Source: Nitrospirota bacterium (lineage in GTDB: Bacteria > Nitrospirota > UBA9217). Taken from it: a DNA stretch of 64,000 bases. The position numbers and the translations under genes were made by a program. Below the pieces are notes generated by a model. The model saw nothing but the letters and a program-made list of their open reading frames with translations. It was not told the origin of the DNA and made no database searches. The stretch lies in assembly GCA_963754875.1 (NCBI GenBank), contig CAVWHO010000013.1, positions 1 through 64,000 of the forward strand, read 5' to 3'. Within the stretch, counting starts at the first letter, position 1. Each line of letters starts with the position of its first letter. Shown here piece by piece: positions 1-64,000 of the stretch.

Positions 1-48
1 AACGAATAAGAGAACGATAATAAATAGAAAGGCTCCAAATCTTTTCAT
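1..48 (-). CDS. N-terminus of a probable exported protein (runs off the window)
   Basis: Minus strand GGGGTGGAAA-ATG then MKRFGAFLFIIVLLFV, a signal-peptide-like start. Confidence 0.5.
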   Translation of the reverse strand, partial: MKRFGAFLFIIVLLFV

Positions 49-492
49 TTTCCACCCCACCCAAACCAGTTCATTGAAATTTTAGTTTCGACGACAGGGA
101 ATACCTGACAACCGCCAACAGAAAAGAGGAGTTACGTAATCTAAAAGGCTAATCAAAGGATATTTTCAGTGGCAAGATATTAAATCAATCGTTATCGAGA
201 AAAGAAAAGCGATTCTCTCCCCTTTTATGCACTTTCAATAATTAATCGGTAATGGCAAAAGTGGGGAGTGGCTCCTCACCCTTGCGGCTATTCGTTAACC
301 ATAAATCCAAAGGCAATGGATAGATTAAAGAAGAGAGACTCACAGGCGGGGTTCGCCCTGAGGGGTTCTCCTTCACGACAAGCCTTAAGGACGAGTCCCT
401 GAGGGGACGCTGTGCCACCAATTTACTTTTCTTTATTGTCATTCCGGGCGTAAGTTTGCGGAATCCATTCCCGCTGAAGGCGGAAAGATAGT

Positions 493-919
493 TCAAAGAT
501 ATTTTATACTCATGAGTAACCGAACGGGTAAATGGGGAATTTTTACTCTTTTGCCGTTAGGTTTCGCTTCAATCGCCAGGTGTTGCAGGTAGCGGTGCGC
601 GGTGAGGACCGCCTTCGCTCCCTCACCGGCGGCGATTAAAATCTGCTTTTCCGCCACGTCAGTCACATCACCGGCGGCGAAAAGCCCTGGCATCGTCGTT
701 TCATCGCTACAGCTTACCGGAATTTCGCCTCTTTTATTGAGCGGGACGAGCCCTTTCACAACTTCCGAGCTTGGTTCCAGGTCCAACTTCGACGAAAACG
801 CCATTCACCGGCAGTTCCTTCGTTTCGTCAGTCTTAATATTTTTGATCGTAATCCGGTCCACGAAGTCGCCGCCGCCGATGCTTACTACCTGGTACGGCG
901 TCGATGTCGACACCCGCAT
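493..919 (-). pseudogene. C-terminal fragment of a thioredoxin reductase/AhpF-like flavoprotein, frameshifted
   Basis: VNGVFVEVG continues in another frame as LEPSSEVV...TTMPGLFAAGDVTDVAEKQILIAAGEGAKA (one extra base near 781). The N-terminal part is absent. Confidence 0.8.
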
Positions 920-1138
920 CTTTATAGGTTATTGCCATACCCCGCCTCTTCTTAATTTTCGACGATAGTACATAGAATAGGCATGTCTGTCAACTGGTTT
1001 TCGGGGATAAGCAAAAGGGTAAACTGCTTAATGAAACAAACCTGGCCGGGAGAAAGGGGAAAAATGAGGGGCGAAAGGGAGACTTATGATTGCCAAGAAG
1101 GGTGATCGTCCGGGAAAACTGATATCGAGCGGGTCTGT

Positions 1139-1606
1139 TTATTTGGTTTTGTTCTGAATCTCTTTCACAGTTGCATTGTCCAGCAGTTTCATGAATTTCG
1201 GATTCGCAGTGAGGGCGGGAACATCGCCCGCGTTGACGGCCTTCATGATCTCGGGGTCTTCGAGGGCCTTTTTGAAGTCGGGGTCATTCTGGAGCGATTG
1301 GATCAGGCCCATGATCTCCTTGTCGCTCAACATCTTTCCCTGCAGCGCTCCGGTTTCCCGGACCGACGCGGCGTTTGTGCCAGAAGACTTTGAACGGATC
1401 GCACGGATCTTCGATTCTTCAAGTTTAATGGTGCCGAGACTGTCTGACTTGATGATGTAAACACCATTGTTCAGCGACGACACCTCGCCGGTGATCATGC
1501 TGCCGTCTGTCAGCTCGATCACCCGGATCTCGCCGGCAGCAGCATGCTGAACGAACAGAACGAATAGAAGGAACAACAAAGGAACGCTCAATAATCTCAG
1601 GCGCAT
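1139..1606 (-). CDS. Exported hypothetical protein (small beta domain plus STI1-like DP-rich helical C-terminus)
   Basis: Signal peptide MRLRLLSVPLLFLL...AAA; IELTDGSMITGEV; LQNDPDFKKALEDPEIMKA. Confidence 0.65.
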   Translation of the reverse strand: MRLRLLSVPLLFLLFVLFVQHAAAGEIRVIELTDGSMITGEVSSLNNGVYIIKSDSLGTIKLEESKIRAIRSKSSGTNAASVRETGALQGKMLSDKEIMGLIQSLQNDPDFKKALEDPEIMKAVNAGDVPALTANPKFMKLLDNATVKEIQNKTK

Positions 1607-1708
1607 GATGAACTCCGGAATCGAATACGATCTAACAAGTAAGATTATGCCCATTTGAGTCTTCTGTCAAGATCGAAGGTCAAGATTGAAGGCACAGCTG
1701 TTTTAGTT

Positions 1709-1737
1709 TTGACAAGTCCGCAATTTGTCAGTATAAT
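1709..1737 (+). promoter_or_regulatory. Consensus sigma70 promoter
   Basis: TTGACA-17 bp-TATAAT. Confidence 0.8.
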
Positions 1738-1740
1738 TTT

Positions 1741-1888
1741 ACCCACGCTGACGTGTTCTATCCGCAAGTCCGCACCTTCGTCGATGGAGGCCAGGAGCTT
1801 GTATCTGAGCCGATCTCGCCCGCCCGGCTCCGAGAAAAATCCGGCAGCTCCTCGATGGGCAACCTCCGGAGTAGGGGTGTTTTTTTTC
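1741..1888 (+). ncRNA. Putative structured small RNA, 6S-like candidate
   Basis: Follows a perfect promoter and ends in a U-tract. Nested pairings GTGTTCTATC/GATGGGCAAC, AGGAGCT/AGCTCCT and GAGCCG/CGGCTC give a long interrupted hairpin. Confidence 0.4.
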
Positions 1889-1964
1889 TAAAGGAAGCAG
1901 CATGTATTATTGCAAAAAATGAAATAAACAAAAAAACGACAAATTAAAAAGAGGGGGAGGGGAA

Positions 1965-2282
1965 ATGGGAAAGCTGATCATTTCTGGAGTGCTGGTTCTG
2001 CTGCTCGTGCCGCTTGTTGCGTGGGGAAAGATAGGCGGGGGGGACATTATTTTTCATCCTGAGGGCGCAGGCGACGTCCTGTACAGCCATGATTTTCACG
2101 TGGGGAAGCTCGGTTTGAAGTGCACCGAGTGCCATTCCAAAATTTACATCATGTATGTCCAGGCGAACGCGAAGAGGACGATGGCGGACATGGAAAAAGG
2201 ACTGTCCTGCGGAGTCTGCCACAATGGAAAGCGGGCGTTTGACGTAAAAGGAAAGAACTGCACCAGATGCCATCAGCAATGA
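1965..2282 (+). CDS. Periplasmic triheme c7-type cytochrome
   Basis: Signal peptide; CTECH, CGVCH, CTRCH; SHDFH and TMADMEKGLSC motifs typical of the c7-type triheme domain. Confidence 0.9.
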   Translation: MGKLIISGVLVLLLVPLVAWGKIGGGDIIFHPEGAGDVLYSHDFHVGKLGLKCTECHSKIYIMYVQANAKRTMADMEKGLSCGVCHNGKRAFDVKGKNCTRCHQQ

Positions 2283-2982
2283 TGCGCGCCCGAGAAGCAT
2301 CGGGTCGCTCTCCGTTTGAAGCCGGATGAAAAGTATTTGTCGTCGGAAGCGCGGTCCTGCTCCGCGATGCGGTCAGGGCCTGCGAATGAGCAGAGCGATT
2401 CTGCCCAGCTCTCACAACGGTCGGAACTGCGGAAGCTGATGGGCTGGGACCGTTAACAGGTCGTTCTTCTGCCTTCACGACAGCTGATCATAAGCGGTTC
2501 AGTTCCCTTCGCCTCGCTTTGATGGAGGAGTCCGGCACTATCCTGCTTAGGGCGTCAATACACGGAAGCGCGGGCCAATCGGTGTTCTGCAGCTTCTTTT
2601 TTTTTGCACAATTTCCAATAGGCGCTGCATAGCAATTTATCCCGGAATCCCGCTGTTAATACCGTTTTCCCGTGATATTTCGCCAGAGGAATTTTCATTG
2701 TTCCTCTTAAAGCATTTCTGTATCCTGGTCGATTATTTTGACAACCGCCGGTTGCAGGGAATTTCATTTTACTGTCTCGCCTAAGCAAGCCGTCCTTGAC
2801 ACGCGACAATTTTGAGCTAGACTTCTCTTATCTATCGGTTTTGTTCCGGGCTTCCCCATCCATACTGCCTCATCAGAGAAAACGACGAATTGATGATGGC
2901 GAGATGATTAGGTATAAGAAATTCGAGCAGATGTCCACGGCCGAACCGAAACTGCGGTGCCAAAGGGCAAGGAGGGATTGCA

Positions 2983-4131
2983 ATGTGCGATACCCAGAAG
3001 CAAGGCAAGACATCCTGGAACTCAAGCCGAACCGTTCCGATCGAAGACGCGGTCGGCATGGTCCTCGCTCATGATATCACCGAGGTCCGCAAGGACGAAT
3101 TCAAGGGCAGGGCGTTCAAAAAGGGCCACGTCATACGCGTCGAGGATATCTCTCATTTGCAGCGGCTCGGGAAAGATCACCTCTTCGTCTTGTCGATCGC
3201 TCCTGACGAGATGCACGAGGATGAGGCCGCTGCCGCGCTCGCTGCGGCGCTTATGGGGCAAGGCGTCCGCATCGAAGGCGAACCGAGGGAAGGCAAGATC
3301 AATATCGTTGCAGAACAAGACGGGCTTCTCAAGGTAAATCGCGATGCGCTTCTTGCGATGAACCTGCTCGGTGACGTGATGTGCGCCACGCGTCATGGAA
3401 ATTCAGTAGTCAAAAAGGACCGGGTCGTGGGAGGCACCAGGGCAATCCCGCTCGTAGTAAAGCGGCAGGTGATCGAGGAGGCAGTGAGTATCTGTGAGAA
3501 CGCGCGGCAATCCGGTTCGGCGGTCATAGAGGTCAAGAAACTGCGAAAGCCGAAGGCCGGGATCGTGATTACCGGCAACGAGGTCTATCATGGCCGCATC
3601 AAGGATGCCTTCGCGCCGGTGATCTGCAAAAAGATCGAGGCGGTCAAAGGCGAGATCATCGGCGTCTACTACGCGCCCGACGACACGACGGTCATCGAAC
3701 AGCGTCTTCGGGAGCTGTTAAAGGCCGGCGCCGATCTGCTCATTACCACCGGCGGCATGTCCGTCGATCCTGATGACGTTACACGGTTCGCCATCCGGAA
3801 CATCGGCGCGACCGATATCACCTACGGCGCCCCGGTGCTGCCCGGTGCGATGTTCTTAGTAGGGTATCTCGAGAAGGAAGTTCAAAGTTCCGGGTTCAAA
3901 GTCCGGAGCGAAAGAGATTCAGAACCAGGATCTCCGGACCTGGGACCGATCCCCATCCTTGGCATTCCGGCCTGCGGGATGTACCATGCAATCACGATTC
4001 TGGATATTGTCCTGCCGCGCGTTCTCGCCGGGGAGAAAATAGGCAGGAAGGAGCTTGCGGAGCTCGGCCACGGCGGGCTCTGCCTTCACTGCAAGGAATG
4101 CCACTACCCGGTATGCCCATTCGGGAAATAG
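2983..4131 (+). CDS. Molybdopterin-binding MoeA-like protein
   Basis: AVGMVLAHDITE, ITGNEV, TGGMSVDPDD, GAPVLPGAMF, C-terminal CLHCKECHYPVCPFGK. Confidence 0.85.
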   Translation: MCDTQKQGKTSWNSSRTVPIEDAVGMVLAHDITEVRKDEFKGRAFKKGHVIRVEDISHLQRLGKDHLFVLSIAPDEMHEDEAAAALAAALMGQGVRIEGEPREGKINIVAEQDGLLKVNRDALLAMNLLGDVMCATRHGNSVVKKDRVVGGTRAIPLVVKRQVIEEAVSICENARQSGSAVIEVKKLRKPKAGIVITGNEVYHGRIKDAFAPVICKKIEAVKGEIIGVYYAPDDTTVIEQRLRELLKAGADLLITTGGMSVDPDDVTRFAIRNIGATDITYGAPVLPGAMFLVGYLEKEVQSSGFKVRSERDSEPGSPDLGPIPILGIPACGMYHAITILDIVLPRVLAGEKIGRKELAELGHGGLCLHCKECHYPVCPFGK

Positions 4132-4183
4132 TATGCTCTTCTCGAATCTCAGTAATAGTTCGGTTACGATTACCGTTTCAGTT

Positions 4184-4213
4184 AAAAAAGGCGCTCAGGC
4201 GAGGGCCTTTTTT
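4184..4213. terminator. Intrinsic terminator, possibly bidirectional
   Basis: AAAAAAGGC...GCCTTTTTT hairpin flanked by A and T tracts. Confidence 0.6.
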
Positions 4214-4306
4214 AATTTTTTTTTCTCTGTCGGATCGTACAGCGTTGTGCCGGGTCCGGCGGAGTAGGGAGTAAAGTAAGCCGGCGAAGGGGGCGACCCT
4301 GTATAC

Positions 4307-4420
4307 GGGGAAACGACCTTTTTGACCTCCCCCTATGGGCCAGGCAAACCGGCCATGGACGGTGACCCGGTTTTGCGCCATTAACGCCGGGAGTAGTGAT
4401 CGCAAAACTCATTCAGGAGA
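4307..4420 (+). pseudogene. crcB: Degenerate remnant of a crcB/fluC fluoride channel 3' end
   Basis: Translates to TTFLTSPYGPGKPAMDGD (compare CrcB TTFSTFxYETxxLxxDGE), then in a shifted frame GFAPLTPGVVIAKLI. It lies directly before DUF190, the usual crcB neighbour. Confidence 0.45.
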
Positions 4421-4425
4421 CTGCT

Positions 4426-5151
4426 ATGGTGACCAAAGGGCCTGCAAGAAAACTGATCGTCTACGTTGACGAGACCGACAAGTTCCACGGCAAGCCGGTT
4501 TATGAAGTACTGCTCGACATCTTCTTTAAAAAGAAGATCATGGGTGTGAGTGTGTTCCGAGGGATAGCGGGCTACGGCACTGACGGAATATTTCATACGT
4601 CCAAGATGCTCGAACTGTCAACCAGCATGCCGGTAAAAATCGAGGTCGTGGAATCCGAGGAGATGATCAACAAGGTGCTCCCGGACGTCTACCATGTGGT
4701 CGAAAAGGGCATGGTTGAGATCACTGACACGAACGTCGTCAAGTGCTGTCCGAAGGCTGAGGAGAAGCGACAGGAAAAAGGAGAACATATGAAGCTCGAA
4801 GGCAAGGCCAAGATGCTGCGGATCATCATCAGCGAAGACGACAAGTGGGAAGGCGAACCGCTCTATGAAGCGATCATCAAGAGGCTTATCATGACGGATA
4901 TCGCGGGAGCAACGGCCTACAAGGCCATTGCCGGTTACGGCCCTCACAAACGCTATCACCAGAAGAGAACCTTGACCGTTCACGGCGAGCTTCCGGTCCT
5001 GATCACCATCATGGACAGCGAAGAAAAAATAAATAAAATAATCCCCATACTCGACGAGTTGGTGGGAGAAGGGATTGTCGTCCTCTCGGACGTGAATGTG
5101 ATAAAATATACCCATAGGGACGCAGAGGCTGGAAGAGAGGCCGCGATTTGA
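4426..5151 (+). CDS. Tandem DUF190 (PII-like) domain protein
   Basis: Two units: YVDETDKFHGKPVYE...GVSVFRGIAGYG and IISEDDKWEGEPLYE...GATAYKAIAGYG. RBS CAGGAG. Confidence 0.9.
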   Translation: MVTKGPARKLIVYVDETDKFHGKPVYEVLLDIFFKKKIMGVSVFRGIAGYGTDGIFHTSKMLELSTSMPVKIEVVESEEMINKVLPDVYHVVEKGMVEITDTNVVKCCPKAEEKRQEKGEHMKLEGKAKMLRIIISEDDKWEGEPLYEAIIKRLIMTDIAGATAYKAIAGYGPHKRYHQKRTLTVHGELPVLITIMDSEEKINKIIPILDELVGEGIVVLSDVNVIKYTHRDAEAGREAAI

Positions 5152-5258
5152 TTGTAGTGCGGGGAATATGGCACGAATTGTAATGGGCGAGGGAGTTTGC
5201 CATTAAATCCCGTTAGAGAAAGTACAGCTGTTTTTCGATATGCCGATGGGCAAATCAT

Positions 5259-5342
5259 GCAAGGTAAGTCCCTAACGACGTGAACCGCTTCTTGGGAAGC
5301 CAATGACTCCTACTCTCAGGAACTTGAGGGTAGGATTTTTTA
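5259..5342 (+). promoter_or_regulatory. Degenerate fluoride (crcB-motif) riboswitch with intact terminator
   Basis: 3' half AACCGCTTC-TTGG-GAAGC-CAATGACTCCTAC matches the motif. The 5' GGGGATGGAGTCCC part is eroded to AAGGTAAGTCCC. Terminator TCCTACTCTCA...TGAGGGTAGGA-TTTTTT overlaps the aptamer end. Confidence 0.6.
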
Positions 5343-5591
5343 TGTTCAGGAGTAACTGGCGTGAATCCGTCCTTAAAAAAGGCGTCGCCAATTCCGCACT
5401 GATTAAACTCAATCAGATCGGCACACTCACCGAAACACTAAAACCGTAGAAATGGCGAAAACAGCCGGCGACACCTGCACGTTCTCTCACCGTTCAGCAG
5501 GCGACCAAGGCGATGCAAAGCGAGTTTACTTTGATCAAATTTTTGGAAAAGCAAAAAACAAAAAAATTGAAAATCCAAGGAGGATGATATC

Positions 5592-6437
5592 ATGAACCCC
5601 GGCCAGTCCTGTCCCCTATCAAAACTTGAAAAACTGCTCGTTGCAACAGACCGTTCGATGTTCAGCGAGGGCGCGATAAGCGCGGCGATAGCTTTTGCAA
5701 AACAGTGTTCGAGCAAGCTCTATGTCATGACGGTCGTAGAAACAAATCCGGAATATGAAACCTCCGGCGCGGAGTTCCTGCAGCAGGAAAAGGAGGAGGC
5801 CGCGCAATACCTTGCATCCCTTAAAGCGAGGGCGTTAAAAGAGATACCGTCCTGCGAGACGATATTTCGCCGTGGAGACAGCGCCTCGCGGCTTATCGTT
5901 GAAGAGGCGGCGAAAAAAAAAGTCGATATGATCGCAGTCGGCAGGCGCGGCCGACACGGCTTGGAGAAGGTCCTCCTCGGCAGCGCGGCCGCGAAAGTCA
6001 TCGGGCACGCGCCGTGCAAGGTCCTTGTTGTCCCCCGGGCGGCAGGGATCGGGTTCAAGAATATTCTGGTTGCAACGGACGGATCGGAGCACTCCCGCAC
6101 AGCCGCCACGGAAGCTATTGAAATTGCAAAACGCTGCGATGGCCGCTTGACAGCGATTTCCGTGGCCCACTCTGAAGAAGAGAAGGAAAAAGCGCAAACG
6201 TTTGCCGGCGATGCCGCGTCGGCGGCGCAGCAGGCCGGTATTCACGCTGAGACAATGGCCCTTGTCGGGAAACCCCACGAGATCATAGCCGAGACCGCAA
6301 AAAGCAGGGGCGTCGATCTGATCGTATTGGGTGCGTACGGGAAAACGGGGCTCAAAAAACTCCTGATGGGGAGTACGACGGAAAAGGTGATAGAGCTGGC
6401 AGGCTGCGCCGTTCTGGTCGCAAAGACGGTGCAATAG
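5592..6437 (+). CDS. Universal stress protein, two USP domains
   Basis: KLLVATDRS / NILVATDGS; GRRGRHGLEKVLLGS; GAYGKTGLKKLLMGSTTEKV. Confidence 0.93.
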   Translation: MNPGQSCPLSKLEKLLVATDRSMFSEGAISAAIAFAKQCSSKLYVMTVVETNPEYETSGAEFLQQEKEEAAQYLASLKARALKEIPSCETIFRRGDSASRLIVEEAAKKKVDMIAVGRRGRHGLEKVLLGSAAAKVIGHAPCKVLVVPRAAGIGFKNILVATDGSEHSRTAATEAIEIAKRCDGRLTAISVAHSEEEKEKAQTFAGDAASAAQQAGIHAETMALVGKPHEIIAETAKSRGVDLIVLGAYGKTGLKKLLMGSTTEKVIELAGCAVLVAKTVQ

Positions 6438-6445
6438 GAGCAGGA

Positions 6446-8866
6446 ATGGACGTTACACTGAGAAGTACCTCCTACTACAAAGGCCTCTCCGGGGAAGCGT
6501 TGCTTCAGCGCCTGGAGACATCCGGGGATGGTCTTACGCAGTCCGAAGCGGCAAAGCGGCTCGCGCTGTTCGGATACAACGAAATTGCCGAGGTAAAAAG
6601 GCATCCGTTCCTTGATTTTCTTCTTCGCTACTGGGGGCCCATGCCGTGGCTCCTGGAGCTGGCCATGGGCCTTTCGTTCCTCTTGGGGCATTATCTTGAA
6701 GGGATCATTATCTTTCTCTTGCTCACGATGAATGCCGTCATAGGCCACCGGCACTCACGCAGCTCACAAGAAGCCTTGGAGCTTCTGAAAAAAAAATTGG
6801 CTGTCAGGGCCAAGGTACTGAGGGACGGAACATGGCTGGTAAAAGAGGCACGGGAAATCGTTCCCGGTGACATCCTTGCCGTAAAACTCGGCGATATCGC
6901 GCCCGCCGACGCCGTTATTGTGCACGGCGAGCTCTCCGTGGACCAATCCGCCCTGACAGGGGAATCCCTCCCCGTAAGCGCGCACCAAGCGGATATTATC
7001 TATTCGGGTTCCGTGATTCGACAGGGGGAGGCCAGGTGCGCGACAATCAATACCGGAGAAAATACGTTCTTCGGCAAGACGGCCGAACTGGTCAGGTCGG
7101 CGCGGCCGAAGTCCCATCAGGAAGAAGTGATGATGTCCATCGTCAAATACATGATGTATCTGGGCATAGCTGCGTCGTTCGTGGTCTCGCTCTACGCCCT
7201 CATCATGCACCTCGGAGTGCTGACGATATTGACCTTCGTGGTGATTTTCCTGATGGGCGCTGTCCCTGTTGCGCTTCCCGCGGTCCTCACCATTGTCCAG
7301 GCGGTCGGTGCGATGGAGCTTGCGAAAAAAGGAGCGCTCGTAACGCGGCTGGACTCGATAGAAGACACCGCTTCCATAGACGTCCTGTGCCTCGACAAGA
7401 CAGGCACTATAACGCAGAACAGATTGACGGTCATTGACAGCGTCCCCTTTCCCGGCTACACCAGGGAGGATGTCGTCAGAATCGCCTCGCTGGCGTCCAA
7501 AGAAGAGGGCATGGACATCATAGACCTTGCGGTCATTGAATACGGCAAAAAGATCGGGGGCGATGTACATGCCTATCGGCAGGTCTCCTATACGCCGTTC
7601 AATCCGGCGATCAAGAGGACGGAAGCGCTTGTTGAAGCCGACGGAAAACGGTCCAGGATGGTCAAGGGCGCGGCCCAGGTGGTAATGTCCTTGTGCAGGG
7701 GACTGGATAAGAAAAATACGGAGAAGGCAAACGCAACAATAGAGGAGTTCTCCCGGAAAGGCTACCGGACCCTGGCAGTCGCCGCGTCGGACGGAGACGA
7801 CCTGGAGAACCTCCGGCTTGCCGGCTTGCTGCCGCTTTCCGATCCGCCCCGTCCTGATGCAGCAAGCATGATAGGGGAGGCAAAAAAGCACGGGATAAAG
7901 CCGATGATGCTGACCGGCGACAACCTCGCCATAGCAAAAGAGATAGCAGGCCAGGTGGGCATCGGCAGCAGGATCATCCGCCTGGCTGACCTCGAAGGCA
8001 TGAGCGAGGACGAGCAGGTCAGGACCGTCGGGGAGAGCGACGGGATCGCCGAAATCTATCCCGAGGACAAATACCGGATCGTGAAGCTCCTGCAGTCCCG
8101 GGGGCACATGGTCGGGATGACGGGAGACGGCGTCAATGACGCGCCGGCCTTGAAGCAGGCGGAGATGGGCATCGCCGTGAGCAATGCGACCGACGTGGCA
8201 AAGGCCTCTGCGAGCGTGGTGCTGACCGAGCCGGGCATAGGCGTGATCATCGACGCGGTGAACGTAAGCAGGCAGACCTACCAGCGCATGCTCTCCTGGG
8301 TCATAAACAAGGTCACCAAGGTCATGGAATTCATCGGATTGCTCACGGTGAGCTTTTTATGGCTGCACGAAATCGTGCTTTCCCTGCTGGGCATGTCCCT
8401 GCTCGTGTTTTCCAATGATTTTGTGACCATGTCCCTGGCCACCGACAACGTGAAACATACGAGCAACCCGAACCATTGGAATGTCAGGAACATCACCCTG
8501 GCGTCCCTGGTCCCGGGCATGCTGCTGGTGGTGGAAGGTTTGCTGGTGATCTTCGTCGGCAGGAATTATTTTCACCTCGAATGGGAACGGCTGCGCACCC
8601 TGGTCATGCTCAATCTGATATTTAACAGCCAGTTCCGGGTGTTGATCGTGAGGGAGCGGAGGCATTTCTGGTCGTCCCTGCCGGGGAGGGAGCTTCTTGT
8701 CCTGAGCGCGGCGACGATAATCGCGTTTGCGCTGCTGGGACAGTACGGCGTTTTTGTCCCGTCCCTTGCTTTCGATCAGGTCCTTATCGTGCTTGGTTTT
8801 TCGGCGCTGTTTACGCTCTGCATCGATTTCCCGAAATATTATCTGTTCAGGAAATTCGGATTGTGA
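6446..8866 (+). CDS. Plasma-membrane proton-efflux P-type ATPase (P3A)
   Basis: TGES, PVALP, DKTGT, KGA, DPPR, MLTGD, GDGVNDAPAL; WGPMPW and NDFVTMSLATD are typical of H+-ATPases. Confidence 0.92.
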   Translation: MDVTLRSTSYYKGLSGEALLQRLETSGDGLTQSEAAKRLALFGYNEIAEVKRHPFLDFLLRYWGPMPWLLELAMGLSFLLGHYLEGIIIFLLLTMNAVIGHRHSRSSQEALELLKKKLAVRAKVLRDGTWLVKEAREIVPGDILAVKLGDIAPADAVIVHGELSVDQSALTGESLPVSAHQADIIYSGSVIRQGEARCATINTGENTFFGKTAELVRSARPKSHQEEVMMSIVKYMMYLGIAASFVVSLYALIMHLGVLTILTFVVIFLMGAVPVALPAVLTIVQAVGAMELAKKGALVTRLDSIEDTASIDVLCLDKTGTITQNRLTVIDSVPFPGYTREDVVRIASLASKEEGMDIIDLAVIEYGKKIGGDVHAYRQVSYTPFNPAIKRTEALVEADGKRSRMVKGAAQVVMSLCRGLDKKNTEKANATIEEFSRKGYRTLAVAASDGDDLENLRLAGLLPLSDPPRPDAASMIGEAKKHGIKPMMLTGDNLAIAKEIAGQVGIGSRIIRLADLEGMSEDEQVRTVGESDGIAEIYPEDKYRIVKLLQSRGHMVGMTGDGVNDAPALKQAEMGIAVSNATDVAKASASVVLTEPGIGVIIDAVNVSRQTYQRMLSWVINKVTKVMEFIGLLTVSFLWLHEIVLSLLGMSLLVFSNDFVTMSLATDNVKHTSNPNHWNVRNITLASLVPGMLLVVEGLLVIFVGRNYFHLEWERLRTLVMLNLIFNSQFRVLIVRERRHFWSSLPGRELLVLSAATIIAFALLGQYGVFVPSLAFDQVLIVLGFSALFTLCIDFPKYYLFRKFGL

Positions 8867-8907
8867 GCACGGTCCAAGGCAGGGTCCTTTCCTGCACCGA
8901 CCATGCA

Positions 8908-9306
8908 TCAATCTGATAATTTCCCGTACAGATCAATCATCTCCTGCATCACAGCGGCGAGCCTTCTCGCTTTTTTCTGCGGCCCCTCGTTCAGCGCCGC
9001 AAGAAGCGGCCCGCAAAAATACCACGTGCACTTGAACGGCCTCATCCAGCGAGGCTGTACGCACCCCCGCGGGCCCATACACTCACAAGGACCGTTCAGC
9101 GGCCTTGTCTCATCGCGCTTCGGCAGCGCAATGCCGAGCGCATGCAGATAGCTGACATCACTCGCCCCGTACAATCCATGTTGTTGCCTGCAGCAGACGT
9201 TCGTGCAATCCGGGCACGTCACTGACGTATATTCCTCGATGAGCCGAGAGGATTCGATCAAAAGCTGCCTGAGTGTTGTTGCGATTTCCGGGTGATTGCC
9301 GGTCAT
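8908..9306 (-). CDS. Cys-rich hypothetical protein (YkgJ/CxxCxxCC-like), last gene of the oxidase operon
   Basis: CPDCTNVCC...CECMGPRGC...RPFKCTWYFC; ATGA overlap with the ctaB stop. Confidence 0.65.
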   Translation of the reverse strand: MTGNHPEIATTLRQLLIESSRLIEEYTSVTCPDCTNVCCRQQHGLYGASDVSYLHALGIALPKRDETRPLNGPCECMGPRGCVQPRWMRPFKCTWYFCGPLLAALNEGPQKKARRLAAVMQEMIDLYGKLSD

Positions 9307-10172
9307 GGCATGCGGAAAAAGAAGTGATCAGCCGACAGGAGCGACATGATGAAGAAAAGATAAATGTTTATCTTCCTGAAGAGGAGGGGCGAAGGAGGAA
9401 GCAGGGAATGCTTTCGCACGAGCGCTCTTTCGTTCCAAATGAGCCATGCCGCCAACGGGACAAATGAATAACAGACAAAGGGCGACCGCACCGACCCATA
9501 GAGCGGCAGGGCGAGGCTCGCGATCGCTGCGGCGACGATCCAGGCGAAGGTGACCCGCGCGATCTGGCGCTTCGTCATCACCCGGGTGAGAGAAGGCAGA
9601 CCGGCCTGTTCGTATTCCTCGCCATGGTGCAGGACTTGGAGCCAAAAGTGGGGGACCTGCCACAGGAAAAAGAGGAAGGAGACGACGAAAAGACGCCGGT
9701 CCGTTATTGCGCCGCCCGCTGCGGTCCAGCCGATGGCCGGGGGGACCATGCCGACGACGGCGCCCGGCACCGCGGCAAAGGCCGTGATCCGTTTGAGCCC
9801 GGTATAGACGCCGTTGTACCACAGGACCGCAAAAAAGCCCAGCGCCACGGCCGTCCTACTCCCGGTGAAGGCGAGGAGGCATAGTCCTCCCGCAATGAGT
9901 ACTAATGAGCTTGCGAGGGCCTGCCGAGGACGTATCCTGCCTGACGGGAGGGGTCTTCTTCTCGTGCGTTCCATCCGCGCGTCGATGTCCTGTTCCTGGT
10001 ACTGGTTCAGGGCCGAGGCCCCGCAGGCGAGCAAAAACACGGCCGTCATCGGCAGAAGGGCGTGGACCGCGAAATCGTGCGTGCCCAGGAGGAAACCGGC
10101 CCCTGCGGAGCAGGCGGCAAAGAGGGAAAGGGGCATGCGGCAGAGCCGCGCGTATGATTGCAAGCGTCTCAT
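9303..10172 (-). CDS. ctaB: Protoheme IX farnesyltransferase (heme O synthase)
   Basis: ALNQYQEQDIDARMERTRRRPLPSG, WQVPHFW; ATG one base after the coxB stop. Confidence 0.92.
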   Translation of the reverse strand: MRRLQSYARLCRMPLSLFAACSAGAGFLLGTHDFAVHALLPMTAVFLLACGASALNQYQEQDIDARMERTRRRPLPSGRIRPRQALASSLVLIAGGLCLLAFTGSRTAVALGFFAVLWYNGVYTGLKRITAFAAVPGAVVGMVPPAIGWTAAGGAITDRRLFVVSFLFFLWQVPHFWLQVLHHGEEYEQAGLPSLTRVMTKRQIARVTFAWIVAAAIASLALPLYGSVRSPFVCYSFVPLAAWLIWNERALVRKHSLLPPSPLLFRKINIYLFFIMSLLSADHFFFRMP

Positions 10173-10173
10173 A

Positions 10174-11148
10174 TTATTTGAGCGATTTAACATATTCGAT
10201 GATCGCATTGATCTGCGCGTCGGTGAGTTGTCCCTGCTGCGACGGCATGACGGGCGGAAAGCCCTTGACCCGGTCGATCTCCGGATGGAGGAGTGTCTGC
10301 CTGATGAACGCGTCGTCCACGGTGATCTCCCGCTCCTGGCCGTTGTGGATCACCGTTTCTTTTTTGCCGAAAACCCCCTTGAACGTCGGTCCGATCTTGG
10401 GCGTTCCGTCGGTCGTATGACAGGCAACGCAGCCCTTCGTCTGGAAGAGTTCGGCGCCCTCGTGGGCGAGAGGCTCCGCTTCGGGAGCTTTTTTTGCCGA
10501 TTTTTTTGCGCCCGGCAATGTCTGTTCGGCTTCAACGGCCTGTTCTTTCCTGCCTGAGTACCAGTCGTCAAAATCCTTCTGCGTCATGACCTCGACTTTC
10601 GTTATCATGGAAGAATGCCCGACACCGCAATACTCGGTACAGAAGAGATCGTAGGAACCGAGTTGGTCCGGCAGGAACCATAAGTGCGTCTCCATGCCCG
10701 GCACGGCGTCTTCCTTGATATGGTAGGCTGGAATGAAAAGGCTGTGCAGCACGTCGGCCGAGGTGATCAGGAGCTTGATCGGCTTTCCAACCGGCACTTT
10801 GAGGACGTTGTCCTCCTTGCCGTTCGCGTAGTCGAAAGTCCACGACCACTGGCGCGCAGTGACCTTTATAGGCATGGCATCGGGCGGGGCCGTGCGCATG
10901 TACACGAAGCCTTTCCAGCCCACGTAAAACATCGCCATTACGAGGATGGTGGGGATGACCGTCCAGAGGATCTCGAGCGGGACGTTTTCCCTCACTTCCT
11001 CGGCCCGGGGATGGCGCTTCCTGCTGTACCGGAACACGAAGTAGAGCATCACCCCTGTGTTCAGTGCCAGGAGCGTCACGGAAATTCCCAGGATAAAGTA
11101 GAACGTGTCGTCCGCGGGATTGGACATGTTCGGCCAGCCGGTTACCAT
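10174..11148 (-). CDS. coxB: Cytochrome c oxidase subunit II with fused cytochrome c (caa3 type)
   Basis: CuA motif DVLHS...CTEYCGVGHSSM; C-terminal CVACH heme. Confidence 0.95.
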   Translation of the reverse strand: MVTGWPNMSNPADDTFYFILGISVTLLALNTGVMLYFVFRYSRKRHPRAEEVRENVPLEILWTVIPTILVMAMFYVGWKGFVYMRTAPPDAMPIKVTARQWSWTFDYANGKEDNVLKVPVGKPIKLLITSADVLHSLFIPAYHIKEDAVPGMETHLWFLPDQLGSYDLFCTEYCGVGHSSMITKVEVMTQKDFDDWYSGRKEQAVEAEQTLPGAKKSAKKAPEAEPLAHEGAELFQTKGCVACHTTDGTPKIGPTFKGVFGKKETVIHNGQEREITVDDAFIRQTLLHPEIDRVKGFPPVMPSQQGQLTDAQINAIIEYVKSLK

Positions 11149-11155
11149 GGATACC

Positions 11156-11218
11156 TCAGTTCAGAGTTCATAGTTCTTAGTACAGAGTCTTTGGACCTTG
11201 AACTCTGAACTCCGTACT
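11156..11218. repeat. Inverted array of heptamer repeats (GTTCAGA-like)
   Basis: GTTCAGA GTTCATA GTTCTTA GTACAGA ... CCTTGAA CTCTGAA CTCCGTA. Confidence 0.6.
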
Positions 11219-11223
11219 ATTTT

Positions 11224-11511
11224 TTATCTATACCATATATCGAAGAACGTAAGCCCGATAATGATCGAGATCGTTATCAGCGGCACGAAGATCAGAAGCT
11301 TGAACAGCCTTTTTTCGTATTTCAGGTGCATGAAGAACCAGAGCACGAGGCTCGCCTTGGTCGAGGCGATGGCGATATTGGCGACCATGCTCCATTCGCC
11401 CATTTTCATCTGCGCGGCCTTGATCGTCAGACCTGTCAGGCATAAAAGCGCGATCCAGACGAAAACGAAGGTCCTGGTCGCTACGGAATGTTGCCCTTCT
11501 TTCTCTTCCAT
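11224..11511 (-). CDS. coxD: Cytochrome c oxidase subunit IV
   Basis: IASTKASLVLWFFMHLKYE motif, three TM helices. Confidence 0.9.
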   Translation of the reverse strand: MEEKEGQHSVATRTFVFVWIALLCLTGLTIKAAQMKMGEWSMVANIAIASTKASLVLWFFMHLKYEKRLFKLLIFVPLITISIIIGLTFFDIWYR

Positions 11512-11530
11512 AATGGGTTTTCGCTTTCGA

Positions 11531-11585
11531 GTGGCCGCAAACTTCAGTTTGCGTTCTGATTGCGCAGGCTAAAGCCTGCGGCTAC
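11531..11585. repeat. GTAG-family REP doublet
   Basis: GTGGCCGCAAACTTCAGTTTGCG ... CGCAGGCTAAAGCCTGCGGCTAC inverted pair. Confidence 0.55.
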
Positions 11586-11599
11586 ACCTAAAAAAAATT

Positions 11600-12211
11600 T
11601 TACAGGATCAGGTAGAACAGCGGGAACAGGTATATCCAGATGACATCGACGAGGTGCCAGAAGAGCCCCGCGTTCTCCAGTTTAATGTAATCGTCGCTCG
11701 TCACGTTGTTGCGGAGCGTCAGCACCAGGATGAATGCAATGACGCTCATGCCGATGATGACATGGAGCGCGTGAATGCCCGTCATGACGTAGTACAGCCC
11801 GAAGAAGAGGATCTTGCCGTGGCCCATGGCCAGGAGCTGCGGCGAGTCGGGGTAGAGGCCGTGGCGGATATGATCGCTCCATTCGAAGTACTTGTTCACG
11901 AGAAAGGCGATCCCCAGGAGGATTGTGACCGCCTGGAGCAGGACGGAGCTTTTCTTCGCCCCTTTTTTGATCATCGAGATCGACAGCGCCATGGTAAGGC
12001 TGCTGGTCAAAAGGATGATGGTATTGACCGCCCCGATGACCACGTTCATTTCTTTGCCCGCCTCATGGAAGTCGGCCGTGTTCACTTCCCGGTAGACGGA
12101 GTAGAGCAGGAACATCCCTCCGAAGAGGAGCACCTCGGTGAACAGGAAGAACCACATGCCGAGTTTGGCGCCGGTGTAGTCGCGGTGTTCGATGTGAGAA
12201 GCTTCATTCAT
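11600..12211 (-). CDS. coxC: Cytochrome c oxidase subunit III
   Basis: GMWFFLFTEVLLFGG, TGIHALHV, FWHLVDVIWIYLFPLFY. Confidence 0.95.
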   Translation of the reverse strand: MNEASHIEHRDYTGAKLGMWFFLFTEVLLFGGMFLLYSVYREVNTADFHEAGKEMNVVIGAVNTIILLTSSLTMALSISMIKKGAKKSSVLLQAVTILLGIAFLVNKYFEWSDHIRHGLYPDSPQLLAMGHGKILFFGLYYVMTGIHALHVIIGMSVIAFILVLTLRNNVTSDDYIKLENAGLFWHLVDVIWIYLFPLFYLIL

Positions 12212-12297
12212 AAGAATACCTGCATTGGGCAGAGGGCAGAGAGCAGAGAGTGTAATGCGCTTTTTTACGCCGTGCTCCCTGCATCGTGCGCTTTGCG

Positions 12298-13884
12298 CTA
12301 CATAAACTCATACGGTCCCTTCGTGACCACGGGCTGCTCCGCGAAGTTTTCCTTGGGCGGAGGGGACGTGGTCTGCCATTCGAGCGACGCGGCCTCCCAG
12401 GGATTGTCGCCGGACTTCTCTCCCGCGAAGAGCGAATGGATCAGGTTATAGAACATGATGATGAGGCCCATGGCAAGGATCCAGGACCCGATCGTTGCAA
12501 CCAGGTTCGGAGTGTTGAACTGGGGAAGATAATCGTAATAGCGCCGGGGCATGCCTTCCCACCCCAGGACGAACATGGAGAAGTAGAGCATGTTGAAGCC
12601 GATGAAAAGAAATACCCAGCCGAGTTTGGCGAGGTGCTCTTCGTACATCCTCCCGAACATCTTGGGGAACCAGTAGTGGAGTCCCGCGAAGAACCCCATG
12701 GCCGCGCCCCCGAACATCACATAGTGGAAGTGGCCCACGATGAAATAGGTGCCGTGGACGTGCACGTCCACAGAAAGGGCCCCCTGGAAGAGACCGGTCA
12801 GGCCGCCGATGGAGAACAGGAAAATGAACCCGAGGGTATACAGGAGCGGCGCGTCCACCCTGATCGAACCCTTGTACATGCTTGCGATCCAGCTGTAGAT
12901 CTTGACCCCGCTCGGCACGGCCACGAGGAACGTGAGGAACGAAAAAATGATCCGGGCCGTGTCGCTCATGCCGCTGGTGAACATGTGGTGGCCCCAGACA
13001 AGGTAGCCCACGAAGGCGATGGCAAGGCTCGATGCGGCGATGGCCGTGTAGCCGAAGATGTTCTTACGGCTGAACACGGGGATGATGTCGGTCACGGCGC
13101 CCATGGCGGGCAGGATCATGATGTACACCGCCGGGTGCGAGTAGATCCAGAACATATGCTCGAAGAGGATCGGGTCCCCGCCCTTGGCCGGGTCGAAGAA
13201 GCCCACGCCGAAGAACCGCTCGAGGATGATGAGCACCAGGGTGATGGCGATGACCGGCGTGGCCAGGAGCTGGATCCAGGACGTGGCGTAGATGGCCCAG
13301 GTGAACAGGGTCATCCTTCTCCACGTCATGCCGGGCGCCCTCAGGCGGTGGATCGTCGTGAGGAAGTTCATGCCCGTGAGCGTGGAGGAAAGACCGATCA
13401 GGAACACGCCGAAGACCGCCAGCGAGATGTTCGTCCCGGTCCTGACGCTGTAGGGAACATAGAAGGTCCAGCCCGTGTCCGGCGGGCCGCCGCCGGTAAA
13501 GAGGGACGTGAGCGCGCAGGCCGCGCCGAACATGAAGAGCCACCACGAGAGGATGTTGATCTTCGGGAAGGCAACGTCGCGCGCGCCGATCTGGAGCGGC
13601 ATGATGAAATTTCCGAGCGACGAAGGGATGCCCGGGATGATGAAGAGGAAGATCATGATCACGCCATGGAGCGTGAAGATGGCGTTGTAGGTCTGGGCGC
13701 TGTAGAAGTGCATGCCCGAGCGGATGAGCTCAAGCCGCATGGTGAGGCCCAGCAACACGCCCACGGCAAAAAAACTGAGCGTGGAAACGAGGTAGAGCAG
13801 GCCGATCCTCTTGTGGTCCGTGGTAAAGATCCAGCCGAAGATGCCGGGGTATCGGGTCGGAGCATGGTAGAAGCTTGTTTCCAT
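12298..13884 (-). CDS. coxA: Cytochrome c oxidase subunit I, A2 type
   Basis: DHKRIG, GWTFY, YSHPAVY (A2 YS motif), WGHHM, GHFHY, GMPRRY. Confidence 0.97.
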   Translation of the reverse strand: METSFYHAPTRYPGIFGWIFTTDHKRIGLLYLVSTLSFFAVGVLLGLTMRLELIRSGMHFYSAQTYNAIFTLHGVIMIFLFIIPGIPSSLGNFIMPLQIGARDVAFPKINILSWWLFMFGAACALTSLFTGGGPPDTGWTFYVPYSVRTGTNISLAVFGVFLIGLSSTLTGMNFLTTIHRLRAPGMTWRRMTLFTWAIYATSWIQLLATPVIAITLVLIILERFFGVGFFDPAKGGDPILFEHMFWIYSHPAVYIMILPAMGAVTDIIPVFSRKNIFGYTAIAASSLAIAFVGYLVWGHHMFTSGMSDTARIIFSFLTFLVAVPSGVKIYSWIASMYKGSIRVDAPLLYTLGFIFLFSIGGLTGLFQGALSVDVHVHGTYFIVGHFHYVMFGGAAMGFFAGLHYWFPKMFGRMYEEHLAKLGWVFLFIGFNMLYFSMFVLGWEGMPRRYYDYLPQFNTPNLVATIGSWILAMGLIIMFYNLIHSLFAGEKSGDNPWEAASLEWQTTSPPPKENFAEQPVVTKGPYEFM

Positions 13885-13947
13885 AACGAGCGCACCGCCT
13901 TAAAGTCTTTTTTCCCGCAGGACGCGGAGGAAAAACCCGAAAAAAAT

Positions 13948-14739
13948 TCAGGGTGTCTGTTTTTTGCGCGACGTGATCATGAGATACGCAAAGAACGAGC
14001 CGACGAACAGGACCATCACGGTCCCGGTGACCTTCAGGATGTTGAACACGTAGGATTTCTTGAGCGGGTCATAACTGAAACAGTACATGAGCACTTTGCG
14101 CGTCGTGGAGCCGACCCTGCCCTCGGAAGCCTCGGTGAGGGCCATGGTCAATTCGAAAGGCAGAAACGTGACGCCTTCAATGTAGCGTACGATCTTTCCT
14201 CCGGGCGCGATGACAACGAGCGTGACGGGATGCGAAAAATCATGTTCGCTGTCTTGCTGGAACCTGAAACCGATGGAGTCGGTGAACTTGCGTATGTTCC
14301 CCCTGTCGCCGGTCAGGAATTTCCAGGCGTCTTCAGGGAACGGCCTGCCGACGGCCTTCAGGTAGTTCGGCTTTTTGTCTCGGGCGATTGCCGGCGTGTC
14401 GTGTTCGTCGAAGCTGATTGCCAGCACCTGGTAATCCTTGCCGGGTTGCATCAGGTCGATCCCCCCCAGGGCCCGGGCCAGTCCGGTGAGCAGCAGGGGG
14501 CATTCGTGCGTGCAGCCGAGGTAGACGGGCGCGATGATCGTGGGTTTGTCGATCAGGTCCTTGAGCAAGACGCGCTTGCCGTTCTCTTCGACAAAAGCAA
14601 CGTCAGCGGGAAGGTATTGACCAGGCTTTTCCTCGAGCTCAACGTCGGCGCGTGTGGCCGTTGTCCCATGTCCCCAAGCCAGGTGCGTTAGCAGGAGGAG
14701 CGGCAACAGGTAGGCGAGTCTGCGCATTGAAAAAATCAA
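13948..14739 (-). CDS. SCO family copper chaperone
   Basis: CTHECP (CxxxC), FSHP, YCFSYDP; first gene of the oxidase operon. Confidence 0.9.
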   Translation of the reverse strand: MIFSMRRLAYLLPLLLLTHLAWGHGTTATRADVELEEKPGQYLPADVAFVEENGKRVLLKDLIDKPTIIAPVYLGCTHECPLLLTGLARALGGIDLMQPGKDYQVLAISFDEHDTPAIARDKKPNYLKAVGRPFPEDAWKFLTGDRGNIRKFTDSIGFRFQQDSEHDFSHPVTLVVIAPGGKIVRYIEGVTFLPFELTMALTEASEGRVGSTTRKVLMYCFSYDPLKKSYVFNILKVTGTVMVLFVGSFFAYLMITSRKKQTP

Positions 14740-14901
14740 AAGGTCCTCTTGGTTTCGTGATAGACACGTAAGGTACTGCGTTCCGGCGATTGACAGTATA
14801 AGAATAGCGTAAACAGACAGGCAAAGTCAAGTAAACTGCGGCCGACGTCATCATGGGTCTAGCAATTGCAAAAAGCGGAAGAAATGGTATATACTATTCC
14901 T

Positions 14902-15681
14902 ATGCTCGTATTTAAACAAACGGAGCAGTGCATGGTCTGCGGGTCTGCGCTTGAATATTTGCAAAAATCAGAGTGCAGAGTGTGCACGTTCTGCAAAAAA
15001 AAGGAAGAGGGGCATATTGCCTGTCCCCGGGGCCACTTCGTCTGCGACACCTGCCATGGGGCGGATGCGAGAAAAATGATCGAACAGACGGTCTTCTCGA
15101 CCCGGGCCGCAGACCCCCTTGCCATCGCCGAACTCATGATCAGTCACCCGGGCCTCCCGATGCTCGGGTGCGAACACGCTTTTATTGCCGCCGGGGCCCT
15201 CATGGCAGCGCTCAAAAACTCGCCCTACGGAACCGGTAAGATCTCGAACGCTCATATTCAAGAGGCCTTTGACCGGACAGCGAAACAGGCTGTCGGCGGC
15301 TACTGCGGTCTCACCGGCGTGTGCGGAATTGCGCCGGCCGTCGGCTCCTGCTTTTCCGTCTTCCTGGGCGCGAGGTGCGGCACGGACAGTGAGCAAAAGA
15401 TTACCATGGACGCGGTGATCAGGGTAGCGCAGGCCATCTCCGGTCTGACCGGCCCGAGTTGCTGTAAAGCCTACGTGCGCGCTGCGCTCGCTGAGTCAGT
15501 CGCCCTGCTGGGCGAGCGGCTCGGGATTGTGCTGCCGGTCAAGGAAAGCACCGCCGTTTGCAGGCACAGCGACAAGCATCCCCACGGATGCAGGGAAGAA
15601 AAGTGTCCCTATTATGCAAGACCGGCAAAAGACATCTTTGCGGAGACGAAATTCGTTCCCGGCACGGTCTGTACGTCCTGA
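14902..15681 (+). CDS. DUF5714-like Cys-rich metal-binding protein
   Basis: CMVCG...CTFC...CPRGHFVCDTCH; GCEH; GGYCGLTGVCG; PSCCKA. Confidence 0.75.
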   Translation: MLVFKQTEQCMVCGSALEYLQKSECRVCTFCKKKEEGHIACPRGHFVCDTCHGADARKMIEQTVFSTRAADPLAIAELMISHPGLPMLGCEHAFIAAGALMAALKNSPYGTGKISNAHIQEAFDRTAKQAVGGYCGLTGVCGIAPAVGSCFSVFLGARCGTDSEQKITMDAVIRVAQAISGLTGPSCCKAYVRAALAESVALLGERLGIVLPVKESTAVCRHSDKHPHGCREEKCPYYARPAKDIFAETKFVPGTVCTS

Positions 15682-15820
15682 AGGCCCTGATGACCGTCCG
15701 GTCGGACGACGACAAGGGAACGAGAACTAAAAAAGACAAGTAAGAGGAAAGGCGTTCTTCTCGTCACGCCTTCCGCATCGCTGATTCAAATAAGACTCTG
15801 TATTGTTGTACGCTCACCCC

Positions 15821-16603
15821 ATGACTCCTGCGCAAACACATATCCATACGTGCCCCAACTGCGGGCACCCCATAGAAGAAAACCGCTACGTCATGAGACC
15901 GGACGGGACGTTTCGCTGCGAACACTGCTATTTCAACGACACCTATCTCGAAGGAGTTGTCCATTTTATCGATACGGCGTACCTCGTGACCCTTGAGGCC
16001 TTCGTGAGCGCCATCGATGCGAGGGAACACGAGGTGGGGAACCATTCTCTCCGAGTCATGGAATACTCCCTTATCATCGCGAACGCCTGCGAGGTGCGGG
16101 GCCGGGACCTGGTCGACCTTTATTGCGGCGCGTTGCTTCACGACATCGGCAAGATCGGCGTGCCCGATGCGGTCCTTCTCAAGTCCGGTCCGCTGAATGC
16201 CGACGAGCAGGCCGTGATGCACAAACATCCCGAGATCGGCTACCACATCATCGGCCATATCGGCTATTTTGTGCGCGCAGCCGAGATCATCCGCAGCCAT
16301 CATGAACACTTCGACGGGTCCGGGTATCCGCGAGGACTCAAGGGTGAAACAATTCCCTACGGGGCGAGGGTCTTTGCCATGTCCGACGCCCTCGATGCGA
16401 TGACGGTGAAGCGCTCGTACCACGAGGCACGCTCCTTTGAGGAGACGATGGAGGAGATTATTAAAGCCTCCGGCAAAATCTACGATCCCTCAGTTGTTCA
16501 GGCGTCCCTCAAGGCTTCCGATGAGCTCAAGGAATACATCGGCAGGATTGTGATCAATGGGATGAACCAGGGGGACGGCACCTACCCGGTTCCTGAAGAA
16601 TGA
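15821..16603 (+). CDS. HD-GYP cyclic dinucleotide phosphodiesterase with N-terminal Zn-ribbon
   Basis: LHDIGK, HHEHFDGSGYP, DALDAMT; N-terminal CPNC...CEHC. Confidence 0.9.
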   Translation: MTPAQTHIHTCPNCGHPIEENRYVMRPDGTFRCEHCYFNDTYLEGVVHFIDTAYLVTLEAFVSAIDAREHEVGNHSLRVMEYSLIIANACEVRGRDLVDLYCGALLHDIGKIGVPDAVLLKSGPLNADEQAVMHKHPEIGYHIIGHIGYFVRAAEIIRSHHEHFDGSGYPRGLKGETIPYGARVFAMSDALDAMTVKRSYHEARSFEETMEEIIKASGKIYDPSVVQASLKASDELKEYIGRIVINGMNQGDGTYPVPEE

Positions 16604-16892
16604 TCCGGTCCTCAGGGACCGCTTTTCACTACGCTTTCAAAGGTTATCGGGAAGACAGGCATGAAGACCCGGGATTGTTCGTTTCAGAAAAAAGAATCCT
16701 TTCCTCCTAGTGCACTCAGCAGACGTTTCGTGTGCGCAATTCTCGTGTAATTTTTACACGTCAGTACTGTCCGCTTCAGTCGTTCCCGCCTTTTCGATCT
16801 AAAGAAACAACTTGAGATAACATGGTGAACAGAAATAGAATTTGACACCAGTGGTGGCGGGTGTTATAGATTAAATCAGTTAAGAAAAAAAT

Positions 16893-17004
16893 GGCCCACA
16901 AACAAAAATCCTTCGTGAGAAGGTGAGGAAAGCGGCGAGTCTTTCCTGGGGGAGAAGGCCGAGCTGCCGAAGGAAAGAACCTTGGGTAAGCCCGGCTTTT
17001 TTTT
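16893..17004 (+). promoter_or_regulatory. Divergent GEMM-I (cyclic dinucleotide) riboswitch with terminator
   Basis: CCTTC-GTGA-GAAGG GNRA stem, GGAAAGC junction, GCCGAGCTGCCGAA 3' end, then GCCCGGC-TTTTTTT. TTGACA-17-TATAGA promoter at 16842-16870. Confidence 0.6.
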
Positions 17005-17043
17005 ACCCGTTGAACTCCAATCCGGATGAAGGAGGTAATGCAT

Positions 17044-17496
17044 ATGTATACTTTAATTACGGTCGGTCAGGTGCTGCGAACGAAAGGGCATGGCTTCATA
17101 ACCATCGGTCCCGATGCTTCGGCGTTTGATGCTCTCGATGTCATGGCGGAAAAGAACCTTGGCGCGCTGCTTGTCGTGGAAAACGGGAGGCTCATCGGCG
17201 TGTTTTCGGAACGGGATTATGCACGGAAGGTGATCCTGAAGGGAAAGTCGTCGAAGAACACTCGCGTGAGGGAGATCATGAGCAGCTCGCCGGTCTCCGT
17301 CAGCTCGGCGACGTCGCTGCGGGACTGCATGGTACTGATGGCGGGCAAGCATTTCCGCCATTTGCCGGTCATCGATCATGATGTACTCAGGGGCGTCCTG
17401 AGCATGAGAGATGTGGTAAATACGATCATCTCTGATCAGGAATCCACGATCGAGGAGCTTGAAGAATATATCGCCGGGACCGGTTACCGGGCGTAG
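17044..17496 (+). CDS. CBS-pair domain protein
   Basis: MAEKNLGALLVV...GVFSERDYARKV...FRHLPV. Confidence 0.92.
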   Translation: MYTLITVGQVLRTKGHGFITIGPDASAFDALDVMAEKNLGALLVVENGRLIGVFSERDYARKVILKGKSSKNTRVREIMSSSPVSVSSATSLRDCMVLMAGKHFRHLPVIDHDVLRGVLSMRDVVNTIISDQESTIEELEEYIAGTGYRA

Positions 17497-17675
17497 CTGA
17501 TCGCGTGCGACCGCTGAATCCTGTCTTTTCCCGGGCAGGGAATGCCGGGGGAAGGCATGATCCTGCCGAATGCATCGGTGCGTGTGCATGCGGACAGCGG
17601 GCGGGTGCCTGAGCATCGTCAAACGTGAGCATCGAAGAGGGCGCCGCTCATTTCGTTCGCTCTTTGGTCCGTCCG

Positions 17676-18992
17676 TTACACTTTGATATTCAGCATCGGC
17701 AGCCCCAGCCGCTGCCGCTTGTTCTCTCCCTTGAATAAATTCCCCTTTCTCTGCGGCACATCGCCGCGCTCTCCTTCGTGCTGGGCCTGCAATTTCGTCG
17801 GCAGGCTTGCCGCATGCTGTATCGCATGTTTGCCGTATTTCCTGGACAGTTCATCCACGCACTCGTAGATCTTCGCCATCTTCGCGATCTTCGTCGTATC
17901 GTCAAACAGCGTAAACTGGACCCCAGCCTCGGCTACAAGCCCGGCGAGCACGACACCGGTCTGGCGGTAGAGCGTGTGGGGCAGGTACTGTTGCTCGAAG
18001 CTCTGTCGCAAGGACGCGAAGAGCTCCGCAGGATAGGCAGTCGGACGGGTGAGCTTTATTTCGACGCCGCTACCCGTGAAGTCCTGCTTCCGTAAAAAGA
18101 CGATGAGCCGCGTGGCAGCCAGTTTGTAGCGCCGCGCTTTGATGCAGGCGCTCTCTAGATTTTTCGAAACCTGGGCAAAGACAAAGGTCTTGTCCTGCGA
18201 GGGAGGGGTGAAGGTTTTTGCCTTGCTGATGGACTGGTAGCTGTTCTTCGTTTCGGTCACGACGGGATACACGCTCCTGCCGTTCAGCTCGTGCCAGACC
18301 TCGCGGTAGGGTTTGGAAAGATGCTGTTCGACGAAGTGCTCGTCCTTGCGTGCAAAGTCGAGTGCAGTCGTGATGCCGAACTTCCTCAGGAAGGCAGCGG
18401 TGTTCGGCCCGATGCCCCAGACCTTTTCAATGGGGAGCTTTGCCAGATACAGGTGGATCTCTCTCCCGGGGATCATGGTGAGGCCGTCCGGCTTATTGTG
18501 TTTTGACCCGATTTTCGCCAGGACCTTGGAGAGGCTCACGCCAGCGGACACGGTGATTCCAAGCTCCTGCTTTGATGGTTGCCCGCATCTTGTCGGCGAT
18601 CGTTTCGTAGGAACCGTGATAGGTTCGCCTGAGGCCGGTCAAATCCACAAACGCCTCGTCAATGGAATATTCCTCAACGTCCGGAGAGAAGCGCTACGCA
18701 GGATCTCGAACATACGGACGGAGAACAGGCTGTACGTCTCGTAATCCGAGGGGAGGATTACGGCGTCGGGACAGATCTTTTTCACATCCGAAAGCTGTAC
18801 CCCGCGCTGGATTCCTTTGGCCTTAGCCTCGTAGCTTGCCGCGGCAACGATGCCGCGTTCCTTACCGGTGATGACCGGCCTGCCCTTGAGCTCGGGATGG
18901 ATCGCCTGCTCGCAGGACGCAAAGAACGCATCGGCGTCGATATGCATGATGGCCTGCGGCCAGGAGGAGAGGGAAATGAATTGGTTGTCCAT
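17676..18992 (-). pseudogene. dinB: Y-family DNA polymerase (DinB/Pol IV-like) with two frameshifts
   Basis: HIDADAFFASCE, AASYEAK. The EYSIDEAFVDLTG segment is out of frame between an extra 2 nt near 18695 and an extra 1 nt near 18572. C-terminal VWGIG and little-finger region are intact. Confidence 0.88.
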
Positions 18993-19070
18993 GGTTATTC
19001 ACCTGAAAGAAGGATAGGGAACATATAATAAGTTCGTGTAACGGCCTGTGAAAGAAAAGCCGCCACGTAA

Positions 19071-19128
19071 GGACTAACGTGAAGGTGAGTCACCGAGCGA
19101 AGCGAGGATGGCTCAAAGTTTGTTCTGG
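19071..19128 (-). other. Degenerate attC-like integron recombination site
   Basis: Minus strand CCAGAAC-AAAC-TTTGAGCCATCC-TCGCTTCGCTC-GGTGACTCA-CCTTCAC-GTTAGTC. The stop of the upstream gene lies inside it. Confidence 0.5.
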
Positions 19129-20336
19129 TAGATTGACGGATACATCGTGCCGAGAAAGGTGACGGGGCCAGATTTTGGAATCACCTTATCAAGAAGAAAG
19201 CTATCTATCAGGCCTAACGCTGCACCAACAGCCGTGCCAGCTGCAGGGATCAACCCTGTCCCTGTAGATGCGACCCAACGAATAATTTTCCCAGTCGTAC
19301 CGTGTACGAGTGGAGCCAGTCGCGCTCGTATATTACTAAAGTGGCTCTCAATCTCTTCTGCAGATAAGTCTTCACTATTTCGTAACCACGTTCTAAATGA
19401 TCTACACTCGTCTGATTCTCGAATTTCTAACACCCTTTTAAGATTTATAGAATTTGGTTGTACATTTGATAATTCGGGAAATCCAGTTATCTCTAACACT
19501 CGACGAAAAAGTTTTACCTGTCGTTCTGGATCCAATTGTTGATCTAAAAAACTTAGCTTACTATCGAATACAGGAAGTTCAATAGCCTGCAATCCAGTCA
19601 AAGCATTGTGGTTCTTCATTGACTCAATGCGAAGATTAAGCCCTCCGACCGCCAGCAATCCAGATTCAATTGCTTTGTGTGTTTGTAGCTCATTAAGCCC
19701 AAATAAATTAGCTATGTTCGATTCGCTATGGTAATCGTCTTCATCAAGTGGAATTATGTTAAGAGAGAATTCGGTTGGACGGACATGTATGCCATAAATT
19801 CTATTAAGTGCTAAAGAAACAGCGGTGCGGAGCACAGGAGCATTACTCCGCAAGTCTGCCCTTAGCTGCTCAAGGGTTTGTTGTCCGCCTTTGTCAGGTT
19901 CTGCCCGCAGACGCCCTGCGATTGCATGCTGTAACTTCATTGATTGTTTGTGACTGACACCTTCAATCCCAAATACTTCCTTAAAACAGTTATGTAGATA
20001 TTCCTTCTGCGCGATGCGGACAACATTAAAAGAATATGAACCTAACGGTAAAACTTCCTTATGACTACGCTGCTGAAGAAAATTTGTTTGGCCAATGGAC
20101 CCTATCGCAATCGCATCACAATAAATTTCAACTGCACCTGAGTCAATCAGTGCATAAATATCATCGTATCCGAAGAATTTTACTAGCGCACGTATATCTT
20201 TCAACCGAATAGATTCAATTATGACCTTATCGAATAACAGGAGATACTCAATCAAGGCGCTCGGCTCTAATCGAATTTCTTCGGGATTGTCTGTAGTAGT
20301 AGCTATTCTGCCGAAAAAACGATCTCGGATATCCAT
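19113..20336 (-). CDS. Hypothetical protein, AT-rich, possible former gene cassette
   Basis: 407-aa ORF with atypical codon usage and a C-terminal Gly/Ala hydrophobic hairpin (VASTGTGLIPAAGTAVGAALGLIDSFLL). Confidence 0.7.
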   Translation of the reverse strand: MDIRDRFFGRIATTTDNPEEIRLEPSALIEYLLLFDKVIIESIRLKDIRALVKFFGYDDIYALIDSGAVEIYCDAIAIGSIGQTNFLQQRSHKEVLPLGSYSFNVVRIAQKEYLHNCFKEVFGIEGVSHKQSMKLQHAIAGRLRAEPDKGGQQTLEQLRADLRSNAPVLRTAVSLALNRIYGIHVRPTEFSLNIIPLDEDDYHSESNIANLFGLNELQTHKAIESGLLAVGGLNLRIESMKNHNALTGLQAIELPVFDSKLSFLDQQLDPERQVKLFRRVLEITGFPELSNVQPNSINLKRVLEIRESDECRSFRTWLRNSEDLSAEEIESHFSNIRARLAPLVHGTTGKIIRWVASTGTGLIPAAGTAVGAALGLIDSFLLDKVIPKSGPVTFLGTMYPSIYQNKL

Positions 20337-20375
20337 TTAGAATGAATTACCTTTACAATAAGCTTTTAACCAGTC

Positions 20376-20480
20376 GTAGGATGAGTAGAATGACGTGAAA
20401 TCCAACATATCCAAAATAATTCCTCGTAAAGATCGTTCGTAGTTGATTCATCGGGTTTCGCGTTGCTCTACCCAACCTGC
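20376..20480. repeat. Degenerate GTAG-family REP doublet (REPIN-like)
   Basis: GTAGGATGAGTAGA...GAAATCC ... GGGTTTCGCGTTGCTCTACCCAACCTGC. Confidence 0.5.
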
Positions 20481-20494
20481 CAGCTCGATCTCTC

Positions 20495-21370
20495 TCAGTC
20501 AGGGAAAATCCACGCTTGTGTTATGCCCTTTTTCAATAAATACGCACTACAATCCTCTTGTGTGCTAGCTGGTAAAATTAACTTAATGAATATATATTCA
20601 TTCTTCTTTTCTTGTGCTGCCCACATCTCTGCAAGGTCATATCTCAGTTCCATCTGAGCTATGTAAACAGCTTGTTGATTGTTTGCTCTCTGTTGCTTAA
20701 TTTGTTTCTTGGGATGAAATATTAATGGCACACCCAATGCTTGCCCGGCGTTCCCCTTTTCATGCATTAAATCAAGTATCGCTTCGACTTTTATCGTCTG
20801 TAGCGTTTTGCCTGTTGCCGGAGCATCGCAAATCCATATAGCACCGTCTCCAGTGCGATCTTTGTTTGCAAAGAAAAGAGCAACCTCTTGCGACTTAGTC
20901 CAATCTAAAACAAATGTACCCTTAAACTGTGGGTGATCTTCTTCTGGATATTGCTGGCATCTTTTAATCAACTCGAACCAGGCATCAATGTCACGCTCTT
21001 CTTCCAAGCGCTTTAATTCAAGACTGGGCTGAGCCAAAACGCCAAACTTTAGAAACAATAAATCCAGAAGCACCATGTGGTAAATAATAGGCCGTCTTAT
21101 GGAATCGGCGATCTTGCTGTGCGCAGGCACATCAAACAGCTTTTTCTTACATGTCCTTACAAAAGTAGAATCCAATAACCATGAGCTATCTGCATGCCCT
21201 CGAAATAGCGGTAGAGGATTGTTGCCGGAGCAAGCTTTCGTAATATGGTCTAGTTCTAGAAGGAAGTTCTCAAAACTGGTTGGAGCCCATTCATGCGAGT
21301 CAGCACTCATTTTTGTGCTTTGGCAAATCGGTGTTATTCTTATCATCTTGATGCCTGCCTTACAATTCAC
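20495..21370 (-). CDS. FRG domain protein (start may be ATG at 21346)
   Basis: LFRGHADSSWLL...VLDWTKSQEVALFFA...RANNQQAVY. Confidence 0.8.
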   Translation of the reverse strand: MNCKAGIKMIRITPICQSTKMSADSHEWAPTSFENFLLELDHITKACSGNNPLPLFRGHADSSWLLDSTFVRTCKKKLFDVPAHSKIADSIRRPIIYHMVLLDLLFLKFGVLAQPSLELKRLEEERDIDAWFELIKRCQQYPEEDHPQFKGTFVLDWTKSQEVALFFANKDRTGDGAIWICDAPATGKTLQTIKVEAILDLMHEKGNAGQALGVPLIFHPKKQIKQQRANNQQAVYIAQMELRYDLAEMWAAQEKKNEYIFIKLILPASTQEDCSAYLLKKGITQAWIFPD

Positions 21371-21459
21371 AGCGTGAATCAGTTCTTGATCTGTAAATGC
21401 TCGATCAAGCTCCCATCGCTTTCCCTGACGACGCGATAATGCATCATGGCGGCAACTAC

Positions 21460-22296
21460 TTATATGGGACAGACTTCAAACAACCTCGCTGTTCCCTCAT
21501 GCTTTTTGTTTGTTTTTGCTTCGCTCGTAGTGGTTCCTTTTTTTATGTGATACTCTATCTTACGGGAAACGCAAAAATCTATGACCTGTCGGCTAAGTTC
21601 GTCATAAAAGGATTTATATTCCGGATACCTCGTAACCATCGTATTGTAGTTCAGCCTTCCGAAGATAATCTTGTCAACGAATGAAACGGCTCTCAATATA
21701 TCGCGGAAACTCTGGCTCACCATGTTCGGTGTAGGATAGGGCTCGATGCTCACCCATGTTTTGATACCCTTCTTGTGCAGCTTATAGAGGCTGTCAATAC
21801 GGTCCTTGTACAGAGCTGACCCTGGCTCATATTTTTTTCTGAAATCTTCATTTAGTGAAACCAAGGTGATTCCGAATTCGTTCTTTTTGCTCAAGGATGT
21901 TAACTCTACCGGCAGAATTCCTTTTGTCAACGCAGTACATCTGATATCTGCATCGTTGAGCATTCTTATAAGCTGGACACTTAAATCCGAAATCTCTTGA
22001 TAGTCGTGCATAAACGGATCGGTACTGAAGCACAAATGCACAAACTTTATCTTGTCCTTTGTTTTAGGAATTTCCTTTTTTAGCAAGTCCACAGCGTTAC
22101 TGACTATCTTAGGCTCGACCCACTCTTCATAGCTCTTAACTTTGCCGAACCTTTTGGCCATCATCATGGCGTAACACGGGTACAGACAGCCGTGAGAACA
22201 GCCTTCAACATGGTTGATAGTATAATCTCCGTATTCAACGGCGGTTTTATAGAGCAGCGACTTCCGGATTATAGTGGTGGCGCACTTTTTTCTCAT
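21460..22296 (-). CDS. Radical SAM protein, spore-photoproduct-lyase-like, atypical CxxxCxxxC
   Basis: INHVEGCSHGCLYPCYA, FSTDPF, LTKG, YEPGS...RIDSL, TWVSIEP. Confidence 0.8.
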   Translation of the reverse strand: MRKKCATTIIRKSLLYKTAVEYGDYTINHVEGCSHGCLYPCYAMMMAKRFGKVKSYEEWVEPKIVSNAVDLLKKEIPKTKDKIKFVHLCFSTDPFMHDYQEISDLSVQLIRMLNDADIRCTALTKGILPVELTSLSKKNEFGITLVSLNEDFRKKYEPGSALYKDRIDSLYKLHKKGIKTWVSIEPYPTPNMVSQSFRDILRAVSFVDKIIFGRLNYNTMVTRYPEYKSFYDELSRQVIDFCVSRKIEYHIKKGTTTSEAKTNKKHEGTARLFEVCPI

Positions 22297-22899
22297 TCTA
22301 AATCCTTTTCCTCACGGTAATTTTGTACTTGCCATAGTCCATGGCTATTGCCGGTTTTCCCGTTGGCGTTGTAGCCGGTACTCGATCAACAATCAAATCA
22401 GAATTCTGCTCCATCTGCCGTATTTTTTTCTGGTACTCAGACTCCGAAAAACTGATGCCATATTTATGAATCAATTTAACGATGAGTTCTTTGAGAGGTA
22501 CGCCGAAGTTGTTTGACGTAACCAATGATAGAATATTTTTACGAAGCGCATCTGCCGGAACGCCAGGAAATTCAAAATCGAACAGCACCTGTTGGCCGCC
22601 CCGTTGGTTCTCCAACATTTGTTTCCACTTCTTGTTCATGTTATCGGCCATCAATATCAACCCGTCTGCATGATTAGAACCGAAAATGAGACGGTATTGA
22701 GTATTCCGGTCCTAACCGACCCACCATTCCGCTGTTATCCGACCCCTGATTCCGTTTTAATCCGACCCACGATTCCGGTGGTATCCGACCCACCATTCCG
22801 ATTCAATTCGGTCATTCGCTAATCCACAAATCGACGCTGGGTAAATTCTATAAATTCGTATATCCTGCCTCCTTCAAATACGCCTCTGAGGAGATCCGG

Positions 22900-24441
22900 A
22901 TGACGAGAGAAAGAATACCTATGCGAACAATCAAAGAAGTCTTACGCCTAAAATGGTCCTGCGGCCTGGGTCGCCGTGCCATCGCCAAAAGCTGTGGCAT
23001 CGCCAAGAGCACGGTTATCGAGTATTTGAGGCGAGCAGAGAAGGCCAGCCTATCATGGCCTCTGCCGGCAGAACTGGACGACGCCGCTCTTGAGCATCTT
23101 CTCTTCCCACCTGTAATTCTTTCCGATTCCCCGCGCCCGCTTCCGGTCTGGGAGGACGTCCACCGCGAGCTTGCACGTAAAAGCGTTACCCTGACGCTTC
23201 TGTGGGACGAGTACAAAGCGCAATATCCGGACGGATATCAATATTCTTTCTTCGCGGAACTCTACCGAGCTTATGCAAAAAAGCTCGATATCTCCATGCG
23301 CCAGGTGCATTACGCGGGAGAGAAGCTATTTGTAGACTACTGCGGTCAAACAGTCCCGGTAATCGACAAATCCACTGGAGAGATGCACGACTGCCAGATC
23401 TTCGTCGCTGTCTTGGGCGCCAGCAACTTTACATATGCCGAAGCAACATACACGCAGGGTCTGCCGGACTGGATCGGCTCCCATGTTAGGGCGCTGCAGT
23501 TTATCGACGGTGTCCCTGAAATCCTGGTCCCCGACAATCTCCTCTCCGGCATCACCAAGGCCTGTCGCTATGAGCCAGGCGTCAATCGCACCTATCAAGA
23601 GCTTGCGGTTCATTATGGGGCCGCGGTCATTCCGGCCCGTGTCAGAAAGCCCAAAGACAAAGCGAAAGTAGAAGCCGGGGTCCTCCTGGTGCAGCGGTGG
23701 ATCCTGGCTGCCCTCAGGAACCGCACCTTTTTCAGCCTTGCAGAGCTCAATGCCGCTATCCGGGAACTGCTGGATAGACTCAATAACCGGCCCTTCAAGA
23801 AGCTCTCCGGCAGCCGTATGGGCCGGTTTTTGGAGATCGATAAACCGGCACTACAGCCTTTGCCTGCGATTTTCTTCGAATACGCGGAATGGAAAATAAA
23901 AAAACGGTCCGGTATCGATTACCATGTCGAAGTCAATGACCATTATTACAGCGTACCCTATCAGCTTCGCAATGAATACCTGGATGTACGGCTAACGGAA
24001 TCGATTGTGGAAGTCTTCTTTCACAACAAACGGGTGGCCTCACATATCCGGTCTTATGCCAAGGGAAGACATACGACCCTTGCCGAGCACATGCCGAAGT
24101 CCCATCGGGACTATGCTGACTGGACCCCAGAGCGCCTGATACGCTGGGCGTCGGAAACCGGCAAATCAACGGCAGAGCTGGTTACGGCCATTCTCGCAAA
24201 GAAGCTTCATCCGCAACAAGGCTTTCGCTCCTGCATGGGAATCATCACCCTTTCCAAGAAGTTTGGCAAAGAACGCGTTGAGGCTGCCTGCAAAAGGGCA
24301 CTCGCCATCGGGGGCACCAGCTTCGGAAGCGTCAAATCCATCCTTCAAACCGGCTTGGACAAAAAGCCATTGCCGGAGTCGAGGCCTGCATCACCGGTGA
24401 TCACTCACAGCAATATCCGTGGCCGCGAATACTATAACTAA
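22900..24441 (+). CDS. istA: IS21 transposase
   Basis: HYAGEKLFVDYCG, LVPDNL, KPKDKAKVE. Confidence 0.96.
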   Translation: MTRERIPMRTIKEVLRLKWSCGLGRRAIAKSCGIAKSTVIEYLRRAEKASLSWPLPAELDDAALEHLLFPPVILSDSPRPLPVWEDVHRELARKSVTLTLLWDEYKAQYPDGYQYSFFAELYRAYAKKLDISMRQVHYAGEKLFVDYCGQTVPVIDKSTGEMHDCQIFVAVLGASNFTYAEATYTQGLPDWIGSHVRALQFIDGVPEILVPDNLLSGITKACRYEPGVNRTYQELAVHYGAAVIPARVRKPKDKAKVEAGVLLVQRWILAALRNRTFFSLAELNAAIRELLDRLNNRPFKKLSGSRMGRFLEIDKPALQPLPAIFFEYAEWKIKKRSGIDYHVEVNDHYYSVPYQLRNEYLDVRLTESIVEVFFHNKRVASHIRSYAKGRHTTLAEHMPKSHRDYADWTPERLIRWASETGKSTAELVTAILAKKLHPQQGFRSCMGIITLSKKFGKERVEAACKRALAIGGTSFGSVKSILQTGLDKKPLPESRPASPVITHSNIRGREYYN

Positions 24442-24458
24442 CCTCAAAGGAGATCATT

Positions 24459-25199
24459 ATGTTAGCGCATCCCACACTCGACAAGATCGAACAACTCCGT
24501 CTTTTTGGCATGGCAAAAGCCCTGCGTGAACAAGTACAGAATCAAAAGGCAACTGCCCTAAGCTTCGAGGAGCGCCTTGGGCTCCTCATTGACCGAGAGC
24601 TGACTGAACGAGAGAACAGACGACTTGTTACGCGCTTACGAGCTGCAAAACTGAGAATCTCGGCGTCTGTTGAAGACATCGACTTCCGTCAGCCTCGAGG
24701 GCTGGACAAATCGCTCATTCTGTCGCTTGCGTCGAACAAATGGATTACCGAGCACCACAATCTGCTCATCATCGGCCCGACCGGCGTGGGCAAGAGCTAC
24801 CTTGCTTGCGCCCTGTCCCATAAGGCCTGCCGGGACGGTCATGCCGTCGTGTATCAAAGGCTGCCACGACTCTTGGAAGATCTGGCACTTTCTCATCATG
24901 ACGGGCGATATCGAAAACTGATGAAGTCTCTTCTTAAAGCAGACCTTCTTGTCCTCGACGACTTCGGACTTGCTCCGCTTACGACGGAACAGCAAAGAGA
25001 TCTTCTGGAAATTATCGAGGACCGCTATGATCGCCGGTCAACTCTCATAACTACGCAAATGCCCGTAAAGCACTGGCATGATATCCTGGCCGACCCGACC
25101 TTAGCTGACGCTATCATGGATCGTCTGGTACACAATGCTTACAAAATAGAACTGAAAGGAGAGTCAATGAGAAAGAGCAAATCATCTATCAAGCGTTGA
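24459..25199 (+). CDS. istB: IS21 helper AAA+ ATPase
   Basis: GPTGVGKS, LLVLDDFG, DAIMDRLVHNA, GESMRK. Confidence 0.96.
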   Translation: MLAHPTLDKIEQLRLFGMAKALREQVQNQKATALSFEERLGLLIDRELTERENRRLVTRLRAAKLRISASVEDIDFRQPRGLDKSLILSLASNKWITEHHNLLIIGPTGVGKSYLACALSHKACRDGHAVVYQRLPRLLEDLALSHHDGRYRKLMKSLLKADLLVLDDFGLAPLTTEQQRDLLEIIEDRYDRRSTLITTQMPVKHWHDILADPTLADAIMDRLVHNAYKIELKGESMRKSKSSIKR

Positions 25200-26306
25200 C
25201 AAGTCAAAATCCCTGTGAGATAGTAGCTTCAGCCCAGCGCCTGGTCAGCCCAATTAGCGGAGGGGTCGCTTTGAAGCGGAACGCGGGGTCGCATAACTTC
25301 GGAATCAGGGGTCGGATTCACCGGAATACAAAACGGTATTTCGGGAGATGGCTTGATTTGACTTTTATGGGTATGTTTACGGTGTACTTGAAGATATTTC
25401 CTAGCTTGTGGCTGTATTCCGAAATGAACGTATCTTCAGCCTGATATATATCAATTGTGTTGTCATAGTATTTTTTCACTATCTCTTGCCAGTATGTTCC
25501 ACCGGCAATTGAGTCCATGCGATCGGCGGTATTGATGTCCTCATCGCTTTCATAGTCAGTCAATTCATCATCACTCAGGAGTTCTGTGTATTTTAGAAGC
25601 CGGCATCCTTCTCTGAGGAAACCGGCGGTGTTAAAGTTCATCAGCAATTCAAACGAGGAGTACTGCCGCTCTTTGATGAGATTGAAGTTGTCGAGATTGA
25701 GGCTTTTTATACCGTAAGGGTCAACATATAAGAAGAGGCTGCTGTTTTTGTCTAATGACAATATTTTATTTAGGTTGTCCTCGAAGGTCCCAGGCAAGAC
25801 CTCTGTATTGGGATAGCCACTCAAGTTTTTTTTCAACTCAGCGCTGTACTTTTTTTCAATAAAAGTTCCTTTAAGCTTGCCGCTTAAAACCGGATTCTTC
25901 TGAATGTTCTCTTTTATGCGCTCAGCTATTATTATCGGTGATCCGTTTATCCCATTATCAAATTTCCCTTTGCCCGCAAAGCAATCAAAGATATATAACG
26001 GCTTGCCCGTATGTAGTATTTTCGCGATATACGGGGTCAGATAGTAATCGAGGATTTCATCCTTCAGCACTGACCATGGTTTCTTTTCACTGAAGAAATC
26101 TTTGGTCTGGCCCACTACTTCACCTCCTCGACTACATAGATGAGACTCTATTAAGCGATTATTGCGTTCAGTCTACGCCGCCAGCTCTTTCAGCACGTGC
26201 CAACCTGTGCATTTTGCTGTTAACTCATTTGCGCCCATTCTACATAAATACTGTGGCTGTGTCTATTGAAAGCTCTTGCGATAATGAACGCATGGAATAA
26301 CCTGAA

Positions 26307-26900
26307 CTACTTATATTTCCTCACCACCGCCGTCACCACGCCGGCGATCTTGAGTTCGTTTTCGGGCTTGATGGGTTTGTATTTCGGGTTTGCCGGCAGG
26401 AGAAGGACGCTGCCCCCGCGCTTGCGCAGATATTTCATGGTCCACTGACCGTCCACTTCGGCGATCACGATGTCGCCGCTTTTGGGTGTCTGGCCTTTGT
26501 CCACGATCACCATGTCGCCCGGCAGGATCCCGGCCCCGGACATGGAATCGCCGCTTACCTTGAGCAGGAACGTGGCTTCCCGGTTCTGGATGAGAAGTTC
26601 GTCGAGCGACAGGGTGTCCACGAGCTCTTCCTCTGCAGGACTCGGGAACCCCGCTTCCACCGTGCCGAGGACCCGCAGCGAAGAGGCAAGAGAGGCGGGG
26701 AGCAGCCTGCCTTTTTCGTCCTTGCTCAAGACCTTGAGCTCTACGAGCTTGGCCACGAGCTTGGACACGGCGTTCTTTGACTGCAGGCCCGTGAATTCCC
26801 CGATCTCGGAAAAGCTCGGCATTCTCCCCTTATCCTTATAGAACCGGGCGATCTCTTTGATGCGGGACTGCAATTTGTCATTCAGGGCGCTTCGTACCAT
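26307..26900 (-). CDS. lexA: LexA-family repressor (wHTH plus S24 peptidase, UmuD-like AGFPSPA cleavage site)
   Basis: MPSFSEI...SKNAV; VEAGFPSPA; VSGDSM (Ser); WTMKY (Lys). Confidence 0.88.
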   Translation of the reverse strand: MVRSALNDKLQSRIKEIARFYKDKGRMPSFSEIGEFTGLQSKNAVSKLVAKLVELKVLSKDEKGRLLPASLASSLRVLGTVEAGFPSPAEEELVDTLSLDELLIQNREATFLLKVSGDSMSGAGILPGDMVIVDKGQTPKSGDIVIAEVDGQWTMKYLRKRGGSVLLLPANPKYKPIKPENELKIAGVVTAVVRKYK

Positions 26901-26907
26901 AGTTCCT

Positions 26908-26936
26908 ATTATAGGTGAACGATCGTTCACTGTCAA
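26908..26936 (-). promoter_or_regulatory. Consensus sigma70 promoter with SOS-box palindrome in the spacer
   Basis: TTGACA-gtgaacgatcgttcacc-TATAAT; GAAC-N4-GTTC (Bacillus-type LexA box); ATG 7 nt after the -10. Confidence 0.85.
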
Positions 26937-27307
26937 GGAACATCTTACGCCCGATTTCGGCAGGTCAACTCATGACGATTATGACGCGGGTCATAGCATG
27001 CCCGGTCTGTTTTGCTTATAGTGACATCATACCTACAGGGTTATAGGGGTAATTGCGCTGGTTCAATTTTGCAGATTGAACCAAGACAACAATGTGAGGT
27101 TCAGGCTACAAGCCTGAACCAGCAAGGGGAGCCCGGAACCAAAATTTTGGAACCGCTAAGGCGCGATGGCCTGAAAAATGAACCGGCCACTTAGTAAAAC
27201 ACGCGAAGGAGTGCTAAAGATTCTTTCGTTCAAGACCTGCAGTTAAAGTTCTCTGCGTCCTGGTGAAAGATTTTGACACTTACAGTCAGGTAATAAGGAG
27301 GAAGTTT

Positions 27308-27529
27308 ATGAAAGAGCTGGATGTTACGACAATCCCCCCGAAGGACAGGCACCCATTGATCTTTTCCCTGTTTGACGGGCTGGCAAAAGGCGAGGCATTT
27401 GTTTTGACCAACGATCACGATCCCAAACCGCTTTACTATAGCTTTCTGCATGAGCGCGAAGGCCGGTTTGCCTGGGAGTACCTTGAGCAGGGGCCAATAC
27501 TCTGGAAGGTCAAGATTTCAAAGATCTGA
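27308..27529 (+). CDS. DUF2249 domain protein
   Basis: LDVTTIPPKDRHPLIF...NDHDPKPL...EYLEQGP. Confidence 0.88.
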   Translation: MKELDVTTIPPKDRHPLIFSLFDGLAKGEAFVLTNDHDPKPLYYSFLHEREGRFAWEYLEQGPILWKVKISKI

Positions 27530-28943
27530 TCCGGGAAGGGGCTTGGGGAGAGGACGTCCGGGACTCGCCGTTGTCTCATCATGATCTGTTGCGGATGTCG
27601 CCCCTGCACCCTGTGCCGTTCCTGTTACGGAGTCAAGCAGCTGGAGAAACGACTCACGCGCAACCTTGCTGTTCAGGATGCCGACGTGGGTTTCATTGAT
27701 CCCGATGACCTTACGCGCGGCGTTTTGCAGATCGGGCTGCAACTGCGAGCGGAGCGTGACCGAGCCGTCGCTGCTCTCTCCCAGCTTGAACCGGGAAGTG
27801 TCGTTGTAGGAGAAGTAGAGATAGAAGGGCAGCATGTTTCGGGAACGGCTTTCGGGCGAGGTCCTTCAGAAACGGACTTTCTGCCGCAATGTCATGCCAC
27901 ACGGGAACGACGACCGGCGCGTTTTCTATTCCCTTTCGGGCCGCCTCATCGCCGCCATAGGGCGTTGAAAAGGAACAGTACAACTTGAGCGAAGAAGGGA
28001 ACCCTTCCTCTGAAAGTTTGTTGATCGCCGACAGTGCGACGAGTCCGCCCATGCTGTGCGCGACCAGAACAATATTGCGCCGGCCACGTTTCGAACTTCT
28101 GTCGATTGAGCTGATCGTCTGAGCAAGCAGGGTGCCTAGTTTGTCAAGGCGGAGCCCCGAAGGATAATAGAAGAAAAGCGGCTGAAAGCGCCGGCGATCA
28201 AGGCCGTCGGTCAGGAACTTCCAGTCCCTCGGTGTCCCGGAAATGCCGTGCACAAACAGGACGATCGTCCTGTTGTCCTCGCCGTAGCCTTCGAGGCCGA
28301 AGATAAATCCCTGTGTATGGGCCATCAGCTCCGATGGATTATAAAGACCTACGGGACCGTACTTGGGATCGAAAAACTCGTCGTCGAGAGACGCATAGAC
28401 GGAGCTGATCGGCCTTACCTTTTCGTGAACGTGGAAGGCGGTCTCAGCCGGGTGCTCGAAATCCACGGTTATCGTCGGGCCTTCGACAATGGCCCCGTTT
28501 TTGGAATGCTCGGGGTTGACCAGTACGGAAGCACGGCCGATGAGTTCCTCCCCCTCGAAATCACCGTCTCGATCAAGGTCCGCAAACACGTACAGCTCAT
28601 ACTCTCCCTTGGGAAGGAACGCCGTATAGGCATCGGCGGAGGCAGGGAGCTGCACCAGGGCGACTTTTTCGTCCTGTTGATAGCGGTTACTGACGGCTAT
28701 GAGGAGCAGGGGCTCCTGCCGTTTCTGGAGCTTGATGATTGCTCCGGTAAGGAACAACGAATCTTGCGGTGCAACCTCATTCAGCGTCGACACGCTCGGG
28801 AAAAAGCGCAAGTTCTGGTGCTGGTGCATTTGCCTGGTATAATATCCCACGTATCCGCAGCCCGGCAGGGCGGAAGCGGAAAGGAGGGAGAACGCAATGA
28901 GAAACGCTCTCCATCGGGCCGGGTAGAATCGGGAAAGAGCCAT
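27518..28943 (-). pseudogene. Alpha/beta hydrolase lipoprotein (PGAP1-like), frameshifted near 27836
   Basis: Lipobox LPGC, FVHGISG, AHSMGG. The candidate Asp (SDGSV) and His (THVGIL) lie in the shifted frame. Confidence 0.75.
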
Positions 28944-28997
28944 GCTGTGGTCCGTCCTTCGTTATTTGGCGGTCATCGTAGAAACATCATGGCTGTC

Positions 28998-31118
<2,121 letters not shown>

Positions 31119-31339
31119 AGGTTGGAATTCCTCTTGACGGGATTACAGGATAAAAGCGGGCTGCCAAGCAACCCTGGTTTCAACAGCATCGTCAATCCTG
31201 GTGAAATCGTAAGTTTGATTCAACCACGGAGTCTCAAAGGAGCTTACCATTCTTGATTTATGTTACTCCGTGTCTCAGTGCCTCCGTGGCAGATTTTGAC
31301 TTTTTATAAGCGTCAATCCTACTGTCCGGTCGAAATTAG

Positions 31340-32623
31340 TTATCTTCTCTCCACGATCATGGCCGCGCCCTGACCTCCGCCGATGCAGAGCGTGGCAAGG
31401 CCGATCGAGAGACCGCGGCGTTCCATTTCCTTCAGCAGCGTGATCACGATCCTGAGGCCTGAGGAACCGACCGGGTGTCCCACCGCGATTGCGCCGCCGT
31501 TCACGTTCATGATATCGCGCCGAAATTCGCCGAAGGGTTCTTCGCCGGGAAGATACTTGTCGAAGAAGTCTTTGGAGACCGACGCTCTTTCGCAGGCATA
31601 GACCTGTGCGGCAAAGGCCTCGTTGAATTCGATTAGTTCGATGTCCTGCATCTTCATTTTAGCGATCTTGAGCACCTTGTTCGTGGCGAACACCGGGCCT
31701 AGGCCCATGCGCGAGGGGTCGAGCCCCGCGAAGGCCACCGCCCTGATGAAGCCGAGGGGTGCGTATCCGAGCGCTTGTGCCTTGTCGGCGCTCATGATGA
31801 GCGCTGCTGCCGCGCCGTCGGTGATCGGAGACGAATTGCCGGCGGTAACGGTCCCGTAGCGCTTGTCGAAATAGGGCGACAGTTTCTGGAGGGCCTCCAG
31901 GGTCTGGTTCTTGCGCGGGCCGATGTCTTCTTCCACGGCTTCGAATTTCGGCGGCACGTAGAAGGGGACGATCTCATTCTTGAATTTGCCCGCTTCGTTC
32001 GCAGCCGCCCATCGCTGGTGGCTCGTGAGTGCGAACTCGTCCTGTTCACGGCGCGTGATGCCGAAGTCCCGCACCAGCACCTCGGCAGTCTCTCCCATGA
32101 TGAGGCCGGAGATGGGATCGGTGAGTCCGTCGATCAAACCGACCACGGGGACGAAGTCCTTCGGCCTGAGCGAGAGGATGGCCTGCGCTTTCGCCCCCAG
32201 TGTTTTCGACCGCTGGACCGTCGTAATGACATCGCGAAGTTTCTTCTTTATATAGAAGGAATAGCTGGACATGGACTCCACGCCTGCGACCAGCACGATC
32301 CCGCTCATGCCCGCGAGGATCTGCGTGAAGGCGCTTGCCGCGGCCTGCATGCCCGAGGCGCAGTTACGCTGTACGCTGTAGGCCGGGACGCGCTGCGGAA
32401 CGTCCGCCCGGAGCGCGATCACCCGTGCGATGTTCGCCGCGTCGGCAGGCATGCCTGCGTTGCCGACGATCACCTCGTCGACAAGCTCCGTGTCGATCCC
32501 GGTACGCATGATGACTTCCTTGACGATCGCGGCCCCGAGGTCGACGGGATGGACGTCCTTGAACGCCGAACCGGCTTTTGCGTAAGGAGTGCGGAAACCA
32601 TCGATGATGACGACTTCTTTCAT
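31340..32623 (-). CDS. fadI: Acetyl-CoA C-acyltransferase (thiolase)
   Basis: RNCASG, NEAFA, NGGAIAVGHP, CIGGGQG. Confidence 0.92.
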   Translation of the reverse strand: MKEVVIIDGFRTPYAKAGSAFKDVHPVDLGAAIVKEVIMRTGIDTELVDEVIVGNAGMPADAANIARVIALRADVPQRVPAYSVQRNCASGMQAAASAFTQILAGMSGIVLVAGVESMSSYSFYIKKKLRDVITTVQRSKTLGAKAQAILSLRPKDFVPVVGLIDGLTDPISGLIMGETAEVLVRDFGITRREQDEFALTSHQRWAAANEAGKFKNEIVPFYVPPKFEAVEEDIGPRKNQTLEALQKLSPYFDKRYGTVTAGNSSPITDGAAAALIMSADKAQALGYAPLGFIRAVAFAGLDPSRMGLGPVFATNKVLKIAKMKMQDIELIEFNEAFAAQVYACERASVSKDFFDKYLPGEEPFGEFRRDIMNVNGGAIAVGHPVGSSGLRIVITLLKEMERRGLSIGLATLCIGGGQGAAMIVERR

Positions 32624-32667
32624 GATGACCTCACGAAGACAATCAAGCTAAAACACGTAAATTATTA

Positions 32668-32812
32668 ACGGCCTCATAATAGAACGAACATCGCCCTCCA
32701 ACAAAGCGGTCATTCCAGGCTTGACCTGGAATCCAGTGATTTTTTTGTGTATATTCTGGATTCCTGCTTTCGCAGGAATGACGAACGATAGGGTACATTA
32801 TTATGAGACAGT
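32668..32812. repeat. Nested palindromic element (GTCATTCC...GGAATGAC inside an outer inverted repeat)
   Basis: Inner 32709-32782; outer ACGGCCTCATAATA / TATTATGAGACAGT. Confidence 0.6.
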
Positions 32813-32840
32813 AAGATTAGACCTCGGCGTCCTGCTTACT

Positions 32841-34559
32841 CTACTTCTTTGCAGTTTGTACTTCCCGTTTTTTCATTTCCTCATCCCGCAGGACACGGCG
32901 GAGCACTTTCCCGACCAGGGTCTTCGGAAGTTGGTCGCGGAATTCGATTTCCTTCGGGACTTTGAACTTCGAGAGCTGTTCGCGGCAGTACTGGATGAGT
33001 TCCTCTGCTGTAGCAATCTGGCCCTCCTTCAAAACGATGTACGCCTTGATCTTTTCACCCAGATATTCCTCGTGCGGGAGGCCTACGACCACTGCTTCTT
33101 TCACTTTCGGATGCATGTACAGCACTTCTTCGACCTCACGGGGGTAGACGTTTTCCCCTACGGTTTTGATCATGTCCTTGATGCGGTCGACAATGTAAAA
33201 ATATCCGTCTTCGTCCATTTTTGCGATATCGCCGGTGTGGAGCCAGCCGTTGCGAAGCGTCTGGGCGGTTTCCTCCGGTTTGTTCCAGTAGCCTTTCATT
33301 ACCTGCGGTCCCCTGATGACGAGTTCTCCTGTTTCGCCGACAGGCAGCACCTGCTCGCCCGTATCGAGGTCCACGATGCGGGCTTCCGTGTCCGGCCAGG
33401 GAAGACCGATGCTCCCGATCTTGCGCGTGCCGAAAATAGGATTGGCATGGGTCACCGGCGACGCTTCTGACAGACCGTAGCCTTCCACGATCCGCGCCTT
33501 GGTCAGCCGCTCGAATTGCTCCTGCACCTCGCGCATGAGCGGGCCCGCGCCGCTCAGCGCGGCCTGGAGCGAGGTGAGATCGTATTTTTTGATGCCGGGA
33601 TAATTGCTGATCGCCAGGTACATGGCCTGGATGCCGGGAAAAATCGTTGGGTGATACTTGTTGATGATCCTGATGACCTCTTTCGTGTGGAATTTGGGGA
33701 CCAGGATCATTTCAGCGCCGATCAGCACGCCGAGGTTCATGGCCGTGGTCATGCCGTAAACGTGGAAGAAGGGGATGGCTCCAAGGACGATCTCCTTGCC
33801 TTCCTGCACATGGGAGAACCACGCCCTGGCCTGCGTTGCATTCACTATGAGATTCCGGTGTGTCAGGACCGCACCTTTGGGAACGCCCGTTGTCCCTCCC
33901 GTGTATTGCAGCAGCGCTGTATCGGTCGGAGCCACGTCAGCGGCTGGCGGCGTCGACGGTGCGTGTTGGATCATTTTTCGGAAATCATATAACGGTGCTC
34001 TGCGCCTGACGCTGACCCATTGTTTTTCGATCCGCGCTTTGAGCGGGTACAAAACATTCAACGGGAAGGGGAGAAAGTCTTTGATGCCGCAGAGAACCAC
34101 GTGTTTCACCTTCGTACGCGGCAGGACGTGGGAAATGACGGGATAAAACATGTCGACCGCAACAAGTGTCTCGGCCCCGCTGTCCTTGAGCTGGATCTCG
34201 AGTTCGTGCTCATGATACAGTGGGTTCGTCGGTACGGCCACGCCGCCGATGCGCAGTGTGCCGTAATACGCGATCACCATCTGCGGAATGTTGGGGAGCA
34301 TAAGCGCCACGCGGTCCCCCTTCCGAATTCCCAAATCAATGAGTGCGTGGGCAAATTGGTTTATCAGAGCATCCAGTTCTAGGTAGGTGATTTTCTTTCC
34401 GTAAAACAAGAGCGCTGTGTGATGTGGATATTTTCCAGCGGTCCGGGAAAGGACATTCCCGAGGGTAATTTCGGGGTAGGTAAGAGATGGTGCTACGCCG
34501 GCCTCGTAAAATTTCAGCCACGGACGTTCGTTATTTTTGTCTGTCATGACGGCAGCCAT
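32841..34559 (-). CDS. fadD: Long-chain fatty acid-CoA ligase
   Basis: YTGGTTGVPKG, EGYGLSE, WLHTGD, LPKTLVGK. Confidence 0.95.
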   Translation of the reverse strand: MAAVMTDKNNERPWLKFYEAGVAPSLTYPEITLGNVLSRTAGKYPHHTALLFYGKKITYLELDALINQFAHALIDLGIRKGDRVALMLPNIPQMVIAYYGTLRIGGVAVPTNPLYHEHELEIQLKDSGAETLVAVDMFYPVISHVLPRTKVKHVVLCGIKDFLPFPLNVLYPLKARIEKQWVSVRRRAPLYDFRKMIQHAPSTPPAADVAPTDTALLQYTGGTTGVPKGAVLTHRNLIVNATQARAWFSHVQEGKEIVLGAIPFFHVYGMTTAMNLGVLIGAEMILVPKFHTKEVIRIINKYHPTIFPGIQAMYLAISNYPGIKKYDLTSLQAALSGAGPLMREVQEQFERLTKARIVEGYGLSEASPVTHANPIFGTRKIGSIGLPWPDTEARIVDLDTGEQVLPVGETGELVIRGPQVMKGYWNKPEETAQTLRNGWLHTGDIAKMDEDGYFYIVDRIKDMIKTVGENVYPREVEEVLYMHPKVKEAVVVGLPHEEYLGEKIKAYIVLKEGQIATAEELIQYCREQLSKFKVPKEIEFRDQLPKTLVGKVLRRVLRDEEMKKREVQTAKK

Positions 34560-34788
34560 AGATGAAACCTCCCCTTTCAGTTCAATGGCACCTCCGCTTC
34601 AGTATCTTCGCTCTGGTGTATTTCAGACTGAAATCATCTTTCATGATTTCTAGTACTATTATACCACAGCGGGGAAGGCATATATTTTCTGCGAAAGACA
34701 GCTGTCGCACCGGTGACGCTCATCATTTTTTCCGGGAGTCAACCATTGAGGCATGAAGAAAGAAAGAGTCCTGTTGCCTCTGCTGTTG

Positions 34789-36042
34789 TCAGTGCTGACG
34801 TGCTTTCGAGTGAAATCGTCGATTTCTGCTGAAAGGAGAAGGGTTCTGCCGCTGAAGTGCGGAAGCACGCTGTTTTTCTTCCGCAGACCGCCTGATTTCC
34901 TTGATATACATCGTATCCTCCGCCCATTCCACGGGGATCTTCTGGCCGATGTATTTTTCGATGTCTTCGAGGGAAAAGACGTACTCCTCATCAGCGAGAC
35001 TGAGCGCCTTGCCGGTTGCCCCGGCGCGGCCGGTGCGGCCGATCCGGTGTACGTAGTCTTCAGCGTCCTGCGGTAAATCGTAATTGATGACATGCGTAAC
35101 AGCTTCCACGTGGATGCCCCGGCTGGCAACGTCGGTTGCCACGAGCACGGGCAGTTTCCCCTCTTTGAATTCCGCAAGGAGCCGGAGCCGTTTCTTCTGA
35201 ATGATGTCTCCGGTGATTGCGTCGGCTTTCCAGCCGTTGCGGTTCAGACGTTCGACGACCATATCGGCAGCGCGCCGGGTGTTGACGAAGATGAGCGTAC
35301 GGAGGGGCTGTTCTTTCTTGAGGATGCCGAGCAGGAGCGGGAGCTTCTCGTGTTTGCCGACATGATACAGGACCTGCTCGACCTGTTCAACCGTGATTTT
35401 CTCGGGCGTAATCGATATCTTTTCCGGAAGGTTCATGTGCTCGTAGGCGAGTTCCATGACCCGGTAGGAGAGCGTCGCGGAGAAGAGCATGGACTGGCGT
35501 TTGGTGTAGGGAGGCATTTTCTTGATGAGATACCGCAGGTCGTCGATGAACCCCATGTCGAACATGCGGTCCGCTTCATCAATGATCAGGTACCGGCTTT
35601 TCTTCAGGCTGTATACATGCTGCTTAAAATAGTCGATGAGTCTCCCCGGCGTGCCGATGAGTACGTCGACGCCCTTCTGCAGGATGTCCATCTGTTTCTG
35701 ATAATCGATGCCGCCGTACACGGCGAGGCAGCGAAAGCCCGTGAACTTGCCGAGCCGCTCGGCCTCATGAAATATCTGATCCGCAAGTTCGCGCGTCGGC
35801 GCTATGATGAGGGCCTGGGGAGAGTTCCCCAAATCGGTCGCCGGATTTCTTTCCATCCGTGTGAAGAGAGAAATAAGAAAGGCCGCGGTTTTGCCCGTCC
35901 CCGTCTGTGCCTGCGCGGCCACATCTTCACCCCGGACCGCCCGGGGGATCACAGCCTCTTGCACCGCTGTACATGCCGTGAAACCGGAGTGCTCGATACC
36001 TTGCATTATTTCAAAGGGCAGATCCAACTCACTAAAGTTCAT
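34789..36042 (-). CDS. rhlB: DEAD-box RNA helicase (RhlB-like)
   Basis: AQTGTGKT, PTRELA, DEAD, SAT, HRIGRTGRAG. Confidence 0.88.
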   Translation of the reverse strand: MNFSELDLPFEIMQGIEHSGFTACTAVQEAVIPRAVRGEDVAAQAQTGTGKTAAFLISLFTRMERNPATDLGNSPQALIIAPTRELADQIFHEAERLGKFTGFRCLAVYGGIDYQKQMDILQKGVDVLIGTPGRLIDYFKQHVYSLKKSRYLIIDEADRMFDMGFIDDLRYLIKKMPPYTKRQSMLFSATLSYRVMELAYEHMNLPEKISITPEKITVEQVEQVLYHVGKHEKLPLLLGILKKEQPLRTLIFVNTRRAADMVVERLNRNGWKADAITGDIIQKKRLRLLAEFKEGKLPVLVATDVASRGIHVEAVTHVINYDLPQDAEDYVHRIGRTGRAGATGKALSLADEEYVFSLEDIEKYIGQKIPVEWAEDTMYIKEIRRSAEEKQRASALQRQNPSPFSRNRRFHSKARQH

Positions 36043-36524
36043 ACATCTCCGTTTCTGAAGGAAGACAATTTGTCAACAAATTATTCACTGTAGTATACCA
36101 TAAGTGCCGGAGCGAACGAAAGTAAAATAATGAAAGGGACGTCGAAAGGTCATCACCGTCATTCGCCGGGTTTGACTATTTAAACTCATCTTTACCTCAA
36201 AATGATCGGCATCATACAGAGAGGATAAAATTAATCCTCAATGTGCGTGAATGATGCTTGCGATTTTCGGCGTGCGGGTGAACGGAGAATCACCGGCTGT
36301 TTATGCGGTCAATATCGTCATATCGCACCAGGAGGGGGGATGCGAGGCGTTATCTCGATTTATAATCAGCGCCGCAGACGCCAGGAACAGCAAGAGCTAT
36401 GCACCATAAAAAGTGGTTATTTAGAGTGTAAAACATTAATTTTTTGTACCTATTTTACAAGATGTGAATTCAAGTGTTGATAAATTGTCTAACGTTATGA
36501 AAGATAATTTTTTTTATTTTCTTG

Positions 36525-36559
36525 TTGACAAATAATACACTCTTGTTGTATATTTGTCC
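36525..36559 (+). promoter_or_regulatory. Sigma70 promoter overlapped by an inverted repeat (candidate autoregulatory operator)
   Basis: TTGACA...TATATT; GACAAATA-N16-TATTTGTC. Confidence 0.55.
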
Positions 36560-36576
36560 ACGAGGAGAAAACAAAC

Positions 36577-37143
36577 GTGCTGACAAAACTCTTCTCTTCC
36601 ACAAGAGCGGAGCTTTTAGGCCTGTTCTTTAATAATCCGGATGACCGCTTCTATTTGAGAGAGATAGCCCGCCACATCGGCAAAGATGCGGCAGGGATCA
36701 AACGGGAACTGGACAACCTGGTCAAGATGGGGCTTCTGGCAAGGGAGAAGCGGGGTGTTCAGAAATACTACTTTGCGAACAAGAACTCGCCCATCTTTTC
36801 TGAAATGAAGGGGTTGATCTTCAAAACCACCGGCGTCCAGGGCGCGATGAAAGCGTCGCTTTCCCGGCTAAAAGGCGTTCAGGTTGCATTAATTTACGGT
36901 TCCTATGCAAAGGGCGCTGAAAAAGAAGACAGCAATATAAATCTGATGGTAATCGGCCAGGCGAACATCACGGAGTTGAACGACACGGTGATGGGGCTGG
37001 AAGAAAAATTGAAGCGTGACATCGATTACCTGGTGTTCGACGAGCAGGAATACCGGAAGCGCAAGGAATCGAAAGATCCGTTCATCCGGGAGATATTAAA
37101 AGGCAAAAAGATTTTCCTGGCAGGCAGGGAAGATGACATATGA
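36577..37143 (+). CDS. wHTH plus minimal nucleotidyltransferase (MNT) protein, DxD motif replaced by NxN
   Basis: FYLREIAR...IKRELDNL; YGSYAKGAEKEDSNINL (canonical GSxxxG...SDIDL). Confidence 0.85.
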   Translation: MLTKLFSSTRAELLGLFFNNPDDRFYLREIARHIGKDAAGIKRELDNLVKMGLLAREKRGVQKYYFANKNSPIFSEMKGLIFKTTGVQGAMKASLSRLKGVQVALIYGSYAKGAEKEDSNINLMVIGQANITELNDTVMGLEEKLKRDIDYLVFDEQEYRKRKESKDPFIREILKGKKIFLAGREDDI

Positions 37144-37618
37144 ATCGCTAAAAGAAATGGGCATCGTTGAGGAACGGGCTGCTGAGATCACGGAGATTAT
37201 CGCTCTCGTGACCAGGGCGGAACGAGATCTGTCAACGAGCAAGATCCTGGAGGACAAGGATGAGGAGTGGGCATTTGCCGCAGCGTATTTAGCCATGGTC
37301 CGGTCGGCAAGAGCTCTCATCCTATCCGAGGGCCTTCGCCCCAAAGGGGTTCGCGGAAGAGACGCTCAGAAAACGGTAGTGACGGCTGCAGGAGTCATTC
37401 TCGGCGGCCACTATAAAAGCCTGATCAATAAGTTCGATCGCATGAGAAGAAAATATCAGAGTTTCATGGAAGAGGCCGGTCGTATGATCTCCCAGTATGA
37501 AGCTGGACAGGCCATTAAGGACGCAGCTGAATTCATCGAACTGGTAAACGGGAGAATCCGGGAAAAATACTCACAGATGTCACTGCTGAATGATGTTCCT
37601 CAGCTTGTTTCAAGATAA
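37133..37618 (+). CDS. HEPN-like domain protein with degenerate active site
   Basis: AERDL...AFAAAYLAMVRSARAL...GLRP; FDRMRRKYQSF lacks Rx4-6H/Y; 11-nt overlap with the MNT gene. Confidence 0.75.
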   Translation: MTYESLKEMGIVEERAAEITEIIALVTRAERDLSTSKILEDKDEEWAFAAAYLAMVRSARALILSEGLRPKGVRGRDAQKTVVTAAGVILGGHYKSLINKFDRMRRKYQSFMEEAGRMISQYEAGQAIKDAAEFIELVNGRIREKYSQMSLLNDVPQLVSR

Positions 37619-37666
37619 GGCCGCTTAAGGTCAAAACGCGGTATGCCGAAAGGGGGTGGAAAACTA

Positions 37667-37729
37667 ATGGCAGCCAAGAAAAAAGCGAAGAAGAAGGCAA
37701 CCAAGAAGAAAGCCACCAAAAAGAAGTAG
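37667..37729 (+). CDS. 20-aa Lys-rich micropeptide MAAKKKAKKKATKKKATKKK
   Basis: RBS AAAGGGGGTG, ATG...TAG, mixed AAG/AAA codons, downstream GC hairpin at about 37761-37787. Confidence 0.7.
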   Translation: MAAKKKAKKKATKKKATKKK

Positions 37730-37883
37730 TTTTTATTCCATAGTGTCCCTGCAGTGGGGCCCGCCGGGGGCATTCGCGCCCCCGGCGTATTTCAAGACCG
37801 GCTCACGTCGTACCATTTAGAGAGTGTTATTATTCATTGTTGTTCATCCGAATATTCCGCTGAGGAAAGGGGGTGAGGTATTC

Positions 37884-37943
37884 ATGGCGACAAAGAAAAA
37901 GGCCCCGGCAAAAAAGGCAAAAAAGACCACCAAAAAGAAATAA
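37884..37943 (+). CDS. 19-aa Lys-rich micropeptide MATKKKAPAKKAKKTTKKK
   Basis: Same RBS AAAGGGGGTG, ATG...TAA, downstream terminator-like ACCACGAAG...CTTCGTGGTTTT. Confidence 0.7.
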   Translation: MATKKKAPAKKAKKTTKKK

Positions 37944-38080
37944 CCAGTGTGCAACGATGACGTACCTCGATAGTGCCATCTGCAACTCTACCACGAAGCC
38001 GGTCTTCGTGGTTTTGTTTTTAGAAAACCTTTTCCATTTCAGCCGGCCCGGTCAGGATGTGGCCAACGAGACGAAGAATT

Positions 38081-38407
38081 ATGCGTAAACGGAATACTCT
38101 GAAATCTGATAGAAATTTCCGGAGTTTTTACCGCAGGAAACTTATCGTTGCCGCCGGAATCCTTTTCGCTCTGTATCTCATTGCAAACTTCATGTTTGGT
38201 GAAATGGGCGTGATCAAATACTATCGGATGAAGACGCAATATAATACCCTCACGAGAGACATCGCAACGCTCAAACAGGACAATGCAAAACTTGCGCGGG
38301 AGGTCCGCGCCTTGAAGACCGATCCCGACCATCTTGAGCAGATTGCCCGGGATAAACTCGGACTTGCGCGTCAAGGGGAGATAGTGTACTATTATGGCGA
38401 GCCCTGA
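38081..38407 (+). CDS. ftsB: Septum formation initiator FtsB/DivIC
   Basis: TM helix, FGEMG, coiled coil, LEQIARDKLGLARQGEIVY. Confidence 0.88.
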   Translation: MRKRNTLKSDRNFRSFYRRKLIVAAGILFALYLIANFMFGEMGVIKYYRMKTQYNTLTRDIATLKQDNAKLAREVRALKTDPDHLEQIARDKLGLARQGEIVYYYGEP

Positions 38408-38541
38408 GAGCAGGCAAACTGGACTGCTCAAGCAAGGGTCCTCGTGCCGAATCGCTGAAATTTTACGGTATTGATGCATTTCAGCTGTGTGCAAAGAGGA
38501 AGAAATGCAGGGATGAGAAGATCGGTCTCGTCCTCATCACC

Positions 38542-40746
38542 ATGTCGAATGATCCTCTCTCCATAGCCTTTGTATGGCACATGCATCAGCCCTACTACAA
38601 GGACGACATTACCGGCTCCTATATTCTTCCCTGGGTCAGGATGCACGGGATCAAGGATTACTATGACATGCCCGCGCTGTTGACCGACTTTCCCGACATT
38701 CACCAGACGTTCAACCTCGTTCCCTCGCTGCTCAAGCAAATCCGTGATTACGTCGAGAACCATGCTGATGACAAATTCCTGGCCCTGACGCTCAAGCCCG
38801 CTGCGGAACTTGACCAGGGGGATAAACTGTTCCTGCTCAAAAACTCCTTCATGGCGAACTGGGACACCATGGTCAGACCTTATCCGTCGTACTGGATGCT
38901 GCTTGACCGCAGGGGCTACAGCGTTTCTCCCAACGATCTCGAAAATGCCACGCGGTATTTTACGACCCAGGATTATCTGGACTTGCAGGTCTGGTTCAAT
39001 CTGGCCTGGTTTGATCCCCTGTTCAAACAGACCGACCCGTTTCTCAAAGGCTTGATCCGGAAAGGCTCTGGTTTTTCCGAGAACGAAAAGACGCTCCTCA
39101 TTCAGAAACAGCGCGAGGTTATGGCACTGATCATACCGGTCTACAAGCAGTTGGCAGAGCTGGGCAGGATCGAGTTGACGACCACGCCTTTCTATCATCC
39201 GATTCTCCCGCTCCTGTTCGATACCGACCTTGCAAAGGTGGCTGTGCCCGACATCCGCCTGCCGGCAAAACGGTTTGCCCACCCCGAGGACGCCAAGGCC
39301 CAGGTCGACCGCGCGCTTGTCTATCACGAGAAACTGTTCGGCGCACGTCCGTCCGGAATGTGGCCGGCCGAGGGTTCGGTCGCCGAAGAAATTATTCCTC
39401 TTCTTGCTGATTCCGGAATCAAGTGGATCGGTTCGGATGAAGGGGTCCTGAGCCGCTCACTCGGCATCCATATCGATCGGGACTTTGCCGGCGTAATGAG
39501 GAACCCCGACGTGCTTTACAAACCTTATCTTGCCGGCAAGGGGGATAAACGCGTCTCGATTGTGTTCCGCGATCATACTCTGTCCGATCTTATCGGGTTC
39601 GTCTATTCCAAGTGGGACTACAAAAACGCGGTCCATGATCTTATTGACCGGCTCCACCGGGTCCGAAAAGGACTTTCCGACGGCCCTCATCTCGTGTCGA
39701 TCATTCTTGACGGCGAGAACGCCTGGGAATACTATCAGAACGATGGCAGGGATTTTTTCCTCTATCTCTACGAACGCTTGAGCGGGGAGCAGGGGCTTCG
39801 GTGCGTGACGGTAGGGGAATATCTCCGGGAGCATCCTGCGCAGGCCGTTATTGACCGGCTCCACGCGGGGTCATGGATAAACGCGAACTACCGCATCTGG
39901 ATCGGGCATGAAGAAGACAATCGGGCGTGGGACCTTCTCGCTCAAACGCGCGAGGCCCTGACGGACTATGCAAGCGGAAACGCGGACCCCGAGAAACTGG
40001 CGAAGGCCTGGGAAGAGATCTATATCGCCGAGGGGAGCGACTGGTGCTGGTGGTACGGGGACGACCATTATTCCGAGAATGACGAGGAGTTTGACCTGCT
40101 CTTCAGGACGCACCTGATGAACGTTTACCGGATCATCGGTCTCGATGTTCCCGACGAACTCCAGATATCCATTTTGCGCGAGGACCGGCAGACGCTGCCC
40201 ACGGTCGAGCTTACGGCCTTCATTTCTCCGACGATCGACGGCCAGGTGACGAATTATTTCGAATGGCTCCCGGCCGGCTTCTATGATGTAAGCCAGGGCG
40301 GCGGAGCGATGCATCGGGGGGCGTCGATCATAACACACATCTATTACGGGTTCGACCTCAAGAACATGTTCCTCCGTATCGATCCGAGCGGGAGCCTGAA
40401 GGACGAAAAGGTCTCCGAGCTTGCGTTCTTCGTCAATTTTCTGAATCCGAAAAATATGGATGTGGAAATCCGCGTCTCGCCCCAGGAACGGCGCGTGAGT
40501 GCAACGCTCTTCCGCGGGGACAGCGAAAATCGTCAACAGGCGGCCGCGATCAACACCGTTGCAGCCAATGATATCATTGAACTCGCCGTTCCCTTCGAGT
40601 TGCTGGGGGTCAAGCAGAACGATGAGCTCCAGATCTTTGTAACGGTAGAGCGTTCGGGGTCTGAAATCGAGAAGTGGCCTTACCGCGGCTACATTCAGTT
40701 TAAAGTGCCGACCGATGATTTCGAGGCAATGATGTGGCAGGTGTAG
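38542..40746 (+). CDS. Glycoside hydrolase family 57 (amylopullulanase-like) with C-terminal beta domain
   Basis: WHMHQP, YHPILPL, GMWPAEG, LDGENAWE, AEGSDWCWW. Confidence 0.93.
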   Translation: MSNDPLSIAFVWHMHQPYYKDDITGSYILPWVRMHGIKDYYDMPALLTDFPDIHQTFNLVPSLLKQIRDYVENHADDKFLALTLKPAAELDQGDKLFLLKNSFMANWDTMVRPYPSYWMLLDRRGYSVSPNDLENATRYFTTQDYLDLQVWFNLAWFDPLFKQTDPFLKGLIRKGSGFSENEKTLLIQKQREVMALIIPVYKQLAELGRIELTTTPFYHPILPLLFDTDLAKVAVPDIRLPAKRFAHPEDAKAQVDRALVYHEKLFGARPSGMWPAEGSVAEEIIPLLADSGIKWIGSDEGVLSRSLGIHIDRDFAGVMRNPDVLYKPYLAGKGDKRVSIVFRDHTLSDLIGFVYSKWDYKNAVHDLIDRLHRVRKGLSDGPHLVSIILDGENAWEYYQNDGRDFFLYLYERLSGEQGLRCVTVGEYLREHPAQAVIDRLHAGSWINANYRIWIGHEEDNRAWDLLAQTREALTDYASGNADPEKLAKAWEEIYIAEGSDWCWWYGDDHYSENDEEFDLLFRTHLMNVYRIIGLDVPDELQISILREDRQTLPTVELTAFISPTIDGQVTNYFEWLPAGFYDVSQGGGAMHRGASIITHIYYGFDLKNMFLRIDPSGSLKDEKVSELAFFVNFLNPKNMDVEIRVSPQERRVSATLFRGDSENRQQAAAINTVAANDIIELAVPFELLGVKQNDELQIFVTVERSGSEIEKWPYRGYIQFKVPTDDFEAMMWQV

Positions 40747-40784
40747 CAATCCCACCCCGCATCCGCGTTTGATACAGTTGAAGT

Positions 40785-40816
40785 AAAAAAAGGCGCCCTT
40801 TTCAGGGCGCCTTTTT
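40785..40816. terminator. Bidirectional intrinsic terminator
   Basis: AAAAAAAGGCGCCCT-TTTC-AGGGCGCCTTTTT. Confidence 0.8.
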
Positions 40817-40824
40817 ATAAAAAC

Positions 40825-41374
40825 ATCCTGAAATACCCAGCAGCTCTGCTGCTGGGATGAAAAGGATATCCTGACGAAGTCAGGATGAGAATCTGTTACA
40901 ATACGGGCCATGAGCCCATTGAGAAGAAGCAAACATAGCGTCTATGATCTGAAGTACCATTTTGTATGGATACCAAAATATCGAAGGAAGCTGTTCAGCG
41001 ATCGAATGACGACGAGACTGAAAGAGATATTTCGTGAGATCGCAGAGCGATATGAATTTGAAATAGATACGATGGAAGCAATGGATGATCATGTGCATTT
41101 GTTTTTGGTTGTGCCACCGAAGTATGCTCCAGCGAGGGTAGTACAGATAATCAAAAGCATATCGGCAAAGATGATGTTTCGAGAATTCCCCGAGATAAAG
41201 AAAAAACTTTGGGGAGGAGAACTCTGGAATGACGGCTACTTTGTCCGTTCGGTTGGCGACAAAGTAACGGCAGAAGTTATAAGAAAGTATATTCGGTATC
41301 AGCATGATGAGCAAGTTGGCTTTAGGTTCTAGCGCATTTAGGATGCCCCGCAGCTCTGCTGCGGGGTAATTCAC
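40825..41374 (+). mobile_element. IS200-type element (tnpA only, no tnpB); left boundary approximate
   Basis: Related subterminal hairpins CCCAGCAGCTCTGCTGCTGGG (40836-40856) and CCCCGCAGCTCTGCTGCGGGG (41346-41366) followed by TTCAC. Confidence 0.85.
40910..41332 (+). CDS. tnpA: IS200/IS605 Y1 HUH transposase
   Basis: YHFVWIPKYR, DHVHL, LWNDGYF, KYIRYQ. Confidence 0.95.
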   Translation: MSPLRRSKHSVYDLKYHFVWIPKYRRKLFSDRMTTRLKEIFREIAERYEFEIDTMEAMDDHVHLFLVVPPKYAPARVVQIIKSISAKMMFREFPEIKKKLWGGELWNDGYFVRSVGDKVTAEVIRKYIRYQHDEQVGFRF

Positions 41375-41394
41375 TGGAGATTTGATGCTCCTTC

Positions 41395-43116
41395 CTACCA
41401 GCTTTGCAAGCCGTGACATCCGGTAAGCCCGCCGGCGCTCGGGTTGCACGTCGTTCCCGTGAAGTTGACCGCGCTGTTGATTGTGGTCGAGGCCGTAGCT
41501 TCAGAGATCGGGGCGGTCAGCGAGGTGAAGTGCACCGCTGCAAGCATCGTCGTATCATGACAGACGGTACACGCGAGCCCTCTCATATCGCTATTATTGT
41601 GCTGGCCTGAGTAATAGCTGTTGTTCTCCGGAATGCCCGGGCCGGTACCCAGAACGTGGCATGCCGTACACTGAGTGTTGACGTTGATCGTGCCGGTCTG
41701 CCAGTCAGGCGTTGTCAGGCTGCCGTGGCAGCTCACATTGGAACAGGCCATCGTAGATGCGTTGTACGTTGCTGCTCCGGCTTTCGCATTGAACGTCGGG
41801 TCGAGGATCACGTCTACGACTCCGTTCTGGTGAAGCGTGGTGCCGGAGCCGGCCCCTAAATGGCAGGTTGAGCACGCTACCGTGTTGAGGCTCATATGAG
41901 GTGCATGGTTGCCGGCAACGTTCGGGAACACGGTGCCCGACGGCGGAATCCCGTGACAGGTCCCGCAGGTCGGTGTCGCGTGGCAGAGCGTGCTGTTGAA
42001 GCAGCCGGGAGCGGTCCCTGCTGCAGCCGGCGGCGACGGCGGTGCAATCGGCGAGTTCGCGCCGTTCGTATGGCAAAGCGCGCAGACCGAGGCATTGCCG
42101 GTGTCAGTGGTGGTGTGGGTATAGGAACCCGTTATCCATGAAGTTGGGTGCGGCCCGCTTCCCCCGTGACAGGTGAAGCAAGACGTCTGTGCGGCACCAC
42201 CTGAAAAATCAGAGCCGTGGCAGGTTTCGCACAGTGCGAATCCGCCTGTCGACGTGGGTGCCGATTTTGCGGCAACGCCATGCTGCGTCGGATCGGACCA
42301 TCCTGCCGGGTGCCCAACTTGTGCATGACAGAGGGTGCTGTTGAAGCAGCCCGGAGCGGTCCCTGCTGCAGCCGGCGGCGACGGCGGCGCAATCGGCGAA
42401 TTGGCGCCGTTCGTATGGCAAAGCGCGCAGACCGAGGCATTGCCGGTGTCAGTGGTGGTGTGGGTATAGGGACCCGTTATCCATGAAGTTGGGTGCGGCC
42501 CGCTCCCCCCGTGGCAGGTGAAGCAAGACGTTTGTGCGGCACCACCTGAGAAATCAGAGCCGTGGCAGGTTTGGCATAGCGCGAATCCGCCTGTCGATGT
42601 CGGTGCTGCTTTGGCAGAAACGCCATGCTGCGACGGATCGGACCATCCTGCCGGGTGCCCAACTTGTGCATGACAGAGGGTGCTGTTGAAGCAGCCCGGA
42701 GCGGTCCCTGCTGCAGCCGGCAGCGACGGCGGCGCAATCGGCGAATTGGCGCCGTTCGTATGACAAAGCGCGCAGACCGAGGCATTGCCGGTGTCAGTGG
42801 TGGTGTGGGTATAGGAACCTGTTATCCATGAAGTTGGGTGCGGTGCACTCCCACCATGGCAGGACTTGCATGCTACAGCCGAGATGCCACCGGAAAAATC
42901 ATCAGCGTGGCACTCCTGGCAAACTGCAAAGCCATTGGCTTGCGTTTTCGCCGCTGCACCGTGGACAGCCGGCGAGGACCAACCCGCTGTATGCTGACCG
43001 GTATCAGGATTAAATGACGATAACGCTTGTTTATTTGATGAACTACATCCAATGAAGAGTGCGACTGCGCAAAACAGACCCAATACCAGGACCACCCGTT
43101 CCATTTTCTTTCTCAT
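41395..43116 (-). CDS. Multiheme c-type cytochrome lipoprotein with three 115-aa repeats and a CxxxxCH/CxxCH C-terminal domain
   Basis: Lipobox FIGC; 13 CxxCH plus 3 CX5CH (CFNSTLCH), 1 CX4CH and 1 CX9CH; 345-bp DNA repeat period. Confidence 0.9.
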   Translation of the reverse strand: MRKKMERVVLVLGLFCAVALFIGCSSSNKQALSSFNPDTGQHTAGWSSPAVHGAAAKTQANGFAVCQECHADDFSGGISAVACKSCHGGSAPHPTSWITGSYTHTTTDTGNASVCALCHTNGANSPIAPPSLPAAAGTAPGCFNSTLCHAQVGHPAGWSDPSQHGVSAKAAPTSTGGFALCQTCHGSDFSGGAAQTSCFTCHGGSGPHPTSWITGPYTHTTTDTGNASVCALCHTNGANSPIAPPSPPAAAGTAPGCFNSTLCHAQVGHPAGWSDPTQHGVAAKSAPTSTGGFALCETCHGSDFSGGAAQTSCFTCHGGSGPHPTSWITGSYTHTTTDTGNASVCALCHTNGANSPIAPPSPPAAAGTAPGCFNSTLCHATPTCGTCHGIPPSGTVFPNVAGNHAPHMSLNTVACSTCHLGAGSGTTLHQNGVVDVILDPTFNAKAGAATYNASTMACSNVSCHGSLTTPDWQTGTINVNTQCTACHVLGTGPGIPENNSYYSGQHNNSDMRGLACTVCHDTTMLAAVHFTSLTAPISEATASTTINSAVNFTGTTCNPSAGGLTGCHGLQSW

Positions 43117-43534
43117 TGAGCACTTCCCCCGTGTTGTTAAAGTAGTACTAAAGTAAAGACAATATTTGTCCCGATTTCCCGTCATGCTAACGCGGCATAA
43201 TCGCGCCTGTCAACGTCTAATTATAATTTTATTGTGCATGCAGTATGCAATCATGTTTTTCAACATGCAGAGTAATAATTTGACGAGAGAGACGGTGCCC
43301 TCAGCTTTGCAGCCATAAAAAGACGGAGCTCGTTATGTTTCACAGCTGTCAGCTCACAACGTAATGTTGATTTTAACAAGCGTTCCTCAGCCGTCACTCC
43401 ATGCAGATAGCATGATTGCATTGCTTTTCCTGTCATGAAACGTATTCACACAGTCGTCGCACGATCTGCCTCTCAACGACTGAATGTCAGCACTCGTTGT
43501 ACGGCGACTGTCCTTTTAACTTGTCTCAGCCACT

Positions 43535-44014
43535 TCACGGGTTTTGTGTGGTGGTCCCGGCAGTTCCTACTGCTGCGTGGCAAAGAGTATTGTTGTAGCA
43601 GCCGGGGCCGGCGCTTAAAACCGAGACGGACGGCGAGGGTTGAAGGGGAGAATTCGAGCCGTCTGCATGGCATTCCGCACAGACCGCGGCATTGTTCGTA
43701 TCAGTGTCCCCATGGTTCCAAGGCGCGCGGGGATGCGGCGCGTTAACACCATGGCAATTATAAAAGCAGGATACCGCGGAGGTTCCGCCAGCGAAATCAA
43801 CACCATGGCACTCCTGGCAGGAAGCAAAACCGCCTGCTTGAGATTTTGCGACTGCACCGTGCGCGCTCGGATCGGAAAAGCCTGCAACATGATTGCCTGT
43901 GTCAGGATTTAATGTTGATACTGCCATGGGGTTCGGCGAGCTGCATCCGGAAAAGATGATCAAGGCACCGAGCAATCCGATTAACCAAAAAGACGCTTCT
44001 ATTTTTCTAGCCAT
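43535..44014 (-). CDS. Small multiheme cytochrome lipoprotein, single-unit paralog of the downstream gene
   Basis: Lipobox FSGC; CQECH, CFYNCH, CAECH, CYNNTLCH. Confidence 0.85.
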   Translation of the reverse strand: MARKIEASFWLIGLLGALIIFSGCSSPNPMAVSTLNPDTGNHVAGFSDPSAHGAVAKSQAGGFASCQECHGVDFAGGTSAVSCFYNCHGVNAPHPRAPWNHGDTDTNNAAVCAECHADGSNSPLQPSPSVSVLSAGPGCYNNTLCHAAVGTAGTTTQNP

Positions 44015-44060
44015 GAATTTTTCCCCCTCAGTCGCAGAATATTGGCGTTTACCCCGTTAT

Positions 44061-44077
44061 AGCAAGTGATATGCCAA
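44061..44077 (-). promoter_or_regulatory. Sigma54 (-24/-12) promoter for the cytochrome pair
   Basis: TTGGCATATCACTTGCT with an AT-rich upstream region. Confidence 0.7.
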
Positions 44078-44589
44078 ATAATGCACCATTTTGTCGCCTT
44101 ATTGATTTATCTCATAATTTTGACGTATATCACCTTGGCGCAATTATAAAGCGATTTTCAATGTTGTATGGATTCTCATTCGTTTAAAAGTTTTTTTTTA
44201 TATTAAAAAAAATTATTAGGACATAAAACCAAATGGTTACTCCTCTGAAGGGATTTGCATACATACTGGGAATTGCAATTAAGTGTTTCGTCCAGCTGTC
44301 GAATAATTTTGAACGTGCTGCGATTTATCATTTTGAAAAGACGTCATATTGAATCCGCGACTTTGCAATCTCACGGCCCCCTGCCGGAGGCGGCTCCACT
44401 GAAGCCTTGGATACAACTGGAACCCAAAAATGTGTCTGTACAAGAGATTATGCAATCGGCGGAAATCGATGCCGCCGACGTAAACGCGGATATTCTGAAA
44501 CCGGATATTTTCTTGACATCATAAGGTTTTTTTGTATAATAGCAGTCTATTTTCCTATCATTCCCGGTTCCCCTAGGCAGGAGCAATCG

Positions 44590-45459
44590 TTGACATTCCA
44601 GGAACTTGTACTTACGCTTCAGACATTCTGGGCTTCGAAGGGCTGTGTCATTCACCAGCCTTACGACACCGAAGTCGGCGCGGGAACATTCCATCCGGCA
44701 ACGTTTCTGCGCGTCCTCGGCCCTGAACCATGGAAGGCCGCCTATGTGCAACCTTCCCGCAGGCCGACGGATGGACGCTACGGCGAGAACCCCAACCGCT
44801 TGCAGCACTACTATCAGTTTCAGGTGATCTTAAAACCCCATCCGGAAAATGTGCAGGAAATTTATCTCGAGAGCCTTGTAAAGCTGGGCATCAATCCCTT
44901 GAAACATGACATCCGTTTTGTTGAAGACGACTGGGAATCGCCCACACTCGGCGCTTGGGGGCTTGGCTGGGAGGTCTGGCTGAACGGGATGGAAGTCACC
45001 CAGTTCACGTACTTCCAGCAGGTAGGCGGCATCGACCTCAAACCCATTTCCGCCGAACTCACTTACGGTATTGAACGCCTTGCCATGTATCTTCAGGGCG
45101 TAAACAACGTCTATGACCTCGAATGGACCAAGGGCGTCAAGTACGGTGACATCCATTTCGATACCGAAGTGCAATTCTCGAAGTACAACTTTGAACTTTC
45201 CGACCGGGATATGCTGTTCAGGCAGTTCGAGTCCTACGAGCGGGAAAGCGAGAAACTCGTCAAGGCCGGCGTGGTGCTGCCTGCATACGATTACTGCCTC
45301 AAGTGTTCTCACACCTTTAACCTGCTGGATGCCGCCGGGGCGATCAGCGTGACCGAGCGGACAGGTTATATCGCGCGGGTAAGAAAACTCGCACGACTCT
45401 GTGCCCATGCCTATCTTGCCGACCGGGAGGCGAAGGGGTTCCCGATGCTGAAGAAATGA
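44590..45459 (+). CDS. glyQ: Glycine-tRNA ligase alpha subunit (TTG start)
   Basis: [49 protein letters not shown] promoter at 44513-44540. Confidence 0.97.
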
Positions 45460-45481
45460 AATGCCGGCCATAATCTTTGTC

Positions 45482-45762
45482 TCTCGCGGAGGCGGAGGAC
45501 GCAGAGTACGGCAAAGGATTTTATTCTTTAATGAGAATTGATGTATTCGTACACAGTTAAACAGCAGTCATTCCCGCTTGCTTGCGGCCAGTGATTATGA
45601 GCGCTCTGCGCGGAATACAGGCTGTCGGGAATCCTTCTTGTCAGAAGAATATAAGGCAATACGATTCCGGGCAAGCCGGAACGACACAGAAGGGCTAAAG
45701 CTTGGTTTTGAGATTCGAGGCTGTTTTTTTATTTTTTTCGCGAGCTCCGCGTCTCTGCGAGA
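45482..45762. repeat. Nested palindromic repeat elements between glyQ and glyS
   Basis: Outer CTCGCGGAGGCGGAG / CTCCGCGTCTCTGCGAG; inner GTCATTCCCGCTTG...GATTCCGGGCAAGCCGGAACGAC. Confidence 0.55.
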
Positions 45763-45785
45763 ACAAGGCCTTTTAGGAGTTTTAC

Positions 45786-47870
45786 TTGTCCAAAGAATTT
45801 TTCTTAGAGATCGGGACCGAAGAGATCCCCTCGCGTTTCATCAATCCGGCGCTTGACAAAATGAAAGAGCTCTTTTCGGGGCTGCTCGTGAACGGACGCG
45901 TTGCCATCGAGAACGGCGCCATTCAGGCCTATGGAACGCCGCGCCGGCTCATCCTGTACGTACCGCAGCTGGCAGAGCGGCAACAGGACATTTCGAAGGA
46001 AGTTGTCGGCCCTCCGAAGAAAATCGCTTTCGACGCAGAAGGAAAGCCAACCAGGGCCGCGTTGGTCTTTGCCGAGAAAAACGGTGTGCCGGTCGATGCG
46101 TTGGCCAGTAAAACGACGGACAAGGGCGAGTACGTCGTCGCCCGTCTGGACGAAAAAGGCGGCGATACCGCTGACTGGCTAAAACAAGTGATGCCGGGGT
46201 TCGTCCTCTCGATCCCGTTTCAGAAAACCATGCGTTGGATGGACAAGGACATCCGGTTTGCGCGCCCCATACATTGGATTGTCGCGCTCTGGGGCGGTTC
46301 CGTTGTTGAGTTTGAATTGAACGGCATCAAGAGCGGCAACCTCTCCCGGGGCCACCGGTTCATGAGCCCCGGAGCATTCATGGTAAAGGACTTCAAGTCC
46401 TATACCGCGCAGGCCGAGCCGAACTACCTTGTTATTGACCCTGAAGTCCGTAAACAGCGGATCATCAAACAGACCGAGGAACTCGCCAAATCAAAAAACG
46501 GGACCGTACTCGACGATCCCGGGTTGGTCGAAGAAGTGGCAAACCTTGTTGAATACCCGGTCGCGGTCATGGGGACCTTCAACAAAGACTATCTTCGCGT
46601 CCCCAAGGAAGTTTTGATTACGGCGATGCGCGAACATCAGCGCTACTTCAGCGTCGTGGGACAGAACGGCAATCTGCTGCCGTGCTTCATCACGATCAGC
46701 AACACCCGGGCCGAGGACTTGGATATCGTCCGGGCCGGAAACGAGCGCGTACTTGCCGCGCGACTGTCCGATGCGGCATATTTTTTCGACCACGACGTGA
46801 AACAGCCGCTGGGCGACCGCATCGAAGGACTGAAGAAGGTCACCTATCAGGAAAAGCTCGGAACGGTCTATGACAAGATCCTGCGAGTGAAGCACCTGGC
46901 AGCGTATCTGGCCGGCATTGCTCATGCCGATGCACCAATCGTTGCCCGTGCCGCTGAACTGTGCAAAGCCGATCTCATCACCGGTGTCGTAGGCGAATTC
47001 CCTAAACTGCAAGGCGTTATGGGCAGGCACTATGCGCTTAACTCCGGGGAGGATCCCCGCGTTGCCGACGCGATCCTCGAACACTACCTGCCTCGCTATG
47101 CAGGCGATAAGCTTCCCGATTCTGTTGAAGGCATGTGTGTCGGAATCGCCGACCGCATCGATACGATAACAGGGTGCTTTTCCGTCGGGCTCGTTCCGAG
47201 CGGTTCCGAGGACCCCTATGGCCTCAGGAGGCAATCGGTCGCCATCTTGAACATGCTGATGGAACGGGGCCTTCGCATGCCGCTCGCGGACTTGATCACC
47301 GAGTCATGCAAAGCATACGGTCTTAAGAAGCAGGAAAAAGAAAAAGTTGGGTCCGAGACGCTTGACTTCTTCCGTCAGCGGCTGGCGGGTATGCTGGCAG
47401 CCGAAGGGCTCCGGTCAGACGTCGTGGATGCCGCGCTCTCCGTGGGGTTCAACGATCCTCTTATTGCGCGGGAAAAGGTGCGCGCCCTCGACGGACTTCG
47501 AACGTCGGTGGACTATCAGCCGCTTGTAACGGCCCTCAAGCGCGCAGGCAATATTCTGCCGAAGGAGTTTACGGGCAAGGTCAAGAAAAACCTGCTGAGA
47601 CTGGATGCGGAGAAAGCCCTCTATGCTTCCTATGCGGAGATCAAGGACCGCGTCGTGGAGAAGGCGGCAAAGCTCGATTTCCGCGGCGCTCTGGCCGACA
47701 TAGCATCGCTCAGGAAAGACGTTGATGCATTCTTCGACACGGTCATGGTCATGGACAAGGATGCCGAAGTCAAGGCGAACCGCCTCGCTCTCCTTGCCGG
47801 CATCACGGGCCTGTTTTCTCAGATCGCGGATTTTTCGCGGCTTGTTTTAAGTACGGAAGAGTCAAAATAG
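45786..47870 (+). CDS. glyS: Glycine-tRNA ligase beta subunit
   Basis: EIGTEEIP, TPRRL, FARPIHW, GNERVLAARLSDA, GSEDPYGLRR. Confidence 0.97.
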   Translation: MSKEFFLEIGTEEIPSRFINPALDKMKELFSGLLVNGRVAIENGAIQAYGTPRRLILYVPQLAERQQDISKEVVGPPKKIAFDAEGKPTRAALVFAEKNGVPVDALASKTTDKGEYVVARLDEKGGDTADWLKQVMPGFVLSIPFQKTMRWMDKDIRFARPIHWIVALWGGSVVEFELNGIKSGNLSRGHRFMSPGAFMVKDFKSYTAQAEPNYLVIDPEVRKQRIIKQTEELAKSKNGTVLDDPGLVEEVANLVEYPVAVMGTFNKDYLRVPKEVLITAMREHQRYFSVVGQNGNLLPCFITISNTRAEDLDIVRAGNERVLAARLSDAAYFFDHDVKQPLGDRIEGLKKVTYQEKLGTVYDKILRVKHLAAYLAGIAHADAPIVARAAELCKADLITGVVGEFPKLQGVMGRHYALNSGEDPRVADAILEHYLPRYAGDKLPDSVEGMCVGIADRIDTITGCFSVGLVPSGSEDPYGLRRQSVAILNMLMERGLRMPLADLITESCKAYGLKKQEKEKVGSETLDFFRQRLAGMLAAEGLRSDVVDAALSVGFNDPLIAREKVRALDGLRTSVDYQPLVTALKRAGNILPKEFTGKVKKNLLRLDAEKALYASYAEIKDRVVEKAAKLDFRGALADIASLRKDVDAFFDTVMVMDKDAEVKANRLALLAGITGLFSQIADFSRLVLSTEESK

Positions 47871-47878
47871 CAGGAAAG

Positions 47879-47958
47879 AGAAGTCAGGAGCCAGGAGTCA
47901 GGAGAACGGCGAAGGGAAAACGCTCTTCTGAATTCTGACTTCTGGCTTCTGAATTCTG
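47879..47958. repeat. Inverted heptamer repeat array
   Basis: AGTCAGG AGCCAGG AGTCAGG ... TTCTGAA TTCTGAC TTCTGGC TTCTGAA. Confidence 0.65.
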
Positions 47959-47986
47959 AAGAATCATTTCCAGGGAGGAAGGTCAC

Positions 47987-50671
47987 ATGACGACGGGGAA
48001 AAAATATACTTATTTTTTCGGCAGCGGCAAGGCGGATGGAACAGGGACGATGAAGGGCCTGCTCGGCGGCAAAGGCGCAGGTCTTGCTGAAATGACGAAT
48101 GCCGGCGTTCCGGTGCCGCCAGGATTCACCATTACCACAGAAGTATGCAACCTTTTTTATGAGCTGAGAAAACGCGTACCGGACGGTCTCGATGCCGAAA
48201 TGCGCGACCATATGAGCAAGATAGAAGGTGCGCTGAGCGGCAAGTTCAAATTCGGTGATGTCGAACGCCCGTTGCTCGTGTCCGTGCGGTCGGGTTCCAA
48301 GTTTTCCATGCCCGGCATGATGGATACGGTCCTGAATCTCGGGTTGAACGACCGAACGATCCACGGCCTCATCCGCATGTCCGGCAACGAGCGATTCGCG
48401 TGGGACGCCTATCGCCGGTTCATCCAGATGTTCGGCAACGTCGTGATGGGGATCGGGAAGGAAATATTCGAACACATTATCCATGAGGTAAAAAAGAAAA
48501 AGAAAGTCAACCTCGACATCGAACTGACCGCGGAAGACCTGAAGGCCCTCGTCGAGAAGTTCAAGGCCAAGGTGAAGCAAATCGAGAAGCGCGAATTTCC
48601 GCAGGACCCCTGGGAACAGCTCATCATGGCGCGCGATGCCGTCTTCGGCTCCTGGAACAACCCTCGCGCAATCACGTACCGCAAACTGAACGACATCCCC
48701 GGCAATCTCGGAACGGCCGTGAACGTGCAGGCCATGGTATTCGGGAACATGGGAGAAACTTCCGCAACGGGCGTCGGCTTCACCCGGAACCCCTCCACCG
48801 GCGCAAAGGAGTTTTACGGCGAGTATCTGACGAACGCGCAGGGCGAGGACGTTGTGGCGGGCATCCGCACGCCGCACCCGATCGCCGACCTTGAGAAGGA
48901 AATGCCGCACGTGTACAATCAACTCCGCGAGATTACGACCAGGCTCGAGAAGCACTACCGCGACGTTCAGGATTTCGAGTTCACTGTGCAGGAAGGCACG
49001 CTCTTCATGCTCCAGACCCGAACGGGTAAACGGACGGCCCAGGCCGCGGTCACGATTGCCGTGGACATGGTGGCGGAAAACCTTATCTCCAAGGAAGAAG
49101 CCGTCCTCCGCGTCGAGCCTGCTTCTCTTGATCAACTCCTCCATCCCATCATCGATCCCAAGGCGAAGATCGAAGTCATTGCCAAGGGCCTTCCGGCGTC
49201 GCCCGGAGCTGCTTCCGGCAAGGTCGTGTTCACTGCCGACGAAGCGGTGAAACAGGCGAAGAAGGGAAGTGTGATCCTTGTAAGGCCTGAGACGACGCCC
49301 GACGACATTCACGGCATGGACGCGGCAAAAGGCATCCTGACGGCACGCGGCGGTATGACCTCCCACGCGGCGGTAGTCGCCCGCGGCATGGGGAAGCCCT
49401 GCGTAGCGGGCTGCGAATCCATCAAAGTGGACCTCAAGGCTGAAAAATTTACAGTGGGCAAATATACCGTGAACTTGGGCGACAGCATCACGATCGACGG
49501 CGGCACGGGCCGTGTGATCATCGGCAAAGTGACGACCAAGGACCCCGAAGTAAGCGGCGATTTCGGCACGCTCATGAAGTGGGTTGACGAAATCCGCACC
49601 ATGGGCGTCCGTGCGAATGCGGACATCCCGCGCGATGCCAAGATGGCCCGCCAGTTCGGCGCGGAGGGCATCGGCCTTTGCCGAACGGAACACATGTTCT
49701 TCGCCGAGGAGCGTCTGCCGATCGTGCAGCAGATGATCCTTGCCGACAACACCGAGATGCGTGAGAAGGCGTTGGCCAAGCTGCTCCCGATGCAGCGCTC
49801 GGACTTTAAGGGCCTCTTCGAAAGCATGGCGGGTTTTCCCGTAACGATCCGTCTTCTCGATCCCCCGCTCCACGAGTTCCTGCCGAAGCGCGAAGATCTC
49901 ATGGTCGAGTTGGCGGTGATGCAGGTGAAGAAGGCGCCCAAGGCGTCGATTTCAAAAAAGGCAAAGCTTCTGCGCCGCGTCGAAGAGCTGCACGAACTGA
50001 ACCCGATGCTCGGCCACCGCGGGTGCAGGCTCGGCATCGTCTATCCCGAGATCACGCGGATGCAGACAAAGGCCATCATCGAGGCGGCCTGTGAACTCGC
50101 CAAGAAGGGCACGAAAGTCGTACCGGAGATCATGGTGCCGCTCGTCGGCATTAAAAAAGAGCTCCAGAACCAGAAGGACCTCATCAAGAAAACCGCCGAA
50201 GAGGTGATGCAGAAAAAGGGCGTCAAGATCGACTACCTGATCGGGACGATGATCGAGCTGCCACGTGCAGCCGTGATTGCCGACGAGATCGCGAAGGAAG
50301 CAGAATTCTTCTCCTTCGGCACGAATGACCTGACCCAGACCACCTTTGGGTTCAGCCGCGACGACGCAGGGAAGTTTATCAACTACTATACGGAGAACAA
50401 CATCCTCGATAAAGACCCGTTCCAGACGCTGGACCAGGAAGGCGTAGGCATGCTCGTGAAGATGGGTGTGGCAAAAGGCCGCGGCACGAGGCCCAACCTC
50501 AAGGTCGGCATCTGCGGCGAGCACGGCGGAGACCCCGCCAGCGTGGAATTCTGTTATCGCACGGGTCTGAACTATGTGAGCTGCTCACCCTACCGCGTAC
50601 CGATTGCGAGGCTTGCGGCGGCGCATGCAAAACTCAAGGAAAAAGGTGTTGGCGGTTCCGGGACCAAGTAA
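47987..50671 (+). CDS. ppdK: Pyruvate, phosphate dikinase
   Basis: LGGKGAGLAEM, SMPGMMDT, GGMTSHAAVVARG, GIGLCRTEHM, SFGTNDLTQ. Confidence 0.98.
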   Translation: MTTGKKYTYFFGSGKADGTGTMKGLLGGKGAGLAEMTNAGVPVPPGFTITTEVCNLFYELRKRVPDGLDAEMRDHMSKIEGALSGKFKFGDVERPLLVSVRSGSKFSMPGMMDTVLNLGLNDRTIHGLIRMSGNERFAWDAYRRFIQMFGNVVMGIGKEIFEHIIHEVKKKKKVNLDIELTAEDLKALVEKFKAKVKQIEKREFPQDPWEQLIMARDAVFGSWNNPRAITYRKLNDIPGNLGTAVNVQAMVFGNMGETSATGVGFTRNPSTGAKEFYGEYLTNAQGEDVVAGIRTPHPIADLEKEMPHVYNQLREITTRLEKHYRDVQDFEFTVQEGTLFMLQTRTGKRTAQAAVTIAVDMVAENLISKEEAVLRVEPASLDQLLHPIIDPKAKIEVIAKGLPASPGAASGKVVFTADEAVKQAKKGSVILVRPETTPDDIHGMDAAKGILTARGGMTSHAAVVARGMGKPCVAGCESIKVDLKAEKFTVGKYTVNLGDSITIDGGTGRVIIGKVTTKDPEVSGDFGTLMKWVDEIRTMGVRANADIPRDAKMARQFGAEGIGLCRTEHMFFAEERLPIVQQMILADNTEMREKALAKLLPMQRSDFKGLFESMAGFPVTIRLLDPPLHEFLPKREDLMVELAVMQVKKAPKASISKKAKLLRRVEELHELNPMLGHRGCRLGIVYPEITRMQTKAIIEAACELAKKGTKVVPEIMVPLVGIKKELQNQKDLIKKTAEEVMQKKGVKIDYLIGTMIELPRAAVIADEIAKEAEFFSFGTNDLTQTTFGFSRDDAGKFINYYTENNILDKDPFQTLDQEGVGMLVKMGVAKGRGTRPNLKVGICGEHGGDPASVEFCYRTGLNYVSCSPYRVPIARLAAAHAKLKEKGVGGSGTK

Positions 50672-50692
50672 TATCCGACTGGCAACTTTCAA

Positions 50693-50722
50693 GGGCGGCT
50701 CACAAGGCCGCCCGTTTTTTTT
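50693..50722 (+). terminator. Intrinsic terminator after ppdK
   Basis: GGGCGGC...GCCGCCC followed by a T-tract. Confidence 0.8.
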
Positions 50723-50859
50723 GAGCGCCAAAAGTACGAACAATGGTTTATCTTCCGTAAACCAATTCCTCTGACCAGGAGCACCGCTTCGCCGCCGGTG
50801 TTATACTGAAACTAGAGAATAAACTCTCTGCGGAGTTGAACGAGGGAGGTGACGTAAAA

Positions 50860-51183
50860 ATGAAACAATTCGCGTGCGCAGCCATGGGGAATAATTGCAA
50901 TGTCGTTCTGACTGCTCCGACGGAAGAACGGCTTGTGGAAATGGTGTCCCTGCATCTTCGCGAGGTACATGGGATGCCGGCGATTTCGCAGGATGTCGCT
51001 GGTAAAATCAAACAACTATTCGTGAACCGTACGGCACCGGATGCTGCCAATGTCGTTGACCGTATTTTCGAAAAATACAACTGCAACAGTGATCCGGAAT
51101 GTACCTGGCGGTACATCGCCGAAGCAGAGGCGATCCTCACAGGCGATAAATCAGCCCATACGAAGGAACTGAAGGCCGCCTGA
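50860..51183 (+). CDS. DUF1059-like small metal-binding protein
   Basis: FACAAMGNNC...HLREVHG; terminator at 51212-51243. Confidence 0.75.
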   Translation: MKQFACAAMGNNCNVVLTAPTEERLVEMVSLHLREVHGMPAISQDVAGKIKQLFVNRTAPDAANVVDRIFEKYNCNSDPECTWRYIAEAEAILTGDKSAHTKELKAA

Positions 51184-51396
51184 CATACGCAGGTACGATG
51201 GTGGTGACAGTGAATGCCTCCGAAGCGGGAGGCATTCTTTTTATGAACGCTTTTTTCCCCCATAATCCGTTGCGTGCCTTGACAACTCCTCGCGGGAATC
51301 ATACAATGTATGTCCGTGCTTGCAGGGACACACGCCTGATTACTGCGGTGCTGGTGTAGTGCGCGCTGCAGGTTTTTTGAAAACCCCTTATCAATA

Positions 51397-52500
51397 ATGT
51401 TGCCTAATTCTCCTGATGAAAAATACATGCGCCTGGCTCTCCGGCTGGCGAAAAAGGCGAAAGGCCGCACGAGCCCGAATCCCATGGTCGGCGCTGTGCT
51501 CGTGAAGAGCGGCAAGGTCATCAGTACGGGATTTCATCACCGGGCGGGAGAATCCCATGCCGAGGCCATTGCGCTCAAGAAAGCAGGATCGGCTGCGCGG
51601 GGGGCGACGCTCTATGTGACGCTTGAGCCATGTTCCCATACCAACAAGCGTACGCCGCCCTGCACGCCGCTCGTGCTGCAGAGCGGTGTAAAACGGGTCG
51701 TCGTGGCCATGATCGATCCGAATCCGCGCGTATCCGGAGGCGGCATCAAAGCTCTTCGAAAAGCCGGTATCGACGTCGTGACCGGCGTCCTGCAACAAGA
51801 GGCTCTGAAGTTGAACGAGGCGTTCGTCAAATATATTACATCAGGCATGCCCTTCGTGACGCTCAAGATCGCCCAGACCCTGGACGGCAAGATCGCCACC
51901 GCATCGGGAGAATCGCAATGGATCACCGGGGAAAAGGCGCGTGAGGAGGGGCACCGCTTGCGTGACGCCAATGACGCGATCCTTGTGGGCATCAACACCG
52001 TACTGAAGGACAATCCCTCGCTGACTGCGAGGATATCGAATGGCCGCGATCCTGTCCGGGTGATCCTCGACAGCAAACTGCGCATTCCTCTTACTTCGAA
52101 AGTTCTCACGCAGAAATCAACGTCAAAAACCATCGTGGCCACGCTTGCCACTGCGCCGAAGACGAAGATCAAGAAACTTCATGATGCCGGTGCAGACGTT
52201 TTTCTGGTCAAACCTGCCAAGGGCCGCGTGGATCTGCGGGACCTTATGAAGAAACTGGGGGGAAAAGATATACTGTCCGTGCTGATAGAAGGAGGTGCTG
52301 AGGTTCATGCCTCGGCGATAAGGGCAGGTATCGCAGACAAGGTCGTCTTATTCATCGCGCCGACGCTCATGACCGGCGCGGATTCACTTTGCTCCATTGG
52401 AGGGATTTCTCCGATTCGGCTCGACCGGGCAGTCAGACTCAAGGACATTACTACCCGCTTCATAGGAGAAGACCTGATGCTCGAAGGGTACATTCGCTGA
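51397..52500 (+). CDS. ribD: Riboflavin biosynthesis deaminase/reductase
   Basis: PNPMVG, HAE, TLEPCSH...TPPC, LDGKIA, IEGG. Confidence 0.96.
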   Translation: MLPNSPDEKYMRLALRLAKKAKGRTSPNPMVGAVLVKSGKVISTGFHHRAGESHAEAIALKKAGSAARGATLYVTLEPCSHTNKRTPPCTPLVLQSGVKRVVVAMIDPNPRVSGGGIKALRKAGIDVVTGVLQQEALKLNEAFVKYITSGMPFVTLKIAQTLDGKIATASGESQWITGEKAREEGHRLRDANDAILVGINTVLKDNPSLTARISNGRDPVRVILDSKLRIPLTSKVLTQKSTSKTIVATLATAPKTKIKKLHDAGADVFLVKPAKGRVDLRDLMKKLGGKDILSVLIEGGAEVHASAIRAGIADKVVLFIAPTLMTGADSLCSIGGISPIRLDRAVRLKDITTRFIGEDLMLEGYIR

Positions 52501-52512
52501 CCGGCAAAAAGA

Positions 52513-52920
52513 TTACATGCTGTGAACGAGATAGAGCACGAGGAAGGCGCCGATGGAAAGTACGGACAGGAAGAGCAGTACGCTTAAAACGACCGACGGC
52601 TTGTAGGTGTCTTCCTCGATCTGATGCTCTACTGCTTTGTACCGGACGAACGCAAGCACTCCCATCACCACGCCTAGGCCGACAAGAACGATCCCGACGA
52701 TCGACGAATAGCCCGGCGGCGGGGGGGAGGACTCTTTCCCCAGGTAATAAGCCATCTGCTTCACGAAGAGCGAGAATTTTTCTACTACGAACCCGAAGGC
52801 CATGATGGCGACGCTCGTCCGAATCCAGGCGAGGAAGGTCCGTTCATTCGCCATGTGGACCCGACGGTTGCGTCGGCCCTTGGATACTTTGTCAACGGCG
52901 GTTTCTGGCATCATACTCAT
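52513..52920 (-). CDS. DUF202 (YidH) membrane protein
   Basis: HMANERTFLAWIRTS. Confidence 0.9.
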   Translation of the reverse strand: MSMMPETAVDKVSKGRRNRRVHMANERTFLAWIRTSVAIMAFGFVVEKFSLFVKQMAYYLGKESSPPPPGYSSIVGIVLVGLGVVMGVLAFVRYKAVEHQIEEDTYKPSVVLSVLLFLSVLSIGAFLVLYLVHSM

Positions 52921-52941
52921 CAGTTCTTTCTCTCCTGTCCC

Positions 52942-53529
52942 TCAACCCTGAATATACATAAATATTCCGCTTCTGATCATCTTCACGGCAAATGCTGCCA
53001 GGATCAATGACGCGACTTTGGCAAAGGCCCGGGAGCCGCTGATGCCGATGAGCTTTATGATCCGCTCCGACTGCGCAAAGATGAACCATGCCAGCAGCAG
53101 GTTCACAATGAGAGCAAGAATGACGGGAACGTATCCGTTCGTCCCCACAAGGACGAGGGCCGTCGTGAGCGTGCCGGGGCCGGCAATGAGCGGCGTGCCG
53201 AGCGGGACCACGCCGAATTCCGGGCTCCGTTCCATTTGCCGTTCGCCTGCGCGGACCACGTCGGTAACGGCGATGATCAATAGGACGCCGCCGCCGGCGA
53301 CCATGAAATCCTCGACCAGTATCCCCAAAGCATTAAAAATCGCTTGCCCGAGGAGGATGAACCCTATGGTTACCAAAAACGCGGTGGCAATGGACTGGCG
53401 AACAATCTTCTTCCGGTCCGCGCGCGTCACGCCCTCGGTCATGCCTACATAAAGCGGCAGCGTCCCCGGCGCATCGAGTGCAACCATGAGAGGAATGAGG
53501 GTCACTAAAAAAGGCTTGAAAAATTCCAT
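52942..53529 (-). CDS. MarC family membrane protein
   Basis: VVPLGTPLIAGPG; six TM segments. Confidence 0.9.
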   Translation of the reverse strand: MEFFKPFLVTLIPLMVALDAPGTLPLYVGMTEGVTRADRKKIVRQSIATAFLVTIGFILLGQAIFNALGILVEDFMVAGGGVLLIIAVTDVVRAGERQMERSPEFGVVPLGTPLIAGPGTLTTALVLVGTNGYVPVILALIVNLLLAWFIFAQSERIIKLIGISGSRAFAKVASLILAAFAVKMIRSGIFMYIQG

Positions 53530-53792
53530 GCATGCTCCCCGGCTCCCAGAACAAACACCCGTATCAACTCTTCTGAGAAGAGTATAACCCAGTTTTCCCG
53601 AGGTGTCCAGCTCGGCGGCTCATAGAGGTGTGCGTGGGAAAGTGCGTGCCGGTTTCATTCTTCGTCTCATGGCGTACAATAGATATTTCCTATATAATAT
53701 TGAGAAGGAGATAGGTATTTGCAATTTGACGGGGCAGGTGACTCACGGTATTGTTAAACCACTTATGTCGAGTGTCGAGCGGAGGCAGGGAA

Positions 53793-54845
53793 ATGGCAGA
53801 CAACCAGGACAGCGGGCAGCAGCTCAAACTTACGTCGCTCAGCCACGGTGCCGGCTGAGCCTGCAAACTCGGTCCAAAGGTTTTGGACGAGATCCTCAAG
53901 GCTCTACCGAAGGTGACCGATCCGCGCGTGCTCGTTGGGACCGAAGATGACGCAGGCGTGTATCAACTGAGCGATGAAATTGCGATCGTCCAGACCGTGG
54001 ATTTCTTCACGCCCATCGTGGATAGTGGCTACGATTTCGGGGCGATTGCCGCGACCAATGCGCTCTCCGACATCTATGCCATGGGGGCAAAACCGCTTAC
54101 GGCATTGAACCTGGTGGCATTTCCGAAGGACGGGCCGCTGAATGTGCTCGGCGATATCATGCGCGGGGGTGCCGAAAAGGCGCAGGAAGCGGGGGTGGTC
54201 ATTATCGGCGGCCACTCCATCGACGATAAGGAGCCGAAGTACGGCATGGCCGTAACGGGTATCGTGCATCCCGGGCGCATAGTGCAGAAGGGCGGCGCGA
54301 GGCCGGGAGACTTACTTGTTTTGACCAAGCCCCTTGGAATCGGCATTATATCAACAGCGATCAAAGTGGGACGTGCATCGGACGAAATGATCGCGATTGC
54401 AACGCGCAGCATGAAAACGCTGAATAAGCTTGCTTCTGACGCAATGGTCGAGGTTGGGGTCAAGGGGGCCACGGACATAACGGGGTTCGGCCTGCTCGGT
54501 CATCTCCATGAGATGCTGCATACCAGCGGTGTGAGCGCGCGGCTGACGATGTCCCGGGTACCGGTCATTGAGGGAGTACGGGCCCTCGCGAAATTCAGTA
54601 TTCCCGGCGGCACACGCTCGAACCTGAAATATGTGAGCGACAAGGTCACGTGGTCGGAAGGAATATCGGAAGAAGAAAAATTGATCCTTGCGGACGCGCA
54701 GACTTCCGGCGGCCTTTTGATCGCGGTTTCTGCGGACAAACTCGACACGCTTCTCAAGGGACTCGCGGGGCGGGGAGTGGAGACGAGGGCGGTGATCGGA
54801 GAGATCACTGCAGGGGACGCAGGTAAAATAATGGTCGAAAGGTGA
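53793..54845 (+). CDS. selD: Selenide, water dikinase containing selenocysteine (UGA at 53856-53858)
   Basis: LTSLSHGAG-UGA-ACKLGP in frame with DFFTPIVD, NALSDIYAMG, TDITGFGLLGH, DAQTSGGLL; SECIS-like hairpin GTCCAAA-GGT-TTTGGAC about 13 nt after the UGA. Confidence 0.95.
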
Positions 54846-55131
54846 TGGGGACAAGTGGTCATTCCCTTCTTTCATAATCCCGGATGAACAGAGCAGGCCG
54901 GGGAAATACGGAATCCCTCTTTCGAAAATGCCTGTCGGACCGTGATGAGTCAATTACCATCGCCCGTGAGGAACAGGCGAGGGGCAAATGGGGCTGGCGC
55001 CTCTCCTGGTCTGCAAAACCAGAGTCACGGTGTCGTGAGTTGACTGAAAACCGTGGTGGGTTTGATTTCCACTTCCCCTCTCCAGATTAGCCATATCGAT
55101 CAGCAATTCAGGATGCTTGTACGGAGGTTGT

Positions 55132-55731
55132 ATGCAGATAGATGCTCGCGGCAAAGCGTGCCCCCTGCCGGTGATGATGGCCGAGGAAGCGCTCTCGAAA
55201 ATCGGGGAAGGAATTCTCGAAGTCCTCGTGGACAACGAAGAATCAGCGCTCAATGTTTCGGGCTATGCAGCCCAGAATGGCATGTATGCTGAAACAGCAA
55301 AAGAAGGCAAGGATTGGAAGGTGAAGGTCGTCAAGGGGTATACGTGCAAAGTCCAGGGACCGGAGTCCAGCGTTCAGAGTGAACGGACCGCAAAAAGGAA
55401 GACATTGTTACTCATCGTCGGCACAGACAGCCTGGGCAAGGACGAAGATCTGGGAAAGAAATTGATGAAGGGTTTCTTTGACACCATGAGGGTGTACAAG
55501 CAGCTGCCCCATACCCTGTTCTTTTTGAATGCAGGGGTCAAACTGACTACGGTGAATGAAGAAAACGTCGGGGTGCTGAAGGAAATCGAGGCGCTTGGTG
55601 TGGAGATTTATTCCTGTGGCACCTGTTTGAAACACTACGATCTCGAGTCCGCATTGAAAGTAGGCAGCCGCGGTACGACGAACCAGATCGTGGAAGGAAT
55701 GCAGGATTTCGACAAGGTCGTGTGGGTGTAG
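55132..55731 (+). CDS. yedF: Selenium metabolism protein YedF (TusA/SirA plus DsrE domains)
   Basis: IDARGKACPLPV; FFLNAGVKL; SCGTCL; adjacent to selD. Confidence 0.9.
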   Translation: MQIDARGKACPLPVMMAEEALSKIGEGILEVLVDNEESALNVSGYAAQNGMYAETAKEGKDWKVKVVKGYTCKVQGPESSVQSERTAKRKTLLLIVGTDSLGKDEDLGKKLMKGFFDTMRVYKQLPHTLFFLNAGVKLTTVNEENVGVLKEIEALGVEIYSCGTCLKHYDLESALKVGSRGTTNQIVEGMQDFDKVVWV

Positions 55732-55831
55732 ACGGCTTCACTGGGACGACAGACAGCAGTCTGCCTGTTCGGATAGACCTTTGAATCTCAAGTCTTCACT
55801 TGCTCAATTTCACTCATACATCTTTTGCAAT

Positions 55832-55865
55832 AAAAAAAAGGGACCTGTTGAGAACAGGTCCCTTT
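55832..55865 (-). terminator. Intrinsic terminator of the PgcA-like gene
   Basis: AAAGGGACCTGTT-GAG-AACAGGTCCCTTT with an A8 tract on the + strand. Confidence 0.8.
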
Positions 55866-55902
55866 CATCTTTATATCATTTCACGTCGGCTGAAACGTTC
55901 CG

Positions 55903-57582
55903 TCAGGGAAGGGTAGCCAGGAAATTAGCATAATCCTGTGCAGTCGTCCCGGATGCCAACGAGGCCCCCTTGCTGACCATCGAATTGACTGTGGACAGCC
56001 ACGTGGTCGCCGTCCTGCCCGTGACTGTGTATCCGCCTGACTTGAGAACGGTAGTGTTCACAGTGAGACCGTGGCACATAGTGCAGGACGATGTTACCTG
56101 GGCCAGCGTAAGCGTCGGCGTCGGCGGCGTATAGGTGCAGGACTGCGAGAGGAGCGGCGTCCCGGCGCAGCCGGCTGGTGACGATGTCAGGAGGTTCCTT
56201 GTCTGCGTGCTGTTTGACTGGCAAGCACCCCATGCACTATAGGTGTAGGTGCATGCCGGCGGGACATAGGTGCAGGCTTGCGACGTGACCGGCGTTCCCG
56301 TGCAGCCTGCCGGTGTCGTGGTCAGCACGTTTCTGGTTTGCGTGTTGTTCGACTGGCAGGCGCCCCAGACGTCATAGGTGTACGTGCAGGCCCCAGGCGC
56401 AGGCGGTACATAGGTGCAGGCTTGCGACGTGACCGGTGTCCCCGTGCAGCCTGTCGGCGTCGTGGTCAGCACGTTTCTGGTTTGCGTGTTGTTCGACTGG
56501 CAGGCACCCCAGACGTCATAGGTGTACGTGCAGGCCCCAGGCGCAGGCGGCACATAGGTGCAGGACTGTGACACGACGGGTGTACCGGTGCAACCTGACG
56601 GCGATGTCGTCAGCACGTTTCTCGTCTGTGTGTTATCCGACTGGCAGGCGCCCCAAACATCATACGTATAGGTGCAGGCCACGGGCGTTGGAGTGGGCGT
56701 TGGAGTCGACGATAAAGCCGAAGCGATGGCTTGGATCTGGGCGGTCGTGAGCTTGGAGAGGAAGCTCATAGTGCCCACACTTTGAATCGCAGACTGTATC
56801 TGGGCTGCCGTCACACCTAACTTACTGCTTGTGGCAAGAGGTCCGTGGCAGGAACTGCAGTTAGTCACATAGAGTGCTGCCCCATTCACCTGTCCCGGCT
56901 GGGGCATGTTCCCGTTGTAGAAGGTCCCGGAGTTGATGTCATTGATCGGGGCAGTAAAGATCACCGCCCCGGTCTCTTTATTCGTGACGATGATCATGCC
57001 GTTTGATACGGTGATCTTCACGTCGTCGAACATGGCGTCAAGCCCGGTGTGGTCGGCTTCATAATCGTCGTTGACCGGGTCCTTGGTCGTCCCGTACAAG
57101 GAAAAAAGCGGCGTAAGTTTCTGCCGCAGACTGGCTATGGCTGTCGACCGGTGGGATTCTATGGACTCGTATAAAGCCGGGTCCGGATTTGCAGGGAGTG
57201 TTGAGGGGTCCCCATCGATTGCTGCGGCGAAAGCCGCATTTGAGAACGGGTTTATGTTCGCCGTACCCGGCCCTAAGGTAAATGAATACAACTGGTTCGT
57301 GCCGCTGCTGTCCGTCCACGTAACCGTGAGCACAAAGGGCGGTGTAAGCCCGCTTACGTTGATTGAGAACGATCCGTTGGCTGCCGACGTGGTCGTCCTG
57401 ACCCGCGGCGGAACCGACGCATCTGTCAGGGTAACAGTCCCGACTACGGGCGCCCCTGAGGCGGCTACGCCCTTTACCGACTGCGCCGGGCTCGGCGTAA
57501 TGTTGCTGACGCCGCAAGCGGCGAGCAGGACGCTTAATGCTACTGCGCCTGCCATGAGAATAGTGTCCATTTTTTTCTTCAT
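55903..57582 (-). CDS. PgcA-like lipoprotein c-type cytochrome with four TSP1-like Cys repeats
   Basis: Lipobox LAAC; GVAASGAPVVGTVTL beta domain; CSSCH; PTPTPTP; four CTYTYxxWGACQSxxTQTR...GC.GTP...C units; C-terminal CTMCH. Confidence 0.85.
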   Translation of the reverse strand: MKKKMDTILMAGAVALSVLLAACGVSNITPSPAQSVKGVAASGAPVVGTVTLTDASVPPRVRTTTSAANGSFSINVSGLTPPFVLTVTWTDSSGTNQLYSFTLGPGTANINPFSNAAFAAAIDGDPSTLPANPDPALYESIESHRSTAIASLRQKLTPLFSLYGTTKDPVNDDYEADHTGLDAMFDDVKITVSNGMIIVTNKETGAVIFTAPINDINSGTFYNGNMPQPGQVNGAALYVTNCSSCHGPLATSSKLGVTAAQIQSAIQSVGTMSFLSKLTTAQIQAIASALSSTPTPTPTPVACTYTYDVWGACQSDNTQTRNVLTTSPSGCTGTPVVSQSCTYVPPAPGACTYTYDVWGACQSNNTQTRNVLTTTPTGCTGTPVTSQACTYVPPAPGACTYTYDVWGACQSNNTQTRNVLTTTPAGCTGTPVTSQACTYVPPACTYTYSAWGACQSNSTQTRNLLTSSPAGCAGTPLLSQSCTYTPPTPTLTLAQVTSSCTMCHGLTVNTTVLKSGGYTVTGRTATTWLSTVNSMVSKGASLASGTTAQDYANFLATLP

Positions 57583-57830
57583 ATTTCCCTCTCTTTTGTA
57601 AATTTGGCTCTTTGAGTCTTTCGGTCAAGGATACTGCTGCTTCTGAATTGCAATCCTTAATTCTACCCGGCTTCGGTAACAAACACTGGAATGCAGCAAT
57701 TCTTGACGCATTCTTTAGTCTGCAGCTCAGAGATAGCGCCTAGGCAGGTGCAAAGAAAAAAATCCCTTCGATTGCTGCTATGGCCTGCATCACCCCCTCC
57801 TGCGCCCTTCTCTGAGAAGTACCAGGAACG

Positions 57831-57944
57831 AAAAAAAGCCGGGCGCCTCATATCGAAAGATATTTCGGCAGCCCGGCTGTCTCAAGGAGATCCTGAAGGC
57901 TTTCCGCCCCATCCTCGCGGATGGTTGAGTATTGTCGTCTATCT
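57831..57944 (-). promoter_or_regulatory. GEMM-Ib riboswitch (3',3'-cGAMP-type) with terminator
   Basis: GACAATACTCAACCATCC-GCGA-GGATGGGGCGGAAAGCC...GAGACAGCCGGGCTGCCGAAATATC, then GCCCGGC-T7; closely follows the Geobacter GEMM layout. Confidence 0.9.
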
Positions 57945-58114
57945 GGTACTATGGAATTCGAGCAGAAAAAAATTACGCCATGCGCCTGCAAAAACAAAAT
58001 GCCGGATATTTCACAACTAATGAAGAAATGTCGTCCGTCGCGATTACGCTGATCCCGTGCCGGAAGCATGAAGGTTTGTTTCGCAACTTTGCATCCTCAT
58101 TGGTTGATGTCTAT

Positions 58115-58131
58115 AGCAAATGGAATGCCAG
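58115..58131 (-). promoter_or_regulatory. Sigma54 promoter upstream of the GEMM riboswitch
   Basis: CTGGCATTCCATTTGCT with correct GG-N10-GC spacing. Confidence 0.7.
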
Positions 58132-58886
58132 AAATTGCAAATTTTTGTTATCTTATTGATTTATGAAAACAATCTCGATTTTGTCGGCACGTTTCACCAT
58201 CGCGTGAATTTTGCAAAGTGTCGGGTTTTTCCTACGGTAAAAAATGACGAATAGAAACAGTGATGTCGTTCAAATAATAAAAGCCCTGCAATAATGCTGT
58301 ATTATAGTCAGCCAATTCGTAAAACAGTGCAGAGCTTTTTCGCGCATAGAGAATTGAAAGAGAGCTCTTCCGCGCACAAAGAATTGCGGACGGTTTGATA
58401 GTGCTGCTGTAAAGGTAAAATAAGATACTTTTGGAATCATTTCGTCATTTTTCTCTGCCATATCAGCAGCGATCATTGCGGTCCTGCTGTCCGGTTTACT
58501 CATAACAGGTTCGAATGATGCCGTATACGTTGAACTATTCCCAAATAGTACAAGCAGGCTTAGCTGATAAAGTATCAACGAACTTTTCCCCGTGCTGATC
58601 ATAACGTTTGGCTATAGGAGCTTGTTGACAGGTTCGAGGGGCGGCGATAAAATTTTATCAAGCTTGAAGTCATTGATGAGCTGTGAAAGCTTATTACGAG
58701 GACATGAGCCAGGTCGCTTAAAAAATACTTCCACAGGCGTCGCTCTCGGAGTTCTCGACCAGAGTCATTCTGCACAATAAGCCCAGCGCAAAAGGGCGTG
58801 GAGGCCTTCGGTCCTTTTGTAATTGTGGCTTTACCAAGGAATGCAGATTTGTAAATTGTAGGCATTTGAAAAGGAGGCACCATTCC

Positions 58887-60095
58887 ATGAAGAAATTCGG
58901 TACAGATGTCCTGATACTCGCACTGTCGGCCGCATTTGTTTTCTCCCTGGCGAGTTGCGGCCGCAGTAACAGCAGCACTAGCACTAGCAGTATAACGCCG
59001 GTCAGTACCAACGCTCAGGCTGCGCAAGCGGCCACTGCCAGCGTCAAAACCGCCCGTAACGTTATGGTCATCGGCTCAGCGCTTGCGATGATAACTTCAG
59101 CGGCGACGAGCAGCGGCGTAGGATTGCCCCTTGCGCCGGCCATCAATGCCCCTTCGGGCACGACGAATGCCACAGCATTGGCCAGGTTTTCAACAACGTT
59201 CTCTCCAACCCTCAGGAGGACGATGGACGTTCGGGCTGCTGCATTGACGTTTCCCGTCACGATCGACTGTGCCACGAATACGACAGTAACAGGGGGCAGC
59301 ACAGCGACGCCGGACAGTGTCACGATTGTCGGGAGCGGCATCGGCCCGTTTACCGTAACGTTTAACGCGTGCAGGGAGGGGGTGGCGCAAGTGGACGGCG
59401 TCGTGACCGCGACGCTCACCGGGGTCATCGCTGCCACCTTGACGCTTGGAACAGACACCGCCCCGCTTACCGTGACCGAGTACGCAGGGGCCTCGTCTTC
59501 GTCTGTCATCGACGTTATTAAAACCACGTCGAACATATCGTTCAGTCAGTTGGGTGTGACCGACACGTTTGTGACGACGGGATCGTTCGAGAACTGGGAT
59601 TACGTGGCACATGGACACGAAAAGCAGGTCATGACCAATCTTATAATTGCGGTGACAACTGGGGTCGCAACGGTCGGCGGCGCAAACTATACGGCCGATA
59701 CGTTTACCGTGAACGGCCCTTCGACCGGTACAGTCTACCTGTCGGATACGGACAGTACGATAAACTATACGGAATCGGACAGTTATTCGAATTTTGTGAT
59801 CGTGGATAAATCACCTGCTGCAGGTTCGCCTGATTTCGACTATCTCACCATGACCGGCGTCTTCAGCATCTCCACCACGCCGGCAGACAAGTGTATCGAC
59901 GGCACATTCAGCATCGCAACAAACACTGATGTGAAGATCGACAATGCTACGGAGACGATAGTGGAGGGACAGCTCGCGATCAACGCGGCTGCAGTGGCGG
60001 TATATAATGCCGACGGCAGCCTGACGGTCACCGTGAACGGAGGCACGCCGGCGACGTTTTCGGAAGCGGAATTGGCGGCATTATGCTCATTGTGA
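58887..60095 (+). CDS. Thr-rich beta-strand surface lipoprotein, unknown function
   Basis: Lipobox LASC, Ser/Thr linker, four additional Cys; TTGACA-17-TAAAAT promoter at 58625-58653. Confidence 0.75.
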   Translation: MKKFGTDVLILALSAAFVFSLASCGRSNSSTSTSSITPVSTNAQAAQAATASVKTARNVMVIGSALAMITSAATSSGVGLPLAPAINAPSGTTNATALARFSTTFSPTLRRTMDVRAAALTFPVTIDCATNTTVTGGSTATPDSVTIVGSGIGPFTVTFNACREGVAQVDGVVTATLTGVIAATLTLGTDTAPLTVTEYAGASSSSVIDVIKTTSNISFSQLGVTDTFVTTGSFENWDYVAHGHEKQVMTNLIIAVTTGVATVGGANYTADTFTVNGPSTGTVYLSDTDSTINYTESDSYSNFVIVDKSPAAGSPDFDYLTMTGVFSISTTPADKCIDGTFSIATNTDVKIDNATETIVEGQLAINAAAVAVYNADGSLTVTVNGGTPATFSEAELAALCSL

Positions 60096-60153
60096 CAGAA
60101 CAGAGGAGGCGGAAGGGTTTCATCCATTTCGCTCCGAGAGGGCTTGTTTATGT

Positions 60154-60286
60154 GATGAAGTCGTAAAAAGTCGTCATTCCCGCTTGTCGGGAATCGTAGT
60201 GCTTTTACAACATACTGAAAAGAGAAGATTCCGGACAAGCCGGAATGATGTCAAAAGCGTGATATCCGACTTTTTACGAAACCATC
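60154..60286. repeat. MITE-like element enclosing a GTCATTCC palindrome
   Basis: Outer GATGAAGTCGTAAAAAGTC / GACTTTTTACGAAACCATC; inner GTCATTCCCGCTTGTCGGGAATC...GATTCCGGACAAGCCGGAATGA. Confidence 0.6.
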
Positions 60287-60471
60287 TTATGTATACGCTG
60301 AAGGGAGATAAGGAGATTGCAAAATCCGGCTTAGTTCGTCGCGGTGAAATGTTCCTCGGCAGTTTGTCCTTCTAAAGTCGTCAGTGAAAAGGGCCGCCGG
60401 TTCATACGAGGAGGACCTTGATTCAGGATGATTTTGGTAGTAATATATAGTTCAGGAAGAAGGAGGGTGAA

Positions 60472-61788
60472 ATGAAAAATTGGCTGTCAATGGTAACGAC
60501 AGCCTGTTTGCTTCTCTCTCCTTTCGCGGCCTTTGCAGCAGACTACGGGTCGCAATCATCGCAAACTCAACAAGCCCCTCCTGTAGCCCAGCCGCTCGTA
60601 CGCGAAGGAGATTTCGCAATCAGGCTGGCCTCTGAACTTGATCTGGGCAACCCCACAGAAGAAACTGTTGCGGAAGACATGCTCATCACTGCGGGCGTTG
60701 TTCCCTCGAACGGCTGGCTCTCTGATTATCCCGTGACACCGGAGATCATCGGTCAGATCCAAAGCTCCATCGCCAAGGCGGTAGCGGAAGGCAAACTTCC
60801 GATGAACTCCGACGAGGCGACACGAGGACTCTACTCGCTGACGCAGCAAATGGACCTGCCAACGCCGGCAGGTCCCTGGAATGCAGCGCCGCCGGAAGGT
60901 GAACAGCCTCCCGCAGCTCAATCCAACCCCACAGTGATCAACAACTATTACAATGAGGAAGGGCCCCCGATTGTAACCTATTATCCGCCCCCCTACTATG
61001 ACGCCTACCTCTATGACTGGGTGCCTTATCCGGTCTTCTGGTTCGGGTTTTGGTTCCCCGGTTTCTACATTTGCCATAGTTTTACCACGGTGATCGTTAC
61101 GAGAGTCGGTGATTTCGACCATCGAGGCAGACGAGGCATCGTGAGCAACCGGGTCATCGACCCCGTCACGAGAAGGGCGGCCGTAGTGGATCCGGTGTCG
61201 AGAATGAGCGCGGGCAGCGTGAGGCCAAGGACTATGCTCCGTACGGGCAACGGCAATGCGTTCATGAATATTGGCGATATGAGGCGTGGGTACGCATCAT
61301 CAACCGTGGCCGGCGTAAGTCGTCGACCGGAGGCAAGCGGCGCCTCAAGAATCGAAGGGTTCAGGACGCCGGAAGCAAGGAGGAGCGCCGAGGTCATCTA
61401 CGCAAGAAGTCTGGACAAAATGAATAGGAATAGGGGACCGGTCGGCGGCATGGTTCGCGGTGATGAGAGACACATTATCTCTCCGAGCTCGTCGGCACGG
61501 TCTTTCCGTGCTCCTTCAAGAAGCGGAGAACGAGAACTGACCGCTCCCTCGCGCGGCAATGAGTGGCGGTCCGTCTCGCCGGTTCAGCGACAAGACAGGA
61601 TGTTCAGGGCGCCGTCGAGCGGCGGTGAATGGCAGCGGTCCGTTGCGCCGAGCAGACCCGCCAGATCATTCAACGCTCCCGTAATGCGCGGGGGCGGGGG
61701 CTGGTCGTCAACACGGCCGTCTTCCGGCTACAGTCGGCTCGGCAAAGGCGGAAGAGCGGGGAGTGCGTTCTGCAGAGGCAGGTGCTGA
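60472..61788 (+). CDS. Exported hypothetical protein with Pro/Tyr/Trp-rich core and Arg/Ser/Gly-rich tail
   Basis: Signal peptide ending AFA; YYPPPYY...WVPYPVFWFGFWFPGFY; repeated RSFRAPS-like units. Confidence 0.7.
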   Translation: MKNWLSMVTTACLLLSPFAAFAADYGSQSSQTQQAPPVAQPLVREGDFAIRLASELDLGNPTEETVAEDMLITAGVVPSNGWLSDYPVTPEIIGQIQSSIAKAVAEGKLPMNSDEATRGLYSLTQQMDLPTPAGPWNAAPPEGEQPPAAQSNPTVINNYYNEEGPPIVTYYPPPYYDAYLYDWVPYPVFWFGFWFPGFYICHSFTTVIVTRVGDFDHRGRRGIVSNRVIDPVTRRAAVVDPVSRMSAGSVRPRTMLRTGNGNAFMNIGDMRRGYASSTVAGVSRRPEASGASRIEGFRTPEARRSAEVIYARSLDKMNRNRGPVGGMVRGDERHIISPSSSARSFRAPSRSGERELTAPSRGNEWRSVSPVQRQDRMFRAPSSGGEWQRSVAPSRPARSFNAPVMRGGGGWSSTRPSSGYSRLGKGGRAGSAFCRGRC

Positions 61789-62068
61789 TGCAGCCTGCCC
61801 TCGTCAGGACGATACCTCATTTTTTAAAAACAAACGCCGGAGCCGATCACTGCGCGGCGAGCAGAGAGGTTTCCTTTGAGGGTAAAAGTATAAGCGAGGC
61901 CTTTCTCAACTCTCCGCGCGTACTTATTGTTCTCACGTTTTGCACAGACCTCTTCCCCTCTTCATTCCCGAGCCTCTGACAGCTGTTCTGCTTGACTTCA
62001 CGCAGTACGTCTGATATGTTCATCATGAAAATTTAAAACAACGGTGTACGTCCCTGAGGAGACCAGCC

Positions 62069-62692
62069 ATGCTGCCCGATGATGTTTTGCCCATGCGCAA
62101 CGAGACCTTGAAAACGATCAATGACCGCCACAGTGTCAGGACATTCACCAAGGATGACGTGACCGAAGATGAGATCAATGTCCTCCTGCGCGCGGCAAAC
62201 GCGGCGCCGTCGGCGCACAACCAGCAGGCGTGGAGGTTCATCATCCTCCGGGGTGAGAAGAAGCAGCAGCTGGCGCAGCTCGTGACCGCGCAATCGGCCT
62301 CCTTTCCGAGACCGGCTGCGGCCCTTCTCCGCATGGGCGCAAAGAGCATCCTCTCGGCCCCTGTCGTGATCGCGGTGGCAAACACGGGGGACCTCATCAG
62401 GCACGGGACCGAGCTCTTCAAGGTAGAGAAGGAGACGGCCCACGATTTCTTTCGCACCATGGAGATCCAGAGCTCGGCCGCTGCCGTGGAGAATATTCTG
62501 CTCTCGGCGACTTCCCTGGGCCTGGGCACAGTTTGGCTCGGGGTTCTCTATCTCATCAAAGATGAAGTGCTCCGGTTTCTCGGAGAGCCCGAAGGCGAGT
62601 TCATGGCCGTGGTCCCGGTGGGCCGTCCTGTCAAGGCCGGCAGCGGACCGAAGAAGCAACCGGTGGAGATGAAGATAAAGTCATTGCGTTAA
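62069..62692 (+). CDS. Nitroreductase family protein
   Basis: RHSVRTF, AAPSAHNQQAWRF, AAVENILLSATSLGLGTVW. Confidence 0.92.
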   Translation: MLPDDVLPMRNETLKTINDRHSVRTFTKDDVTEDEINVLLRAANAAPSAHNQQAWRFIILRGEKKQQLAQLVTAQSASFPRPAAALLRMGAKSILSAPVVIAVANTGDLIRHGTELFKVEKETAHDFFRTMEIQSSAAAVENILLSATSLGLGTVWLGVLYLIKDEVLRFLGEPEGEFMAVVPVGRPVKAGSGPKKQPVEMKIKSLR

Positions 62693-62848
62693 CGAGGGGG
62701 GCGGCCAAAGTATTCGTTCGATCTAAGCTTCCCCGTAACACAGCTCGTTATCACCGGACTCACAATCATCCGGCAGGATCCTTTGTTCCCCATGGCCATT
62801 GGCGGAACTCTTGACATTCTGAAAGGCGCCCGGCCCTGCCCGGGGACT

Positions 62849-62975
62849 TCAAGCGTGCCTGCTTCCGGCTACCCGAATCCCTCTCCGGCTTTGACGTCCT
62901 CCGTGATATCAAGGCCCAACTCGGACAGCGCAGCGTGCGCCATCACATCATTCAGCTTCTGAAGAAGTTTTTCAT
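62849..62975 (-). pseudogene. Possible small-protein remnant with a 1-bp deletion after the start
   Basis: ATG AAA AA(-) CTT CTT CAG gives MKKLLQKLNDVMAHAALSELG if one A is restored; G-rich RBS upstream. Confidence 0.3.
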
Positions 62976-63114
62976 GGTCCTACCCCCAAACCTCTCTGGT
63001 ACAATTATAACATTGCATGCTCACGGCGTCACGCCCGTCGTTCCGGGCTGGTATAATGAATACCAGAACCAAGATCGGCTACAAGCGTGACAGACTTTAT
63101 CCCGGGAGAAGACC

Positions 63115-63567
63115 ATGACAAAACGTGTGATTCTTTTCTTTGCGGCAGTTTTCGTTGTTCTTGCCCCTGCTGCATATCCTGCAGACGCGAGTAAGCAGGA
63201 ACTCAACAAGAAGATCGTGAAAGAGTTCTATGACCTTGCGATCAACAAAAAAGATTTTGAGGCAGCTTCAAAGTATCTCGGCCCGCGGTATATCCAGCAT
63301 AACCAGAGGGCAGCCGACGGCGCCGAAGGGCTGAAAAACTTTATCCGGTTCCTGCGCACAAAATTTCCCGGCGCGCACAGCGAAATCAAGCGAATTTTCG
63401 CTGACGGAGACTACGTGATCCTGCACGTACACGCGGTCAGGGAACCAGGCACCCGCGGAGCCGCCATTGTCGATATTTTCAGGCTTCAGGACGGCAAGAT
63501 CGTCGAGCATTGGGACGTTCACGAAGACATCCTGGAGAAAGCGGCCAACCCGAACGGCATGTTTTAA
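63115..63567 (+). CDS. Exported SnoaL-like/NTF2 family protein
   Basis: NKKIVKEFY, YIQHN, ADGDYVILH, DIFRLQDGKIVEHWD. Confidence 0.9.
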   Translation: MTKRVILFFAAVFVVLAPAAYPADASKQELNKKIVKEFYDLAINKKDFEAASKYLGPRYIQHNQRAADGAEGLKNFIRFLRTKFPGAHSEIKRIFADGDYVILHVHAVREPGTRGAAIVDIFRLQDGKIVEHWDVHEDILEKAANPNGMF

Positions 63568-63656
63568 CGGCTTCCATCATTCTTTCTTACGTTAAGAAAG
63601 AGGAACGGTCCACCTGCGCATGTTTGTCTAAGACCATTTACCTCAAGGAGCAGCTT

Positions 63657-64000
63657 ATGAACCCCAGGGTCTGGCTTTACACGGCGTCCATCCTGACATT
63701 GGTTCACGCACTGCTGCACACCGTGGGCGGGGTGTTCGGCGGTCCTCGTAATGCCGCACAGGCTGCGGCGCGTACAGCCGTGCAGGCCCTTCACTTTGAT
63801 GCGTTCGGATCGAAGAGGTCCTATTGGGACTTCTATTTCGGGTTCGGCCTTGTAACGAGCGTGGCCCTGTTTTTGTCGGCCGCGCTGCTGTGGCAGCTTG
63901 CCGCTCTCGTCAAGACGGACCCGGCGAAGGCGCGCCCTTTCCTTGCCATGCTGTTCATTACGTTCATCGCCTTGGCCGTCATCTCGTGGATATACTTCTT
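63657..64000 (+). CDS. Membrane protein, partial (runs off the window)
   Basis: RBS AAGGAG; MNPRVWLYTASILTLVHALLHTVGG...RSYWDFYFGFG..., open to the end of the window. Confidence 0.75.
   Translation, partial: MNPRVWLYTASILTLVHALLHTVGGVFGGPRNAAQAAARTAVQALHFDAFGSKRSYWDFYFGFGLVTSVALFLSAALLWQLAALVKTDPAKARPFLAMLFITFIALAVISWIYF

Follow-up and report, generated by a model that had tools for sequence, protein, structure and literature searches.

The known systems closest to the locus reported here are the PDC-M05/type VII HepT-MntA pairs (e.g. Shewanella SO_3166/SO_3165; PDB 5yep, 7bxo), in which an MNT nucleotidyltransferase (NTase) and a HEPN protein are encoded by two overlapping genes; in PDC-M05A the NTase is fused to an HTH domain. 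Repressors of the ArsR/SmtB type, for which a palindromic site overlapping the promoter is the usual arrangement, also have to be considered, as do the histone H1-like proteins (Chlamydia Hc2, Pseudomonas AlgP/PhaF, Burkholderia H1-like NF038053), with their Lys/Ala(/Thr/Pro) low-complexity repeats and very high positive charge, and the attenuators of the trpL/hisL type, in which a tiny ORF rich in a single amino acid is followed by a hairpin. The window, that is, the whole stretch of 64,000 nt of Nitrospirota DNA analysed in this study, carries a gene pair with the same two folds, the same gene order and the same kind of overlap as HepT-MntA, and its MNT protein is fused to an HTH as in PDC-M05A. 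The pair differs from PDC-M05/HepT-MntA in that it lacks both catalytic motifs, is passed on vertically, almost always in a single copy, is under strong purifying selection and can do without HEPN, and in that oligo-lysine micro-genes always follow it, which is the case for none of three canonical paralogs. We regard it, with a confidence somewhat above even, as a domesticated descendant of a PDC-M05/type VII HepT-MntA-like toxin-antitoxin (TA) pair whose enzymes are dead and which now serves as a DNA-binding autoregulator dosing polycations of the histone H1-tail type. The genes of the pair and their surroundings are as follows.

34789-36042, minus strand: DEAD-box helicase gene, flanking the operon
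36577-37143, plus strand: wHTH-MNT ORF (188 aa, GTG start), with an ArsR-like wHTH and a degenerate MNT nucleotidyltransferase fold
37133-37618, plus strand: HEPN-fold ORF without the RNase motif (161 aa)
38057-38407, plus strand: FtsB/DivIC gene, flanking the operon
40910-41332: IS200-like Y1 transposase gene, the nearest mobile-element gene, lying past ftsB and a GH57 gene

The two ORFs of the pair overlap by 11 nt (ATGACATATGA), and this overlap of adjacent, co-oriented genes is kept in the HEPN-bearing loci. The MNT protein matched the Pfam family Polbeta PF18765 with 34.8 bits (cut-off 26.9; E 1.9e-8) and the PADLOC model PDC-M05A with an E value of 4.2e-55, and it fell below the cut-off of the NCBIfam MntA model (26.5 bits versus 60). 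The HEPN protein matched Pfam PF05168 (38.4 bits, E 1.6e-9) and PADLOC PDC-M05B (E 2.8e-16). In the AlphaFold model of the MNT protein (pLDDT 86.2), the C-terminal half resembles MntA 7bxo_E (Foldseek E 3.1e-4) and the MNT protein 8xeo_B, and the N-terminal half resembles the ArsR/SmtB repressors SqrR 6o8k, SmtB 1r1t, HlyU and CzrA, the common fold covering the N-terminal 80-90 residues. The sole sequence match of the MNT profile among solved structures was ArsR 6j05 (E 0.001, residues 6-68), and all Pfam HTH families scored under their cut-offs against this protein. Unlike in ArsR/SmtB repressors, the partner of the wHTH is a degenerate nucleotidyltransferase fold and not that family's own dimerisation helices. 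For the AlphaFold model of the HEPN protein (pLDDT 87.2), the best fold matches were the HEPN proteins 2hsb (TM 0.79, normalised to the target), 1wol, 3o10 and 1ufb, and the HEPN profile gave no match among the sequences of solved structures. The ESM Atlas search returned the expected wHTH-NTase clusters only.

The catalytic motifs of both families are altered at the following sites.

36931-36945, plus strand: SNINL (MNT residues 119-123), which replaces the metal-binding SD[IV]D[LV]
37445-37465, plus strand: RRKYQSF (HEPN residues 105-111), where the canonical paralogs carry R[NH]xxIY

An earlier reading made from the sequence only had stated that both Asp residues of SDIDL are Asn and that the HEPN motif is degenerate, and alignment with the three canonical paralogs, which come from related genomes, bore this out. 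Of the catalytic motif hG[GS]x9-13 D-x-D, the window MNT protein retains G108-S109, and its D-x-D is N120-I-N122; the paralogs read SDVDV, SDIDL and SDIDL in the same columns and retain GS...SD[IV]D, whereas in 57 peptide-linked orthologs both Asp positions and the GS vary widely. The states of the DxD in the peptide-linked clade include NIN, DVN, TVD, AVD, PVN and SLN among others, with GS changed to GP; NIN was found in 51 of the 80 best of 361 relatives. In the HEPN alignment, K-R-[NH]-x-x-I-Y of the canonical paralogs corresponds to K-Y-Q-S-F-M-E in the window, so the Arg and the Tyr of the Rx4-6H/Y RNase motif are both gone, and they are missing from every peptide-linked HEPN aligned. The sequence-only reading had called this a matched loss of catalysis: loss in two otherwise intact genes holds good, but a recent matched event does not, as the DxD is diversely degenerate throughout the peptide-linked clade. 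With the motifs lost, AMPylation of HEPN by MNT and RNase toxicity of HEPN are both predicted to be absent.

It is very improbable that the pair still works as a PDC-M05-type TA or anti-phage system by means of non-canonical catalytic residues. The PADLOC matches to PDC-M05A and PDC-M05B are strong, and a representative of PDC-M05 has been reported to protect E. coli from at least one phage (bioRxiv 10.1101/2024.09.26.614923). However, both motifs are lost and the residues replacing them are unconserved among the orthologs; the gene occurs clade-wide in conserved synteny, almost always as a single copy, with a dN/dS as low as that of housekeeping genes; and HEPN, the toxin in such a model, is missing from most of the clade.

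The reading as a domesticated pair is borne out by selection and inheritance. The dN/dS values were 0.040 for MNT and 0.068 for HEPN, equal to or under those of the neighbouring housekeeping genes (DEAD 0.062, GH57 0.096, acyl-CoA synthetase 0.127 and FtsB 0.172); thus the ORFs, described at first as otherwise intact, are under strong purifying selection and not decaying. The residues invariant in 37 MNT orthologs lie mostly within the wHTH. An MNT ortholog was found in 57/63 genomes of the window's family, the six genomes missing it all being at most 87% complete, and the synteny of the locus is fixed within this family. In the phylum, orthologs were found in 169/401 genomes, nearly always with a single match per genome, and their occurrence follows clades: they are present in 34/35, 13/13 and 13/14 genomes of three families (f11, f26 and f24) and in 0/76 and 0/40 genomes of two others (f9 and f17). 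The patchy, multi-copy and horizontal spread typical of TA and defence modules was not found among the 401 phylum genomes or in the synteny of the family; the locus is inherited vertically. Close orthologs retaining DxD and RxxxxH/Y, a sporadic locus under relaxed selection, and peptides unlinked to the pair elsewhere had been named beforehand as evidence against domestication, and none of these was seen.

HEPN is missing from one large subclade that retains the peptide gene and the promoter box; this subclade is the larger one, and most of the clade is without HEPN. A large sister clade has lost HEPN, which is therefore dispensable. There was a single loss, and the conserved core is the wHTH-pseudo-MNT gene plus the peptide gene. 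Among the best 80 of 361 relatives, three loci with other labels (two Methylomirabilota, one Betaproteobacteria) also carry the module, which may reflect binning error or real spread.

The downstream part of the operon contains the following features.

37650-37729, plus strand: micro-gene 1 (pep1), with the Shine-Dalgarno (SD) site AAGGGGGTGG at 37650-37659 and the ORF MAAKKKAKKKATKKKATKKK at 37667-37729
37762-37787, plus strand: GC-rich hairpin with a 10-bp stem, followed by the weak U tract UAUUU (dG -33.3 kcal/mol, z -3.3)
37867-37943, plus strand: micro-gene 2 (pep2), with the SD site AAAGGGGGTGAGG at 37867-37879 and the ORF MATKKKAPAKKAKKTTKKK at 37884-37943
37990-38012, plus strand: intrinsic terminator ending the operon, a 9-bp stem followed by TTTTGTTTTT

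The two genes for Lys/Ala/Thr peptides of 19-20 aa that had been noticed behind the pair are thus in place; Lys makes up 12 of the 20 residues of one peptide and 10 of the 19 of the other, and both ORFs are preceded by AAAGGGGGTG, a near-perfect SD site. In micro-gene 1, the variable codon columns number 5, 5 and 18 of 20 at codon positions 1, 2 and 3, respectively, with 8 peptides encoded by 21 distinct DNA sequences; in micro-gene 2 they number 5, 6 and 18 of 18, and the indels are whole codons. The peptide sequence is conserved beyond the Lys codons, e.g. in APAKKAKK. This pattern of conservation indicates that the micro-ORFs are translated. A scan of both strands of the 4.3-Mb genome for ORFs of 12 aa or more with a Lys content of 45% or higher gave 7 entries, among which pep1 and pep2 are the only ones standing free behind such a ribosome site. 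In 66/67 orthologous loci, an SD-bearing Lys-rich ORF (13-116 aa) lies at most 800 nt downstream, so the linkage of peptides and pair holds elsewhere too; in the sole miss (locus L052) a long Lys-rich frame is interrupted by masked bases (N). No such ORF was found behind the canonical paralogs (0/3) or in 573,832 strand-nt of background. A downstream Lys-rich ORF was also present in 76/76 loci with sufficient sequence among the best 80 of 361 relatives, a set that overlaps the 67 loci and comes from the same species collection. Chance ORFs in A-rich DNA are ruled out by the whole-genome scan, the codon-position bias and the zero background.

The combination of a very short ORF, a bias towards a single amino acid and a following hairpin recalls the trpL/hisL-type attenuators, and the hairpin with a weak U tract after micro-gene 1 would suit a leader-peptide attenuator that senses lysine or tRNA-Lys and controls a downstream gene, e.g. 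ftsB. This explanation is scarcely credible, since the ORF here is the last cistron and most lineages are without a downstream gene to control. Outside the window's family the operon ends facing a convergent lpxC-like gene, and the long ORF that comes next behind the peptide gene lies on the opposite strand in 37/45 loci (7 on the same strand, 1 with none), which contradicts such a leader. Moreover, a strong terminator closes the operon, the ORF grows to 54-116 aa in some lineages, what is conserved is the amino acid sequence and not just the Lys codons, and folding of the locus gave simple hairpins only, with no alternative terminator/antiterminator pairing. The surroundings of the locus had been described in the sequence-only reading as core genes with no mobile element adjacent, which is correct; the link to ftsB, also proposed there, exists within the window's family and is replaced elsewhere by the convergent lpxC-like gene.

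The copy number of the micro-genes is 1-3 per locus, and the commonest form encodes 13-30 aa, with repeat-expanded relatives of 54-116 aa. Similar micro-genes occur phylum-wide, some of them as monocistronic copies in MNT-less families, and in one family without the MNT gene stand-alone micro-genes have their own promoter-like site and terminator. Since micro-genes occur without the regulator, the regulator is not required for peptide function and the peptide is independent of the pair; this would fit the peptide being the effector and MNT an added regulator. The tallies by family are rough, because the strict DNA pattern used for the micro-genes overlooks SD variants (it matched 0/4 in genus g7 and 0/6 in genus g11, yet peptides are present in their loci) and catches unrelated gene starts (4/9 inspected matches).

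Tiny Arg/Lys-rich ribosomal proteins exist in some bacteria, and the micro-proteins might be ribosome- or translation-associated basic peptides, with the wHTH protein as a mere neighbour or a general regulator. The very strong SD sites and the phylum-wide occurrence, including the monocistronic copies in MNT-less families, speak for such a role. We nevertheless consider it quite unlikely: copy number (1-3) and length (13-116 aa) vary freely, unlike a fixed ribosomal binding site, and the operon linkage to the wHTH gene outlasts changes of genomic context.

Upstream of the pair, the intergenic region shared with the divergent helicase gene contains the following elements.

36064-36077, minus strand: 14-nt box GTTGACAAATTGTC, palindromic at its core (GACAA-N-TTGTC), within the 5' leader of the DEAD-box helicase gene that diverges from the operon
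36476-36489, plus strand: the 14-nt box again, as GTTGATAAATTGTC, some 35 nt before the -35 element of the operon promoter
36525-36554, plus strand: sigma-70-like promoter TTGACA-18-TATATT, with 11/12 consensus positions
36527-36558, no strand assigned: inverted repeat GACAAATA-N16-TATTTGTC, a putative operator covering -35 and -10, exact in the window

The motif GTTGACAW was found at most 160 nt upstream of MNT in 21/21 family loci and in 38/44 other orthologous loci, compared with 0/3 paralogs and a background rate of 0.007 per 190 nt. It may be that this conserved box around TTGACA is simply a strong promoter. The inverted repeat with its N16 spacer, already noticed at the outset, lies on this promoter and is kept in the family, where some genera have an extra A in the left arm paired with an extra T in the right arm; in a genome scan allowing up to 2 mismatches, it was the sole copy without mismatch. 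A conserved palindrome on the promoter is likewise the arrangement of ArsR/SmtB repressors. Apart from one matched single-base indel, the hairpin and operator stems showed no covariation, and the hairpin stem is invariant in four aligned references and thus carries no covariation information. The sequence GTTGAYAWWWTGTC has just two copies in the 4.3-Mb genome, both of them in this intergenic region. The box on the helicase side lies just downstream of that gene's conserved -10 element TGGTATACT, its core is conserved in the 21 family loci, and the block TGTTGATAAATTGTCTAA is near-invariant in the same loci.

In the mechanism that we favour, the pseudo-MNT protein would dimerise via its degenerate nucleotidyltransferase fold, and its ArsR-like wHTH would bind the palindrome over its own -35/-10 and also both GTTGAYAWWWTGTC boxes. 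Binding would repress the regulator's own operon, and in this family the DEAD-box helicase gene on the other side of the intergenic region would probably be repressed as well. The pseudo-HEPN protein would be made by translational coupling and would act as a partner subunit, either a co-repressor or an RNA-binding accessory. The end products of the operon would be one to three oligo-lysine micro-proteins, which, given a near-perfect SD site for them and a GTG start for the regulator, are expected in large excess. The dead pair most likely controls the amount of Lys-rich polycations made, and these may act in bulk, in the manner of histone H1 tails, on DNA, RNA or polyphosphate. An acidic chaperone or charge-sequestering antidote for the peptides was considered and rejected, because neither protein is acidic: the pI is 9.4 (basic) for pseudo-MNT and 7.9 (near neutral) for HEPN.

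In metatranscriptome contigs of relatives (one study, four runs), micro-gene 1 was bridged to micro-gene 2, and other contigs of the same study cover MNT and HEPN; levels, strand and ends are not deducible from them, and the lack of contigs over some parts of the stretch carries no information. Five RNA contigs start at 37592-37597, within the HEPN 3' end, although contig starts are not reliable transcript ends. Third-position entropy at the HEPN 3' end, looked at as a sign of an internal promoter, was 0.81-0.90 against a mean of 1.15, a modest drop. The spacer between HEPN and micro-gene 1 had no structure beyond chance (folding z -0.12), and an Rfam scan of 35900-38200 gave no match with E up to 1. 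We propose that the hairpin at 37762-37787 is a partial terminator or a 3' stabiliser after micro-gene 1. The intrinsic terminator and the preceding CATCTGCAAC are conserved in 13 genus-level loci.

These observations also bear on regulation at the RNA level, in which a non-cutting pseudo-HEPN dimer would keep its RNA-binding cleft, with the Arg-rich helix NKFDRMRRKY, and would bind, together with pseudo-MNT, the micro-gene mRNA or the helicase leader and control translation or stability. NKFDRMRRKY, which RRKYQSF overlaps, belongs to the former active-site segment and is the best-conserved part of HEPN (amino acid entropy 0.03 over codons 101-110); one 14-nt box lies within the transcribed helicase leader; and the five contigs starting at 37592-37597 hint weakly that the micro-gene transcript is processed or made separately. 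It is proposed in PMC3710099 that HEPN domains lacking their catalytic residues serve to bind nucleic acids. Against this, HEPN is missing from the larger subclade, which has the same promoter box and peptide linkage, the best-conserved part of MNT is the DNA-type wHTH, and GACAA-N-TTGTC fits a DNA palindrome and not an RNA hairpin, because the loop would be 1 nt. We therefore consider control at the RNA level unlikely.

Common gene callers use a minimum of about 30 codons. As the micro-ORFs are under this limit, a clade-wide and probably abundant product is missing from annotations. With a dN/dS equal to or lower than that of the housekeeping neighbours on genes for dead TA/defence enzymes, the locus offers a clean natural case of domestication; because of the strong PADLOC PDC-M05 matches, censuses of that system may score this core operon as immunity for each genome in the clade. 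Peptides that worked as polycations on DNA, RNA or polyphosphate would be a possible minimal nucleic-acid-condensing factor, relevant to nucleoid biology and to the physiology of thermophiles and anaerobes. A wider reading is possible, though doubtful, and is offered tentatively. The peptides may represent a class, so far absent from annotations, of free oligo-lysine micro-proteins (13-30 aa, up to more than 100 aa) that are genetically encoded, dosable polycations and the smallest 'histone tails' known, acting on the nucleoid, RNA or polyphosphate. In the Thermodesulfovibrionia-type branch their dosage would have come under an ex-TA pair, now an essential-like regulator of chromatin or RNA housekeeping, which in the window's family would also be wired to the DEAD-box RNA helicase via shared operator boxes.

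With respect to the histone H1-like proteins, the literature search found no operon that combines such peptides with a wHTH-NTase. The 20-aa peptide of the window did not match the H1-like models PF07382, NF038052 and NF038053, and a 67-aa relative scored 18.1 bits against PF07382 (threshold 40) and 17 bits against NF038053 (threshold 80). Since the matches are sub-threshold and confined to long repeat forms, it is composition alone that suggests a target for the peptides or a role in the nucleoid; nothing in the results points to dormancy, the other role proposed from the sequence only. PMC9239181 and PMC12818456 report AlgP acting on polyphosphate granules and PhaF on RNA. The commonest form of the micro-peptides differs from the H1-like proteins in being a free peptide of 13-30 aa without a folded domain; the composition, the very high positive charge and the style of the repeats (KKAA, KKTA, PAKK) are common to both, and the lineage-specific repeat expansion resembles that of Hc2 (PMC2848022).

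The module lies between a DEAD-box helicase gene and ftsB, and is composed of a wHTH-MNT gene, a HEPN gene joined to it by an 11-nt overlap, and two Lys-rich micro-genes (pep1 and pep2). The protein-coding features are as follows:

34789-36042, minus strand: DEAD-box helicase gene, left flank of the module
36577-37143: wHTH-MNT ORF, 188 aa, GTG start with GAGGAG ahead of it
37133-37618: HEPN ORF, 161 aa
38057-38407: ftsB, right flank of the module

The MNT ORF matched PF18765, a Pol-beta-type nucleotidyltransferase family (34.8 bits, cut-off 26.9), with weaker wHTH family matches at its N-terminus, and the HEPN ORF matched PF05168 at 38.4 bits. PADLOC placed both proteins in PDC-M05, a two-gene candidate defence system (M05A, NTase, E 4.2e-55; M05B, HEPN, E 2.8e-16). 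The NCBIfam MntA model gave the MNT protein 26.5 bits, under the cut-off of 60, and no NCBIfam model matched the HEPN protein. AlphaFold models made from ortholog alignments were confident for both proteins (pLDDT 86.2 for MNT and 87.2 for HEPN). In Foldseek searches the N-terminal third of the MNT model resembled ArsR/SmtB repressors (SqrR, 6o8k; SmtB, 1r1t) and its C-terminal part the MntA antitoxin (7bxo_E, E 3.1e-4; 8xeo), while the top matches of the HEPN model were the HEPN proteins 2hsb, 1wol, 3o10 and 1ufb, every one at an E value weaker than 0.001.

The sequence-only reading held that both proteins had lost their catalytic motifs, and this was borne out by comparison with three canonical paralogs, MNT-HEPN pairs from related genomes in which the motifs are kept. 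In the MNT domain D-x-D is replaced by N120-I-N122, with G108-S109 retained, whereas the MNT partners of the paralogs carry an intact GS...SD[IV]D; the HEPN site reads K-Y-Q-S-F-M-E, against K-R-[N/H]-x-x-I-Y or RNLGEY in the paralogs. Throughout the peptide-linked clade the D-x-D position takes the states NIN, DVN, DIN, DID, EID, EIE, TVD, AVD, PVN, TVN, SLN and PVR, and in the HEPN-less clade described below the GS motif has become GP. These varied states suggest that MNT catalysis was abandoned early rather than recently, and that the D-x-D positions are now drifting. Most of the residues invariant across 37 MNT orthologs belong to the wHTH (L5, S8, R10, F25, Y26, R28, E29, A31, G40, E44, L48 and Y64).

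Selection on the two motif-less genes was compared with that on their neighbours by pairwise Nei-Gojobori dN/dS over up to 22 loci of the window's family. The values were 0.040 for MNT and 0.068 for HEPN, against 0.062 for the DEAD-box helicase, 0.096 for GH57, 0.127 for the acyl-CoA synthetase and 0.172 for FtsB; thus, selection on both 'dead' genes equals or exceeds that on the housekeeping neighbours. Gene order in the family is fixed (acyl-CoA synthetase, DEAD-box helicase, MNT, HEPN, gap, ftsB, GH57). The module is neither decaying nor mobile. An IS200-like Y1 transposase ORF (40910-41332, plus strand; PF01797, E 1.2e-45) is not adjacent: it follows the module at a distance of 3.3 kb, with ftsB and GH57 in between.

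Every one of the 22 family loci has two ORFs (three in a few) in the gap that separates HEPN from ftsB; they encode 17-30 aa drawn from Lys, Ala, Thr and Pro, and each is preceded by AAAGGGGGTG(A). In the family codon alignment, the variable columns at codon positions 1, 2 and 3 numbered 5, 5 and 18 of 20 for micro-gene 1, and 5, 6 and 18 of 18 for micro-gene 2. Among these loci micro-gene 1 has 21 different DNA sequences encoding 8 peptides and micro-gene 2 has 19 encoding 11, and indels comprise whole codons. The codon pattern is a signature of translation, and the micro-ORFs are very probably translated. Within their own 4.3 Mb genome, pep1 and pep2 are the sole free-standing ORFs of this type with a ribosome-binding site. 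Elsewhere in that genome, outside the window (contig C16, about 186930-187280, minus strand), a protein of about 116 aa joins a zinc-ribbon-like N-terminal part (CxxC...CC) to a C-terminal tail of KKKA/KKKT repeats some 65 aa long, and is a second histone-H1-like polycation.

The proposed tie between the pair and the micro-peptide genes was upheld in other genomes. We scored 70 loci (22 family, 45 other orthologous and 3 paralog), 48 of them fetched from many families, for ORFs no shorter than 10 aa, with a Lys content of 28% or more, 88% or more K/R/A/T/P/G/S/V/M and an SD-like site, at most 800 nt downstream. Such an ORF was found at 66 of 67 orthologous loci (22/22 in the family and 44/45 outside it) and within 800 nt downstream of none of the three canonical paralogs; at the lone miss, L052, a long Lys/Thr/Ala frame is broken by masked N. 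Outside the module, 573,832 strand-nucleotides of the same loci yielded no ORF passing the rule. In a second set, the best 80 of 361 relatives, which overlaps the first and shares its species collection, all 76 loci with at least 300 nt downstream had a Lys-rich ORF. The ORFs of the scored loci measured 13-116 aa (median 19), the long forms being repeat expansions such as (KKKTTA)n. Six loci (L043, L044, L052, L053, L057 and L069) show tandem-repeat growth, with units such as KKKTTA and KKTVAKKAT, to 54-116 aa and, where one locus is masked, beyond.

With a limit of E 0.001, the MNT query matched 32 of 41 related genomes, among them 23 of the 24 from the same family; with a limit of E 1e-25 it matched 169 of 401 genomes of the Nitrospirota sample, nearly always once per genome. 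Its distribution is clade-wise: matches fell in families f1, the window's own (57/63), f11 (34/35), f24 (13/14), f26 (13/13), f4 (7/7) and f13 (5/5), and at E up to 1e-25 none was found in f9 (0/76), f17 (0/40), f10 (0/28), f16 (0/14) or f3 (0/12); these family-level counts are of related genomes and not independent. The six unmatched f1 genomes are 63-87% complete, and three of them still contain the micro-gene DNA pattern, in two cases at a contig start. By their source names the bearers are Nitrospirota, many tagged Thermodesulfovibrionia or Thermodesulfovibrionales, and the window's family includes MAG UBA9217. The full module (MNT, HEPN and peptides) was also present in assemblies labelled Methylomirabilota (two loci) or Betaproteobacteria (one) (L125, L131 and L077), which may reflect either mis-binning or spread outside Nitrospirota.

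MNT orthologs at 41-49% identity lack the HEPN gene, and at these loci a peptide gene lies 33-130 nt past the MNT stop. When 60 MNT proteins were placed in a tree with the three canonical paralogs as its root, an outgroup with a long-branch warning, the 57 peptide-linked proteins clustered together (SH-aLRT 88), and the 37 HEPN-less ones formed a single clade (SH-aLRT 98) amid HEPN-bearing lineages. The HEPN is optional, and by this tree one loss is enough to explain its absence.

To find micro-genes standing alone, 401 genomes were searched with a strict DNA pattern (SD, spacer, ATG-Ala/Pro-x-Lys-Lys), which matched in 141 of them; the reversed control pattern matched in none of the 401. Families without MNT gave matches in f9 (12/76) and f29 (2/2). 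Nine of these were inspected, and five were real micro-ORFs (11-21 aa) and four unrelated gene starts. Three f9 micro-genes (L151, L152 and L159) are monocistronic and encode 14-21 aa of Lys/Ala, for example MATKKAAAKKPVKKAAAKKKK. All three carry a promoter-like TTTACT-N17-TATACC of their own as well as a strong SD and a terminator hairpin. The two f29 micro-ORFs (L156 and L157; 11-12 aa, Lys) come after a protein that has a coiled coil and a HARE-HTH (PF05066, E about 1e-9), and they face a convergent lpxC-like gene, the place taken by the pseudo-MNT module in the HEPN-less clade; one winged-helix partner may here have been swapped for another. Pseudo-MNT orthologs are all accompanied by a peptide gene, but the converse is untrue, and micro-genes of this family occur more widely than the regulator does. 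This one-way association fits a peptide that is the effector and a wHTH protein added as its dedicated regulator.

The control elements of the window are as follows:

36064-36077, minus strand: copy 2 of the 14-nt box GTTGAYAWWWTGTC, in the divergent helicase leader, just past a conserved TGGTATACT element
36476-36489: copy 1 of GTTGAYAWWWTGTC, upstream of the MNT operon
36525-36554: operon promoter TTGACA-18-TATATT, 11 of 12 consensus matches
36527-36558: inverted repeat GACAAATA-N16-TATTTGTC, enclosing the operon promoter elements
37762-37787: GC-rich hairpin with a weak U tract after micro-gene 1, dG -33.3 kcal/mol, z -3.3
37990-38012: canonical terminator after micro-gene 2

The inverted repeat is kept throughout the family, and in several genera an additional A in the left arm has its counterpart in an additional T on the right. 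The motif GTTGACAW precedes the MNT start by at most 160 nt in all 21 family loci and in 38 of the 44 other orthologous loci, and in none of the 3 paralogs; its background is 0.007 per 190 nt. The 14-nt box has only these two copies genome-wide, and the core of the helicase-leader copy is conserved in 21 family loci. As the box is common to both upstream regions, the helicase gene and the MNT operon may be co-regulated in the window's family. In the intergenic region 36043-36576, the promoter element TTATGGTATACT of the divergent helicase gene is conserved.

Relatives' versions of the locus were represented in four metatranscriptome runs of one study. RNA contigs of 314-384 nt ran from about 37592-37597 through micro-gene 1 and a replaced spacer into micro-gene 2, and further contigs spanned MNT and HEPN; as assembled, they show only presence in the libraries and the bridge from micro-gene 1 to micro-gene 2, and neither levels nor ends. 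Five contigs from the four runs start within 37592-37597, about 20 nt short of the HEPN stop, one of them directly preceded by sequencing-adapter sequence; this position may be the 5' end of a separate micro-gene transcript.

We propose that the wHTH-pseudo-MNT would bind the operator as a dimer and repress its own operon and, in the window's family, probably the divergent helicase gene, with the pseudo-HEPN kept on as a partner subunit. The micro-proteins, with a near-perfect SD against the GTG start of the regulator, would be overproduced relative to it and, resembling histone H1 tails, serve as polycations on DNA, RNA or polyphosphate. That the pseudo-MNT is a DNA-binding autoregulator is likely, and the peptides quite plausibly bind polyanions; the nucleoid as their specific target is a tentative suggestion. 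Two other roles were considered and rejected. The regulator has a pI of 9.4 and the HEPN one of 7.9; being basic or neutral, neither was retained as a charge-sequestering 'antidote'. A leader-peptide attenuator was dismissed since 37 of 45 loci outside the family have a convergent ORF as the next long one.

PDC-M05 is described as an NTase and HEPN pair, typical of toxin-antitoxin systems and enriched in archaea (PMC12988326), and a representative is reported to protect E. coli from at least one phage (bioRxiv 10.1101/2024.09.26.614923). The window operon descends from the MNT-HEPN family, yet departs from it in its catalytic sites and its distribution. Inactive HEPN domains have been proposed as nucleic-acid binders (PMC3710099). 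Full-text searches of article main texts brought up no published operon that combines a dead MNT, with or without HEPN, and oligo-lysine micro-genes. Bacterial H1-like proteins with Lys/Ala repeats are known, such as Hc2, AlgP and PhaF (PMC2848022, PMC9239181, PMC12818456); the long peptide relatives matched families of this kind far under threshold, and the window's 20-aa peptide gave no match to them. The expanded peptide genes resemble Chlamydia Hc2 in their variation of repeat number.

At 41395-43185 (minus strand) the window also encodes a 596-aa protein in which multihaem cytochrome c modules recur (c3, c7 and MtrC-like matches) and three internal repeats are nearly identical.

Follow-up and report, generated by a model that had tools for sequence, protein, structure and literature searches.

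A predicted cGAMP riboswitch between a sigma54-type site and a gene for a PgcA-like cytochrome in a Nitrospirota bacterium

Organization of the locus

The window, meaning the whole 64-kb stretch of DNA that we analysed, carries on its minus strand a promoter site, a riboswitch aptamer, a terminator and an ORF of 559 aa that resembles PgcA (Table 1). The host is a member of Nitrospirota, not of Geobacterales. GlyS encoded in the window is 91-92% identical to GlyS of two genomes from the same genus (92% to one of them, G003), and the pgcA-like locus is syntenic with G003, including selD. A preliminary description of this DNA had suspected a host outside Geobacter and had named placement within Geobacterales as one of two outcomes that would speak against its proposal; because of the GlyS match to the same Nitrospirota genus and the synteny, this outcome does not apply. 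The same observations rule out a misbinned contig or a Geobacterales origin.

Table 1. Features of the pgcA-like locus (positions in the window)
Feature	Position	Strand	Basis or remark
sigma54-type -24/-12 promoter site	58115..58131	-	GG 58129-58128, GC 58117-58116; activity predicted
Predicted transcript start	near 58104	-	from the sigma54-type site
Predicted 5´ leader before aptamer, about 165 nt	57941..58104	-	length variable among relatives
GEMM-I aptamer, GEMM-Ib type	57864..57940	-	Rfam RF01051, 37.5 bits, cut-off 35
Pocket bases	G8=57936, A14 (G20 equivalent)=57930, C15=57929, G40=57904, A41=57903, C75 equivalent (ligand-pairing)=57868	-	mapping to Gs1761
Intrinsic terminator over aptamer 3´ strand, taking up C57868 in the OFF state	57831..57877	-	MFE fold; stem 57877-57838, U7 57837-57831
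Leader of 248 nt after the terminator, including a purine-rich ribosome-binding site	57583..57830	-	sequence
ORF, 559 aa, PgcA homolog	55903..57582	-	lipobox Cys23; CxxCH at residues 242 and 500
Signal peptide and lipobox, residues 1-23, Cys23	57514..57582	-	translation
PgcA non-haem (secretion) domain, residues 31-227	56902..57492	-	phmmer E 1.1e-46 to 9I0D
Haem domain 1, like PgcA domains I/II	56704..56895	-	CxxCH 242-246, predicted His246/Met272 ligation
Short Pro/Thr linker, about four PT units	56680..56703	-	low pLDDT at 295-300
Four Cys-rich beta repeats, 4 Cys each, Pro-rich hinges, midkine/thrombospondin-like	56131..56676	-	starts 303, 351, 399, 444
C-terminal haem domain 2	55906..56124	-	CxxCH 500-504, candidate distal Met535
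Terminator-like hairpin, bidirectional, between the pgcA-like gene and a convergent selD-yedF-like pair	55836..55866	both	terminator scan

The sigma54 consensus is GG-N10-GC at -24/-12, with transcription starting about 12 nt downstream. In our site GG and GC are spaced by ten bases. The strict motif TGGCA-N6-TTGCW is present in 45 copies genome-wide (0.005 per kb), so only about 0.002 copies are expected in 350 nt. In 8 of 16 loci of the host's family, nine or more of the 11 consensus bases are matched upstream of the aptamer, compared to 1.3% in shuffles; a good site is absent at the other 8. The genome further encodes rpoN and many sigma54 activators. The -24/-12 promoter noticed earlier holds as a likely one, with its activity predicted. 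The site does not adjoin the aptamer, it lies 190 nt upstream, and this distance ranges from 37 to 278 nt in five loci. A sigma70-like match inside the aptamer is at chance level. The 370 nt upstream contain no IHF site (by E. coli-type consensus), and the post-terminator leader no further Rfam family at threshold.

Aptamer and terminator

The original reading of a GEMM-I aptamer, including its J1/2 sequence, is confirmed by the covariance-model score and by A at 57930. RF03167 matches as well (E 1.9e-7), below the cut-off of that model. When pocket bases are numbered after the Gs1761 structure (PMC6274999), G8, A9, A11, A12, A14, C15, G40, A41 and A42 match at the spacing of the structure, and U73, G74, C75 and C76 at an offset of +1. 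All 13 of 13 published positions of the Geobacter cGAMP aptamer are matched, A14 among them. The distinguishing bases of GEMM-Ib are present: A at the G20-equivalent position (A57930), the intercalating A57903 and the Watson-Crick C57868. The aptamer thus likely senses 3´,3´-cGAMP, as judged from its pocket. It is identical to the G003 copy in 74 of 75 bases.

The minimum free energy fold containing the terminator reaches -46.1 kcal/mol (z -4.07; none of 200 shuffles is as stable), and it agrees with the overlapping terminator and transcriptional ON layout proposed before: the predicted hairpin excludes the aptamer and pairs its 3´ strand, including C57868. A simple terminator scan does not list this hairpin. 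Six of seven related aptamer copies have an equivalent one; the seventh, which carries no U5 tract, was left unfolded.

Aptamers of this subtype occur in 15 of 63 other genomes of the host's family, and in 1 of 337 other Nitrospirota genomes outside it, that one with G at the key position. The gene following the aptamer in the 16 family loci, by a classification made partly by eye, is PgcA-like in ten, another exported cytochrome in three and another exported protein in two, with a contig edge in the last.

A PgcA homolog with Cys-rich repeats

The ORF encodes a true PgcA homolog. Its secretion domain and haem domain 1 are 44-52% identical to PgcA. The former superimposes on PgcA with Foldseek TM 0.91 and VIA Z 28-31, and its Asp181/Asp185 align with D208/D212, which are mutated in PDB 9I0D; we found no paper on these two residues in the literature searched. 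Haem domain 1 matches 8QJ6 (E 7.1e-14, VIA Z 10.2; 8QJG was also matched) with the distal Met aligned, the ligands of PgcA domain I being those of PMC11520253. Haem domain 2 has no significant PDB sequence match and no match to PgcA domain III/8QK0; its structural similarity to SorB is weak (2BLF_B, Z 5.6). Its sole His is the one in CxxCH, therefore bis-His ligation within the domain is impossible. The lipobox, secretion domain and His/Met monohaem domain of the PgcA family are present; no counterpart of its bis-His domain III was detected. Of the domains of PgcA, domain III alone bound Fe(III) oxide and reduced it (PMC11520253).

At least one CxxCH is found in 117 of 120 close homologs (the remaining three have none, some being possibly truncated). 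Among 75 aligned homologs the terminal CxxCH is nearly invariant and Cys23 is kept in at least 90%. The lipoprotein cytochrome of the preliminary description stands as far as lipobox and two CxxCH are concerned; its N-terminal domain is mixed alpha/beta in the structure model rather than beta, and its PT tract amounts to about four units only. The main interdomain feature, overlooked at that time, are four Cys-rich repeats.

The repeats are about 45 aa each and span residues 303-484. Pfam PTN_MK_C matches them in four stretches (E 2.3e-7, 31.5 bits, cut-off 25.3), TSP_1 does not. They are modelled as beta strands with pLDDT mostly 70-87, fold and disulfide pairing being predicted. The Foldseek match to properdin is weak (E 1.5e-3, probability 0.60, but rmsd 20 A); the best PDB sequence matches have E of only 0.46 and 0.65, the second being pleiotrophin; the top 50 of VIA-align contain no TSR chain, but the places are filled by other domains, so that the repeats were barely tested. 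A single-sequence AlphaFold model (pLDDT 43.8) is too low for use and the best ESM Atlas score (0.76) is uninformative. With the pleiotrophin/midkine C-terminal domain (PF01091) and thrombospondin type 1 repeats (TSR) they share WxxC, a following Arg and, as predicted, the build of small Cys-rich beta modules. While TSR carries a Trp ladder, the Nitrospirota repeats have one Trp (and Tyr three before it) and 4 Cys, and reside in bacterial surface proteins. Among the best 150 representatives with the same repeat, 104 have neither CxxCH nor a PgcA domain; in many of the surface proteins bearing it, the repeat is accompanied by Ig, PKD, cohesin or lectin domains.

In a midpoint-rooted tree of the N-terminal domain (29 rows), the window copy groups with copies from its genus (support 95/93), within a clade of 19 rows that stands apart from ten repeat-free ones (99/99). 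This lends no support to the idea that this genome acquired the cassette only very recently; because the tree has no named Geobacter sequences, we claim no donor.

Candidate enzymes of cGAMP metabolism

The search for a Hypr GGDEF synthase, suggested together with the aptamer, returned a candidate of predicted activity. It is a GAF-GGDEF protein whose best PDB match is GacA (6D9M, E 9.8e-34; next 7.1e-29), and alignment to 6D9M places Ser at the signature site instead of the guanine-reading Asp. Orthologs exist in 34 of 36 genomes of the host's family, with Ser in all 30 loci read. Ser by itself does not suffice: of five D-to-S mutants, four had no activity and the fifth continued to act as a diguanylate cyclase (PMC6456294). 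Most family genomes with this synthase are without the aptamer pattern; conversely, the 90% complete genome G012 has riboswitch and gene and no synthase match at E<=1e-40.

Rxx(Q/N) marks cGAMP preference in HD-GYP domains (bioRxiv 10.1101/600031). Thirteen HD-GYP proteins were examined, and RxxQ is present in 2 of the 10 motifs read. One of these lies in an intact ORF of 393 aa, a candidate cGAMP phosphodiesterase by its motif; the other has an internal stop. Enzymes similar to both candidates are known from Myxococcus xanthus (bioRxiv 10.1101/600031): GacB is alike in its architecture of GAF and Ser-type GGDEF, and PmxA shares the RxxQ motif, although our candidate is without the membrane/HAMP part of PmxA.

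A model of regulation and its alternatives

The analysis establishes which parts the locus has and how they are arranged, which bases form the pocket, that the terminator overlaps the aptamer, that the protein is homologous to PgcA, and what the host is. We suggest, as the reading we consider moderately probable, that they form a one-gene unit in which a sigma54 promoter and a GEMM-Ib cGAMP ON switch control a PgcA-family lipoprotein cytochrome, likely passing electrons outward. An enhancer-binding activator would open the promoter. Without ligand, the aptamer 3´ strand with its ligand-pairing C would fold into the terminator. The Ser-type GAF-GGDEF of the family would supply cGAMP, which would stabilise the aptamer and permit read-through, and the RxxQ HD-GYP would clear the signal. 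The lipid-anchored protein might then be exported through its PgcA secretion domain, with haem 1 close to the cell and haem 2 at the tip of four disulfide-braced modules that serve as a hinged spacer. Such a spacer would take the place of the floppy PT string of PgcA, so electrons would be handed on either from molecule to molecule or when the protein bends back on itself at its Pro-rich hinges.

An alternative we regard as unlikely is that the switch is bispecific or turned on by c-di-GMP, A20 having been inherited with the pgcA cassette while the gene follows c-di-GMP. Protonated A20 does bind c-di-GMP, and bispecificity occurs among natural A20 aptamers, with Cbe 1-2 binding c-di-GMP more tightly (PMC6140456). 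GGDEF is matched 28 times in the genome, in most cases with the canonical Asp, and four of its seven GEMM-I aptamers above cut-off have G20. Against this, the pocket matches that of Gs1761, which was reported as about 1200-fold cGAMP-selective by in-line probing, though ITC gave only about threefold preference (PMC6140456). The aptamer also has 65-68 of 75 bases in common with those preceding a PT-linker PgcA and three PilM-like genes on metagenome contigs, a similarity inflated because these loci were chosen by a 29-nt pattern. Finally, Hypr-like and RxxQ enzymes co-occur. Still less probable, to our mind, is that regulation works as proposed but the protein does not reduce minerals. It would then act in surface adhesion or redox sensing, or in electron uptake or exchange between cells, and the repeats would be binding modules. 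The missing match to the mineral-reducing domain III, the mostly haem-free company of the repeat and the three homologs without CxxCH would fit this; the close identity of secretion domain and haem 1 to PgcA, the near-constant CxxCH of the homologs and the other electron transfer genes of the genome do not. The latter comprise an OmcS homolog (E 9.8e-96) and two MtrC/MtrF-like decahaems, and cytochrome c maturation genes are present too.

It is very improbable that the circuit is decaying in this strain, with little cGAMP made and the gene mostly off. Compared with three aligned relatives, the Hypr-like gene has one additional base that breaks its frame upstream of GGDEF, and one RxxQ HD-GYP is interrupted as mentioned. 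However, frame changes in this assembly break up 13 of the 116 orthologs tested, some of them housekeeping genes, so the frameshift is probably an assembly indel error. Besides, a downstream ORF of 291 aa retains the entire GGDEF domain, and aptamer, terminator and cytochrome ORF are intact and near-identical to those of G003.

A wider picture can be offered only tentatively, and we find it rather doubtful as a whole. One Nitrospirota family would be electroactive without having been recognised as such, and would possess a full Hypr-cGAMP circuit of its own. In it, sigma54 and cGAMP would gate a new PgcA class, in which the number of disulfide-braced, midkine/thrombospondin-like repeats would tune haem reach on a hinged boom. 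An OmcS-type nanowire operon would stand under a G20 (c-di-GMP-type) switch, the two messengers splitting particle contact from wire building.

Synthase and phosphodiesterase candidates, riboswitch and target in a second phylum would widen the range of cGAMP signalling, and mineral or electrode respiration would be suggested for Nitrospirota lineages, which two surveys describe via sulfur and nitrogen metabolism.

Relation to known systems

Riboswitch control of pgcA is already known in Geobacter: in G. sulfurreducens the GEMM-Ib riboswitch GSUR3008 (Gs1761) controls pgcA (GSU1761), and GacA is the synthase (PMC6456294). It is in that genus that the control of extracellular electron transfer by cGAMP riboswitches has been worked out, and Hypr synthases were called deltaproteobacterial (PMC6456294; bioRxiv 10.1101/600031). 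Our locus agrees in aptamer pocket, terminator ON layout, target family and a Ser-type GGDEF in the genome. It differs in its Nitrospirota host, in the GAF-GGEEF instead of Rec-GGDEF synthase candidate and in the strong sigma54 site upstream. The accessible parts of the Geobacter literature hold no statement of a sigma54 promoter for pgcA, and report IHF binding there (PMC7962754). In the literature searched we did not find the Nitrospirota host, the sigma54 site or the Cys-repeat spacer.

The cGAMP ON switch of pilM in G. metallireducens, whose terminator takes up the ligand-pairing C (PMC9262584), is alike in the competition between terminator and aptamer and in the capture of this base; target gene and host differ, and our locus has long leaders on both sides.

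The PgcA "haem-tethered redox string" (9I0D/9I0E, 8QJ6, 8QJG, 8QK0; PMC11520253, PMC10570954, PMC5732950) shares the lipobox, the secretion domain, a His/Met monohaem domain like domains I/II and separate haem beads without a packed haem chain. Our protein differs by having two haems, not three, a weakly SorB-like end domain in place of a detectable domain III, and Cys-rich repeats in place of (PT)x linkers. Such repeats would, according to the model, change the way the protein works: instead of long unstructured PT/PA linkers it has four predicted beta modules and about four PT units, though it may still act like a tethered string. Natural homologs have 0-10 folded spacers and thus allow reach and stiffness to be varied, so that the tethered-diffusion model of PgcA could be tested directly. 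As for the riboswitches themselves, G. sulfurreducens has 17 GEMM-I aptamers, whereas the Nitrospirota genome has a single one of the subtype found at the pgcA-like locus.

The locus and its riboswitch

On the minus strand, the window carries every element named in the preliminary description, in this order: a -24/-12 promoter site, a GEMM-I aptamer, an overlapping terminator and a gene for a lipoprotein cytochrome with two CxxCH motifs (see table). The promoter site lies 190 nt upstream of the aptamer, and the strict form of its motif occurs 45 times genome-wide. In a search of the whole window, c-di-GMP-I was the sole Rfam family detected. When G8 is anchored at 57936 and residues are numbered as for Gs1761, the cGAMP aptamer of Geobacter pgcA (accessible text of PMC6274999), nine pocket bases agree with Gs1761 at the published spacing. 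U73, G74, C75 and C76 also agree, shifted by one extra base in P3, which brings the total to 13 of 13 pocket positions. A14, at 57930, is the equivalent of G20 according to the accessible part of PMC6140456.

Features of the locus, the window and the host genome (contigs C2, C8 and C21)
Feature	Location	Strand	Remarks
-24/-12 site	GG 58129-58128, GC 58117-58116	minus	read from sequence
GEMM-I aptamer	57864-57940	minus	Rfam c-di-GMP-I, 37.5 bits (cut-off 35)
PgcA-like ORF	55903-57582	minus	559 aa; lipobox Cys23; CxxCH at 242 and 500
Divergent lipoprotein ORF	58866-60095	plus	400 aa; unmatched in Pfam and NCBIfam; contig C10 holds a paralog (39%)
13-haem lipoprotein cytochrome	41395-44056	minus	CxxxxCH/CxxCH domain (TIGR01904); adjoins 2-haem lipoprotein ORF
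Degenerate GEMM-I-like element	16895-16971	plus	23.2 bits, E 0.048, under cut-off; U-tailed stretch behind
OmcS homolog and second six-haem gene (L002)	C8:407475-410295	minus	E 9.8e-96 to 6EF8
Two tandem MtrC/MtrF-like decahaem lipoproteins (L152)	C8:150493-160263	minus
Second Ser-type GGDEF (L033)	C21:96237-96908		GGDDF; apparently split from upstream membrane/HAMP-like part
Stand-alone PgcA non-haem domain (L058)	C2:80241-80924		253 aa, no haems, 46% identity; no riboswitch found nearby
G20 GEMM-I aptamer (L001)	C21:200191	minus	separated from next lipoprotein gene by IS200-like transposase ORF (by eye)

The aptamer and the 30 nt downstream of it have a predicted stability of -46.1 kcal/mol (z -4.07; 0 of 200 shuffles as stable). 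The predicted U7-tailed hairpin takes in the aptamer 3´ strand and the ligand-pairing C, as expected for the ON-switch layout proposed earlier. The same hairpin is formed in six of seven related aptamer copies, the seventh having been left unfolded. A terminator competing for the ligand-pairing C is also the logic of the pilM riboswitch in the accessible part of PMC9262584.

Control of pgcA by a riboswitch is established in G. sulfurreducens, and the Nitrospirota locus is a real variant on it. We suggest that it probably joins sigma54 control and a cGAMP ON switch to a PgcA-family two-haem lipoprotein. An activator would open the promoter, cGAMP bound during transcription would block the terminator, and the lipoprotein would be exported carrying two haems.

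The PgcA-like protein

Residues 31-227 match the non-haem domain of PgcA (E 1.1e-46, TM 0.91, Z 28-31), and residues 230-293 match its haem domains I/II in an alignment that also pairs the distal Met. A PT repeat is present as described before, but its tract had been overstated and comprises about four units; four 4-Cys repeats at residues 303-484 were absent from that description. In an alignment-based structure model (75 of 120 homologs used; pLDDT 82.3, pTM 0.47) every Cys repeat consists of short beta strands, and the Pro-rich joints are of low confidence. The repeats match Pfam PTN_MK_C over its cut-off and weakly resemble properdin in Foldseek; we use midkine/thrombospondin-like as a provisional label for them.

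By regex counts, 112 of the 120 homologs hold at least one repeat (range 0-10), and in 75 the repeats stand between the haems. In a tree of the N-domain all repeat-bearing rows come together in a group of 17 without strong support (86/86), nested in a 19-row clade separate from ten repeat-free rows. As a surface module the repeat is general: it was found in 1160 representative proteins at E<=0.001. Most of 34 repeat proteins scanned contain Ig, PKD, cohesin or lectin domains. Of ten whose records were consulted, one is named from a Paceibacterota genome.

In PgcA itself, flexible (PT)x tethers can place the haems as much as 18 nm from each other, domain III alone binds and reduces Fe(III) oxide, and the tunnelling range is about 15 A (accessible parts of PMC11520253, PMC10570954 and PMC5732950). 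Here, in contrast, modules predicted to be folded separate the haems. They would keep haem 2 outside this range unless the hinges fold, so that electrons would be exchanged via hinged or intermolecular contact.

The genome encodes fitting electron-transfer partners, namely an OmcS homolog, a pair of MtrC/MtrF-like decahaems and proteins with 16 and 26 haems, and it also has maturation genes. The OmcS locus lies downstream of a G20-type GEMM-I aptamer, itself preceded at 23 nt by a sigma54-like site, and its gene run closes with the 26- and 16-haem cytochromes; it is possibly a nanowire operon under c-di-GMP-type control. The decahaem locus, a candidate porin-cytochrome conduit, also holds two small multihaem genes and one gene that hits nothing in Pfam but is porin-like by eye.

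Candidate cGAMP enzymes and alternative explanations

A genome search for a Hypr GGDEF (GacA-like) synthase, suggested in the preliminary description, yielded a candidate. Among 28 GGDEF matches, two with recognisable active site have Ser at the position of the guanine-reading Asp, the Hypr signature in the accessible part of PMC6456294. One is a GAF-GGEEF protein on contig C16, whose best PDB match is GacA 6D9M, Ser aligned on Ser. At E<=1e-132 it has an ortholog in 34 of 36 family genomes, none being found in G012 or G032, and Ser is conserved in 30 of 30 loci read, host copy included. Of 13 HD-GYP matches examined, ten had readable motifs and two are RxxQ; RxxQ/N marks cGAMP preference according to the accessible text of bioRxiv 10.1101/600031.

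A riboswitch that is bispecific or driven by c-di-GMP is unlikely. A20 aptamers can bind c-di-GMP when the A is protonated, a preference for c-di-GMP is seen in one natural example, and the selectivity of Gs1761 ranges by method from about 1200-fold to about 3-fold (accessible part of PMC6140456 for the A20 cases and the lowest value). We would thus caution against over-reading A at the G20 equivalent as proof of cGAMP specificity. Against a c-di-GMP role, however, stands the complete pocket agreement with a cGAMP aptamer. Rather less probable is that the protein is not a mineral reductase. Its terminal haem domain, which contains only one His, shows no match to PgcA domain III and resembles SorB weakly, at a level within noise (Z 5.6); moreover, 104 of the best 150 repeat proteins lack the haem motif as well as the PgcA domain. 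The OmcS homolog and decahaems of the genome nevertheless speak against this reading.

We regard decay of the cGAMP circuit in the host strain as very improbable. The C16 gene is split by one additional base that lies ahead of the catalytic domain, and one RxxQ HD-GYP match has a stop, the other being intact. Yet 13 of 116 orthologs of G001 genes (400 kb), about 11%, carry frame changes in the host assembly, so that an assembly error is likely, though unproven, for the C16 gene, and split genes there should not be taken as pseudogenes without reads.

Host and literature

The suspicion that the host is not a Geobacter proved correct: it belongs to Nitrospirota, and GlyS of the window shares 92%, 91%, 80% and 80% identity with its counterparts in four genomes of the same genus, against 40% in one other family. 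Named homologs include Nitrospirae bacterium GWC2_56_14, GWD2_57_9 and one Anaeromyxobacteraceae protein. We place the host tentatively in class UBA9217, going by the two Nitrospirae names and by a list of related genomes that shows no tier for order or class. In the same-genus genome G003 the cassette is likewise flanked by selD and the same upstream gene. The divergent 400-aa lipoprotein gene was not found beside that cassette and is therefore likely a later insert.

No paper joining Nitrospirota with a cGAMP riboswitch or Hypr GGDEF was found in a search which most subscription papers lay outside, nor any on Nitrospirota A20 aptamers or Hypr enzymes, though supplements of two PNAS papers defining GEMM-Ib may list some. 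The literature searched gave none on pgcA under RpoN, or on thrombospondin-like repeats in PgcA or Nitrospirota, though repeat-bearing homologs may appear in Fig. S1 of PMC10570954 and in Fig. 1C of PMC5732950. The accessible parts of two Nitrospirota surveys (PMC11033732, PMC10203281) nowhere contain "extracellular electron".

Distribution

GEMM-I aptamers occur in 35 of 36 family genomes; the host has seven over cut-off (G at position 20 in four, A in three) and one weak hit. A 29-nt subtype pattern, whose reversed form gave no matches, hit 15 of 63 other family genomes versus 1 of 337 genomes from elsewhere, in which the key base is G; family counts come from kin and are hence not independent. 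The first 61 genomes gave 21 matches in 16 loci, followed (partly by eye) by PgcA-like genes in ten, other exported cytochromes in three, other exported proteins in two and a contig end in one. In a metagenome sample of 80 subtype loci out of at least 125, 61 have a downstream ORF (PgcA domain 14, CxxCH 17, PilM-like by eye 3). Sigma54-like sites (at least 9/11 bases, within 350 nt upstream) precede 8 of 16 family loci versus 3 of 70 metagenome loci (shuffles 1.3%). The host has rpoN, and of its 35 matches to activator domains about 26 are close to full length.

The degenerate element of the window is flanked by an HD-GYP gene (16001-16495) on one side and a CBS-like gene (by eye) on the other. 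In G010 and G007 (loci L098-L115) the subtype is expanded to nine and five copies, often in tandem pairs and upstream of many PgcA-like cytochrome genes.
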